Assembly: GCA_951406725.2 (NCBI GenBank) | Contig: OX597819.1 | Coordinates: 118,792,001-118,856,000, forward strand | Length of the DNA stretch: 64,000 nt | Direction: 5' to 3' | Source: Octopus vulgaris | Taxonomy: Eukaryota | Shown: piece after piece, positions 1-64,000 of the stretch | Numbering within the stretch: the stretch's first letter is position 1 | How the letters are laid out: every line of letters begins with the position of its first letter | The notes under the pieces: generated by a model | What the model was told of the DNA's origin: nothing | Databases searched by the model: none | What the model saw: only the letters and a program-made list of their open reading frames with translations | Made by a program: the position numbers and the translations under genes

Positions 1-248
1 ACCATTATATCCAGGAATGGTAAATTGGTACTACTCATCTCTTTTGTAAATTGGAGAGATGGGTGTAGGTTGTTCAGGAGGATATTGAACTCTTCCAGAG
101 TATTTAGAGATTCTGTCCAGATTATGAAGCAGTCGTCTAGGTATCTCTTCCATGCCTTTTCAATATATTTTCTAAATCCAGTGCCATAGTTTACCTCCAC
201 CTCTTGGTAGAGTTGTTGTTCTAAGTATCCCATTACAGAGTTGGCGTA
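1..248 (-). mobile_element. Penelope-like element reverse transcriptase, 5'-truncated fragment continuing beyond window start
   Basis: Manual minus-strand translation is open: YANSVMGYLEQQLY...AWKRYLDDCFIIW...LNNLHPSLQFTKEMSSTNLPFLDIM. These are PLE-type RT motifs (RYxDD, LNxxHPxxxFT, PFLD). The 5' end abuts a (TA)n tract. Confidence 0.85.
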
Positions 249-268
249 TAAATATATATTTATATATT

Positions 269-306
<38 letters not shown>

Positions 307-309
<3 letters not shown>

Positions 310-472
310 GACGGGCTTCTTTCAGTTTCCGTCTACCAAATCCACTCACAAGGCTTTGGTCGACCCGATGCTATAGTAGAAAGCACTTTCCCAAGGAGCC
401 ACGCTGGGGGCTGAACCCGGAACCATGTGGTTCGTAGGCATGCTACTTAACACACAGCCACTCCTACGCCTA
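307..472 (-). mobile_element. tRNA-derived SINE family A, 5' half
   Basis: Minus strand reads TAGGCGTAGGAGTGGCTGTGTG (A-box-like) and GGTTCCGGGTTCAG (B-box-like), matches copies at 17083, 46965 and 49452, and ends in the internal (TA)n. Confidence 0.85.
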
Positions 473-1379
473 TGAATTTCAAAATTTGATAGATTCTATA
501 TAGAGGTGTAACATTTTCTAGCAACACTTGTTGTCCGATTCATTACCATATTGATCCGGGTATTGGCGATAAGGTGAAGCAATTGGAACTTAAACAAGAA
601 AAGACGGTTTGTCAATTTCTGCCGGTAAAAAAATTATCAATTAAGGATTCTCATAAAGTAGAGAAGTGATAAATCCAGGAAACGCAGAGGTTTTTTCCCT
701 TGGGCCTCATTATTCCATCCGCCTGTTTTTCAAATCTTTTTCACAGAAAGCCCATATGTTACTATGGTAGCGAGATCCGTGTCTAATACTGCTGGCAATA
801 ATACTCCGCTTCTTTAAAGGCCTCATGAATGCCTCGCATGAAATGCTGTCGCAGTAAATTTGAGCAGTGTGAGTATTGTTACCAATACATGTTCCAATTA
901 ATTCTTTTGATTTTAAACCTCGCCATATTGCAACACCTCCACTGCATACAGATATTCAACTCTCCTAACTGTGCAATGATGGCGGACATGTAATATCTAT
1001 TCTTAATATACCCACATCACTTCAACATATCTTCGTTGGAAAGTGGGTATCTTCTTCATATAATCTCCACTACCTCTCACAAAACTTCACCCTTCTATAC
1101 TGACGGTCTTCCTTCGGATTAGGAATTATTTTTTGCAATGTAAACAATTTAAACGATAAGAGACATTTTGTAATTCCTGTTTCCTCTCTTCCTTGAAATG
1201 GCAATTTTCTCGAGATGTGCAAAAATATTTTACATTGTGACGTTCGTCGAATACCATGGTTTTTAGGAATGATTTATGAGGACAGCCTGATCATGTTGAA
1301 TCTCGCATGTAGTTCTGCTTGAAAACCATACACAAAAGTGTATATGCACTTCGAGTGCAATATAGAATTCAGAAGACTT

Positions 1380-1832
1380 AGGGCATCTCATTCCCTGCAG
1401 ATAAAATGACCTTGGCTTTCTCTAGAGCAGATAAGAAAGTTGTCTCCACTGCATGAATTTGAATTTCGTACAATGCGATGAACCCAGCACTCCTTTTGGG
1501 TTAGGAAATGTTCAAGGACACCAACTGCCAACTATTACCGCTTCAACAATGACAGATTTTGCTGTGATGTGATCAGCCTGGCGCGCTTTTGATCAGGTAT
1601 CAGAAAACGTGGCAGCCACCAAGCAGGAATCTTTGTAATACCAAGTTCACTGGGCAGAATATCTTCAATTCTATAACGAGATACACTCAAAGCATTGGAT
1701 ATTCGATTATAATCAATCATGTGCTATCCTTCACCATGTGATGAAAATGATCAATGAGATCTTCGGTGGTGCAAGTTGCAGGACATCCAGGCCTTGAGTC
1801 ACCTTCAATACTTTCCTATCCCACCCGAAATT
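1380..1832 (-). pseudogene. Decayed mariner transposase fragment
   Basis: Minus frames give ...RPGCPATCTTED..., KIPAWWLPRFLIPDQKRARL (WVPR/WVPHEL-like), FLTxxECWVH and KAKVILSAG, with frameshifts and stops. Confidence 0.75.
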
Positions 1833-1839
1833 CAGCTGC

Positions 1840-1904
1840 CCAGTCTTGCCCTGTCTTGCCAGTCTTGCCAGTCTTGCCCTGTCTTGCCAGTCTTGCCAGT
1901 CTTG

Positions 1905-1992
<88 letters not shown>
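1840..1992. repeat. 9-10 bp minisatellite (CAGTCTTGC/CCTGTCTTGC) followed by (CT)n and (TA)n
   Basis: Tandem units directly visible. Confidence 0.9.
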
Positions 1993-1995
<3 letters not shown>

Positions 1996-2324
1996 ACTTA
2001 TAAACAAGGGCAAAAGAAAATTATCCCTATGCCTATATGCTGATAACAATCTTTTAAATCGTCAATTTCCACATATTATTATACCCACTACAGAAATACG
2101 TTGTGCCAAAATCGAGGAAAGCTAGCCAACAGAAATTTTTTTCAAGTTCGTTATTTCTATATTGAATCAATTTCGGAATGAATCTCATAATAGATGTTTT
2201 CCTCTTCAGTAGAAAATACGAATAGAAATAAATGAAATACCCACATGCGCCCATGAAAGAATAGTTGAAGCTAAAGTCATGAGTACATATAAGTACCCCA
2301 GATATATCTAAATATAAAATCCTT

Positions 2325-2476
2325 TGGCTGCTTTCAGTTTCTGTCTAGCAAATCCGCTCAAAAGGCTTTGGTCGACTCCAGGATATAGCAGAAATCACTG
2401 GCGCAAGGTGTCATGGAGTGGGACTGAACTCGGAACCATGGGGTCGATATGCAAGCTACTTACTTCTCAGCCACTT
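2325..2476 (-). mobile_element. SINE family A, degenerate 5' half
   Basis: ctttcagtttctgtctagcaaatccgctcaaaaggctttggtcg...gggactgaactcggaaccatg matches family A. Confidence 0.75.
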
Positions 2477-3249
2477 CGGTATAATGAAATACAGAAATAG
2501 ATATATGTAGATATAGGGAGATAGACAGAGATAGAAAGAAAGAGACACAGAGAGGCAGATAAACTGTCAGACAATCAAATGATTGTGCGTACATACTTGG
2601 AGACTTGGCTACTAATATAGTTGTTGGTCTATGTATCCGTTTGAAAGAATCTATATTACTCAGGAGAACGTATGTTAAATAAGATTTCGTAGCTAAGCAC
2701 CTCGCAAGAATAACTTAGTAATTCAGTTCAGTCTGAATTTCTAGAAGTCAAACTTACAGGAGATTAATTAAGAAAGTTACTTTGAAGCCAAACGGGCCTG
2801 GATAATTTCTATGCAACGTGATGTCGTGAATCTTAATTTATGTCAATAATGCACACTAAATGCTTTAAGTCTATTCTCAAGGGAACGGACAGCATTTAAA
2901 AAAGTAGCATTATAGGATAGCATATCCTCGTTAGATGAAGAAGTGAGTCTCAAATCGCTTAAGTGCTCTTTTCATTGACATGAAAAATCCCACTTAACAA
3001 TAACGTTCATAAAAAACGAATAAATAATCAAATACACAATAAAATATAACAAAATACACAAAGTTCCATGAGAGGGTATTTAAAATAACCAACGTTGAAA
3101 GACGAAAAAAAAAAACCATATTAGAAATGTTTAATGTTTGCAACAAAATTAAAACTAACGCAGTAAAATGAGTCAAAGCATTATGGAAGAAAAAATGCTG
3201 GAATGAAATGGCATGTTTACTGAAAATAATGTCTATTTTTTAATCTTTT

Positions 3250-3624
3250 TTTTAGCTATTTCAATCATTAGAGTACTGTTATGATGAGGCATGGTCTTGA
3301 ATTTTTATTTAGTCGAATGAATTTTAAGTCTGGTACTTATTTTATCGGTTTCTTTTGCCAATCTGCTATGTTACGTTGACTTAAACACACCAAGCCAAGT
3401 GTTGGTGGTGGTGAGGACAAACACAAAAACTCCCGCACAGATATTTGTAATTATATATGCCACTGGGTTATTTCCGTTTCCGTCTACCAAATCCTCTCAC
3501 AAGGTTCTAGACGGGCTGTGGCTATTGTAGAAGACACCCCGCCAAGGTGTCACGCAGTGCCACTGAACGCGGAGCTATGTGGTTTGGAAGCAAGCTTCTT
3601 AACAAACAGCCACTCATGCGCCTA
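3250..3624 (-). mobile_element. SINE family A, degenerate near-full copy
   Basis: ggtacttattttatcggtttcttttgcc...ccgtctaccaaatcc...acagccactcatgcgccta. Confidence 0.75.
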
Positions 3625-5311
3625 TGTTGATGAATTTTTTCATGAAAAAATTCAACACGATTTTAAATATTGCACACATGGACATAATCTCTTTATAGCG
3701 CAGTGCCTGTGTGCAAGTGACCGCATGACTTGCTGGAATTCAACTTCACATATATAAAATGGTATCTTCATAAGAAGAAAATACTATGCGAACAACGTAG
3801 CTGATGTATCAGGAATATATATATATATATTATTATTGGGAACACTTTAGTATGATAGTAAAACATAAAACATAAAACACATTTTTAATTCTCAATAATA
3901 ACACGAAAACAAAATTATGACAAGAATCATCTTTACTGATATTGAATACCATGATCTCTACTAAATTAAACTTGCCTGTTATATTGAATAAATTAGAGGA
4001 GCTACGCAAATTTAGAGATCTATACTCATTGCGTCGCCTTCTTCAATTATTAGATGGGAAATAATAAATATTCTGAAAGTAGTAGTTGCTATTATTTGCC
4101 ATGCAGTAAGGTTTCTGTCTAGTTGAATCTGTATAAGAGAGCTGCTAGTTGTACATACAAATAATGAAGTAACTGATGAACGAGTCAACTGAAATAATAT
4201 TATACCAGGGTTGTGTAAAGTATGTTAACTATTGACCGCGAGATGGATAAGCATCTTCCATTTTTCAAAATCAAGATGATGATAGTTTGAAGATTATCTC
4301 TTATTTTGAATTAAGATATTTCACCATGCTATCAACATTCCTACAAGCGATATATCTGACACACCTAACACCTAACACCTAAACCCCAATAAATTTCACT
4401 CTTATTTCATAATCATATATTAGGAGGCCTGATTCGGAAAAAAAGGAAGAAATACGCAAATATCATGAATAACTTACGTTACACTTATTCAATCTGCACT
4501 AGATTATTCAAACATTAGAACAAGGATCTATATTACGATTAGAATTTGGAAGCGTTTGATGAGATATTTCAAGATGACTACAAAATAGATGTATCTATAT
4601 CATAATATTTATTGTGCATATGAGGCATGAAAATTCTCAGAAACAGTAGAAAAATTTGACAACACACTTAATGAAGTGTGTTGTCAGATGATCATCGATT
4701 CCTTTCCTTGCTCAAGATTTTTAGTATGGGTTAATTTCAATTGGTCAACGTTTCTATCATCGTTGCCGCATGTTATACTATATAAAACGATGCAAATGAT
4801 TGGTTTTGTTACTGTATTGTGTTTTGTTTCTTGGACAGCAGGCGCTGTCTGTTTTCCACTTGGGATTGAGGAAAAGTAATGTTTTACTAATATGGAAGAT
4901 GAATGATTCAGTGTTACGTATGTTCAAACATACACATATTCCTAGATAATATTTTAGCGTTATCCTGGGGTAAGTGCTTGCTTCAAAACAATCATTTACT
5001 AATTTCATCTTCAGTGGCTAAACTTCAATTTTCTGATGTCCGATTTACATTTAAATAAAGCATTTTCATTCTTAGTTGTGATGGTTTTATCACAGAGTTT
5101 AAGTCGCAACTCACAGTAAACATATTTTGTTACAGAATGTTTACGAAATTTCTACACATTGGACATTAGTACACATTAATCTATACAACGCTGAGTTGGC
5201 ATCAAATTTCTACTGCGGCCTTGCGATATAAATTAGAGTGAAAATGTTATGATAGAATACACACTACTTTCTTATTTCCTTTGAATGACTACGTTGTAGG
5301 GGCAAGTTTGG

Positions 5312-5741
5312 TATTTCTTTATTGCCCACAAGGGGCTAAACATAGAGGGGCAAACAAAGACAAACAAACGGATTAAGTCGATTATATTGACCCCAGTGTG
5401 TAACCGGTACTTATTTAATCGACCCCGAAAGGATGAAAGGCAAAGTCGACCTCGGCGGAATTGGAACTCTGAACGTAGCGGCAGACGAAATACCTATTTC
5501 TTTATTACCCACGAGGGGCTAAACACAGAGGGGACAAACAAGGAAAGACATAGGTATTAAGTCGATTACATCGACCCCAGTGCGTAACTGGTACTTAATT
5601 TATCGACCTCGAAAGGATGAAAGGCAAAGTCGACCTCGCCGGAATTTGAACTCAGAACGTAACGCAGACGAAATACCGCCTAGCATTTCCACCGGCGTGA
5701 TATACCGGCAGACGAAATACCGCTAAGCATTTCGCCCGGCA
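5312..5741 (-). mobile_element. tRNA-derived SINE family B, partial tandem array
   Basis: Two bodies containing gaaaggatgaaaggcaaagtcgacctcg plus a duplicated head fragment; reverse complement of copies at 29383 and 61521. Confidence 0.85.
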
Positions 5742-6207
5742 TAAACAAATACATTCACACATTTAAAAACTTTCCAAAATAATTTGATAAAGTCTATTTC
5801 CGCAGCAGAGATGTGCGAAAAGAAATGCTAAAAGAAAATTGACATCTAGAATTTCTTTTAACTTTAACCATACGAAAAAAAGATTGTTTCGACATGTAGC
5901 TAACATGACAAGTGACCAACCGTCTCAGAAGGTGAAGACTTTCATTCTTTCTTTCTTTTTTCCTTTCTGTCTTTCTTTCTTTCTTTCTATCCTTGTTTTC
6001 ATCTATCTTTCATCCTATCTCAGGAAGCATTTTATAACAGGTCTGGTCCCTGAGGATTGCGTGAAGGCAGCAGATATGTTATAAAATACTGTCCGAGATA
6101 TTTGTAACAAATAGTAGCTCATAAAGACGATTTTTGTGTACATTAAATAGCATATATACAAACAGACACATTCAAAAATGCAGACAAGCACACGCACGCA
6201 CACTTTG

Positions 6208-6440
6208 TGAAGGCACATGGATTACACGTTAGGGTGTTGCTCTGACGACTGCGAGATCTGGGTTCTTTACCCACACCGGGCGTTGCGTTGTGTTCTCGAG
6301 CAAAGCACTTCATTTCAAGTTGCTCTGCGATCATTTTGCCATCTCACATGTGTCACCCAGTGGCATCTTTACAGGTAATGTCGAAATGATGGAGAGAATG
6401 AGATTATGGTTACACAAACATTTGATCACAATAAACAAAC
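6208..6440 (+). mobile_element. tRNA-derived SINE family D, degenerate
   Basis: Head aggcacatgg...ttagggtgttg and body ttgtgttctcgagcaaagcacttcatttcaagttgctctgcgatca; a related copy lies on the minus strand at 56270-56442. Confidence 0.6.
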
Positions 6441-6510
6441 TAATATGTGTGGTTGCTGCGTATGAAATTGCCGAGTCCATTATATTTATATATATATATA
6501 TATATATATA

Positions 6511-6910
6511 TAGGCGCACGTGTGGCTGTGTGGTAAATAGGTTGCCAACCATATAGTTGCAACTTGGGTAACTGTCTTTTTGTATAGCCTCGGGCTGACC
6601 AAAGACTTGTGATTGGATTTGGTAGACGGACACGGAGAGATGCCCGTCGTATATGTGTGTGTATTTGTGTGTGTGTGTGTGTGTGTATTTGTGTGTGTAT
6701 TTGTGTGTTTGTGTTTGTACACCCACCATCGGTTGACAACATATGTTGATGTGTTTACGTCCTCGTAACTAAGCGGTTCGGCAATATAGACAGTTGCAAT
6801 AAGTACTAGACTTACAAAGAATAAGACCTGGGATCGATCTGTTCGACTGAAGGTGGTTCTCCAGCATGGCCGCAGTCAATTGACTGGAACAAATAAAGAA
6901 TATAAGAATA
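6511..6910 (+). mobile_element. SINE family A, full length with internal (TG)n
   Basis: taggcgcacgtgtggctgtgtggtaa head, internal microsatellite and ctccagcatggccgcagtcaattgactgg tail. Confidence 0.85.
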
Positions 6911-7385
6911 AAAGTATAAATATATATATATATATATATATATGCATATATATATTAAAATATGGATATATGTGTATCCATATGAAAGCACGTGTAAGTG
7001 TATAAATATATATATGTTTTGTGTGTGTGTGTGTGCAATACAACAATTTGTTATTTATATGCATTTAGATACATGCATTGAATTTGCCTTATTAAATTCC
7101 GAACACACATTCTATTAAATACATGGATGGAGATACGTTTAATACTAACAAAAGATATTGCTAATTGTTTAATGTAATATTCCACAAGTAATTGTATCAT
7201 TGTGTTGGAAACTGATTCCCTATTTAAAGGAAATTTAAACTTCCAGTAGTTATGTTGCTGTAATGCTAAATAGCTAAATCAGCATTCTAGTTTAATAACT
7301 ACTCATCCATGTATTTATAAGCGTATCTATATGTCATTCACCTTCCTTCTCTCTCCCCCTGACTCCTCCTCTCTCATTCTCTCTG

Positions 7386-7444
<59 letters not shown>

Positions 7445-7449
7445 GTATG

Positions 7450-7534
<85 letters not shown>

Positions 7535-7656
7535 GAGTGAGTGTGTCTGTGCACGTGGGTCTTTGTGTGTGAGCCTGTGCATATACTGACATGACAGACA
7601 CATGGACACGTTTATATCCATATATATAAAGATATTTGTATACACGCACACACACG

Positions 7657-7707
<51 letters not shown>

Positions 7708-8129
7708 ATGTGTGTGTGTGTGTGCGTGTGTGTGTAGGTATAATTTTATGTGTGTTTTATATGCATGAGGTTATGAATGTATGAATCTTTTGTTTGAGTA
7801 GTTATGTAATTTCTTCTGAAATTATAGTTTTATATCATGATGCGTTCATCTCATCAAATACCATTTCTCTAATTAATTTCCTCAAACACCTGTTACAAAA
7901 TGTAAGAAAGAATAAACAACATGTGTTGTATTATAATTGGGGAAGAAAACTGAAGCTGTATTATCATGGCATATTAAAATCTATAATTAATTAAATATCT
8001 AGAATCTCATTATGCAAGTTTGAAATAATGCATAATTCTCGTTATATAATTACAGAATGATTACCAGCCACTCTGCGAATAATGGAATAATTTCTATAAA
8101 TTATGACGAACGCTCATATTCTAACACCT

Positions 8130-8350
8130 CAAAATGAACGCGCTTACTGTATTCCTGTAATCTTCATCTAGTTGACAACGTGTGAGAGGCTGCTGTGAAT
8201 TTCCTGTATTTAAGGCTGTTAGGAACGGCCTTGTTGGAGGCCCAGCCCTCCGAGTTCTTTTGTAGGGCTTAGAAAAACTGAAGCAACGCTGCAATAAGCG
8301 TGTGAATCTAAGAGAGGTATATGATGGATATAATTTATTGATACTCCTCT
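8130..8350 (+). pseudogene. Mariner transposase C-terminal remnant
   Basis: ggcttagaaaaactgaagcaacgctgcaataag...aatctaagagaggtatatg translates to GLEKLKQRCNKxVNLRxxY, similar to the mariner C-terminus; highly decayed. Confidence 0.45.
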
Positions 8351-9285
8351 GTTTTCTTTTACCAAAGGCAGGATAGTTTAGCACAACCTCGTAATCCACT
8401 TCTTTTATTCTATGTAGCGTAGTTACATAGTTATAAATTAAGTGCATTCCATCCGCATAGCATTATCAAATGTAGAGTCTATAATTTTGAATCAAGCAAG
8501 GTATTTATTTGTGCGCACTTATGCATGTGTAAGAATTTAAGGTGTCCAAATATTTTTCATGTAAAAATTCTTAATAAATATGTCCGAATTTAAGTTTTAG
8601 ACAGATATTGCACCCTTATAATCGTATAGAATCTCTAGATGCTGGTTGCTGTGCTGTGCAGTTTCTATACACGTAGAGTGTAGGAGTTTTCTTTGGACCA
8701 GAATGAGATGAAGGCTGCTATCTTTTGGTGTGCAGCATTGGCAAGCAAGCGTCACCTTGAAGGCTATCTTGGCGACATTGGAGAGGACGAGGCATTGGAT
8801 ATGGCTGCAGAGACTTGATGAGACGCTGCTGTAAAAGTGATGGTCCCAAAATGGATTGAAATGCGAAACAGTAGTTGGGGCCTTGCATAAGTATGAGTGG
8901 AGTTGGTGCGCTCTAAACCGACGAGAGGATGGTCCCTAAAATGTTACACATTCTCTCTGATGACACTTGAAATATTCTGGCATCCGATGTGCGGAGTTTT
9001 CGACTAATTCTAACTCTATAATCATAATACTATCAACTATCCTCGACATGCTGGAAAGCCTGGAAGGCATCTTTAACAGACGTAAAGTTATCCAAAGAGT
9101 CGGGTTGACAATGGCAAACATCATCAACGTCGCAATGAAGTAGAAAATATATTGCAGAAATCTATATGCATCCTTGTGGTTTTGTGTGTAGGCGTTCGAA
9201 TGTGATTTTACGCGAGTATGCGTGAATGTGTAATAAATGAAACTGAAAATGCACAGAGAACATATGAAGGTCTATTTAGAATTTA

Positions 9286-9322
<37 letters not shown>

Positions 9323-9347
9323 CGTATGTGCGTGTGTGTGTGTGTGT

Positions 9348-9384
<37 letters not shown>

Positions 9385-9388
<4 letters not shown>

Positions 9389-9540
9389 AGAGTTTACGAA
9401 ATAAACAAAAGGCGAAGACAGTTGGTGTACAAAACAAACAGATGTATTAATATAACGCTCAGGAATAGAAAAAGTATTTTACATTTCGAGCCTACGCTCT
9501 TCTACAGAAAGATACACAGACAAAACAAGGAGAGGAAAAA
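9385..9540 (-). mobile_element. ~150-bp mini-HHR element, copy 1 (HHR-like motif 9477-9511)
   Basis: Minus strand reads cttt-CTGTAGA-agagc-gtag-gctc-GAAA-tg-TA-aaa, with 3' end aactctcc-(TA)n; five copies in the window. Confidence 0.7.
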
Positions 9541-9543
9541 ATG

Positions 9544-9595
<52 letters not shown>

Positions 9596-9608
9596 TATAT
9601 ATATATAT

Positions 9609-10641
9609 GATTTTGATGATTTTGATTTGATTGATTTTGATTTTGATTTTGATTTTGATTGATTTTGATTTTGATTTTTCCAGTTTCAGCTTATGAGCTG
9701 TGGCCGTGCTGGGGCACCGCCATTTGGTGTTGCTACTTGGTTTCACTTCATGAAGGCTTTCTAGCAGCTGCTATTTGGTGCATGAGAGAGTTCGATGCAG
9801 CTGCCCTCATCTGCCCCTCCTGCCGTGAAGTTGGTTCATCTGGGACACCTGAGAGGAAGAGATCCAGCTTCATTTTAAAGACATCTGTATCCACCCCATG
9901 CAGGTCTCTCAGGTTCTTCGGGAGGATATTGAAGAGCTGTGAGCCTCGGAAGCCCAGGCTATCACAGAATCTTGTCCTACATCTTGATGGCAAGTTTGGA
10001 GTCCTAGGCACCACGCAGTGGCGCCCAGTTCTGGCATTTGCGTAACTCTCGATGCCAAAGTTCAGGACACTTCCCTCCAGGATCTTCCAGATGTATATTA
10101 TGGCATATCTTTCCCGCCTACGCTCCAGGGAATATAATGTTAATTTCCTGAGTCTTTCCCAGTAGCTTACATTCTGCATAGAGGCTATCTTCTTCGTGTA
10201 GCTACGTTGGATCGCCTCGAGCTCTGTGATCAACTTGACACTGGATGGTGACCATAACTGAGAGCAGTAGTCAAAGTGGCTTAGGACAAGTGTCCTCCAG
10301 AGGACCATCATGGTTTCTTGTTCTCTTGTTCTAAAGGTTCTGAGGATCCATCCGGCCAGTCGTCTACATTTCATTGCCAATTTAGCAACATGTACACGAA
10401 AGGTCGCGTCATCACTCATGTAAATACCTAGGTCACGCACTGATTGTGCCTCTGGGATTGCTATTCCTCCGGGTCCAGTGTATTCATTGGGTATTGCATT
10501 TAGTTTTGCATGCTGATAGTATAGAGCTTGAAACTTTTCAGCATTGAACTGCATGCTATTCTTTTCGGCCCACTTGTATATTTTGTCTAGCTCACATTGC
10601 AGGTGTTTAGTGTCCTCAGGGTTCTGTATTGCCTGTGAGAC
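9609..10641 (-). mobile_element. 5'-truncated CR1/L2-group LINE (ORF2 C-terminus, 3' UTR stem-loop, (AAAATC)n tail)
   Basis: Open ORF to the stop at 9748: LQCELDKIYKWAEKNSMQFNAEK, VRDLGI, DYCSQLWSP, LEAIQR, YWERL, LYSLERRRERY. Tandem tail at 9609-9680; (TA)n on both sides. Confidence 0.92.
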
Positions 10642-10657
10642 TATATATATATATATG

Positions 10658-10742
<85 letters not shown>

Positions 10743-11046
10743 CAAACTACGATGAACGTAAACAAACAAAATTTGGTTTAGAAGAGTTGAGATTTCTTAG
10801 ATGTGATTTTAAATTCTAAAACGCACGATAATGCTAATAATATAACCTGAAAAGGATAAGCTACCCATATTTTGCAGGAAAATGTGTCGGCGGCCCCAAA
10901 AAACTGAATTCATTTCTGATAATATTTCCAGTTTAATAATTAGATTATAAATAGTTTTGTGCATATAAATTTATATATATACTTTAATTATAATAGTGCA
11001 AACATTATCAGAAAACAATTGTATTTCTCTTCTCAAATATATAGAC

Positions 11047-11189
11047 GAAGGCGCGGCTGCGTGCTAAGAAGCTTGCTTCCCAACCACATAGTTTTTGGGT
11101 CAGCCCCACAGCGTGGCACATTGAAAGGTTAATTTCTAATATAGCCTTGGGGCAACCAAATCCTTGTATGTGTATGTGGTAGACATAAA

Positions 11190-11195
<6 letters not shown>
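11047..11195 (+). mobile_element. SINE family A, degenerate 5' half
   Basis: gcggctgcgtgctaagaagcttgcttcccaaccacat...tggtagacataaactga running into (TA)n. Confidence 0.7.
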
Positions 11196-11252
<57 letters not shown>

Positions 11253-11299
11253 TACGAGAGAAAGCTAGGAGAGGGAGAGTTAGCTAGCTAACAAGCAAG

Positions 11300-11336
<37 letters not shown>

Positions 11337-13768
11337 AATAGATAGAAATATAGATAGATAGATAAACGCACAGATAGATAGATTGATAGATAGATAGACA
11401 GACAGACAAACAGACAGATAGATATAAGTACAGTAATTATGTAGTAGAGTTTAGCCAATCATTTCGATTGGATTATGAGTTGATCCTTGAAATGATGATT
11501 GTTTGAATTGCAATATCTCTTTATAGTAATTTTTGTGATTAACAGAATAATTCGTTCTATGACTGCAGCACGTTTCCAAGAGGTCTATGAGCATCTGATA
11601 AGGATGCGAGTTCAGTGGAAACGAGTTCTACACTTAGGTTATTTTAATTAATTTTTAAAAAAACTTTTCCAAGACCGTTTCGTGCACAGCTATTTAAATT
11701 TTTCCAACACTTATGTATTTAGAAAATTCAGGCAGTTGTTTTAGTTAATCACAAGGTAATTTCTTATAAAGAAAAATCAAAAATCCTGTTTGCACCTTCT
11801 ACATTTGTGGCATTATTAGGTTTGCGCATCCGTTTTCATAATGTCGTATGTATTTTTCGTTAAGCCGGCCTGTGTGTATGTCGAATCATAAGTCACCGAC
11901 AGATTCAGAAAACTCAAATTTTGTAGGCGAGTGTGGCTGATTTGTGAAAGTCTGTGATATGACTGCTGCCAAGAAACTTTTGGCAGGTTTTGGTGCTGTC
12001 TTGGAACATACAATATACGCTCAATGTTATTAATGATGGTTGGGTTATATTTAACATTTAATATAAACGTTGGGCTTTTGTTCATCTTTTCAAATGGTTG
12101 CGTGATTAATTTATGTATCTAAGAGATCAGGCATATTTTTGATGCATTTAGAAATGTCATTGCAAACGAAGCCGTCATAGACAGAACAGAGAATTACTTC
12201 CTAACATGCATTATAACAATAAAGTCGGAATCAGTAGTTATAGTAAATTCCTTGCCAAGGTCTATTTATATAAATCAATTTATAATCATGCAGTAAATAC
12301 ATCGACATTCAGCTGGCTGAATGGGTTACGTATTTTAGAGTTTTGCTATTACACCAGCTGGTAATAAATATTGTAGGCACATTGTTACACGCTACTCCAG
12401 TTCGTAGTAAAATGCAGTGACATTTATTACCAGCTAGGAAGTACGCAAAAGTTTTCTTTCATTCCTGATATAATTGTTTCATGGTTTGCGTTGTAATTAA
12501 ACAATCAATAAGACTTTGATCTCAAGTCAGTGACAGTGATCCTGCTATACACAAATTAGCTACGTTTCATCAAATTAGAGAAATTAGTTAATCTTACACC
12601 CGAAGCGTAGGCTAAGAACGCCTGATCTCAAGTCCGTGCGTAAAAGAGACAGTAAAGCCCAAAGAGGAGTAAACATTTTCGTTACATCTTGCGTGCTTAT
12701 ATTCATTTATCAGAAATAAATGTCCGGATTACTGAAACGATTCGCCGAAGAAAATATAAACTCGTTTCTAATTATATTGCTGCAACTATATTGCTGTGGA
12801 CGCGTAAAAGAACGAGCAAACTCCAAACAGGAAAAAAAAAAACATTAACTTAAAGTAACCTTGGCAACAGATTCAACTTAAATTGAAACGTATCATGTTC
12901 AGACACTTTACTGCGGCCACTATGATGAACAGACACATTAATTCCAAGAAATCGTATGAGAAAATTATAATATACTAACTAGAAGACGGTGTGAAGTCAG
13001 ACATATCAAGAAAGAAGCCCTTCATGTATACTACACGCATTATTAAGAAGTAGATAGAAGATGCCGAAGGAGAATTCCGCAGAAGAAATGCTCTGTAAGC
13101 ATTGAAATACATGTATTCACAAACACACACCTATGCACCTCTATATACATACACGTATATACAAACACAACATACATACACACACGCAAAAACACGCAAA
13201 AACACACCACGCACACTCAAGCATCCTTCCACACACAAACATACAAACATGCACGCACATACACACACTATATAAATATATAAATTGTCAAATACACAAC
13301 GAACAAAAGTGTTTACTTTTATATTCTTGATACGCCACAGTATTTTCCAACATGTATATACAAATCGCTATTGTGTTTGTTCATAGGAGGACCTGTTCTG
13401 TGATGAAACAGTAGGGAGTAGCAGATTCACGCCAGAATTTGCCGGAACATATTGACAATATATATACAAGTCATCGTGTGAATATCCCCTCTACAATTCT
13501 TTTTTGTAACTTAATTCAATAATGTTTTCCGTGATAATGTGTTCTGCATAAACCTCCAAATGCACTTGGGACGCTTCATGGAGTGTTCCAATGAATTATA
13601 ATGGGGAAACGTAAATAGGCACAGACAATGTAAATTGTGATTATCCTACTTTCTCACAGCAACACACACGCGCGAATACACACGCAAACACACAAACACG
13701 CACAGACACATTTACACACATACAAACATATATGTGTGTGTGTGTGTGTATGCATGTATTTGTACATA

Positions 13769-13806
<38 letters not shown>

Positions 13807-13828
13807 TATATGCACGTATATATATATG

Positions 13829-13886
<58 letters not shown>

Positions 13887-13888
13887 TG

Positions 13889-13938
<50 letters not shown>

Positions 13939-13964
13939 CATAGATATAGATATATAGATATATA

Positions 13965-14430
13965 TGGGTGCAATGAGTAATTTAACGTCATTATATACTT
14001 TTGAATTTCGCGTATGCGCTTTGTTTCTTTTGGATACTATCGATTACATAGTGCAGTAGGGTCAATTGGGCACCGTCTGTGAAAACGTCAGCAACATCAC
14101 GCAATTCAATTTCACAGAAATTTGGAAACGCCATGAGGTACTGCTTGACATTCGCGCCGGAAGCTCCAATAAGCACCGCTCAGATTGTTTAGCTGTCAAA
14201 CTGAGGATAGTGCAATCTGATGGCATGTAAAGGGAGTTATACAAATCAATCATCCAGTCAACATCATGGCGTTTGGAGTAATCACTAGTAGGGACGACGT
14301 TATGCCTCCATTCATCTTCCACACGGCCTGAGGGCCTACATGAAGTGCCTGGGAGAGATAGTGCTGACCTCATTTAAGAAGTTGTCTCTTAGAAGACACT
14401 GTATTTGCAACAGTACCCTTCCACACAGGC
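13965..14430 (+). pseudogene. Decayed Tc1/mariner (maT/DD37D-like) transposon fragment
   Basis: Translation near 14250-14410 gives HPVNIMAFGVITSRDDVMPPFIF...YxKCLGEIVL...QQ, resembling the HPxxVMVxGVVxSxGxVMPPxxF motif; internally deleted. Confidence 0.6.
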
Positions 14431-14572
14431 AATTTTATTGAATAAATTTACTCATAAGTGCTTCAAGATATTTTTATGCAATTTTTTTCAATATACCTGT
14501 TAAAATGAGATGTCAGTATCATTTTCATTTTTGCGTAATCTAGACGACAGAATATTGACCCCACCCTATATA

Positions 14573-14643
<71 letters not shown>

Positions 14644-14677
14644 TATACATATATATATATACACACACATATAGATA

Positions 14678-14890
14678 CAGGGTGTTCACAAATTATCTCC
14701 GCAGTGAATTTTTTTTCATCCAAGAAGTATTTCAAGACACGTGAAGAGTCAACTTACGTATTGAAAATACACCTCTTATAAAGTTTTCTTAAAGTCTTGT
14801 AAAATCTAATATATTCTTTGTAGTCTTATACCATATTATATTTATTTTGCGATAAAATACTTACTACGGAGAGACGTTTTGTACACCCTG
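14678..14890. mobile_element. Tc1/mariner-type MITE
   Basis: Imperfect TIRs CAGGGTGTTCACAAATTATCTCCGCAGT and (reverse complement) CAGGGTGTACAAAACGTCTCTCCGTAGT; preceded by TA. Confidence 0.65.
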
Positions 14891-14999
14891 TGTATATATG
14901 TAACTCATATAAATCATCGTCCAAATAAAAACCTTCTGAAACCGAATGGGGTCGTATAATACTTGAGCACCTAACCAATTTTTTACATATAAATGTAAG

Positions 15000-15960
15000 T
15001 GTATAGTATTTATACACAGAGTGGTGACCCTTTACAGGACGCCTTACATGCTAGTGATGGCATATATATTTTGTTGTTAAACTGTAACAAATGTTTCCCA
15101 GATATGGCTGTACGGAATGTAGTCGAGTGTGACCGTTTCTCCTATGTGTCCTTGGCAATGGTGCGTGTATATTTTTGTTTTAACGTATGTGTATAAGAAT
15201 TACGGACGTTTACAGAACGTAGGCTGTTGTAATGTACTTGTATTTCAAGATCTATCTTTCAAGGGTTGTATCTTGCTGAGAATATATAAAGCTGCAGGGA
15301 GGTTTGTAGATAAGTGCTTTAATAATTGTCGCATTAGTTCGGTATTTGTAATGTATTTTACTCGATTAAAATACCACCTTAATTTATGAACAGAATATTG
15401 TGGATCGGAGAGGCATATGGCAGGTTAATATGTACTAGATGATAATATATACTACTATATATATATATATATACAATTAGACATTCCAAAGATATTAATA
15501 TTGCGCATAGAGGATTTTTTAATGTGTAGAATAATTCCTTAAAGTTAAAAATATTGCATATGTTTACTTGAGAAATTACGACAAAAGAAAAACTTATATT
15601 TGAATATTTGTATATATTTCTAGTTGTTCTAAAAGTAGCTGTCGATGGTAGATAAGTATCCTTCATCTGGTATTCCTGCATCAATTGAAAGTTCTTTTTG
15701 TGTATTCTAATCCTGAAGGTAAAAGGAAATGATGTGGATAGGTTTTTGCTTGCAAATAAACTAGTATATTTACCTAATACAGTGTGGCTTTGTATGAGCT
15801 TGGTTACGCATGATTTGAAGTGCTGTTCTCCACTTGCATTTTGATTGCTGCATTTGGGGTCAATTTAGCCAGTTTTGAATATGTGCGGATTGCTGTGTAT
15901 CAAGTTATACGTTATTGAATGCTTAGCTATAGTAACGTCATGTAACTGCTATTATAAGTG
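15000..15960 (-). pseudogene. Possible highly decayed Penelope-like ORF (GIY-YIG region)
   Basis: Minus strand near 15130-15165 reads HCQGHIGET, like the CxxxYIGET motif of GIY-YIG; upstream similarity is weak. Confidence 0.3.
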
Positions 15961-16218
15961 CCTGCAGGCAAACGTTTTCTAAGAACATAGTAATTCAAAT
16001 TTGGGAGATGGAATAATTATAACATTCGACCCCTTAATTGTTTTCCTCATTTGTAAGTTTATAACTATTAACGAACTTTTCCTTTTTTCATATAATGGCC
16101 CATCAGGGCATTTTCTGTCAATATGACTTACGAACTTGTAAATCTCTGCATGCTTCCGTGGATATTTGTGTAAATATATATATATATAGATATAGATATA
16201 CATATAGATATATACATA

Positions 16219-16250
<32 letters not shown>

Positions 16251-16312
16251 CATATATATATATACATATATATATATGTGTATGTATATATTATGCATAT
16301 ATATATGTATGT

Positions 16313-16343
<31 letters not shown>

Positions 16344-16395
16344 AATATGATATCTTATATCATCCAATTTATATATTTATGCATTTGTATATATG

Positions 16396-16430
<35 letters not shown>

Positions 16431-17082
16431 TTGCATATATATACATATATATATACGCATACACGCATACATATATATATATGTAAGTACATACATATAT
16501 ATGTATATATACGCATACACACATACATATATATATATATGTAAGTACATACATATGTATACACTTGTCATGACAAGAAATAAGCACATCAGAGACAGCG
16601 CTAATGTCTGTCGTAATTTCATTTGAAAGTGATAATTGATGTCAGTGAACTTGATAGATGTGGTACCAATGTTCTATCTAATAATGGTAATAAGGACATG
16701 AAATATAGAAATTATAAATTTTCTCAGATATAAATTAGTCAACGTTGTACTGTCTGTGCTTTCATTAACAATCTTGTTCAAAGAGTTACAAACGATGTTG
16801 ATCTGGTATTAGGTGAGAAAGCGACGTGTGCCAATGAAAACACAGTTCTTACAAAATGGCTCGACGTTATCTTTCTGTTGAACGTTCAAAGGTTACTTAT
16901 CTATGATAAACACTGAAATATAACGACACAAAAATGGAGTATTTTGGTATTTCGGTATTGGTCACTCCATATTAATAATAACAGTGAAATCATATAATCA
17001 TACAGTACCGTAGTGTTCAATAGACAATAAGAGACTGTTGGATGATGGCAAGCATTGATCAGAATAAGACTATATATATATA

Positions 17083-17484
17083 CTCTCTTTACTCTTTTAC
17101 TTGTTTTAGTCACCGCCTTTAGTCGAGCACCTCCTTTACTCGAGCAAATCGACCCCGGGACTTATTCTTTGTAAGCCTAGTACTTATTCTATCGGTCTCT
17201 TTTGCCGAACCACCAAGTTACGGTGACGTAAACACACCAGCATCGGTTGTCAAGTGATGTTGGGGGGACAAACACAGACACACAAACATATGCACACACA
17301 CACATATATACACATATATACGACGGGCTTCTTTCAGTTTCCGTCTACCAAATCCACTCACAAGGCTTCGGTCGGCCCGAGGCTATAGTAGAAGACACTT
17401 GCCCAAGGTGCCACGCAGTGGTACTGAACCCGGAACCATGTGGTTGTTAAACAAGCTACTTACCACACAGCCACTCATACGCCT
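17083..17484 (-). mobile_element. SINE family A, full length
   Basis: Tail actcttttacttgttt, body, internal (CA)n and head acagccactcatacgccta. Confidence 0.9.
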
Positions 17485-18470
17485 ATATATATAATTTTCA
17501 ATTCCAACTTCTTATATCATTCAATTTCTGTATTATGTATTGAGGTTCTCTTATTTATGATAGGCTTTATCTATCGTAAATAAAATCGCGCAATTTTTTT
17601 ACCTCAAATCTTGTTAAGCTCTAACGTAATTCCGCCTCACACAGTTGATCAAACAGTTCATTGACCGAAAATATTCTAATCGCAAATAACCCATCTTTAC
17701 TCAAACACGTGTTATGTGAAGCTATGCAAGAATTTATATATACAAAAATAGACACAAATGAGCGTGTATATACCTGGATGCAGGTAACATACAAGAGTAT
17801 GTATGCCTATATGTGTGTTGATGTATGTAAATGTCTATATACATGTGTGGATACGTTTGTGTGTATACATCTTCTCCAATTCTTATACTACCCACCAATA
17901 GTCTGTCCTTTCAAGTTACTTAACTTATATTCCCCATTTTTAATTCCACTTCAATTTTACTACACTTACCTTCTCTCCATATTTTCTATGCCCATCGCTA
18001 AAGCTTTATCACAACATGCCTCACACTATTTTACTCTTTACCCTCTTATCTCTTTACCCTCTCATTTCTTACTCTCTCTCTCCTCTCACCTCTCCCTTCT
18101 TTCTATCATTTTATGTTGACCACTAGCTAGGACACCTCTTTCTTCATTTATTTCTCTCTCTATCTCTCGCCTTTTTTCTATCTTCCTGTTTTTGATTTGA
18201 CCTTACAAACACACCTAGCTTTTAAATCACTTAAAAAAATCCTCGATCGAATAACACCGTTTACAAGACTCTATGCTTGGAATGACCAAATATAAACAAC
18301 ATTGGAACTCACACACAAGGTAGAGGAAACATGTATACACCTTTCTGCTTAAATAATGGTACTGCAGATACAGTATCATTACGTATCTTACCTCTGTTTT
18401 CATTCCACCACTCCACTCTGTATTTCATATCTTCTCTATAATAACTATTACTCAAACGCTTTCTCGCACC

Positions 18471-18515
18471 GTCTATGAAGGGATATATAAAATATCACGG
18501 AAACTGCTGTAAGAC
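18471..18515 (+). ncRNA. Degenerate type-I hammerhead motif
   Basis: gtct-ATGAAGG-gatat..atatc-acg-GAAA-ctgctg-TA-agac; stems I and II pair but the core is mutated. Confidence 0.4.
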
Positions 18516-18639
18516 CCTCTCTTTACAAATATTCTGTAAAATACTCGCAGCCTGGGATTTTTTAACCCATTCTGTTAATTTATATATATAAACCTTTGAA
18601 ATTTACGTAAATCTACTATTATTGTCATTACTATTATTT

Positions 18640-18882
<243 letters not shown>

Positions 18883-20899
18883 TGCCCTTGAAGTTATGTT
18901 CAGAAAATATAATTGAATAATTAATTAGAGACACAGATTACGAGAAATATAGATGAGAGGTAGTTTGGGATGAACGAGACATAATACTTATGCACATATG
19001 TAAGAAATTAGTGAAAATATATTTCCTGATGCTTTAGCACTAATATCTTGTTTTCGCAAAAAGAACATACTGAAGGGAATTTTTTTTTCTTTCATACTTG
19101 AATAATTTAGTTCGGAATATTTATATTTAAACAAAGAGCAGCGGCCTCTCTACATCATATGGGCTAGTTTTCAAGGAAATTTTCCCTATTTTCTTTATCA
19201 TCTCTTTAGCTTGTTACAAACGGTAGTTAATGAGTCAGATTTTACAAGAGGCGATAAATGCTCTATCCCACAACAATTGAGAATGTCAGGTAGTTTTCTT
19301 GAGCTTTGATGTAGTAAACAGTATAAATTAAATTGTGTATTCACAGAGCGCTAAGAATACTTCATTGAAGGGAGATACGGGCAATATAAGCGTATGTAAA
19401 TGTGAGACGGATTAAAATTTAACACCTTTAAATGGGCATTAATTTATTTTGGAACAAAAGGGTTTTACTGTTACGTGGTATATCCTATCTTATTAGTGTT
19501 GTTCACAATAGCAACATCCTTGGTTTAGTTGAAGTTTTGATGTCACTGAGATCGCGTACATGAAATCTATGTTAGGGTGATCAAAGAAAGACATGGAAAA
19601 GGCGAATGTTTACAAGCACATTATTTGTCAGCTGTATCATAAAATGAATTTATATCTGTGTTGCTTATCCCGTGTTGAAGCATATAGATCCTGAAAGATC
19701 AAACGAGAAGGGCTCTTCCGTAATAGCCGTTGCTCAACATGATTCCGCATATGTCAAAACGACATCGCTAATAATATGCTATATTCAAAGTATAAATTGT
19801 GAGTTTAAGATTCAAGACAGCTTTCTCTTTTTGAAATCTCTTCTGAGATTGCAAACATGAAAAAAAGAAGTTATCAGGATTCAAAAATATGATGACAGTC
19901 CAAGTAAAACAGCATTTCTATATAATTCCGTACAAATATTGGTTGTTTGATTTATTATTTCTAGTGTGACGGTATACTTCGAGGAAGTGGGAGAGTTGGA
20001 ACCTGAGGAAGCAAGAGTCATACAAAGTCAGGGACAATGAGTTCAAACATGTGCCATAGGGAGAAATATTGACAGTAGCAGGGGAGGAGCTATGCAAATG
20101 AGAATTTTTTTTTATTTTAAGGCAGTTATTTGCTTGTTTTTTATAACTATTATTCATTTTATCAGTTTATACGTACTTTTTAATTTGACCAAATTTCAAT
20201 TATAATTATTGCACGCATGTCATATCGCCAAATATATCCCACGGTGGCAAAATTGCATTCCCAAATTTAAACGTTGTATAACTCTAGGATATGAAATATT
20301 CAACAAATATTTCAAATATTACTCTTGATTCTAATAATTAGAGTGAGGGGACTCGTAGACAGTCTCGCCTTGGGTATGTATTTTTTAAAAATTTTGATGG
20401 CTTTGTTTGAGTAGATGTACATATTAATAACTTAATACGTTACACGATTCTTTAATTAATGGCGATAATGTTCTCAACTCAGCTTTTTCACTTATGTAGA
20501 ACCATATATTTATTGGTTTTCGATATTGAATTTTTATTTAAGCCGTTAATTATATTTCTTCATTTTATTCTTTACCGAGAAGGTTTTGATATTTTACAAC
20601 TACTATTAAGATTTTATCCGCTTCCTGGTCGTCTCTAAATATAATTCGGGAAAATTATCGTATACGTGTGATATGTGTATAGAGTGGGGAGTACGTATTT
20701 GTATTTTTATCTTTTTAAGATTATTTGAAATTGTATACGTTTTAATATATTTTAGTTTTTCAATATAAGTTATTGCTTTATTTTCTATTTTCCACAGTCA
20801 TACGAATTTAGACGCCAGGAGATTATATTGATTTATTTAAATACTTAGAGGAATGAAAATATAATAATGTAAGAATAAAGGATGCTCTAACAATTATAT

Positions 20900-20963
<64 letters not shown>

Positions 20964-21061
20964 TATATAAATATGTATATATAAATATGCATATATATAG
21001 TTATGAATATATATATATATGTGTGTTATATATATATATATATATATATATATACAAATAT

Positions 21062-21642
21062 ATAACTTTGATAGGTTTCGGGCAGTATAGGCCCGGGCCA
21101 TGTCTAACTCAACTGCAACACCTAGTGAAGTCATCATAGCCCACTCTATCAAAGAGTTTTTTATTGTTGGAGACATATCTGGGTGTACGAGGTTGTTACG
21201 GGATATTTTGAAGAAATTCGTCTACTGAACATTTGAATTTTATGGGATTTGTTTCTGTTTTGGCGTATTTTGGTATGGTATTAAAGAGAGCAGGACCGGT
21301 TAAATCAAAGTAATTCTTACGTATTGTTACTATGTGTACCAAGGTCAATTTTTGTAGTGGGCGGATAGTACGGGGGCCAAGTCTGGGACAGATTTTTAAA
21401 TCGGTGCCAACAACATTTGTGCAATATTGATGGAATATTTTCCACATAACACAGATGATGTAGTGCTCCCGGTTGCGCTGGAGAGAGTAGAGGTTGAATT
21501 CTATTAGTCGACCCCCAATAATCAATGTCTCATATCGTCTATTTTTCGTTACGGACCTCTGGAGTGCTTCTACTTTCATAATGAATTGCTTCGTATAAGT
21601 GAACCACAGTAGGCAACAGTACTCAAGGTGGGGTCGGAGCAA
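21062..21642 (-). mobile_element. Second 5'-truncated CR1/L2-group LINE
   Basis: [50 protein letters not shown]; 3' stem-loop CATGGCC-CGGGC...GCCCG-AAAC. Confidence 0.85.
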
Positions 21643-21844
21643 AGTAGAGAATAATGAGGGTGTAGGCAGAGAGAAAGAGAGAGAGAGTTAGGTTTAGGGA
21701 TAGATGGAGATAAATAGATAGATAAAAATGTAGATATACAAGGTATCAGAGAAGTGAAGTTAGATGCAAGGTTATGGTTCATTTCTTTACAGCTGTTTCA
21801 TATCTCGATACTATGTATGTACACACACACAGACACACACACAG

Positions 21845-21905
<61 letters not shown>

Positions 21906-21916
21906 TATATACAGAC

Positions 21917-21987
<71 letters not shown>

Positions 21988-22106
21988 AATAATTAAGATT
22001 CAGTTGAATTAGGTACTTGAGACACCAAGTCAATCCGATATTAACCGCACAGCTCGAAGCAAGGTGAATAAAAAGGAAATAAATAACAACGATATCAAGG
22101 TATTAG

Positions 22107-22183
22107 TCCATTACGGCCGTTTCAGGCGGCTGCACAATGCAAGCATTACATCAATTCAAAATACACCACCTTCTTCGGATGTA
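22107..22183 (-). ncRNA. Type-I hammerhead motif (CCGAAGA core) in a pLTR-like remnant (~21985-22200)
   Basis: Minus strand reads tacat-CCGAAGA-aggtgg...ccgcct-GAAA-cggccg-TA-atgga, with palindromic stem III and a GUA site; the element ends ttaattat next to (TA)n. Confidence 0.7.
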
Positions 22184-22583
22184 TAAGACCATATACGTTT
22201 TAAATATACGGTACACTCCTTTAAAAAATTTTTAGCAAATATTTCATCAGACCTAGAGAATAAAAGAATTGCATGCTTGCTGATATTATTGTTGAGGAAT
22301 GTACTTAGGGAGAAAAGATCCCTACTGTAATTTGTTGTAGCAGAAGAGAATAACGATGGGGGTTATGAGATGGTGTTATAGCTACATTTATCTATCTCCT
22401 TATCACCATCAAAATATCTAATGCGTCTAGTATACTACGTCAACTAAGAATTAAAAGCGCTGGGAATTGACAGTTTAGTTCTAGGTGCTGATAATAAATT
22501 AATGTGAGATACTCTCCCAAATCCCTAAATTACTATGCTTATAACTTCGCTAAGACTACATAAAGAAAGAAATCTTAGAAGTA

Positions 22584-22670
22584 AGTAAGCCAGTGCTATA
22601 TGCCCCGAAGAAGTCAGTAAACTAGTGCTATATGCCCCGAAGAAGTCAGTAAGCTAGTGCTATATGCCAC
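22584..22670. repeat. 32-bp tandem repeat, about 2.7 copies
   Basis: AGTAAGCTAGTGCTATATGCCCCGAAGAAGTC units arranged head-to-tail. Confidence 0.85.
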
Positions 22671-24614
22671 AATGTTCCCAACCACTATGTATAGTTAAAT
22701 GAAGAGACGTTATAGACCCATAAAACATTCAAAATCCTGAGGTATGATTGTAAGCATGGTAACCGATATGTGTAGGGTGTATCAATCTTAATCTCAGAAA
22801 CAGACGCTATGATATTGCGTTATTTATCATATGATTCATTATTCGTATGGTACTCTAATTGTATCTTTAATATAGAAACAAGAAAGTAATCTGCCTCGAT
22901 CTTTAGTAATCCGTCTCTATTGATATAAACTTATTATCGACCTCTTCTTAATTATACTCTGCAGAATATATTCACATTGAATGATCCCTCTAACGCATAT
23001 ATTAATATGATTAATTACCTATACCTAACGAAGTCAATACATACAACTCTATGCTGAATTTTCCATGCGTATACACCCCATATTTCGTAAAATAAAATAC
23101 ATCTGTTCATAGTTCCCAGGCCAAGTATAAATTGCTCCAATTTTCGAAAATGCTCTATAAATCAGTTCAAAACACTGACCAGGCTAGTTGTTGACCATTC
23201 CACTCCGAAAGAGACACATTTTGAAAATTCCAGTAAGATTAGTCTATACACATATGATGATAATTATGCATAATATTTAGGCTATCTTCGTTAACATCAA
23301 ATAGCCTTGTCATTAATATATTTTAGTCCAATTTCTTGCAAAATGCCTTTTAAATAACTGTACGGCATACAAAATATAGAATCTAATCGGTCCATACGCT
23401 GAGGCAGTGTTACAGAAGAAAGAGAAAAAGAAACGCGAAAATACAGTGGTAGTTTTAATTTGTACAACGATGTGCGGTATAAGTTGCTTTTGTTCACCAT
23501 ATTTAACTCGACAGATCAATCAAACTTTAAATACGAACATCTTTTACTTGACAAAAAACGTTTTAACTTTATACATTAAAACATCTTCCAGTCAATTCGT
23601 GTTCGTTCATTATGGCTCCAGTTCAATTTCGTTTCAGGTTTAATAGGTACCCCTGTGCTCAGGTTAGAAGACTATAACGTTTTCAAATGATGCTTGAAGA
23701 AGATATTGAAGTCATGCCAAAAATATTTTTAAATACATATATGTATTTTACTACTGATTTTTAACAGAAATAAATGACGAACATGGACATTTCGTGATAA
23801 AAATATGCGAATATCGCCATTGTTTTCGTAAAATGTCTTTGTTTCCTTTAATTCAAATGCATTATTTTATAGAAAATGTAACACAATTAAATAGAGGAAA
23901 TGACGTGAATAAAATATATATATATTTATATAAAGAATACATGAAAAATATCATATATTTATTTTAACTATATTATATTAAAATTTTTCAACAGCAGGCA
24001 CAATTGCAAGAGAAGTTAATATCATAAGATATGGCGATATTAAAATTTCAGATTATGAGCAACTGCTTTCTAGAAATCATTTTTTTCTCAAAATCGTAAT
24101 TGTTTATTACATTAATAAATGCGCTCTATCATATAAGTGAAATTTTACTTTTCGTTGGTTATTTTATCTGTATATATATTTGCTGTTTTCTTGCGATCAA
24201 CATGGCATTCGCGAAAGAATAATATGAATTTTAATATATGTATTATTTCCATTGTCATGTCTCTCATATCGCTGGATTTTATTTATGTTAAATATTAAAT
24301 TACTTACGTTATATATTAAAAGGAAACCAACTAAAATCAAAATAATAAACTTTCTAAATAACGATTTCACCATTCACCAAGTTAAGAAAAATTTGCTACA
24401 TTCACACGTATAATTTGAAGAGCAGAAAAGTGTAGAAATAAAATCTAAACCGAACATACCTTAGTTTTGCAACAAAACTGACAACCTGAACAGAAAACAA
24501 ATAATGTGAGGATATTTTACAGGGATGCAATTTTAACTGTGTATATGTATTTGTTGGTGCTTGTGTATGTGTATTTGTGCGCATGTGTATATGTGTTTGC
24601 GCGTGAGTCTGTGT

Positions 24615-25028
24615 TCGTTTGTTTGTTTGTTTGTTTGTTTGTTGAGCGAAGCGGTCTTCGTCCCAGAGCTCGCAAGATCGTGCCTCTGTAGTGTGAGAAG
24701 TTCGAAACGTGGTCCTTTGCTATTCGGAAGACCCGCAGAAGAGAAAGCAGGACAACCCCCGACACCGAGAGTATCGGCGGATGGATGAATGCGCATCCAG
24801 GCTCAGCGGTTGCGTAGAAAGTCGGGGACAAGAAACAGGAAGAAAGAGTAAAAGGAAGTTGGAGCGACAGAGCACAACAGGGGTCGCCACCCCATTCCCC
24901 TGCCGGAGACTCGTGCATATTTTAGGTGTTTTCACTCAATAAACACACACAACGCTCGGTCTGGGAATCGAAACCGCGATCCTCCGACCGCGAGTCCGCT
25001 ACACGAACCACTGGGCTATTGTGCCTCC
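24615..25028 (-). mobile_element. tRNA-derived SINE family C with (AAAC)n tail
   Basis: Head GGAGGCACAATAGCCCAGTGG...GGTTTCGATTCCC contains A and B boxes and is shared with 49908-50179. Confidence 0.8.
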
Positions 25029-25793
25029 TTGTGGGTCTGTGTTGTACTTGTTGCTCACCAACCCTAGACAAACAAGCTGTGATTATAGAGACCTGTAGCA
25101 TTAGTACAAACTTCTAACTAAGTATTTCGATCGATTTGCTCGACGGAACCCTCCAAAGTGGTGATCCAACTTGACCCAAGTACTATTACGGAAACAACTA
25201 AAATACTACATAGACAGCAGAGAGAGGAAATAAGAATTTGCTGAAACGCATTTCTTTCGGTTGTTTACAGTTTCCACCATGGAAGTCAACTCAGCAGAAG
25301 AAAATATATTAGAATATTACAGTTCTATATTTAACAGATGGGGAATTATGTACATATATATGTAATATACAAATAATGTGTAATAGAATGTTTTGATGAA
25401 ATATACGTACATATGCTACCTTCTGGAGATCAGGCAGAGATAGAAGATAGCTGTTAACTGTAAAAAATAGTATAATAAATTCGCTGTTATAAAAATTAAA
25501 TAGAACTTAATCAATTAGTAACAAAATGCCATGAGTTATGACAACATAAATATCACTACAGTACTCTATATGATACTACATATGATCTCTGTCTGTCTGT
25601 TTCTCTCTGTATATATAATAAAATATTAGGGAATAATATATAATAAAATATTAGGGAATAAATCCAAACTTACAGGGAAAAATCAGATTTAAATTATAGT
25701 CGATTTTGATATAATCATAATTGTTAGGTTCTATATTATTTATATCTTAAAAATATCGTTTAAATATTTCTGATTATATTTTAGATATTTCAA

Positions 25794-25864
25794 TTACCTG
25801 AAGATTGACTGTAACCATAACTCGAATTATTACGAATTGGACAGCCATGAAACGATCATAGTGT
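25794..25864 (+). ncRNA. Degenerate type-I hammerhead motif in a pLTR-like remnant (~25610-25995)
   Basis: tac-CTGAAGA-ttgactgt...acagccat-GAAA-cgatca-TA-gtg. Confidence 0.55.
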
Positions 25865-27071
25865 TTTACTCATTATCTTTTATTAAACTTTTAGTATTTA
25901 AAATAATATAAATTAATTAATTTTATGTATTGGCTTAAGTTTTTCATTGTTTGATTTGCCTAATATTGGTTTTATCTCTAATTTAATATAATATATATAT
26001 ATAGACAGAGGCAGATAGAGAAAGAGAGAAATATATATATAGAGAGAGGAAAATGCATTACTTTTATGAATAGATACACAAGAACAGTAGAATGGTTTGA
26101 GTGAATATTGACTGGTATTAACACCACTTCCATAATCCATAGAGTAACTTCTGCACATGCTAATATATGTATACGTACATACATATATCGGATAATAAAA
26201 TCTATTTTCAGGGTGATTGTTTAATAACTGTAGCTAGACGAGCTACAGCGTAGTAGAATATTTTTATGTGGCCTACACTTACAAATGCACACATATTTAT
26301 ATGTACACACACACGAACAAGCACACAAATACACACACACATATATATCTATATGCATATAAATACACACTCCACACACATGCATATGTATATTTGCGTG
26401 CATGTGTGTGAAGGGCGTTGTGTGTGAAGGAAGTTAATGTTATCGACGATGCGTTGGTTATGGCTATGCCGATGATGGCGATGAACAGAATTAACGATAT
26501 CCGTGAATGTCGGACAAAGAATAAAAGTTAATTCAAATATTAAACTCATAACTCATCAATGGGATGTGTTGAAGTGGATAATATCACCCAACGCTGAATT
26601 TAAACATAGTAAATGTTCAATGGTTGTAATATTCCTTTGGACAAGAGCGCGAATATAAAGAGCGAACGCAAGTAAATACTAATACTTCTAGTGCCATACT
26701 GCAAAGAAGCATATAGAAATATTCCAAGTGTCTGAATTCTTTTATCTTTCTTTCGTAGTCCATAATAATACATTGAGGAACATTTCCGCCATACGGCTTT
26801 TCTGGTATTTAAATATCGTAAATTTCAGTTTCTGCTTGAGGGGCTATAGATCCTAATCAATGATTCTTTGTATTATTTGGTCGCCATCCACAAAAGTCTA
26901 ATTCCGATGAATATTCCATATATCTTGTATCATTTACCAACGTTAAGCAGCATTTCTATACCATTTGTAAGATGTTTCCACGATAATGGAACAGAAAATT
27001 CATAATGTGCTACAGAAATAATTCTTACTTAAATCCTTCTCTTGAATGGGCAATGTCATTTATGTGTAAAT

Positions 27072-27113
<42 letters not shown>

Positions 27114-27420
27114 GTTCAAAGTCTGTTTTCCATACTGGCATGGGGAGGACTACTTACGAGAATCTGGAGAACTGGAGAGATGCTCGGCTCAAATTTGTCT
27201 GTATTAACAACGTTGCAGCGGGTGGATTCCGTTTCTAAAATCAACTACTTTACAGTGTATACCGGTTGATTCTAAAGTGGTACCGGCAAGGACGCTTTAC
27301 CATATAACAGGTAAGGGCGCTATAACCATGAACAGGCTCAAGCGCTTTTAACTGGGAAGGACATGGTTGCTTTTACGTTGCACCAGTAACCTCAGGCTCG
27401 CAAGGTTTTAGTATCTCTCG
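27072..27420 (-). mobile_element. Retroposon 3' end with (GAT)n tail
   Basis: (CAT)n followed by cgttcaaagtctgttttccatactggcatggg; family assignment uncertain. Confidence 0.45.
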
Positions 27421-28190
27421 GTTAAGTGAGAGATATAGATGACATGCGTGTGCGCATGGCTGGGCAATATTTTACTTACTTGACGTACCTTGTGAGAGAC
27501 ATGTGCGTGTGTGTGCGTGTGTGTGCTTGTGTGTATGCGTGTATTTGTGTGTGTATGTGTGTGTATGTGCGTGTTTGTGTGCATGCGTATGTGTGTGTTT
27601 GTGCGTGTTTGTATGTGCATTTATGCGTGTATGTGTGTGTTTGTGTTCTTGTGTGTATGTGTATGTGTGTATTTGTTTTGTGTAAAATTATGAACGATTG
27701 TACATATGTCAATTAGTGCGTTCATGCATTGAGTCAAGCACTGACGCAGTCTCAGCTACATGGTGTCAATCCGCAGTTGGAGTTAATTTCCTTTACTTCG
27801 CTTTCAGGAATTCCGCAGTGTTGAGATAATATCTGTTTAAGTAAACAGAAAATAGATTTTGTATAAGTCTTTATTTTGTACGACGATCATTTCAACCCAT
27901 CCTGCTACTGCCCTTTCTGGGTTTGCTGCTATATATCATATCATGTTGCATCAATCTTACAGTGAGGGTCACATTTGGTACGTTCATTCATAAAGTCGTG
28001 TCTCGCTAAAGTTTTTTATCATGTGTAGTCATGTAGTTATTTCGCCGCTTCATTTACGGAATGAGGTATTGCTACGGTTTTACAATACCTCATAAAAGTT
28101 ACATGTATGTGTGCGTACATGTAATCTTTAATCAAATACGGTGACCTTATATAGTCAGAATTGTAATAGCGCAGGTGAAAACCTTTTGCC

Positions 28191-28355
28191 AGCGGCGAGC
28201 TGGCAGAAACATTAGCATGCCGGGCGAAATGCCTCGCGGCATTTCGTCTACCGTTACGTTCTGAGTTCAAATTCCGCCGAGATCGACTTTGCCTTTCATC
28301 GTTTGGGATCGACAAATTAAATACCAGTTACGCAATGTGGGCAATAAAGAAATAA
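28191..28355 (+). mobile_element. SINE family B, internally deleted
   Basis: gcggcgagctggcagaaac...gagttcaaattcc...aataaagaaata. Confidence 0.85.
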
Positions 28356-29114
28356 GAGTGTAATGTTATTCTTTAGAAACTGAATATAATTACTAGAGTT
28401 CGTAGTCGGCAATAAACCTATATTCGTCCTCAAATGTAAACCTATTATTAACTCCTATTGTTAAAAATCGTGCCTCCATGTGTAACTCCGATCCTAAGTT
28501 TCCAATTGTTATTTATACGGGAGTATATATTTTGAGTAGCTTCCTTTGTTCTGTAACACGCTTTCGGATTAACTTTATTTTAAAACCGTCATTTCAAACA
28601 AAATCTTATGCAAATACTTTTGATTCAACTTCAAAATAGATACAGAAAATATTTTTTCATTCTCACAATGTAAATGTTAACATGTTAAACAAACATAATG
28701 TTTTTATATACTACAGCACAATATATTTGTCAACTGTAATGCCTCCAGCTGTCTCCTCAGATATGTAGATGGCAATCCTCTGCTATCTTCTTGTGGAGAG
28801 ACAATAAATATGTATAAGGTGTTATTTGATTTGGACAATTTATTAAATTTGTAATAGTGCATTCGCCTGGCGTCAAATTATTTCACTATTCTTACAGACA
28901 CAAGCACACACTCTTTCCCCGTGTGTGTGCGTTCGTGTTTGTTTGTGGTTGTGTGTGTATGCATGTGTGTGCCTACGTGATCGTGAGTGTGCGTAAGATG
29001 TTTTGCATAGATATGTCACTTAACTCATCAACAATATATACAAATGCTTGCAGCTTATGTGCTGTACTAAACAGGATGCGACAGAAATCTGGTAGATCAT
29101 AAATGTTTGAACAG

Positions 29115-29212
29115 CGAACGCAAGATGCACGCCTGTCTTAATGGTAAGATGTACACCAGTCGTAATGGCAATATATACCCCTGACATAAGATGTACCCCT
29201 GATAATGGCAAC
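29115..29212. repeat. Degenerate ~24-bp minisatellite
   Basis: Repeated aagatgtacaccagtcgtaatggc-like units. Confidence 0.6.
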
Positions 29213-29382
29213 TTTAAAACAGCGATAACATATTGGTTACAGGAAAAGTACATATTTGCCTAAATTTTATAGAGACACAAGAATGGCCATTTAAAATATG
29301 GGGAGGTTTTTTGTGCAACAAAATATTTAATTTCTAGCAGATGTGGCAGATGTTGTATCGATAGAAACAATAACGAACAATA

Positions 29383-29616
29383 AAGGCGGCGAGCTGGCAG
29401 AAATTATAGCACACCGGGTGAAAAGCTTAGCGGTAATTCGTCTGCCGCTACGTTCTAAGTTCAAATTCTGCTGAGGTCGACTTTGCCTTTCAGACTTTCG
29501 GGGTCGATTAAATAAGTACCACTTACGCACCGGGGTCGAATTAATCGACTTAATCTCTTTGTCTGTCCTTGTTTGTCCCCTCTGTTTTTAGCCTCTTGTG
29601 GATAGTAAAGAAATAA
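29383..29616 (+). mobile_element. SINE family B, full length
   Basis: aaggcggcgagctggcagaa head, ggggtcgattaaataagtacc core and agtaaagaaata end. Confidence 0.88.
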
Positions 29617-30797
29617 GGAACAATAACGCACTGAGAAGTGCGTTATTGTTCCTTATTTCTTTACTATCGTTACTATCTTTAGAGAAGTATATGCAAATGT
29701 TACCACAGTTCAAATAGAAAAAGGAGAGAGGCAAGTTAAAGAGAGATAATCCTATCACTAGCATCAGACAAAATGACAAAACACATTTAACTATAAAGAT
29801 AGTATCTTCTCAATAAAATAAAACGTTTATTAGTATTAAATACAAACTCAGCAACGCTGAATGTTTGGTTTAACACTACCTGTCAATGCCTTCCTTAGCA
29901 GTCCTCAACAATATGAGACTTTGAAAAATAACTCTATTTATATCTGCTTACACGCAGCTAACTCGACCACCAATTTATTGACAAATCTTTTGTAAATCAG
30001 AAATATTGAAATACGAATTTAAAATGGAATCCATTGTTCATTTTTTGCTTTAGTTTTGCCTCACTTTACATTGAGTTACTACTATACATGTTTTGTAGTG
30101 ACATTCTTACACACTATAATTCTATTTCAGACTGCTGCACATTCTCTTCTCAATAATAAACTCAGACAGTTGTATTCAATGCATTGCAAATGTTCAAGAA
30201 GTAAACATAAACAATATAAGTTTATTCCCATCCAATTTAGATTTTATTAAATGATTTGAGGGTGCAGTTATTATTTATTCTCCAGTCTTTGTTCGAAATT
30301 TGCGTGTTTAACAGGCCATTTTATTTTAATTAAATTTTAGCTCTTTTGAATGCTGAGCCAAAAAGCAAACAAACACTGAAAATAAAATAACGAATATTTA
30401 TTATACACCATGAATAAAATTACAATATGTTTTACCTATTTCAATAAATATTTTCGTTTGAAATTCTCACTACATATCGTATATACTATCTAGAATTATT
30501 GCAATGAATAACGTTGATCGATATCGTATAATCTGAAATAAAACAAACACATTCTCCCTATTTATATTCTCGTTTAGGTTTCAAGTTAAATTATTATACA
30601 TTTTCCAACCATGTGCCCTTTGTTCTTTTCTGTGTGTATATATGAGTATATAATCATATCTATTTCAAAATCTACCTGGGCGCACAACACATGTAGATAC
30701 ATATGTAATTGTGCGTGCTTAAGTGCCAGTGTATGTGTACACATACACACACTCACTCACACTCAAACATACATGCATACATACATACATACATACA

Positions 30798-30829
<32 letters not shown>

Positions 30830-32549
30830 GATAGATAGATTTATTCGAACGTGCATACACATATACATACACATAAATACATACATACATACATACATAC
30901 ATACATACGTACATAGGTCTCTGTATTTCTGTGGGAATTATTATATTAACATGTACACACACACAGACACGCGCATATATTATGTAGCTTATAACAACCA
31001 TGAAAACGATTATTCTTTATAATCAAAATGATATCAGTATTATAAGACAATATGATAGTCCGGCTGAAAAACCAGTCAGAAGCTAGCTGTGCTGAGCATA
31101 TGAGATCTCGTAACACACATGATAACCCATTCTGCAAACAGTAGCAAAATATATCTCATGCTATCAACAAGTAACATGAATAATTATTGTTTGATGGTAT
31201 CATTTAGTTACAAGCAGCAAAACAAGAACAGGGAGATGTTCATCATAATATATCGGTTACAATATTCTGTGCTTCAAAAATTCCTCAGAAACTAAGATAA
31301 TACGAACCTCATCCTTATCCCTCATATACGCTTTATACATCTCACAGTACTTCCATTCTCTGAAAATTACTCCGGCGTGATCTATTTGTATACATTTTCC
31401 TGTTATGGATTGCCTTTCAAAATATCCAGAGTAAACATTAAAATTCATTTCTCCAATTTACTTCCGTTGTGCGCTAAATAAATTGAGTAATAATCCCTGT
31501 TTATTGAACGTCCAAAAATGTAAGGTAATATAAAGAGAACCTCAATATGGGTGTCATGAAAATATTGTTTAGTCATGAATCAAATAAAGAAAGCAAGTCC
31601 AGGAAGGGCGATCTGATTTCCATTCTTGCATTGTTTAATCATGAAATTAGCACCTAAGCTAATACGATGTCCATCTTAATCAATCATATACGTTCTATAC
31701 CTTCCATATATGTTCTTTTCTCTGAACATTACTTTGGGTTAATCTATTGGTGTACATTTACCTGTCACATATCGCCTTTCGGAATATCCAGTGCAAACTG
31801 CAAGTTTGATTACTCACATTTTTGCACTGTTTGTTAATGTTACTTCATCTTCTGATTTTAGAATGGTAGGCTATAATTAGAAGCCACCGTTCACTACATG
31901 AATTCCTGCCTATATAGATGCTTCTTCAGTTCCATAGACTCTGAAATTTCATTGTCACGTTCTGTTCATCTCGTAATCGGTTACTGAAAAGCAGGTTAAA
32001 CATTTTTTAAAGTTTCGGTAGTCACGACCAAACCTTTCTTTATTTTATCTGATACGCTATATTTCTTAGATGGCAAGACAGGATCGCAATTGTATGCTTG
32101 TGTGTGCGCGTGGTGTCTGCATGTATGTAAGCTTCCATGAATACATGTATAGATGGGTGTATGCGTGTGTGCATTATATATGTACAAGACTCTCTGAATG
32201 AAATTTTGCTACAAGTATTGTTTCAGATATTTCATGATGGCATACTTTACGAATTATACACGACGGGAAAATTACTTTGAACATCTTTTTATCTATACAT
32301 CAACTTTTTCAGTTACTTCATTAGCAATACAGGTCGTCCAGTATTTTTTTTCAAACTACGTATTCGAAAATATGTCTTCTGATTTCGAGTTTAATTTGAG
32401 TGAGATCTGGCTGCTTATTTTTGTACATAAGCGAATCTGCAGGGACTAAGCGGTTGCTCTTAAACACAAGGTCCAAAAAAAGTTATGTATTGATTAGAAA
32501 TATTAGATGTGGCTTAATTTATGAGATAACATTGCAGAGTAAATTTGAC

Positions 32550-32930
32550 ATAGGCGTAGTTGTGTGGTAAGAGGTCTTCTTTCCAACCACATGGTTCCGG
32601 GTTTAGCCCTACGGCGTGGCGCTTTGGGCAAGTGTTTTCTTCTATAGCCTCAAGCCGACCAAAGCCTTGTGAGTGGATTTGGTAGGCGAAAACTGAAAGA
32701 AGCCCGTCATATGTGAATGTTTTTGTGCATGTGTGTATATCAGTATTTGTGTGTGTGCCTTTGTGTCTGTGTCCACCACCACCACCACCATTTGACAACC
32801 AATTTTGGTGTGTGTAGAGCGATAGAAAAATCACTAGGCTTCAAATACTAGGTCGATCTGTTTGACTAAAACCCTTCAAGGCGGCGCCCCAGCATGACCA
32901 CAGTCAAACGATTGAAACAAGCGAAAAGGT
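32550..32930 (+). mobile_element. SINE family A, full length
   Basis: taggcgtagttgtgtggtaag...aaggcggcgccccagcatgaccacagtc...gaaacaag. Confidence 0.85.
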
Positions 32931-33904
32931 TAAAATGTATTAGAAATTTAATTCCGTATCTGAGTGATCAATCGATGATATTTCATATACTACGTGCATC
33001 GCAGATGAATATGACACGCTCTATTTGATAAAGCAGGATAGTATCAAATGAGTTAACAAATATATCTCGTATGTGTGGAGGGAGCTTTAGAATTCACTTT
33101 TGGATGCGTAAATGCGTTCCCTAATCGATACGTGTAAAACGCCGATTGGCTAGGCTAGGTCTTTGGATTTGCATGATGTATTAATATATATATATAAAGA
33201 TTTCCTTTTCGTGTCCATATTCTGGAAATGTAAATATATTTCACAAAGGTGCATAAGCGTTTGAAGATGAGGATCATCGAGAAGAATAGACGGTATATGG
33301 CCACAGCCTAAGGGCTGAAACGAATAAAGAATAAAGGAATATGTGTGTGTACCTGTGTTTGTATGTGTGTGTATGCGTGCGTGTGTGTTTGTAAGTACAT
33401 ATATATTTATATCGTCAAGCGTTGCAAACTCTACATAGACGAACGGGCGAGAATATTAAATAATCCCATGATTCGGGGAACATCTTGAATTCTAAACCCT
33501 GCTTACAATTCAGGAGATTCCTATTGCTGTCCTGGGATCCAAAATCGAATGCCGATAGCGGTTTAAGGGAGACAATAACTTACGCTTTTGGCTTCTCTTT
33601 TGTCCGTGTGCTCAAGAACCATTCGCGAGATCTTTTCCTCTTCCAATTTGATGACTGGCTATGAGCCACCGGGCATTAAATTGTGAAGTAACCCTGTGGC
33701 GAAGTTCTCAGCCCTATCGATACGCGCATGAAACTGGATAGTAGCATTATGGTGGATAGCTGATGAAGAACTAGTGTCCTTCTGTATCTGTCTTACGTGC
33801 ACGTTTTGTCGTTTTTTACTATTTAAGGAATTTTTTATTTAGTAACTAAACTCCAGGCAACCCCACATATATATATATATATATGTAAGTATGTGTATAT
33901 ATAT

Positions 33905-34081
33905 ATATTTCTCTATTTTTTTCTCTCCTTGTTCCTCTCCTTGTTTTTCCTGTGTCCCTTTCTGTAGGAGAGCGTACGCTCGAAACGTAATAGTCTTTTT
34001 CAATTCCCGGGCGTTACTAATACATCTGTTTGTTTTGTACACCACCTGTCTTCGTCTTTTGTTTTTTTCGTAAACCCTCCC
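33905..34081 (+). mobile_element. Mini-HHR element, copy 3 (HHR-like motif 33958-33993)
   Basis: cttt-CTGTAGG-agagc-gtac-gctc-GAAA-cg-TA-atag; ends aaaccctccc-(TA)n. Confidence 0.7.
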
Positions 34082-34661
34082 TATATATATATATATATAC
34101 ATACATACATAGGTTGACTGTAAGACGTTAGGGTTGTAGTGTATAGCTTACGATGTACTGAAGGACAGTGCAGTAACATGACCACTACCTACATAATAGA
34201 GACTGCACGCAGCATAGGATAGTGTGCAGTGATCATTGGTGAGAGCACCAAGAAGGGAAAAATTCCCTGAGTGGTCTACCAACAATCTCAGGCAGAACAA
34301 GGAGGCTCGATTAATAGCATAGATGTCAAAGTACCACCGACGAATAGAACTGACATGACACTTAGATAGATTACAGAAGTTACACTCATAACAGTAGACA
34401 GACCGGGTCTCAATAGAAAACAAGAATGGAACAGTAACACTTACCACCAGCCCGCACCAGATGACTAAAGACAGTAGGGATGTGAAAAGAAAAGGGACGG
34501 GAAAGGAAATGAAGAAGGAAATAAAAACAATGTAAATGATACACAGATACATAAGAGGAATAGCCACACAATAGTCATCTATGCACTTACTTGTGATACT
34601 TTTGAGAAATAGAGATAAATGTAGAAAAAATTAAATAAAGAATAAGTAAATAAATAAATAT

Positions 34662-34850
34662 ATAGGCGCAGGAGTGGCTGTGTTGTTAGTAGCTTGCTTA
34701 CCAACCACATAGTACCGGGATCAGTCCGAATGCATGGTAATTTGGGCCCGAGCCGACCAAAGCCTTGTGAGTGCATTTGGTAGAGTGAAACTGGCAAGAA
34801 GCCCATCGTATATATGCCTGGAACAAATAAAAGAGTAAAATACTAAAAGA
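34662..34850 (+). mobile_element. SINE family A, internally deleted
   Basis: Head joined almost directly to the aacaaataaaagagtaaaa tail. Confidence 0.75.
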
Positions 34851-35247
34851 GTATACGTAGATAAATAAACGGATATATGAATGTGACTGCCACATATTTG
34901 TGATAAATGTAAGAGAGAGAGAGAGAGAGAGAGAGATAAAATAAATAAATATAATTATATAAGGGCATGGATACATACGAAGCAAACCATACACAAACAT
35001 ACATGAAACCTCAGGGCCGGCCATATGATATCAACAATACAACTAGCACGGTCAGCTACAAAGACCGTGCCGAAGAGGGCAATAGCAACAACGAAAACGA
35101 CAACAACTACCACGATAGCCATCATGAAACGCATCAATATCTGTTTCGACACACGATTTCATATCACGAATCTTGCAAAATTAACTGAGAAGCGTATATA
35201 TGTGTGTGTTTTATGTGTGTGTATATTTATGTATGTATGTATGTATG

Positions 35248-35316
<69 letters not shown>

Positions 35317-35447
35317 ATATATATTCATAGTTATCGCCATACTAATATGGCAGTCTATAAATATAAGACTAAAGCTGTCGATAACTATCAATATCCAGTA
35401 ACGCTGCCGTAATCTTCTTTAGAGAGACTTAGTAATTTTAATATTTC

Positions 35448-35487
<40 letters not shown>

Positions 35488-35638
35488 AATATAAGAGAGT
35501 GGTCACTATATTGCTCACTCTAGCACCAGTTAATCCAAAAGGTTTCAACCACGAAAATACATGCTTACCATGAAAGTCAGTACGATTGTTAGCTCACACG
35601 GACAGGGCAAATAAAAAATAACAAAAATACAGATTATT

Positions 35639-35717
35639 TTGGGACAATTGTTTCGCTATTAATGAATTAAATGTAATTTTACTTACAAAAAAAATCCATT
35701 TGTAGCTCGTCAGCCAA
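35639..35717 (-). ncRNA. Type-I hammerhead ribozyme (minus arm)
   Basis: Reverse complement of 36386-36463. Confidence 0.85.
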
Positions 35718-36385
35718 GACTATCTGGATGAAATCCACTCAATCACACGCCAGATTTTACCATAACGATAAATACGCGTGTGGTTCAATTGATTACATCC
35801 GACGTTATAATTCAAATGCCCCAACCAACAGCGCGCCAAACTTTCACGGAAAACAAATACAGCATTTAGAAATAAATGCAGCATAATTATAATTAATTAA
35901 TAAGGGTGAGAGAATTAGATACTAATTTAATAGTATATTTATTCAACACCAAGTGGCCTAGTGCTTCGAGAAACCTGGATTATTATAATATTTTATAACA
36001 TATTATAATATTTTTACAAAATAAATATAAGAGAGTGGTCACTATATTGCTCACTCTAGCACCAGTTAATCCAAAAGGTTTCAATTTTGTAAAAATATTA
36101 TATGTTATAAAATATTATAATAATCCAGGTTTCTCGAAGCACTAGGCCACTTGGTGTTGAATAAATATACTATTAAATTAGTATCTAATTCTCTCACCCT
36201 TATTAATTAATTATAATTATGCTGCATTTATTTCTAAATGCTGTATTTGTTTTCCGTGAAAGTTTGGCGCGCTGTTGGTTGGGGCATTTGAATTATAACG
36301 TCGGATGTAATCAATTGAACCACACGCGTATTTATCGTTATGGTAAAATCTGGCGTGTGATTGAGTGGATTTCATCCAGATAGTC

Positions 36386-36463
36386 TTGGCTGACGAGCTA
36401 CAAATGGATTTTTTTGTAAGTAAAATTACATTTAATTCATTAATAGCGAAACAATTGTCCCAA
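36386..36463 (+). ncRNA. Type-I hammerhead ribozyme, predicted cleavage after GUC at 36459
   Basis: ttgg-CTGACGA-gcta...tagc-GAAA-caattg-TC-ccaa: canonical core, stems I and II paired, palindromic stem III. Confidence 0.88.
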
Positions 36464-36741
36464 AATAATCTGTATTTTTGTTATTTTTTATTTGCCCTGT
36501 CCGTGTGAGCTAACAATCGTACTGACTTTCATGGTAAGCATGTATTTTCGTGGTTGAAACCTTTTGGATTAACTGGTGCTAGAGTGAGCAATATAGTGAC
36601 CACTCTCTTATATTTATTTTGTAAAAATATTATAATATGTTATAAAATATTATAATAATCCAGGTTTCTCGAAGCACTAGGCCACTTGGTGTTGAATAAA
36701 TATACTATTAAATTAGTATCTAATTCTCTCACCCTTATTAA

Positions 36742-36836
<95 letters not shown>

Positions 36837-37203
36837 GATATACACATATGTGCATATATGTATTTTATGTATGGGCATACGTGTGTATGAGTGTTTGTGT
36901 TAGTATGAGTGTATATTTGTAATTAAACTCGCCCTACTTAAACAATGAACAACAAGTTCTGAAATAATTTGAACTACGCTTTTAAGCGATAAACCAGTAC
37001 CAGAGTCACTTTTGTAAATCCACAACAACTTATGATCATGTAATTATTGAAATGGAAAAGTTACCCGAGGAGCCATTTCCATGCGCTTTTTCATATATCA
37101 AATAATTGTAGCAAGGAGTGTCTATTTCATATTCTACTATATTTTTATATACATACATACACACACACACACACACAAATATATATATATATATATATAT
37201 ATA

Positions 37204-37360
37204 GGGAGAGTTTACGAAAAAACAAAGGACGAAGACAGGTGGTGTACAAAACAAACATATGTATTAGTATAACGCTCAGGAATAGAAAAAAGTCTTTCAT
37301 GTTTCGAGCCTACGCTCTTCTACAGAAAGGTATACAGAAAAAACAAGGAGAGAGAAAAAA
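37204..37360 (-). mobile_element. Mini-HHR element, copy 4
   Basis: Minus strand reads cttt-CTGTAGA-agagcgtaggctc-GAAA-ca-TG-aaag (cleavage triplet decayed), with (TA)n flanks. Confidence 0.7.
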
Positions 37361-39444
37361 AAAAATATATATATATCAAACAATGTATTTCCTTTGTGTA
37401 CGCTTATTTATACATCTATTTTTGTATAATTCCTGTTGCCATAACTTTTCTCAAATTACAAAAATTTCTAGCATATTTTTCATTATTTTTCAAGACCAAA
37501 ATATCTAAGATATTGTGACGTGAAATAGTATTTTCAACATGGGAGACAGCGCGAATAACATTATTTAAAATAATAAAACATAACAGCTGAACACACACGA
37601 GAATATGATTTATTTCAATAAAGAGCATGGTGTTATAGAAAACCCAGTGTGTGAAGGTATGCAGCAAATTTAAAATAACCACTGTCACCTTTATTTATAA
37701 ACCAAATAGGCGTAATTCTCAAGACATATTTACGAGAAAGAATACTTTGTCAACGCATCTCATCCGTCTGGGGAAAATAAACTTAAAACTCAAAGATGAA
37801 AGAACTTTGAAACCCTGTATTATTTTATATAGTATGTTGTAAAAATGCATAAGTGTAGACTGGATTGAAATCCGATACTTTTGAAATTTCCCCACAGACA
37901 GACCTTCGAATGTATTTATCCTGTATATGTTACCTTTCTATAGGCAAACAATCTATACGGTTTAAAGTAATTTACGTTCAATCCGGTCAGTAATGAGATA
38001 TATTGAATTATAAATCGAAATAAAATTTCAGCTATTCAATAACAGCATTTCTATATTGAAGATTCTAACAAGCTGACATAGGAAATCTATGGTTATAGTT
38101 AAAACGCCAAAAGGTAAAATTTTCACCTTTGAAAAATTGCCTTATAGATGTATCGTGTTGAAAAATTCAATATGATTTATATCTAGATGAAAAGAAATCG
38201 ACCGAGAAGTGACCGAGAGGCTTTACGCAGTTCGCAGTTGTGCGTCTTCTCGATGCTATGTGTTCTGGTCAGTTCCGAAGTCAAATCGAATTAGCTAATC
38301 TGAGTTATATACGAATAGTTTATAAATTATGTGTTGGTATAAAATGGTGCCGTATAAACTAGAACGACGAAATGCGTTTGTGATCCATCTAACATTTCTG
38401 GAGAGATTTCGTTTCACCTGGCTCTGAAGAATAATGTGCATTTCATATAACGCCTCGAGGGAAGGGATTTTTTTCCAGTACAAACGTCGCAGCGTCTTGC
38501 CTTTCAACAACACACACGAATTAAATTTTTTGTTTGGAGAGAGGTATTAATATAAAGGTGGCCCGTGTGCATAGTTGGAAAATGATTTTGATTCTGTGGC
38601 TCGTTTACGCACAAGAGTATATGTTATAATCTATTCCTATATAATTTACACTGATTTGATTTCGTTTCGAAGGTCACATGGGCATCTGACTTTGCCACGC
38701 CGCTCACTCTCTCATTTCTTGAATGCTATCGATGAACCAAGCTCTGGTGTATATCGCTTACTTTTAACACAATGTGTCTATAAAAGGATTTTCCCGTACT
38801 TTCTGGCATCTCAACTAAACACATATGTTCAGTGTGTCATATTGATACGTAATCTGATATTGCAACGTATCTACGAACTTGTTGTCTGCCCAATAATCTA
38901 CAAATGACCTCACATGTTACGTTACACTCGGATCGGTTACAAATGCGATGGAAGAAATATTATCATTCCTTGCTATGCAGAAAACAAAAGAATTGTCCTG
39001 GAAACAAAATTTACATAGACTTACCGGAAAAAATACAGAAAAAAAACTGAATTAAAATCTTAACAAACAGACGAATAATGATGGAAGGCGTGCCTGTAAT
39101 AATTGCTGTTCGTGCCTGTACAGTGTATCTGCAGCTTACAGCTATTGCTAACATTATAATTTAATTTTACTTCACAGTGAATATACCATTCAATATGACA
39201 CATCCTGCATAATTTGAAATTTATTTTATATTCATTACATAAACTAACTCTAGGGACGTTTATAGTGCAATGCACATCGGTCCTAGTATGTAGCCACTGA
39301 TATGCATTTAGCAGGTAGCATTTTGAAATTAAATCTTCAGTCATACATATGGTATTAACAAACACGTGTTCGTGAATAGATTGTTCACGATTAACTGACT
39401 CAATATAATGCTTTCAAATTTCGGAGCAAGGCGAATGATTGCTG

Positions 39445-39590
39445 GAGAGGGGTAAAATCGATTACCTCTTTGCTCGACTGATTTATTTTATCGAACCGGA
39501 AAAGATGGAATGCAAATTTGACCCCGTCGTAATTTGAATTCAGAACGTAAAAACGGACGAAATGCTGTTAAGAATTTTGTCCGGCATACT
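39445..39590 (-). mobile_element. SINE family B, degenerate
   Basis: atttatttta tcgaaccggaaaagatggaatgcaaatttgacc...tttgaattcagaacgtaa. Confidence 0.6.
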
Positions 39591-41401
39591 AAGTATAAAC
39601 TGATTCATATTAGTATTGTGGGTAACGCAATACTAAAGATTGAGATATTGTATTTAATTTTGTAACTAATAACTGACAATTTACATTTAATATTCTCAAT
39701 TTCCTTTCATAGCGAGTTTTGGTTGCGATGTCAAACTATAAGCTAAAGCAACAAACAAATCAAACAATTTATCAATAAGTATTATCTCCTAACATTGTAA
39801 TAGAATACAAAAACCAAAAATAATCGGCAAATGAGAATTGTATAGGAGTATAGCTAATTGGGTATTTTACAACATCCATTAATTTAACACTGGAAAATTT
39901 CTCCATAATTGCTTTTAATTTGCGTAGCAAATTTACATTCTCCGGTCCGCTAAATATTGAAACATACCTAATCCTCACGTAATGCATAGAAATGACTGAC
40001 TAAATAGTCTGAATTACAAAATGACATCTCTGACCTGCATTTGTTTTATATTTTGTAATACCATCAGCATTTTATTTTATTAAATTCATGTATGGACATT
40101 TCATTATTATCACCAATTTTTGCAAGTAAAATAACAGCGACAAGTTCATAAAAGATGAGAATTATGGATCTTCATGATAATTTTGAAATATAAATAGCTG
40201 TTTCTAAATAATTATTTCCACTTCTCAGAAATGTCATTTTAATGAATTAAATTCGATGAAAAACCAGATGCAATATTTTATCGCGTATCAACAATTGCAG
40301 TTCAATTATAGAAGCAATTGAGGAAATATGAAATTAAAATTGATGCTTTATTTTTATTCTTTAATATTGATTTTCGTTCATTTTTTTTATTTGATTTTTG
40401 CAGAAGAAATTTCGATTTTTTTCCGGCTGGCTTTACACCCAATTATAATTATAGAATCATTGCTATTCATATTTATAAAATGATTTGTAAGATTGTTGGA
40501 GCTTTAAAAAACGAATACCTGAGGTATGTACCCCGGGGTATGAAAAGGATAAACCTATGAATATATAAGCTGAACACTGCATGCCATTCGAGACTATGAG
40601 AATTATGTGCCTTTCTAGTGAGATATGGGTAATGCCGTTGTAAATCTTTTCGGGGTTTCGGCTGAAGTTGGTCATGGTGAACAAAGACTAAAGTAAAAAG
40701 AATCTGCCAGAAGAAAACCCGGGCATGAGAACATTATTATCTGAAGTAATATTCCATGGAATCCATTATGTAACGAGTTCTTCTGAAATATTCTAGCCTG
40801 CAGTTTCTCTGGACTCACCAGTAGATAATCAACTGAGTGGACGTTCGTCCGTATAGTGTTCAGTTAATCTGTAAATAAAATTTTACGGTTGTACGGAAAA
40901 GTGAGGGAGGGATATGCAACGGATTTGTCGTTATTGTACTTTCAAATATTTGGACACACGTACACCGGTTTCTGGACTGGCATAATAGCATAACCTTCCT
41001 CAGCACGTGTTACCATCATACAGAGATCCAAGCCGTCGAGTGGAAATCTGTTCTACAAGTGATTCGTTATGCGCCGAAGACATGGCAGCCACCAGTGTGA
41101 AAATAATTTCATTACTGACCAAATAATTCACGAGAAAAATACTTCATGGCAAATAATTCAGTCTTGATTATTATATCGAGCACTTAGACATACATAGTAT
41201 GTATTTTGATTGATTTTAATCCTTGCGCCATTTAATGCTCTTTTGGGGACCTGCAATCACCTAAGATATAGATTCTGTTATTATTATTATTATTATTATT
41301 ATTTAAATTGTTACACTAGGTAATAACGGAGTCAAATGGTACCTTTTGCAAATTATTTTTTCGCGAATTATTTTCTCCGTATTGAAATTATATATATATA
41401 T

Positions 41402-41476
<75 letters not shown>

Positions 41477-41519
41477 GAGGGAGGGGGAGAGACAGAGAGA
41501 GAGAGCATCAGGTAATTAG

Positions 41520-41670
41520 ATGCCATTATTACGGATTACTAGTCCTTTTTTCATGACTAATGTTTTCGGCTTATCTTTGCCAAGTTCCATGCCTATATCT
41601 TTGGTGAAGAGGCTTACTGTTTGTATTAAGAAGTCTATTTCGTCAGATCATCCATGTAGTACCAATAGTT
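41520..41670 (-). pseudogene. R4/Dong-type LINE RT fragment
   Basis: Minus translation: YMDDL...FLIQTVSLFTKDIGMELGKDK. Confidence 0.65.
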
Positions 41671-41714
41671 AATTTTTTCTTTTACTATCTCGAAACAGCT
41701 ACCCGGCTTTTCTT

Positions 41715-41747
41715 ATTATTATCGTCAACATCATCATCATCGTCATC

Positions 41748-41786
<39 letters not shown>

Positions 41787-41941
41787 AATCATCATCATTA
41801 TCACCATCATCATCATCATCATCTTCCTTATTATTATTGTTGTTGTTGGCGCTGTTGTAGTCATCGTCGTCATCGTCGTTGTCGTGATCATCAACACCTT
41901 CATCATCATCATCATCAGCAGCAGCATCATCAACATCATCA
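41715..41941. repeat. Compound (CAT)n/(TTG)n trinucleotide microsatellite
   Basis: Directly visible. Confidence 0.9.
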
Positions 41942-43130
41942 GTATCTGGTGGGTACTCAATTTTGAGTGTGTTTGTGCGGAATATTTGCGCGTGCGTGAT
42001 TGTGAACTCATGAATGAATCCACGATGTGTGTAGAAATGTGTTTTATTACATACAATTGGTTTCAATGTGTAAATACACACGTGCCCACACACATATATA
42101 CTTACAGACCTCTGCACATGTACATATAAAATATACATTTGCATGTATATCCATACATGCATCTGTATGTGTGTATATATGTGTGTATAAATGTATGCAT
42201 CTATGTATGCATGTATGTATGTATGTATGTATGTATGAATGCATGTGTGCATGCATGTATATATGTATATATGTATGCATTTATACATATTAAATTGTCA
42301 CATATTTGCATTTATAAGTATTTTCAAAGTAACTCATGAATTTTTAAGCCATAAATTCGTTGCGTCTATGCAGATACACTGCTATTCGTTTCTTTTATTG
42401 TTTCGCCTTTGAACTAAAGTATATCAACTAATATACAATTGTGTATCATCAATACTTTATTTTTAATATAATTTAATGTGGAGCTAACAATATCATATAA
42501 ATATTTAAACCATAATTCAAGAAATTTTTTTCTGTAAACGTTAACGGTTTAGCTTCTTATTCTTCTGTGATAAGTAAGCCTCATTGCATATTTCTATACA
42601 TATTTGACACTAAAGAAAATTCCCCTTGTGCTTTATTCTTTTATACAGCAGTAAGCATTCATTTGCTTCTTCAGAAATTCAAACAGTTATTCATATACGG
42701 GCATATTTCTCGCAGATTCATGATTATGTGGAGAAAGCTGCATCTGCATTTACTGTCAAAATGCATCGATATAATTTCACTAACTTCAATGTGCATGGTT
42801 GAATATTATATGCAGCACTTATATTCAAAATCTCCTGTTAACGCTCACGTAAATATTCAATCTACTGGGTGCCTGCGTTTTATCTAACCATATAAAATAT
42901 TATGAAAAATACACGTTTCATATATTGTGGTCTATAAGATATCGTATAACATTCTCTGATATTCTACTGGTAAAATAATTGAGTTGCAGTCTTCTTACAT
43001 TCAAAAGCACGAGGAAAGCGTCAGCATTTGCGTTTACTCAAATCTAACATTTAATCAAGAGCAATAGTTCAGTGAACATATATTTACTTTACATATATAT
43101 ATTTATAAATACATGCATACACACACATAT

Positions 43131-43227
<97 letters not shown>

Positions 43228-43245
43228 TATATATACATATATATA

Positions 43246-43374
<129 letters not shown>

Positions 43375-45129
43375 TTATGCTTTGTAGTCTAGATTTCTTT
43401 AAAAGATAGGGAGGAAATTTTTAAATGGCTCACTGCTCTTCTATCAGGTAAAAATCATCTTTTATGTTTCATACAATATTGATGACTTTAACATTTCTGA
43501 GAAGTTTGTACTGATTTATACTTTCTTCAAATTTCTCAGAAACACTACTAAAGCCTTATTTCAAAGTAGTAGTTCTCATAGCACTGTGTAGCACCCTTTA
43601 TGTCCGTTGGTAGGAAACGTTGTTTTCTATCTTTCTTAGACCTAGAAGGTATGAAACGTGGCTAAAATTTTCTTTAAAATTTGTTTTGTTACATTTATTC
43701 AAACCCCAATACATTCCTCTAAACGTATGGTTATGGTGCTTCCCCACTACACCTGCTCTTGATAAGATATGAACTTATTGTCAGACTCGAAGGTACATGC
43801 TTGAGTGATTAAGATCAAGCAACTGACAAGCAAATCTGTGGTATTGAGCAGAATATTTGCAATAACGATATTTCTCTTTCAGCAAACTCTGTCTGAAATA
43901 TAACTGAAATAGATCAGTTTCAAAACATTGCTGTCCAGTTCACAAAACCAAAGTGTGGAAGGAATAGAACGCCATTTCATTTGATCTCTAGATAGAATCA
44001 ATTAATAAATAACACTTACTAACTAAAGACAAAAGAAATAATAAAAAATCACAGTACAATGAACATATTTCAACAGTAAGTAATCAATTAAATTTTACTA
44101 TGAATATCAGGTGAAGTTTTACTCATTACTTAATTTTTTGTTTGTATTACAACTTCAGGAGTAGTAACCATGTTAGTATATTTCACATTTTTACAATGGA
44201 GTTTAGTTATTATAGCAACTGCGTGGTCTGAACTCATTCATCCTCTTCACTAATTTTGTTGTACGAAATTACCACATGGGGATTTTTTACAATCGGTAAC
44301 AATCGATTCTTTTTCCGTTTAACAGATGTTGGATAGGAAAACAAGAAAAACAATGGGAATCGTTTAATTACTTTTACTATAACAAAACTATTTGTGGTGG
44401 TTGTCATGCGAAAGTTTTATTTCTAACACTAGAAAAGTCACAATCAAAATGTTTAAAACCTTAAATACAATAGTAAATAGCTATCTATCATTCGGGCACT
44501 ATTATTTTGAATTCTGGTTAAGGTGTCGTATCTAAATACCGCAATATGTCTTCTAATTTGCATTCTGAAAAACCACCATCTTGAATTTATTAGTATTAAT
44601 ACGGGTTTCGAATATGGCTACAATAAAATACATTTGGGGGTGTTGAAGCATTATGGATGAATGTATTTACAGCAGTGCTACAAAATTAGTTTTGTATCAT
44701 TTCTAGATAGATACCATTCATAACTCGAGACGTTACGAAATAGAGTGAGTATTTTGCTCCGTGGTGAAACTCTTTCGCCAATATTTTTTTTTTCAGCGTA
44801 AAAATAAGTATTAACAACGTATATGTGCATCAGTGCCTTAGACATTTACAAACAGTTTTCATTGGTCAAATTTTCTTTTCTTTTAATCCACTGTTTGCTA
44901 CAATTTCAAATATCAAGTTGACATTTGAATCTTTTTCAAGTGGCATTTTCCCATTTTTTTTCTACATTCAACAATACAATTTTTAAATCACCTCATCTCT
45001 TTATTCAAGATAACTTATGAACCTAAGGTTCAACAGTGATGGAGTTTGAATATTAGAATTTTTTGTAACTAATTGATGTTGTATGCAGGAAAGGTAAGCA
45101 TGCAAAACTAACGTCCAGAGACACCAAAA

Positions 45130-45345
45130 AGTAGTCGTGCAAAGCTGATGACCACGGGCTCTGTGAACGATACAAGAAAAAGTGGCCGTCCAACTACATA
45201 CCGGTCAGTGGCGGAGAACGTGGCGATAGTGCAGGAAATGTCTAATCGCAACCCACAAATATCAACACGTAAATCAGCTCTTGAAAGTGGATTAACAAAA
45301 TACACAATACGTACAGTGTTGCATAAAGAATTGATTTTTCCTTCA
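45130..45345 (+). pseudogene. Tc1/mariner-superfamily transposase N-terminal HTH fragment
   Basis: TGSVNDTRKSGRPTT..ENVAIVQE..NPQISTRK...IRTVLHKEL. Confidence 0.7.
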
Positions 45346-45693
45346 TCGTTATACTTGTGTATTGATTCCCCAAACAAATTCACATTGAGTTAACTATATT
45401 AATTTTTATAATACTCTATTACATAGCCGCAAGCCTCTGTTATATGGACCGTAAGCCTCTGTTTGACCGTGTTATATGGACCATCCCATTACACTCACGC
45501 CACAACGTCTTACCATTGCTATTTCCCCCAGGAAATTGGAATAGGATGTAACTCTCATTATCTATGGAAATTTCCTCTAGAAGTGTCATTCTTTACAAAA
45601 AGATGTAATCCCATAACTTGTGGATATTACCATGGAATTTCCTTATTTTTACTATTCCTTACGATTTATTATTTTATTATTTAATCTTTCTTC

Positions 45694-45838
45694 TATCTCT
45701 GATGAAGCTTTGGGTCTCAATTACTGTCAAACCCCTGTCCAATATTTGTTCAATCTTTGTACAATCCCTAAATATTACTGGTTATGATGTGCAAACTTTG
45801 TCAAGTTGGACACCACAAAAGTAGAAACAACTGAAAGT
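45694..45838 (+). ncRNA. Possible degenerate hammerhead with long stem II
   Basis: ct-CTGATGA-agctttgggt...accacaaaagta-GAAA-caactg-aa-ag; cleavage triplet lost. Confidence 0.3.
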
Positions 45839-46194
45839 TTAGTATTTTTTCACTCGTTTATTCTTATTCATTTATTTATTTTTATCTATGTATCTACTAG
45901 TATATTAGTTTTTTTTTATTCTGATTAATTATACAGATGATTGTTACTAATAAGTAAATAGATCCGGATGAGTGTTCACAGTCTGCTATTTGTTATTGTT
46001 TATCCTCTCCATTTTCTTATTTGCCTTATAAATTCTGGTAAATTTCCGCTTTACCCCCCACTTATAGCTATTATTCATTTGCGGTACTGCCATGAAAGAA
46101 TATACACTTGGATATAAATACGTAGGTATAAACCCAGTAGTATATTGGATATTTATTATTCTTTAGATGGCTGTTTAACCGCTAACTCATATAG

Positions 46195-46700
<506 letters not shown>

Positions 46701-46964
46701 ATGTATAAGATCCAAGGATCGAGGTGTAGGAAGAAATTTGTCTTCGAGAAATCCGCAGTGTATATAAAAAGAAATTCAGGAACAATAGTGGTTCATTGAG
46801 AAGGAAGGTTGCAAATTGTTGGTTTTTCGTTTAACGAAGTACGATGAACTGAAACAAAGTTCTTATATTCCTCGGTAGGCCTAGGATATCCTCATTAGAT
46901 TAAAGTCTACAGTGTTGCAAGGTTGCACTGGCTGACGCAAAAATTCAATATATATATTTTTTTT

Positions 46965-47339
46965 CCTTGTTTCAGTAATTTGACTGCGGCCATGCTGGAG
47001 CACCGCCTTTAATCGAACAATTCGACCCCGGGACTTATCCTTTTGTAAGCCCAGTACTTATTCTATCGGTCTCTTTTGCCGAACCGCTAAGTTACGGAGA
47101 CGTAAACACACCACCATCGGTTGTCAAGCAATGCTAGGGGGACAAACACACACACGCATATATATATATACATATATACGACAGGCTTCTTTCAGTTTCC
47201 GTCTACCAAATCCACTCACAAGACTTTGGTCGGCCCGAGGGTATAGTAGAACACACTTGCCCAAAATGCCACGCAGTGGGACTGAACCCGGAACCATGTG
47301 GTTGGTAAACAAGCTACTTATCACACAGCCACTCCTGTG

Positions 47340-47343
<4 letters not shown>
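46965..47343 (-). mobile_element. SINE family A, full length
   Basis: Near-consensus copy. Confidence 0.9.
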
Positions 47344-47386
<43 letters not shown>

Positions 47387-48442
47387 ACATACATATATAC
47401 ACATACACACATGTATATATGTATGTATTTATGTATGTAAGTATATTATGTTTGATTAAGGAGAGGGATGTAAAGATGGGAAATTCGAGGATGTTTATTG
47501 ATCATTTCAATATGTATGTGCGTATGGGTGCGTGAGTGAGTGACTGTGGAAATTTGTGTATACAGGGAGACATATTCTGTGTGAAATAAATGTCCAATAG
47601 AGAATGTTTTAATGTGGAAGATTAACTAGGAAAATTTGTATATCAGTCTGCATGATCATGTTAGATATAAAAGTAATGAAGCATTAAATTATGAATATAA
47701 ATCAATTTTGTTAGTAATTGGAAAACATGCAACAATTATGCATGTCGCCTTTCGAATTCAAGGAAAACTGAACAGCGATAAGTGAAGCAGTCAGTGATCA
47801 CATGATGCTGTGTTTGTTGACTCTAGTTACCAATAATTTATAATCATTTTGTTTTAGTTTCCCCAAAGCATTTTTAGTTATATTTGTTTGAAGATCGTCT
47901 AGCGCATATTACGTACCCTGCGCGGTTGGATTACTTTATCCTTCCTTATTAACACTTGAAACTATTCAATGATAGATATTTCTTATATTGCTCTGCTACG
48001 CCTCAGTGCAGTAAAATATTTTCTCCTCTTACATTTTGAAAATGCAATACAAAATTCTAATTAAGTGATACAAATGAAAAATAAACCAAAATTGTGTGTA
48101 AAATTATAAATTTGTTGGAATACTAGAAGAGAATCTATTTAGTCTTGTAGCGTGTTTTATGCCATTCGTTAAAATTAATATTGCGTTTCGACCAAAATGC
48201 ATTTTATTAATATTAAAATAAAAACAGGCTTAAACTCTTGTGTATGGTGCCATATAATGAGATAATATTTATGAGACTGAATAGTCATCCGACACAGGCA
48301 AATGTACTTTTCCTACATATACATATACATATATGGAGTAATTTAATAACGAATAAATTATAGCGACAAACGTATATTTACATTTTAACTGGTGATATCA
48401 TTGGTAACTCCCTAGCGCACTAATTTTATTGTAATAATTGTA

Positions 48443-48523
<81 letters not shown>

Positions 48524-48869
48524 GTATATATACTTCGAACTGCTTTCCATATATTATTAAGTTAGCAAAGACCCTAACAAATAAAGGAAAAAATATACTG
48601 CTCATGAACAACCTACTTAGAAAGCATCCAGAGGGGAAATATCCACTGCAATAAGTATTGAATATTACAGATCCATTTTTCAGCTAGACCTTACTACTCT
48701 CTCATTTATCCACTTACCTCCTCTTTGCTTATGGGTCAACCTATTTATGAGTGTGTATGTGTGTGTGCGTGTGTGTTACTGTGTGTGTGCTTGCAAGTGT
48801 GGACTTATGTCGCGCTCTTTACTCATTGCTTGCAACGTCTTAATTTTAACTGTCTCTGTAGCTCTCTTT

Positions 48870-48905
<36 letters not shown>

Positions 48906-49385
48906 AGTCAATATAAACTGTGACTGGAGCGCCAAGCTCTCAAACAACCAACATTTATAGCGGTTATTATTAGACAGAAATTATCTGATACGTATTCCTC
49001 CGCGAGTAAGTGAATAAAGGAAGTATAGTGTCAAGAATTTCTGACAAAATCATAAAGAAGGAGCGTGTTGGAGTTCATAAGAACGTAGTGGCACATTCAT
49101 ATGCAGTGCTCGGGAGATTTTAACTCAAATGTTTCAAGGTCGAATTTAGGCAAATATGTCATGTAAAATAAATTCTGTGAGATACACGATGGGTTTATTG
49201 ATAATTTCCATCTAACAAATCCTCTCAAAAGGGCTGGGCAAACCGGGGCTACGATGGAAATCACCTGCCGAAGGTGCGACCCTGTCGGATTGAATTTGAA
49301 TCAACGTATTTGAGAAAAAAATCCTTTCCACACCGTGACGGCTGTAAATATACACGCGCTCACCCACACTCGCACACCCACCCAC

Positions 49386-49451
<66 letters not shown>

Positions 49452-49864
49452 ACTCTCTTTTACTGTTTTACTTGTTTCAGTCATTTGACTGCGGCCATGC
49501 TGGAGCACCGCCTTTAGTCGAACAAATCAACCCCGGGGCTTATTCTTTGTAAGCCCAGTACTTATTCTATCGGTTTCTTTTGCCGAACCGCTAAGTGACG
49601 GGGACGTAAACACACCAGCATCGGTTGTCAAGCAATGCTAGGGGGACAAACACAGACACACAAACATACACATATACATATATATATATATACATATATA
49701 CGACAGGCTTCTTTCAGTTTCCGTCTACCAAATCTACTCACAAGGCTTTGGTCGGCCCGAGGCTATAGTAGAAGACACATGCCCAAGATGCCACGCAGTG
49801 GGACTGAACCTGGAACCATGTAGTTGGTAAGCAAGCTACTTACCACACAGCCACTCCTGCGCCT
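49452..49864 (-). mobile_element. SINE family A, full length
   Basis: Near-consensus copy. Confidence 0.9.
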
Positions 49865-49875
49865 ATAGCCACTCC

Positions 49876-49906
<31 letters not shown>

Positions 49907-49907
49907 C

Positions 49908-50179
49908 TCACGTGATCACGTGACCAACCAGACCATCAGATGTTGTTACACATCACTGGTCACAATGCGTTCGCATTGTTTTACCCTTCGGATGACGCCA
50001 CCCCGCTGGCTAAGCGAGCAGGCCAACAGAAGAAAGAGTAGTCAAAGAGTACAGCTCCTCGTGGAGCTTTTTTAGGTGTTTTGGCTCAATAAACACTCAC
50101 AACGCCCGGTCTAGGTATCGAAACCGCGATCCTACGACCGCGACTCCGCTCCCCTAACCGATGGGCCATTGCGCCTCCA
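49908..50179 (-). mobile_element. SINE family C variant (same head, different 3' part)
   Basis: TGGAGGCGCAATGGCCCATCGG...GGTTTCGATACC head shared with 24615-25028. Confidence 0.8.
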
Positions 50180-50186
50180 CAATCAC

Positions 50187-50274
<88 letters not shown>

Positions 50275-50276
<2 letters not shown>

Positions 50277-50440
50277 GAGAATTCACAAAAAAATCAAAAG
50301 ACGAAGACAGGTGTTGGAGACAACAAACAGATGTGTTAGTATAACGCACTTGAATTGAAAAATTCTTTAGCGTTTCGAACCTACACTCTTCCACAGAAAG
50401 GATCACAGAAAGAGACAAAGTGAGAAAATAAAGAAGGGGA
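50275..50440 (-). mobile_element. Mini-HHR element, copy 5
   Basis: Minus strand reads cttt-CTGTGGA-agagtgtaggttc-GAAA-cg-CT-aaag; 3' end at (TA)n. Confidence 0.65.
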
Positions 50441-50783
50441 TAAAATATTTTCCAATTACAAACAAAATTGGTTTATATTCATAATTTAATGCTTCAACAC
50501 TTTTATATCTAACATGATCATGCAGACTGATATACAAAATGTTTTTTGTTAACCTGCCACATTAAAACACTCTCTATTGGGCATATATTTCCGTCGGAGA
50601 AGCATACAGAAACAACTACAGAGACGTATCAAATCTCTCTCACCGCTATTAATCTTTATTTCACACAGAAGCTGTTTCCTGTATACATAAATTCCCACAA
50701 ACACTCACACACGCACACATTAAACTACGGATTGCTCGAAGTTGAATTTCTTCCTACACCTCCATCCCTGGAACTTATACATA

Positions 50784-50861
<78 letters not shown>

Positions 50862-50863
<2 letters not shown>

Positions 50864-51042
50864 AAGGAGCTTCTACAGGACTAGAAGTGTTTCATTCAAA
50901 AGAAATCATCAGGAAGCTCCTGATGATTTCTTTTGAATGAAACAGTTCTAGTCATGTAGAAGCTCCTTCTATATAATAAATTTACTCTGCTATGTATTGA
51001 GTACCTTATTTACTGTGGTTAACCCCGACTCAACCCGGGACC

Positions 51043-51046
<4 letters not shown>
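50862..51046. mobile_element. Small fold-back HHR element in (TA)n
   Basis: Palindrome 50862-50970. Minus strand reads gagcttc-CTGATGA-tttcttttgaat-GAAA-ca..tg-TA-gaagctc; the plus copy has CTGATGA at 50920 and GTA at 50956-50958. Confidence 0.75.
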
Positions 51047-51099
<53 letters not shown>

Positions 51100-51248
51100 C
51101 TATATGTATATATATATGTGTGTGTGAATATATATATGTAGTTGTAATACCACACCATAGCAAGTTTATTGTTTAAGCTTATTTCGGTTCGTCTTTGGTT
51201 TTGTTTGCATTTATAATAAAAAATATGTACAAATATGTACAAATTATA

Positions 51249-51325
<77 letters not shown>

Positions 51326-51479
51326 TACTCTTTCTTCTTCGCGGAGTTTTACCTATCACGGACTATTTGGGATCTTAAAAGCCGCGATAGTCAAGGGTTT
51401 ACCATGAAGAACACACACACACATAGTATTCAGATAACTTTATGATCCAAGATGTGTATTCATGAAGCAGTTTTTCAGA

Positions 51480-52920
51480 TCCAAGTCTAACCCAGTTTGC
51501 AGTTGTTATCCAGTCTAATGCCTTGAGAAATGTATCGTCCCTAGATCTGTGTCAGCATCTCCACGCTTCAGGAGTGACAGTTGATATCATATTCTCTCTC
51601 CGCCAGCTACAAGAGAAACGCAACGAGCAAAACAACGGTTGATACCATTGATTTGTTGATTTTATCAGATTTTATCACAGTTGATAAGAAAGTTCTTTGG
51701 CAGGTGTTCAAGGAATTTAGCTGTCCTCAAACTTTTGTGAATAGAAGCAGAGTTCTCTATTAGATATAATGACTCATGTTCACTTCAATGGAATATTGCC
51801 GGTATCATTTCCGAAAGAAAATGTAAATAAAGAGGAAGGTGATCTTGTAGCACCGACACTCTGCTCCATATATATAATGCAGCTGTACTTTCAACAGCTG
51901 TCATCCATGTACAACATCATTTTTCGGTTAATGGGTTTAATCTCATGAAATTGAAATTTAAATCCATTTTTGATCATTGGAACTCAGACAACTGTGGGCT
52001 AGTAAGTTAGATAGAGCAAAGCTCACAATATCTTATTAGTGCATGTGTTACTTCATGTGATGTATTTAGTAGAAAAATTCATTTGAAGGGAAAAAAACCC
52101 ACTATAGTAATGCACCGATCTGCTTGTACATGACAATTCACTTCTCTTCAGATGCAATTCATGTTTCCATTACTTAAGTGAAGATACCTGAATATCTTGG
52201 TACAAGATGATGAAAACCTAGACACAGGAATCACAATTCGTATTCAAAGAAGCCTAGTCTAAATTCTGGTTGAAACGAAATATTAAATCCGAAACTAAGT
52301 ACTTGGTGTGTGCCGAATTCTTTCCTAATGCCATGTAGTATTCTTGAACATCATGGACTATAGATATGCTGGATGTAAAAACGCTGGAAAGATTTCACCA
52401 GAAATGTCTCCCCTATATACTCAGAATAACCTGATCCTCCCTTTTCTGACTCTGAGGTCTTGTGGATACTAGAATTACATGAATCCAAACCATGCATATT
52501 GGGAATTAAGTACGATGAAGATGCCATCTGATGTCTATGGTTGATAAACACTTTGACAAACAAATGGTTTATGCTGAGCTTATACTGAAATTCTTTAAAA
52601 TCAATTTTGAGTATCATTACAGTATCTTCAAATAGTTTTTCTATTACATGCGACTGATACTGAAGCGTGGGAAGATTCGATTTAAAATTCTGTTACAGTC
52701 TTTGAGTCTGACTGAGTTTATAAATACATCTAGCGATATGCATTAAACCTGAGACATTGATTGAAGATACATAACGTCATATAAATCTGAAAATGTATTG
52801 TATCTTCCAAGCAGGAAAAAATTAGTACATCGTTGGCAAATTGTGTCTGTTAATTGGTATTTTTCGCTCATTCGATGATGCACGTCTGTTGTTGATTCTA
52901 CCAATAACATGACTGGAAAC
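51480..52920 (+). mobile_element. Decayed RTE-clade LINE
   Basis: LQEKRNEQN, LWQVFKEFSCPQTF, LVAPTL, LERFHQKCL and a C-terminal Zn-finger-like remnant; many frameshifts. Confidence 0.7.
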
Positions 52921-52940
52921 TATATATAAACGTTTATATG

Positions 52941-53010
<70 letters not shown>

Positions 53011-53140
53011 GAGAGAGAGAGAAGTAGAGAGAGAGATATATGTATATATATATATAAATATGTACATATATGTATATATACATACGTACATATATATATA
53101 CATACATACATATATATACATATATATACATATACACAAA

Positions 53141-53194
<54 letters not shown>

Positions 53195-53214
53195 CACATA
53201 TATATATACATATG

Positions 53215-53270
<56 letters not shown>

Positions 53271-55354
53271 TATTACATCATTCTGTAGGCAGTGAAATTT
53301 CAAAAATGCTTAATATACAACTTAAAACTCATCAAAGATATCACATAAATGGTGCAGATTCAAATGCGCACTATCCTAGATATGTAATGAAACTCTCGCA
53401 GTTATGAAAGATCACAGACAGAAATATGTAGAATTAAACACACAATATAAGAGGGAACTTATGCAGAGGCCTTGCCTAAAAAAACCTTTGACCATACCTC
53501 TAATACGTCAAAGTTGTCTTAGTACAAATCTTGTACCGACACTAAGTCATATAATGTTTGGATCATGTTGATCATGGACTTTGTTTTCAATAATTATTGT
53601 TGTGATCACAGTTTTTGTAGTAGAACTTTTAGGCAGAGAATCCGTTAAATCTTTAAAGCATTCGACTAATTTACTTGCAGAATTTCACTCAGTTCTTTAA
53701 TATTCTTTGATCAAATAATATGGAATTTAAATTTGCTTTTCAGAGCATGCTTCGGCGCTATCTTTACACGACATTTACTTTAAAACTACCCAGTTCAGTG
53801 ATGGGTGATTGCTTTGTATTTAACCGACGAGGTTGTGCGTATAAAAGATAATATAAATGAATAATGGCATCCAGAAACTGCCTTTGCAATCGTACACGAA
53901 TTTTCCATTATAAATGCATAACGTTTGTTGAATAAGAAGGTGTTTCAGATCTCATGTTGTAGGAAGGAAGAAAGATTTTTCAGTTATATGTAATTGCTCA
54001 TTCTCGTCCAAATCAATGTGAAAGAAATTCGTTTCATCGAAATTACCTTAACATCTATCACGGACTAGAGATTTTTGAATTACTATTCGTCTTCATCGAA
54101 TAATCAGGATTTGTTCCATTAATTTACATAAAATGTGATTTCCTATACTTTTTCTATTTAGGCTTGGATCCTGTCGTTAAATTACATAAGCTGATATTGT
54201 AATTTGTTAAAGAAATGGTCATGCACAGCTAATGTCTGTAATTTGCCTAATGTAAAAATAGAATTAATAGGAAAATATCACTTGTTATATATTTCACACT
54301 TTCTCACACCACATCTATTTATCAGTTTCTTTAGATCTTTCACTATTCCATTCTATGTCTCTTACTCATTATTATTATTTGTCTCCGTGAACGTTTGTAT
54401 TGAATATGTTGTCTTTATAATTACTATCAATGCGAAGGTTCTCATACCAACGCAACTTATTTCATTTTCCAGGCTGCTTTAAGAGGCTTTGCAATACACT
54501 TCGATTATTCAGAAGGTTCTAACACTCTCTTCAAAACAACTACACGTGTTGCTCAACTGTTTTCCTTGTAGTACAGTTTAAGTAGTTTAGTATGCAGACA
54601 CATTGATATCAAACGGTATCAATCGTATTATTTTCACTAGACAGTATTTAAACTATTTTCTGAAGCTCCTCTAAATTAGGGCCAAATGTGGCTTGAAATT
54701 AAAGACTAAAGAGAAATTGTGAAAGAGGGTCCGGTAGCCATAGCTCAGAATCGAAAAAGTTTGGAGTAAAGTCGAAGATGATCTATGCTTCATACAGATC
54801 GAAATGCATAAGAAGGCAGGCAAAGGATATTATATTGTTTGCAAATCAACACTATATTGAACGATAGACTGTTCTAGCCTCAGTAGTGAAAAATATGATT
54901 CTTACAATAGTATATTTTAATTTCGTCCATAGGTGCAGACACGCACCAATTATAAGATATAAATCACGTTACTTCATGCACACAATTAATGTGGCATACT
55001 TCTGAATCTCCTTATTAATATGCCAAATAGAAATAATGAATTCGGTTTCATCAGTTTAAAGTTAGGCAGGTTTGCGAGGCAATTTACTGGCAGTGAATTA
55101 AGAGACATGGTCTCTTCGAAGTTATGATGTAAAAACTTTCTCCCTGTGTTTCATAAAATTAATTAATAACTGCAAAATCAATACAAAGCTGCATTCTCCG
55201 AAGAACATGCTGAATATAAGCGAGAAATTCATTTCTCTGTATTCCTGAGAACAGTTCAGTAAAGATGCTACATGTCTGATTAGCATAATATCGAAACGAA
55301 ATAGACCGTCCTCCTGCCCGAGCACTAATGATGTTAGTAACAAAGCAACAGTGA

Positions 55355-55380
55355 TAAATAATAATAATAATAATAATAAT

Positions 55381-55437
<57 letters not shown>

Positions 55438-55447
55438 AATAATAATG

Positions 55448-55484
<37 letters not shown>

Positions 55485-55536
55485 TAATAATAATAATAAT
55501 AATAATGATCATAATGATAATAATAATGATATTAAA

Positions 55537-55577
<41 letters not shown>

Positions 55578-55677
55578 TCATAATGATAATAATAATGATA
55601 TTAAAAATAATAATAATAATAATAATAATAAAAATAATAATAATAATGATCATAATGATAATAATAATGATATTAAA

Positions 55678-55727
<50 letters not shown>

Positions 55728-55760
55728 TCATAATGATAATAATAATGATATTAAAAATAA

Positions 55761-55829
<69 letters not shown>

Positions 55830-55857
55830 TCATAATGATAATAATAATGATATTAAA

Positions 55858-55904
<47 letters not shown>

Positions 55905-55947
55905 TAATAATAATAATGATCATAATGATAATAATAATGATATTAAA

Positions 55948-55997
<50 letters not shown>

Positions 55998-56025
55998 TCA
56001 TAATGATAATAATAATGATATTAAA

Positions 56026-56081
<56 letters not shown>

Positions 56082-56124
56082 TAATAATAATAATGATCAT
56101 AATGATAATAATAATGATATTAAA

Positions 56125-56188
<64 letters not shown>

Positions 56189-56240
56189 TTAATAATAATA
56201 ATAATAATAATAATAAAGCAATAATTATAAATATAATAAC
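55355..56240. repeat. ~880-bp (AAT)n array with 8 higher-order GATCATAATGATAATAATAATGATATTAAA units
   Basis: DHNDNNNDIK appears 8 times in the ORF translation. Confidence 0.92.
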
Positions 56241-56269
56241 GATGGAATCTCCCGGCGAAGACGACGAAT

Positions 56270-56442
56270 AAGTGCTCAGCACATTGACGTTGAATGAATA
56301 GGTTCACGATGTACCACACGCCATATATCGAAGTGATCGCAGAGCAATGTGAGATAAAGTGTTTTGCTCATGAACACAATGCACCACCAATGACCTCGCG
56401 GCCGTGAGCGCTACACCCTAAACACTAGACCATGCGCCCACA
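56270..56442 (-). mobile_element. SINE family D, degenerate
   Basis: gatcgcagagcaatgtgagataaagtgttttgctcatgaacacaa...ccctaaacactagaccatgcgcc. Confidence 0.6.
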
Positions 56443-56534
56443 ATAATAATCATAATAATAATGTTTTTTTCCAGTATAGACACAAGGCCTGGATTTTATG
56501 GGGAGGGAGAAAGTCGATAACATCGACCCTAGTT

Positions 56535-56612
<78 letters not shown>

Positions 56613-56664
56613 GTTATTATTATTATTATTATATAATTATATTATACATATTATATTATATTAT

Positions 56665-56695
<31 letters not shown>

Positions 56696-56716
56696 TCATT
56701 GTTATCATTATTATTA

Positions 56717-56831
56717 TAGGCGTAGGAGTGGGTGTGTGGTAAGTAAATTGCTTACAAAATACACGTCATTTGCGTGTTTGGAGTCTCTAAGGCCAGGGTT
56801 CGTTCTCCTAGATGTTGTTGAGAATATATGG

Positions 56832-56887
<56 letters not shown>

Positions 56888-57110
56888 GGTTCTAGGTGCA
56901 GTCCTACTGCCTGGCACCTTGGGAACATGTCTGCTGCTATAGCCTCGGACCGTCCAAAGCCTTGCTAGACGGAAACTGAAAGAAGCTTGTCGTATATATG
57001 TATATATATATATGTGTGTGTGTGTTTGTTTGTGTTTTCTGCCTTTGTCCCCCCAACATCGCTTGACAACCGATGGTAGTATGTTTACGTCCCCGTAACT
57101 TAGCAGTTGG
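56717..57110 (+). mobile_element. SINE family A interrupted by an insertion plus (TA)n (56760-56884)
   Basis: Head taggcgtaggagtgggtgtgtggtaag, then foreign sequence, then catggttctagg...gcttgacaaccgatgg. Confidence 0.8.
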
Positions 57111-58487
57111 GAAGTTCCAAATAGGATGGTGACGCTCTCACCATTTACTTATCATGGGAATTAATTTTGTAGTATTTCAGGCATCACAGTGGATGTACTG
57201 CCCTTGTCTATCAAGTATTCGGAGTACTCTTTTTCAGCGAAGATTGGGCAGCCAGAAACATGATCAATTGTCTCTTTGAATTTTCCGCAAATCCTTAAGG
57301 ACATTTGCTTGGTAATTTCTGGTAGGTAAGCTCTGGTTTTGCACGGCAATAATAAAAACCGCCATTACCTTTTTCAGACCTGTCCCTTGTAGGCATTGGT
57401 GTTAGATTGCTTAATATGTGGCTTGGACAGGCGGTTAGATTATTTTCCATGTAGGAGTTTGCCTTTCTAGTTGCCTTCGGTATATTATTAATGCAAGCCT
57501 ATTTTGCTTTTTGCTTGATGTATTTGCATCAGTGATAGGTATTTCACTATTTGTATCTCGTTGTTCAAATCAAAATCAGGAGAAGCAATGGTAGGTCTGT
57601 CAGTATTTGGGTGTCTTTGACCATTCTTATTGTTAGATTGTAGGCCAAGAGACTTTAAAATTTCTTACTAAGCTTCATGATTGAAGCATGCATGTAATCT
57701 TCATGCTGCAGTGCAGTTCGCAAGAGCACGTCACTTGTATTAAGATGCATTTCAAGGCCTATTATTGCTGATTTGAAGGATTATTCGAGATGTATCTGGC
57801 CTTTCCGCCTATTTTTCTTGGGATATAAATGTTGTCTATATCTAACTTTGTATATTGCCTTCGGTACCTTGTAAATAATTTAGGTTCTTTCCTTCCATAT
57901 TCTGCATGTTAGCGAGACTCCACTTAATGATACGAAAACCATAAGTGCTTCTTGGTATGATGAAAAAATTGATCGCATTAATTCTTTTCGCAGCATTTAA
58001 GTCTGAGTTTAGGACCATTTTCACCCTTCGGTAGCATTCCTTGTAAATTTTCTCTTTCATTTTAGAGTGCTGGATACCAATACCTTCATTGGTTCCCAGG
58101 TATTTGTATACTTCGGATTGGTCTAGGTTTCGAATAGCTATGGAGGTATCAAGTTCTATGTTTTATGCCTTTATGAACTTCTCTGCCTTTAAAGTAGCCT
58201 TTGCACACTTATAGATTCCGAATTCCATACCTGTATCAGAGCTGAAATCTTTGACAATCTTCAGGTGCTTTTCTAATTCTTTTTCAATTTTGGCAAACAG
58301 TTGTGGTTCATCCATATAGAGTAGGTTGAGAACATATGGAAATATATATATGTATATATATATATGACAATCAAGGAACGGCCATAATAGGCCATTCACC
58401 CACTAGAAATAACAGCCAAAGCTTTAACCGCAAAATAACATTAATTCCGTAAACCAGGAGAAAATTAAAAAAACATTTACCCTGTAA

Positions 58488-58592
58488 TTTCTTATACGAT
58501 GCACCGTTTCATCTACTGTTTAATGGTAAACTAACCTGATTAAATTAAATCAAGCCAATCTTCCATAGGCCCTTAGATTCCTCAGTAAGAAA
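58488..58592 (-). ncRNA. Type-I hammerhead ribozyme (minus arm)
   Basis: Reverse complement of 59094-59198. Confidence 0.85.
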
Positions 58593-59093
58593 TAGCCAGA
58601 ACGGAACAGATATTTTCACGAGGCATTTCCGTCCCTGCCTCGGCAATATCTGACCTAAAATTTTCAAATCATCGCACTCGCGCCAAATTTATCGGCAGCA
58701 AATAAATATAAGCCGCCGATTCCATTACGGAATCATGGTTTACGGAATTAATGTTATTTTGCGGTTAAAGCTTTGGCTGTTATTTCTAGTGGGTGAATGG
58801 CCTATTATGGCCGTTCCTTGATTGTGATGTTGATCTTATAAATGGTCTATGATTATTTAATTTTTTCCCCACTAGGCCGCTGGTGGCAAAAAAAATTCTA
58901 CAAAATTTTTTTTTTGCCACCCTATATTGATTAATTATGAATTTTCTGGTTGATTCCGTAATGGAATCGGCGGCTTATATTTATTTGCTGCCGATAAATT
59001 TGGCGCGAGTGCGATGATTTGAAAATTTTAGGTCAGATATTGCCGAGGCAGGGACAGAAATGCCTCGTGAAAATATCTGTTCCGTTCTGGCTA

Positions 59094-59198
59094 TTTCTTA
59101 CTGAGGAATCTAAGGGCCTATGGAAGATTGGCTTGATTTAATTTAATCAGGTTAGTTTATCATTAAACAGTAGATGAAACGGTGCATCGTATAAGAAA
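59094..59198 (+). ncRNA. Type-I hammerhead ribozyme, predicted cleavage after GUA at 59191
   Basis: tttctta-CTGAGGA-atcta...tagat-GAAA-cggtgcatcg-TA-taagaaa: 7-bp stem I, 5-bp stem II, quasi-palindromic stem III. Confidence 0.88.
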
Positions 59199-60439
59199 TT
59201 ACAGGGTAAATGTTTTTTTAATTTTCTCCTGGTTTACGGAATTAATGTTATTTTGCGGTTAAAGCTTTGGCTGTTATTTCTAGTGGGTGAATGGCCTATT
59301 ATGGCCGTTCCTTGATTGTGATGTTGATCTTATAAATGGTCTATGACTATTTAATTCTTTCCCACTAGGCCACTGGTGGCAAAAAAATTCTACAAAATGT
59401 TTTTTTGCCACCCTATATTGATTAATTATGTATATATATATACACACGGTTCCAGGTGCAGTCCTACTGCCTGGCTCCTTGGGAACGTGTCTGCTGCTAT
59501 AGCCTCGGGCCGTCCAAAGCCTTGCTAGATGGAAACTGAAAGAAGCTTTCTGGACAAAGATCTTACACCGTCCCTTACCTTTTTTCGGTTTCATGGACAA
59601 TGAGAACAGATCAAGGCAGAATAGTAATGGTTGTATTGATTCACATTGAAAAACACCACAGGCAATATTTATGTCTGTTGAAGGGGTATAGTTTAAAATA
59701 AGGTTGGATCTCCACGAATTATGGTTATCTTTAAAATGTTCATAACTGTGGAAACTATCTTTCAAATTTCCAAGGCCTTGATAACCCGTGCATGGGGAAC
59801 ACTGTCAAAAGTCTTTTTGTAATCTATCCAAGCGATGCTGTGTTTTCTGCGTTTGGATTTGCAATTTTCAATGCTCATTTTATCAATCAGTAATTGGTCC
59901 TTACGTCCATCTGAACCCCTTTTACATCCATATGCTCTATTCACTATTATAGATATTAATCGTTTATATATTGCGGTGAAACCTGTTATGGGTCGGTATT
60001 CTTGGGGGGGGGGGTTCAGTAGTTTTTTTTTAGTAAGAGATATGTAATCCCTTCTGTAACCCACTTTGGGGCTTTCACAAGGTTGGACATGACTTCATTG
60101 AGTGCTACGGCTAAGTTGTGGTGAATGCTCATTAGAAGTTTGGAATCTTACCTATGCCCGGGGATATTGCGAATAATATATATTATTCCTTTATAGTTTC
60201 GCCACTTTCCAGCTTGATCTCATGGTTTTTACTCATTTTTACCCGGTTGAGAATCATTACACCACGTTTCTCGATTCCAAATTCCTTGCCGTCAAACTCT
60301 CAATTTCGTTCTCAGTCTTAGCAAATAGCTTTAGGTCAACCATAAATCACAGGTTGTTTGCTTTCACTCTGCCTAGCATGTACCCCACACCCATCATTCT
60401 TAAAACGCTCTTTAGTGGCAGTATGCAGACAACGAATAG

Positions 60440-62455
60440 GACAGATTGTCCACTTGAAAGATATTTATCTCTCCCAGCTTATCTCCCCATGCTTCAGTTT
60501 ATCACATTTACATTCAGTTTCGCATTAACTTCAGAATATTGTGCAATGTGTTTTGTTTATTTGAACATGATCTACCATCTGCACTCAACTCTCAACAGCA
60601 TGCTTCAGATACTGGAGATATAACATGTTTCTGAGATTTTAAAATTGGCTATCTTATCTTGGCATTTTTATGTTTCATATCTTGTGCAAAGTGCACATGT
60701 GATTTTTTTCGAATTTCTTCATGTTAGTAGTAGGGAGTCTATGCTTCTTCCCGATATAAAGTGTCCTCAAAATATAAAATCTGTATACACTTATTTTAGT
60801 TTTCCTACTGATATCTTGTTCATACTACAAACGATGGGAATTTGCTTCTAAAATCAATCGTAGATTTAAATATTCTAACCTTGGTTTCGTCATCGAGAGT
60901 ATTCTTAAAGTTTATTGTACTTCCAAGATATTTAAATGACCTTACACGTTTATGTGGCCTGTTGTTTATCATCATGATTGATTCTTGAGTATTGCGTGTT
61001 CCTGGCCTAGGTTGGAATAAAACTTCAGTCTTCTTGAGGCTGATAACCAGTCCAAATGCACGAGCTGCTGCAACAAATCTGCCAATCGTTTCCTGAATTC
61101 CCTAAAGTATGGAAGAAATCAAAGCACAATCATCAACAAGAAGAAATCACGAATGGTCTCTTTCTTGGTCTATTCCTTTGATCTGACACTTTGCCCTTTC
61201 ATGTATAATAGACCTCCTTATATGGGAAACTGGAATTTTTCATATTCATGGTAATCCCTGAAAGCATGTTGGAGCTTCAATGAAAAGAAAACGAAAAAAG
61301 GTAGAAGAGCTAAAACACATCCCTATTTGGTTCCAGTGGCAACAGGAAAAATGCCTCTGAACATTGACTACTAGATATTATTGGTGCTATCATTCTTTTC
61401 TGTAAGGATATTATTACCCTCATAATCTATCAGGAGGTTATGGTTTTCACAAAATTTACCAGAGTATCTGACGATTCACTTAACATAGGCCTCAGTCAAT
61501 TCAACAAAAATGAAAAGTAAGAGCGGCGAGCTGGCAGAAACGTTAGCACGCCGGGCGAAATGCTTTGTGGTATTTCGTCTGTCGTTACGTTCCGAGTTCA
61601 AATTCTGCCGAGGTCGACTTTCCCTTTCATCCTCCAGGGGTCAATAAATTAAGTACCAGTTACGCACTGGGGTCGATGAAATCGATTTAATCCGTTTGTC
61701 TGCCCTTGTTTGTCCCCTCTGTGTTTAGCCCCTTGTGGGTAGTAAAATAAAACAATTCAACACATCTACAGTTCTGTATATTGCTCATGTGCGTTCTCTT
61801 GTTGGAAGGCAAATATTAAGTCATCTGTAGCTCTCCTAGCTCGAAATCTACATTGGGATTCAGGATATTTACTGTTTATTAGATTCTAATGATGCGGTTA
61901 AAGAAGATTGTTTCCAGCTATGCACAACAAGCTTATTCCTCTGTGATTAGCACACACTCTTCTCCTCCTTGTACAATTGCTTTATAGATGCATCATCTTT
62001 GAACTGCTAAGGAAGAGATCCATTTCCCAGGTCAAATACAAGTTGTCTGCTACTATGCTTTTACACTTCTATGTTAATATTGTCTTACCCAGGAGCTTAA
62101 ATATTGGGAAGCTATTTTCTTTGCAGTACTTATCTCTTTCAAGGAAGTATCTTCCGCTGGTTTTCCAATTATAGGCCACTAGTTGATTACATGAAGTGTT
62201 CAGACCATTTTTCAGAATTTCCTCCTTGCTGCTTAAGTTTTCTTTTTGTCGTTTGAGAGAACAGAGTCTGTGTTAACCTTTCTTGAACCAAATGTACCCT
62301 ACAGATTTTCATAAATCCGTTCAAATTGTAAGACTTAGCAGCCTGTTCTAATTCTTGGGTGTTTTTACTTTGTTTCGTTTTGGCCATCAAGAATTTTACA
62401 TCACAATCAGCTTATTCTGAGTAGTTTTTCTAGAGACATATGAGGATCTGGGTGT
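60440..62455 (-). mobile_element. Decayed RTE-clade LINE, interrupted by a SINE B
   Basis: Minus translations FLLVDDCAL, RFVAAARAFGLVISLKKTEVLFQP, SFKYLGSTI and KWSEHF. Confidence 0.75.
61521..61750 (+). mobile_element. SINE family B, full length
   Basis: gcggcgagctggcagaaacgttagcacgccgggcgaaatg...ttagccccttgtgggtagtaaaa. Confidence 0.9.
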
Positions 62456-62500
<45 letters not shown>

Positions 62501-63854
62501 CATATATATATAATGTCCATCGGATGTCCTGGGTGTGATACAGGTAGATATGTGTGTGTGTGTGTGAATATGTATGAGTGATTGTATGTGATATTAATCC
62601 GATTTCCTATCTTTGTCCTTCCTATACCATTAACCTATTTAGCCTTTTAAGATGCTTCATTACATTGCTGTAAAGTGATTTCATATTTGAGTGAGAATCG
62701 AAAATATACTCAGTATGTGAAATATGTCAAAGGAAATGGAGAAAAGATAGAGTTGGCAATTGCTATGATGATGTATTTTGAAAGTTATTTCAGTGTAATC
62801 ATTAGTATTATAGGAAAAAAATGTATTTTGTGTTTAAGTTTAAATAACAGTCATACACGAATTATATTCGTCTTACGAAAATAGTTCCTTGATTGTTTTC
62901 TATTTAATCTTTTTATATTCTTAATCGTGAAATAAAAACAAAAGCAAAAGAATATTGCAAATATGAACAACGCAATATAGAAATAAAGAAACGTGCTTAC
63001 AATTTAAATTCAATAGTTTAACGAAAGACAATATCATTTATCACAAGATGTCCTGCTTTAGTTATTATTATAATGCTTTAAAAAAATGATTTTCTGTAAA
63101 AAGAATTATAAAACTATATTTACAGCAATTAAATGAATCATTATTTATGGTTAGCTGATGTACATTTGCTTCAGCTAAATTATAATTCACCGCAAGAAAC
63201 ATAATTATAGGTTTGTTATTATTGCTTTTCTCTGGCTGTTTCTTGTAGCTGATTTGGCTATATTTTTTAAAAGGGTTATTTTGAATCAGTTGCACTGCCA
63301 TACACAAATTATATTTAGATTGGAATGTAGAGTCAACGTAATTTAGTGCACCGTCTGAATGTAGTAGAACTGTTATTTAAAAGACGACCAATGCTATTTT
63401 TTTCTTCTCTCGTGAAAGAAATAAATCACGATTCCGCTTTTATTTTGTATGCATTTTTGCACAAAAAACAACATGGACAATTTTCGTAAAAACAGGGACT
63501 CACGTCTTCCATAAAATTAATATTATCGGTAAAGATTTAGGTGAAAAAATGGGTGAAAATAATAACGGAGTGTTTCAATAGCCACACAAACAACTACGAC
63601 ATTTGAAAATACATTACCGTTCTTCGTCATGTTCTTATGGTTTTCATATTCCATTTTACATGACACCAACCACTAAAACATTATATCAGCCTTAAACTCA
63701 GTTCAAATTTGATGGAAACATACACTAATCCGTAGAGCAAACAGAAACTGTACTCCGAAATCTAAAGCAAATGATACAGATGCAGTGTAGCACATATTAT
63801 ATTATACTTGAGTATAATGTTTCGCGGATTGACAGTTGACGGTCTCGTTTAGAG

Positions 63855-64000
63855 AATGCGTGGGCTAAGACTACTCGCCCTTCATTGGTCAGTTAAAGTT
63901 CCAACAGTGTCACGTGACAACTTGCTGGGGCTGCCTGCTGGAGCCTAGCAGCGGGTATTTAAAAGGAAATTTGACAAAACAATCACTCGCTCGCTGACAC
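63855..64000 (+). promoter_or_regulatory. Candidate Pol II core promoter: CCAAT (reverse), palindromic E-box, TATA and Inr
   Basis: ATTGG 63884-63888; TGTCACGTGACA 63908-63919; TATTTAAAA at 63956; Inr-like TCACTC with A at 63985, 29 nt after the TATA start; locally raised GC. Confidence 0.55.

Follow-up and report, generated by a model that had tools for sequence, protein, structure and literature searches.

Element B, a 1.07-kb non-coding insert at positions 58364–59430 of the 64-kb window (the whole stretch of DNA that was analysed), is probably (with a confidence of roughly 0.8) a non-autonomous hammerhead retroelement of the PLE/non-LTR retrozyme kind, which would have been copied into (TA)n by the RT-endonuclease of a candidate autonomous PLE. 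Having entered a (TA)n tract as an insertion, it is a genuine representative of an established type of small parasitic retroelement; it is neither an autonomous PLE nor an 'active' retrozyme copy.

Layout and insertion site of element B

As the initial annotation had proposed, element B is bordered on both sides by (TA)n, with the left part of the target tract at 58342–58363 (one GT interruption) and the right part at 59431–59442. Next to the left tract lies an inverted, 5'-truncated copy on the minus strand (58364–58735), the reverse complement of 58951–59322, which ends at an inner terminus directly beside (TA)n and differs from its forward counterpart by 3 substitutions in 372 nt. The arm had been described as 369 nt long; its presence was borne out, and its true length is 372 nt, since the shorter figure stops 3 nt early at a single mismatch. 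The head-to-head junction 58735/58736 (58733–58738) has a 2-nt microhomology plus one mismatch and is not palindromic. It is followed on the plus strand by a pLTR-like, 5'-truncated partial tandem of 0.41 unit (58736–58939), which ends in the terminal motif, and then by the full unit (58940–59430), which is non-coding and strongly structured, with 36% GC. The forward array (58736–59430) spans 695 nt, or 1.41 periods of 494 nt, in line with the 1.4 tandem units of ~494 nt initially annotated. Likewise, the overlap of ~90 nt reported between the arms was recovered as the segment 59230–59322, which is common to all three copies. The outer end of the element reaches past the inner end by a one-sided plus-strand 'tail' of 108 nt (59323–59430), the last ~70 nt of which (59363–59430) include a hairpin.

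The partial unit differs from 59230–59430 by 4 substitutions and 3 single-base indels. We rejected the use of two different templates for the tandem copies, because three of these seven differences are single-base homopolymer indels and a fourth also falls in a homopolymer run, which leaves three transitions. A tRNA or Pol III origin was also rejected, given that the 64-kb window contains no tRNA and the unit lacks a B box. The longest ATG-started stretch in the unit is 30 codons; the telomerase-like RT plus GIY-YIG ORF of an autonomous PLE is absent from it, and a set of PLE protein motifs had no match in the six frames of the window.

The history of the site could be reconstructed from its flanks. 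An empty paralogous site at 56817–56988 has the same 21 nt to the left of an uninterrupted (TA)n and the same SINE-like fragment to the right, and contains no element. At the occupied site this truncated SINE-like repeat lies on the minus strand (59443–59548), and its (TA)n tail took the insertion; the fragment and its paralog are 93.6% identical over 109 nt and share the same 12-nt deletion and truncation point. Outside element B, both flanks belong to a decayed host LINE on the minus strand (57291–60135, RVT_1 match), interrupted near residue 690 of its relative P0001: the right flank matches P0001 as far as about this residue, and the left flank takes up the match from there. The empty site and the colinear LINE thus give the order of events: the LINE, then the SINE fragment with its (TA)n, then element B. 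The target is (TA)n on both flanks, where a target-site duplication would be indistinguishable. The window as a whole is AT-rich, animal-like DNA, rich in microsatellites, and its repeats may resemble those of octopus genomes in their overall landscape.

Hammerhead ribozymes and their predicted folding

A complete type I hammerhead was found on each strand, in agreement with the intact motif (CUGAGGA/GAAA/GUA) initially annotated in each arm. The plus-strand ribozyme (59093–59199) has CUGAGGA at 59101, GAAA at 59176–59179 and GUA, and the hammerhead scan reproduced the cut site previously predicted after 59191; its mirror on the minus strand (58487–58593) has CUGA at 58585 and a predicted cut after 58495. 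The core follows the type I pattern CUGANGA/GAAA/UH with three helices. Helix I is open and has 8 bp, one more than the 7 bp first given; helix II has 5 bp enclosing a 58-nt hairpin insert, and helix III is short and palindromic. A strict scan of the 64-kb window returned two matches, both in element B, and none of 20,000 shuffled element B units was positive. When helix I was relaxed, the scan added both ribozymes of a second element (element A, described below) and one stray match at 2209. Rfam gave no hammerhead match in the window at the gathering score, and at E up to 10 its two matches were chance snoRNA hits (E 4.5–6.5), none of them a hammerhead. The 58-nt insert in helix II is the likely reason for the missing Rfam match.

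We then considered the folding of the unit as a circle. The circular ~494-nt monomer, whose fold had been put forward as a check, is predicted to be far more stable than its shuffles (MFE z = −5.6, with 0 of 60 shuffles as stable), and the circular element A unit gave z = −6.0 (40 shuffles). In a 117-nt fragment, helices I and II are predicted to form with probabilities mostly about 0.87 and helix III with about 0.1; the predicted active fold lies above the minimum by 1.5 kcal/mol in this fragment and by 3.6 kcal/mol in the circle. Pairing of the helix III segment is predicted at −19.5 kcal/mol in the homodimer versus −1.2 in the monomer, which matches the dimer pattern known for metazoan hammerheads (PMC4209133; PMC6765202). 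In longer RNAs starting at 58940 or 58736 the active fold is rare, with a helix I probability of about 0.01–0.02. The element B ribozyme probably cleaves weakly or as a dimer.

Moreover, in a modelled read-through transcript of element B, 100% of the plus-strand ribozyme is in duplex with the inverted arm, and in such RNA the 372-bp fold-back probably silences the ribozyme at this locus. The initial annotation had envisaged a ~494-nt circle from element B. The locus alone cannot supply one: its two ribozymes lie on opposite strands, and because there is one per strand, no cut-to-cut monomer can arise from it.

Relatives of element B in the window and in public sequencing runs

Element A (35481–36749) lies 23 kb from element B and consists of an inverted arm of 603 nt (35481–36083) and a forward part (36084–36749) of 1.24 units of 535 nt, with a hammerhead CUGA at 36390 and a 130-nt tail. 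The same architecture of fold-back plus partial tandem had been noted for both elements, and this stands. In both, the inverted arm stops at an inner site, and the outer site at which the tandem arm stops lies further on, by 130 nt in A and 108 nt in B. Element A also has one ribozyme per strand, its head-to-head junction is non-palindromic with 1 nt of microhomology, and in the ribozymes of both elements helix II contains a long hairpin and helix III is self-complementary.

The two elements had been taken as unrelated and as two independent families, and the comparison of their sequences contradicts both statements. From the cut site to the right end they are colinear, with a score of 117 versus a maximum of 68.5 in 500 dinucleotide shuffles. 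Their last ~70 nt score 64.5, whereas no dinucleotide shuffle (of 500) exceeded 33.0 and no random window segment (of 475) exceeded 30.0, and the version of this terminus in the copy-1 tail scores 60.5 versus a maximum of 34.5 in 1,905 segments. A shared 16–17-nt motif occurs five times in the 64-kb window, always inside A and B (0.00 expected). Four other segments were weak, their scores being reached by 5, 8, 22 and 30 of 500 shuffles. Judging from this significant terminus and the equivalent inner and outer ends, A and B are distant relatives or clients of one partner. Because they share the ~70-nt terminus, they are not independent witnesses. The shared mechanism that had been proposed holds in the sense that both reflect one mechanism; it is the published insertion structure of PLEs (PMC8557442, Fig. 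2; PMC3846280) and not a new one.

The element B unit is part of a family that is abundant and occurs head-to-tail. Part of the unit occurs in 20 listed runs from 8 studies and four organisms, the best of which contains 0.61 of its words. None of the listed runs is given as RNA; X1 and X10 may be RNA and were counted neither way on expression. Contigs of four of these runs were mapped on 58940–59430, X19 and the other runs with a small share being left out; one of the four, X15, was covered to about 76%, so that its counts are lower bounds. At least 7,324, 1,720, 191 and 118 contigs matched the unit in the four runs, and in each of them the contigs covered 29 of 29 bins. The summed contig depth was not taken as a copy number. 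Among the 24 of 125 loose ends listed, (TA)n follows 59322/59323 in all four runs (at least 14, 7, 1 and 1 contigs), and six further X15 contigs have their (TA)n loose end at 59328. The fixed inner end of the family therefore coincides exactly with the end of the element B inverted arm. Joints from 59428–59430 to 58940–58943 make up 10 of the 12 joints listed out of 21 in X15 and X16; this recurrence shows that the head-to-tail joint is not peculiar to the element B locus. The fold-back joint of element B itself was absent among these 12 of 21 joints, and no mapped contig of the four runs spans the whole 58940–59430 stretch.

The variants within the family bear on the ribozyme. Twelve of the 40 variants listed (of 63) fall in it. 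The 12 core positions that are conserved are untouched by these 40, and two variants lie at N7, the sole free core position, which in X15 carries T at 47% and C at 12% of depth. Seven of the listed variants lie in helices: four stay paired as G-U, two have the partner change present and one has not. In helix I, the pair 59096/59196 varies at 13% and 16% in X15 and, less well matched, at 10% and 5% in X16, and the variants of the pair 59171/59112 reach 26% and 42%. The exception, 59175 T>C in helix II (25% in X15), breaks its pair, with no partner change among the variants listed. The ribozyme is thus conserved as a structure in the family; since the variants are unphased, they support selection on the fold rather than prove it.

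Template, priming and rival explanations

PLE insertions have a known signature, namely a partial tandem, an inverted 5'-truncated copy at the 5' end and a one-sided tail (PMC8557442; PMC3846280; PMC8969392). Element B shares all three with PLEs, as well as the microsatellite target and a hammerhead within the repeat. It differs from them in that it carries no RT or GIY-YIG ORF, its junction is not palindromic, and its tail of 108 nt (130 nt in A) is three to four times the published 30–40 bp (PMC8557442; PMC11167929); a length of 31 bp is given in PMC3846280. A (TA)n target bias is described for the Naiad and Hydra clades (PMC8557442), and almost all Hydra-clade families in that paper share this target with element B. 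Hydra-clade PLEs have a sense hammerhead near the 3' end with a self-complementary helix III of 3–4 bp, and Penelope-13_HM has an attached inverted copy, with hammerheads listed on both strands in the supplement of the same paper. In contrast, the available files show no terminal sequence in common between these PLEs and element B, and their listed loop 2 is short (3–10 nt).

Retrozymes have been proposed to be non-autonomous PLEs (Li, Clavereau and Pollet 2026, 10.64898/2026.07.22.740005). The element B unit has the make-up of a retrozyme unit (494 nt, 36% GC, z = −5.6, a type I hammerhead and tandem joints) and resembles non-LTR retrozymes (PMC7229834) in being non-coding, low in GC and structured, in its single type I hammerhead, its head-to-tail joints, its abundant family and its presumed dependence on PLEs. 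Its length is above the 150–450 bp of Cervera and de la Pena (2020, PMC7229834) and inside the 51–972 bp of 10.64898/2026.07.22.740005. An active retrozyme is defined in the latter as no fewer than two units in succession that carry complete hammerheads on one strand; the element B copy falls outside this definition because it has one ribozyme per strand, and so does element A. The 58-nt helix II insert sets the element B hammerhead apart from those of metazoan retrozymes, and the inverted arm and the two fixed ends are outside the retrozyme descriptions in the available parts of these two papers (PMC7229834; 10.64898/2026.07.22.740005). The lengths of the tail and of the helix II insert likewise go beyond the published descriptions compared, as far as these were accessible.

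The biochemistry of PAc (Poseidon, Anolis; Frangieh et al. 2024, PMC11167929) offers a model for the insertion. In vitro, PAc cleaves AT-rich DNA on both strands and extends each of them; its RT starts at two internal sites, by which the tail is defined, and works mostly on uncut RNA. Element B is like PAc in its AT-rich target, and the PAc start sites lie downstream of the hammerhead; PAc differs in being autonomous, with a hammerhead that overlaps the ORF start and a tail of 30–40 bp. By analogy, the partner PLE would nick (TA)n, which is self-complementary, on both strands; cDNA synthesis would be primed by each 3'-OH, with the outer start site used for one cDNA and the inner for the other, and the two products would then meet and join head-to-head. 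The partner probably recognises the ~70-nt terminus common to A and B. Judged by coordinates, each of the four cDNA tracts in A and B crosses one ribozyme cut site, and a once-copied, cut linear monomer can therefore not be the template. This leaves an uncut multimer, which we slightly favour, a circle, which is less probable and still a serious contender, and a template jump by the RT, which is improbable.

The circular alternative concerns the same element and agrees with our preferred explanation on the mobilising enzyme; it differs in the template, which would be a circular monomer, a 494-nt RNA released from multimeric loci, ligated by the host and reverse-transcribed for more than one round. 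Circular folds of both units far more stable than their shuffles (z = −5.6 for B and −6.0 for A) are consistent with it, as is a family that keeps its ribozyme and has tandem joints; circles have been shown for coral, mussel and axolotl retrozymes (PMC7229834), and copies longer than a unit are a natural outcome of a circle (PMC4209133). On the other hand, each strand of the element B locus bears a single ribozyme, crossing of two cut sites is not seen in any of the four A and B tracts (a weak point, n = 4), PAc used uncut RNA and mutants of its hammerhead left insertion unaffected (PMC11167929), and only one of nine Xenopus dimers was cleaved in vitro (10.64898/2026.07.22.740005). We consider the circle quite possible, if not the better reading. 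It is unlikely that the inverted arm arose by self-priming, in which an antisense template or cDNA folds back, instead of by target priming on both strands. Such self-priming was suggested for Penelope elements of Adineta whose inverted junctions are palindromic (PMC3846280), and a small hairpin does lie at the start of the element B arm (58718–58734); yet the junction is not palindromic, the two arms begin at different positions of the unit (the equivalents of 58951 and 59230) in B and likewise in A, and the terminus of the inverted arm, which abuts (TA)n directly, is fixed and is a different one. The non-palindromic junctions with 1–2 nt of microhomology fit priming on both strands better.

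PLE copies are mostly 5'-truncated (PMC8557442; PMC8969392), so that element B might be the stump of an autonomous PLE, reduced to its pLTR, with no separate family. This is quite improbable, given that the unit end joins the unit's own start in the window, in X15 and in X16, that no ORF from an ATG exceeds 30 codons, and that all bins of the unit are covered in the four runs. A DNA-level event, such as a fold-back duplication, a MITE or a Foldback-type transposon with a chance or passive hammerhead, would account for the long inverted repeats formed by the outer 372 nt, and TA is a common target of DNA transposons. We regard it as very improbable: the repeats are not terminal on both sides, with a one-sided tail of 108 nt, their lengths differ between A and B, and a ribozyme absent from 20,000 shuffles and conserved as a structure is not a chance feature. 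Equally improbable is a misassembly, through a chimeric fold-back read or a collapsed repeat, even if tandem and inverted PLE structures trouble assemblers (PMC8557442) and no mapped contig of the four runs spans the locus. Two changes are private to the forward copy (59160 T and 59372 A, at positions where the family base makes up 99.8–99.9% of depth), and an allele at 59261 that is rare in X15 (3% of depth) is common to all three copies; a single event with later point mutations would give this pattern. Moreover, the left end lies exactly at the inner terminus of the family, the ends and the head-to-tail joint are family-wide features, and the flanks rebuild the empty site and the colinear LINE. 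The initial suggestion that the structure is not an assembly accident is therefore upheld.

Returning to the non-autonomous PLE-type retrozyme, we looked for its partner. The terminal motifs had no match in the PLE consensus files of PMC8557442, in which line breaks can hide a match, and by eye the 3' ends of Naiad_Obim, Naiad_Ovul, Naiad_Omin and Hydra-1_Obim bear no likeness to the element B terminus. No partner was thus recognised among the published cephalopod Naiad and Hydra consensus sequences. By target and ribozyme style, the Hydra and Neptune clades are candidate partners. Scans for the terminal motif elsewhere gave three metagenome loci, no viral locus and two prokaryote loci; the metagenome and prokaryote loci, with no match beyond the pattern itself, were taken as chance. 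No published description of the element B family was found in a search that left aside repeat databases, subscription papers and some supplements, and the accessible parts of PMC12602865 and PMC13282606 contain nothing on a structure like that of element B.

A more tentative idea, which we hold to be doubtful at present, is that A and B are sister families in a distinct group of PLE parasites, with a tail of 108–130 nt that includes a conserved recognition module of ~70 nt, and a helix II extended by a 45–60-nt hairpin that escapes standard models. If true, the rule of inner and outer ends for the inverted and tandem arms would be a record of strand-specific priming by a PLE dimer. The hammerhead 'half cores' reported 35–50 nt apart in some Naiad PLEs might be working ribozymes of the long-helix kind.

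The finding of a retrozyme-like unit with the full PLE insertion signature at one locus ties two literatures together and lends support to the idea that retrozymes of animals are mobilised by PLE enzymes. In the PLE literature available to us, the transposition cycle is still described as undefined, including how tandems, inversions and tails originate and what the hammerhead does. With its short unit, abundance, youth and two fixed ends, the family lends itself to a counting test of circle versus linear template, in which the distribution of arm lengths relative to the cut site would separate a circle from uncut linear RNA as the source of tandems. Finally, each insertion amounts to a perfect fold-back of ~370 bp, and, if transcribed, may be a source of double-stranded RNA.

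Fold-back junctions in elements A and B

When the 603-nt inverted arm of element A (the related 35.5-kb element, 35481-36749) was aligned with its forward copy, one single-base indel was the sole difference, and judged from this near-identity the element looks very young. Its forward array starts at 36084, the equivalent of 36616, at most 3 nt from the inner terminus.

Contigs from sequencing run X10 were aligned to one unit (58940-59430) of element B, the hammerhead-bearing insert at 58364-59430. At the loose end at 59322, one contig resembles a further fold-back junction: it combines a forward copy from the inner terminus, as in element A, with an inverted copy that ends near 59231, the point where the forward array of element B begins (59230 equivalent). 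This single contig is a hint that fixed sites may be preferred at 5' junctions.

Separately, a 9-nt word was observed on either side of the head-to-head junction of element B (58718-58748), beside the small hairpin that opens the inverted arm.

Repeats at the element B site and elsewhere in the window

The (TA)n tract holding element B belongs to a SINE-like fragment (59443-59548), and an empty-site paralog consisting of a SINE-like fragment and (TA)n lies at 56817-56988. Both SINE-like copies have in common a 12-nt deletion and a truncation, which four further copies in the window lack. The surrounding LINE is decayed (57291-60445, minus strand), carries an RVT_1 match and is about 50-65% identical to full-length relatives of ~1,200 aa. 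A second short match at 60293-60445 duplicates part of its RT, a sequence arrangement that suggests a rearranged or second LINE copy.

The interval 55357-56717 holds a long (AAT)n array, in which the triplet is repeated about 295 times, and after it an inverted tract of (ATT)n. On the minus strand, a 332-codon open frame adjoining (TA)n (9748-10746) resembles the C-terminal part of another LINE; a search of this frame for Pfam matches returned none. Relaxed scan settings also gave a weak hammerhead-like match at 2160-2215 (minus strand; 6-bp helix I with wobbles), which is probably due to chance.

Hammerhead half-cores in Naiad PLEs

The methods and File S1 of PMC8557442 mark hammerhead half-cores 35-50 nt apart in eight Naiad families, two of them from cephalopods. 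This spacing is close to the 51 and 68 nt found in elements A and B, and the half-cores described in those sections could possibly be overlooked long-helix ribozymes.
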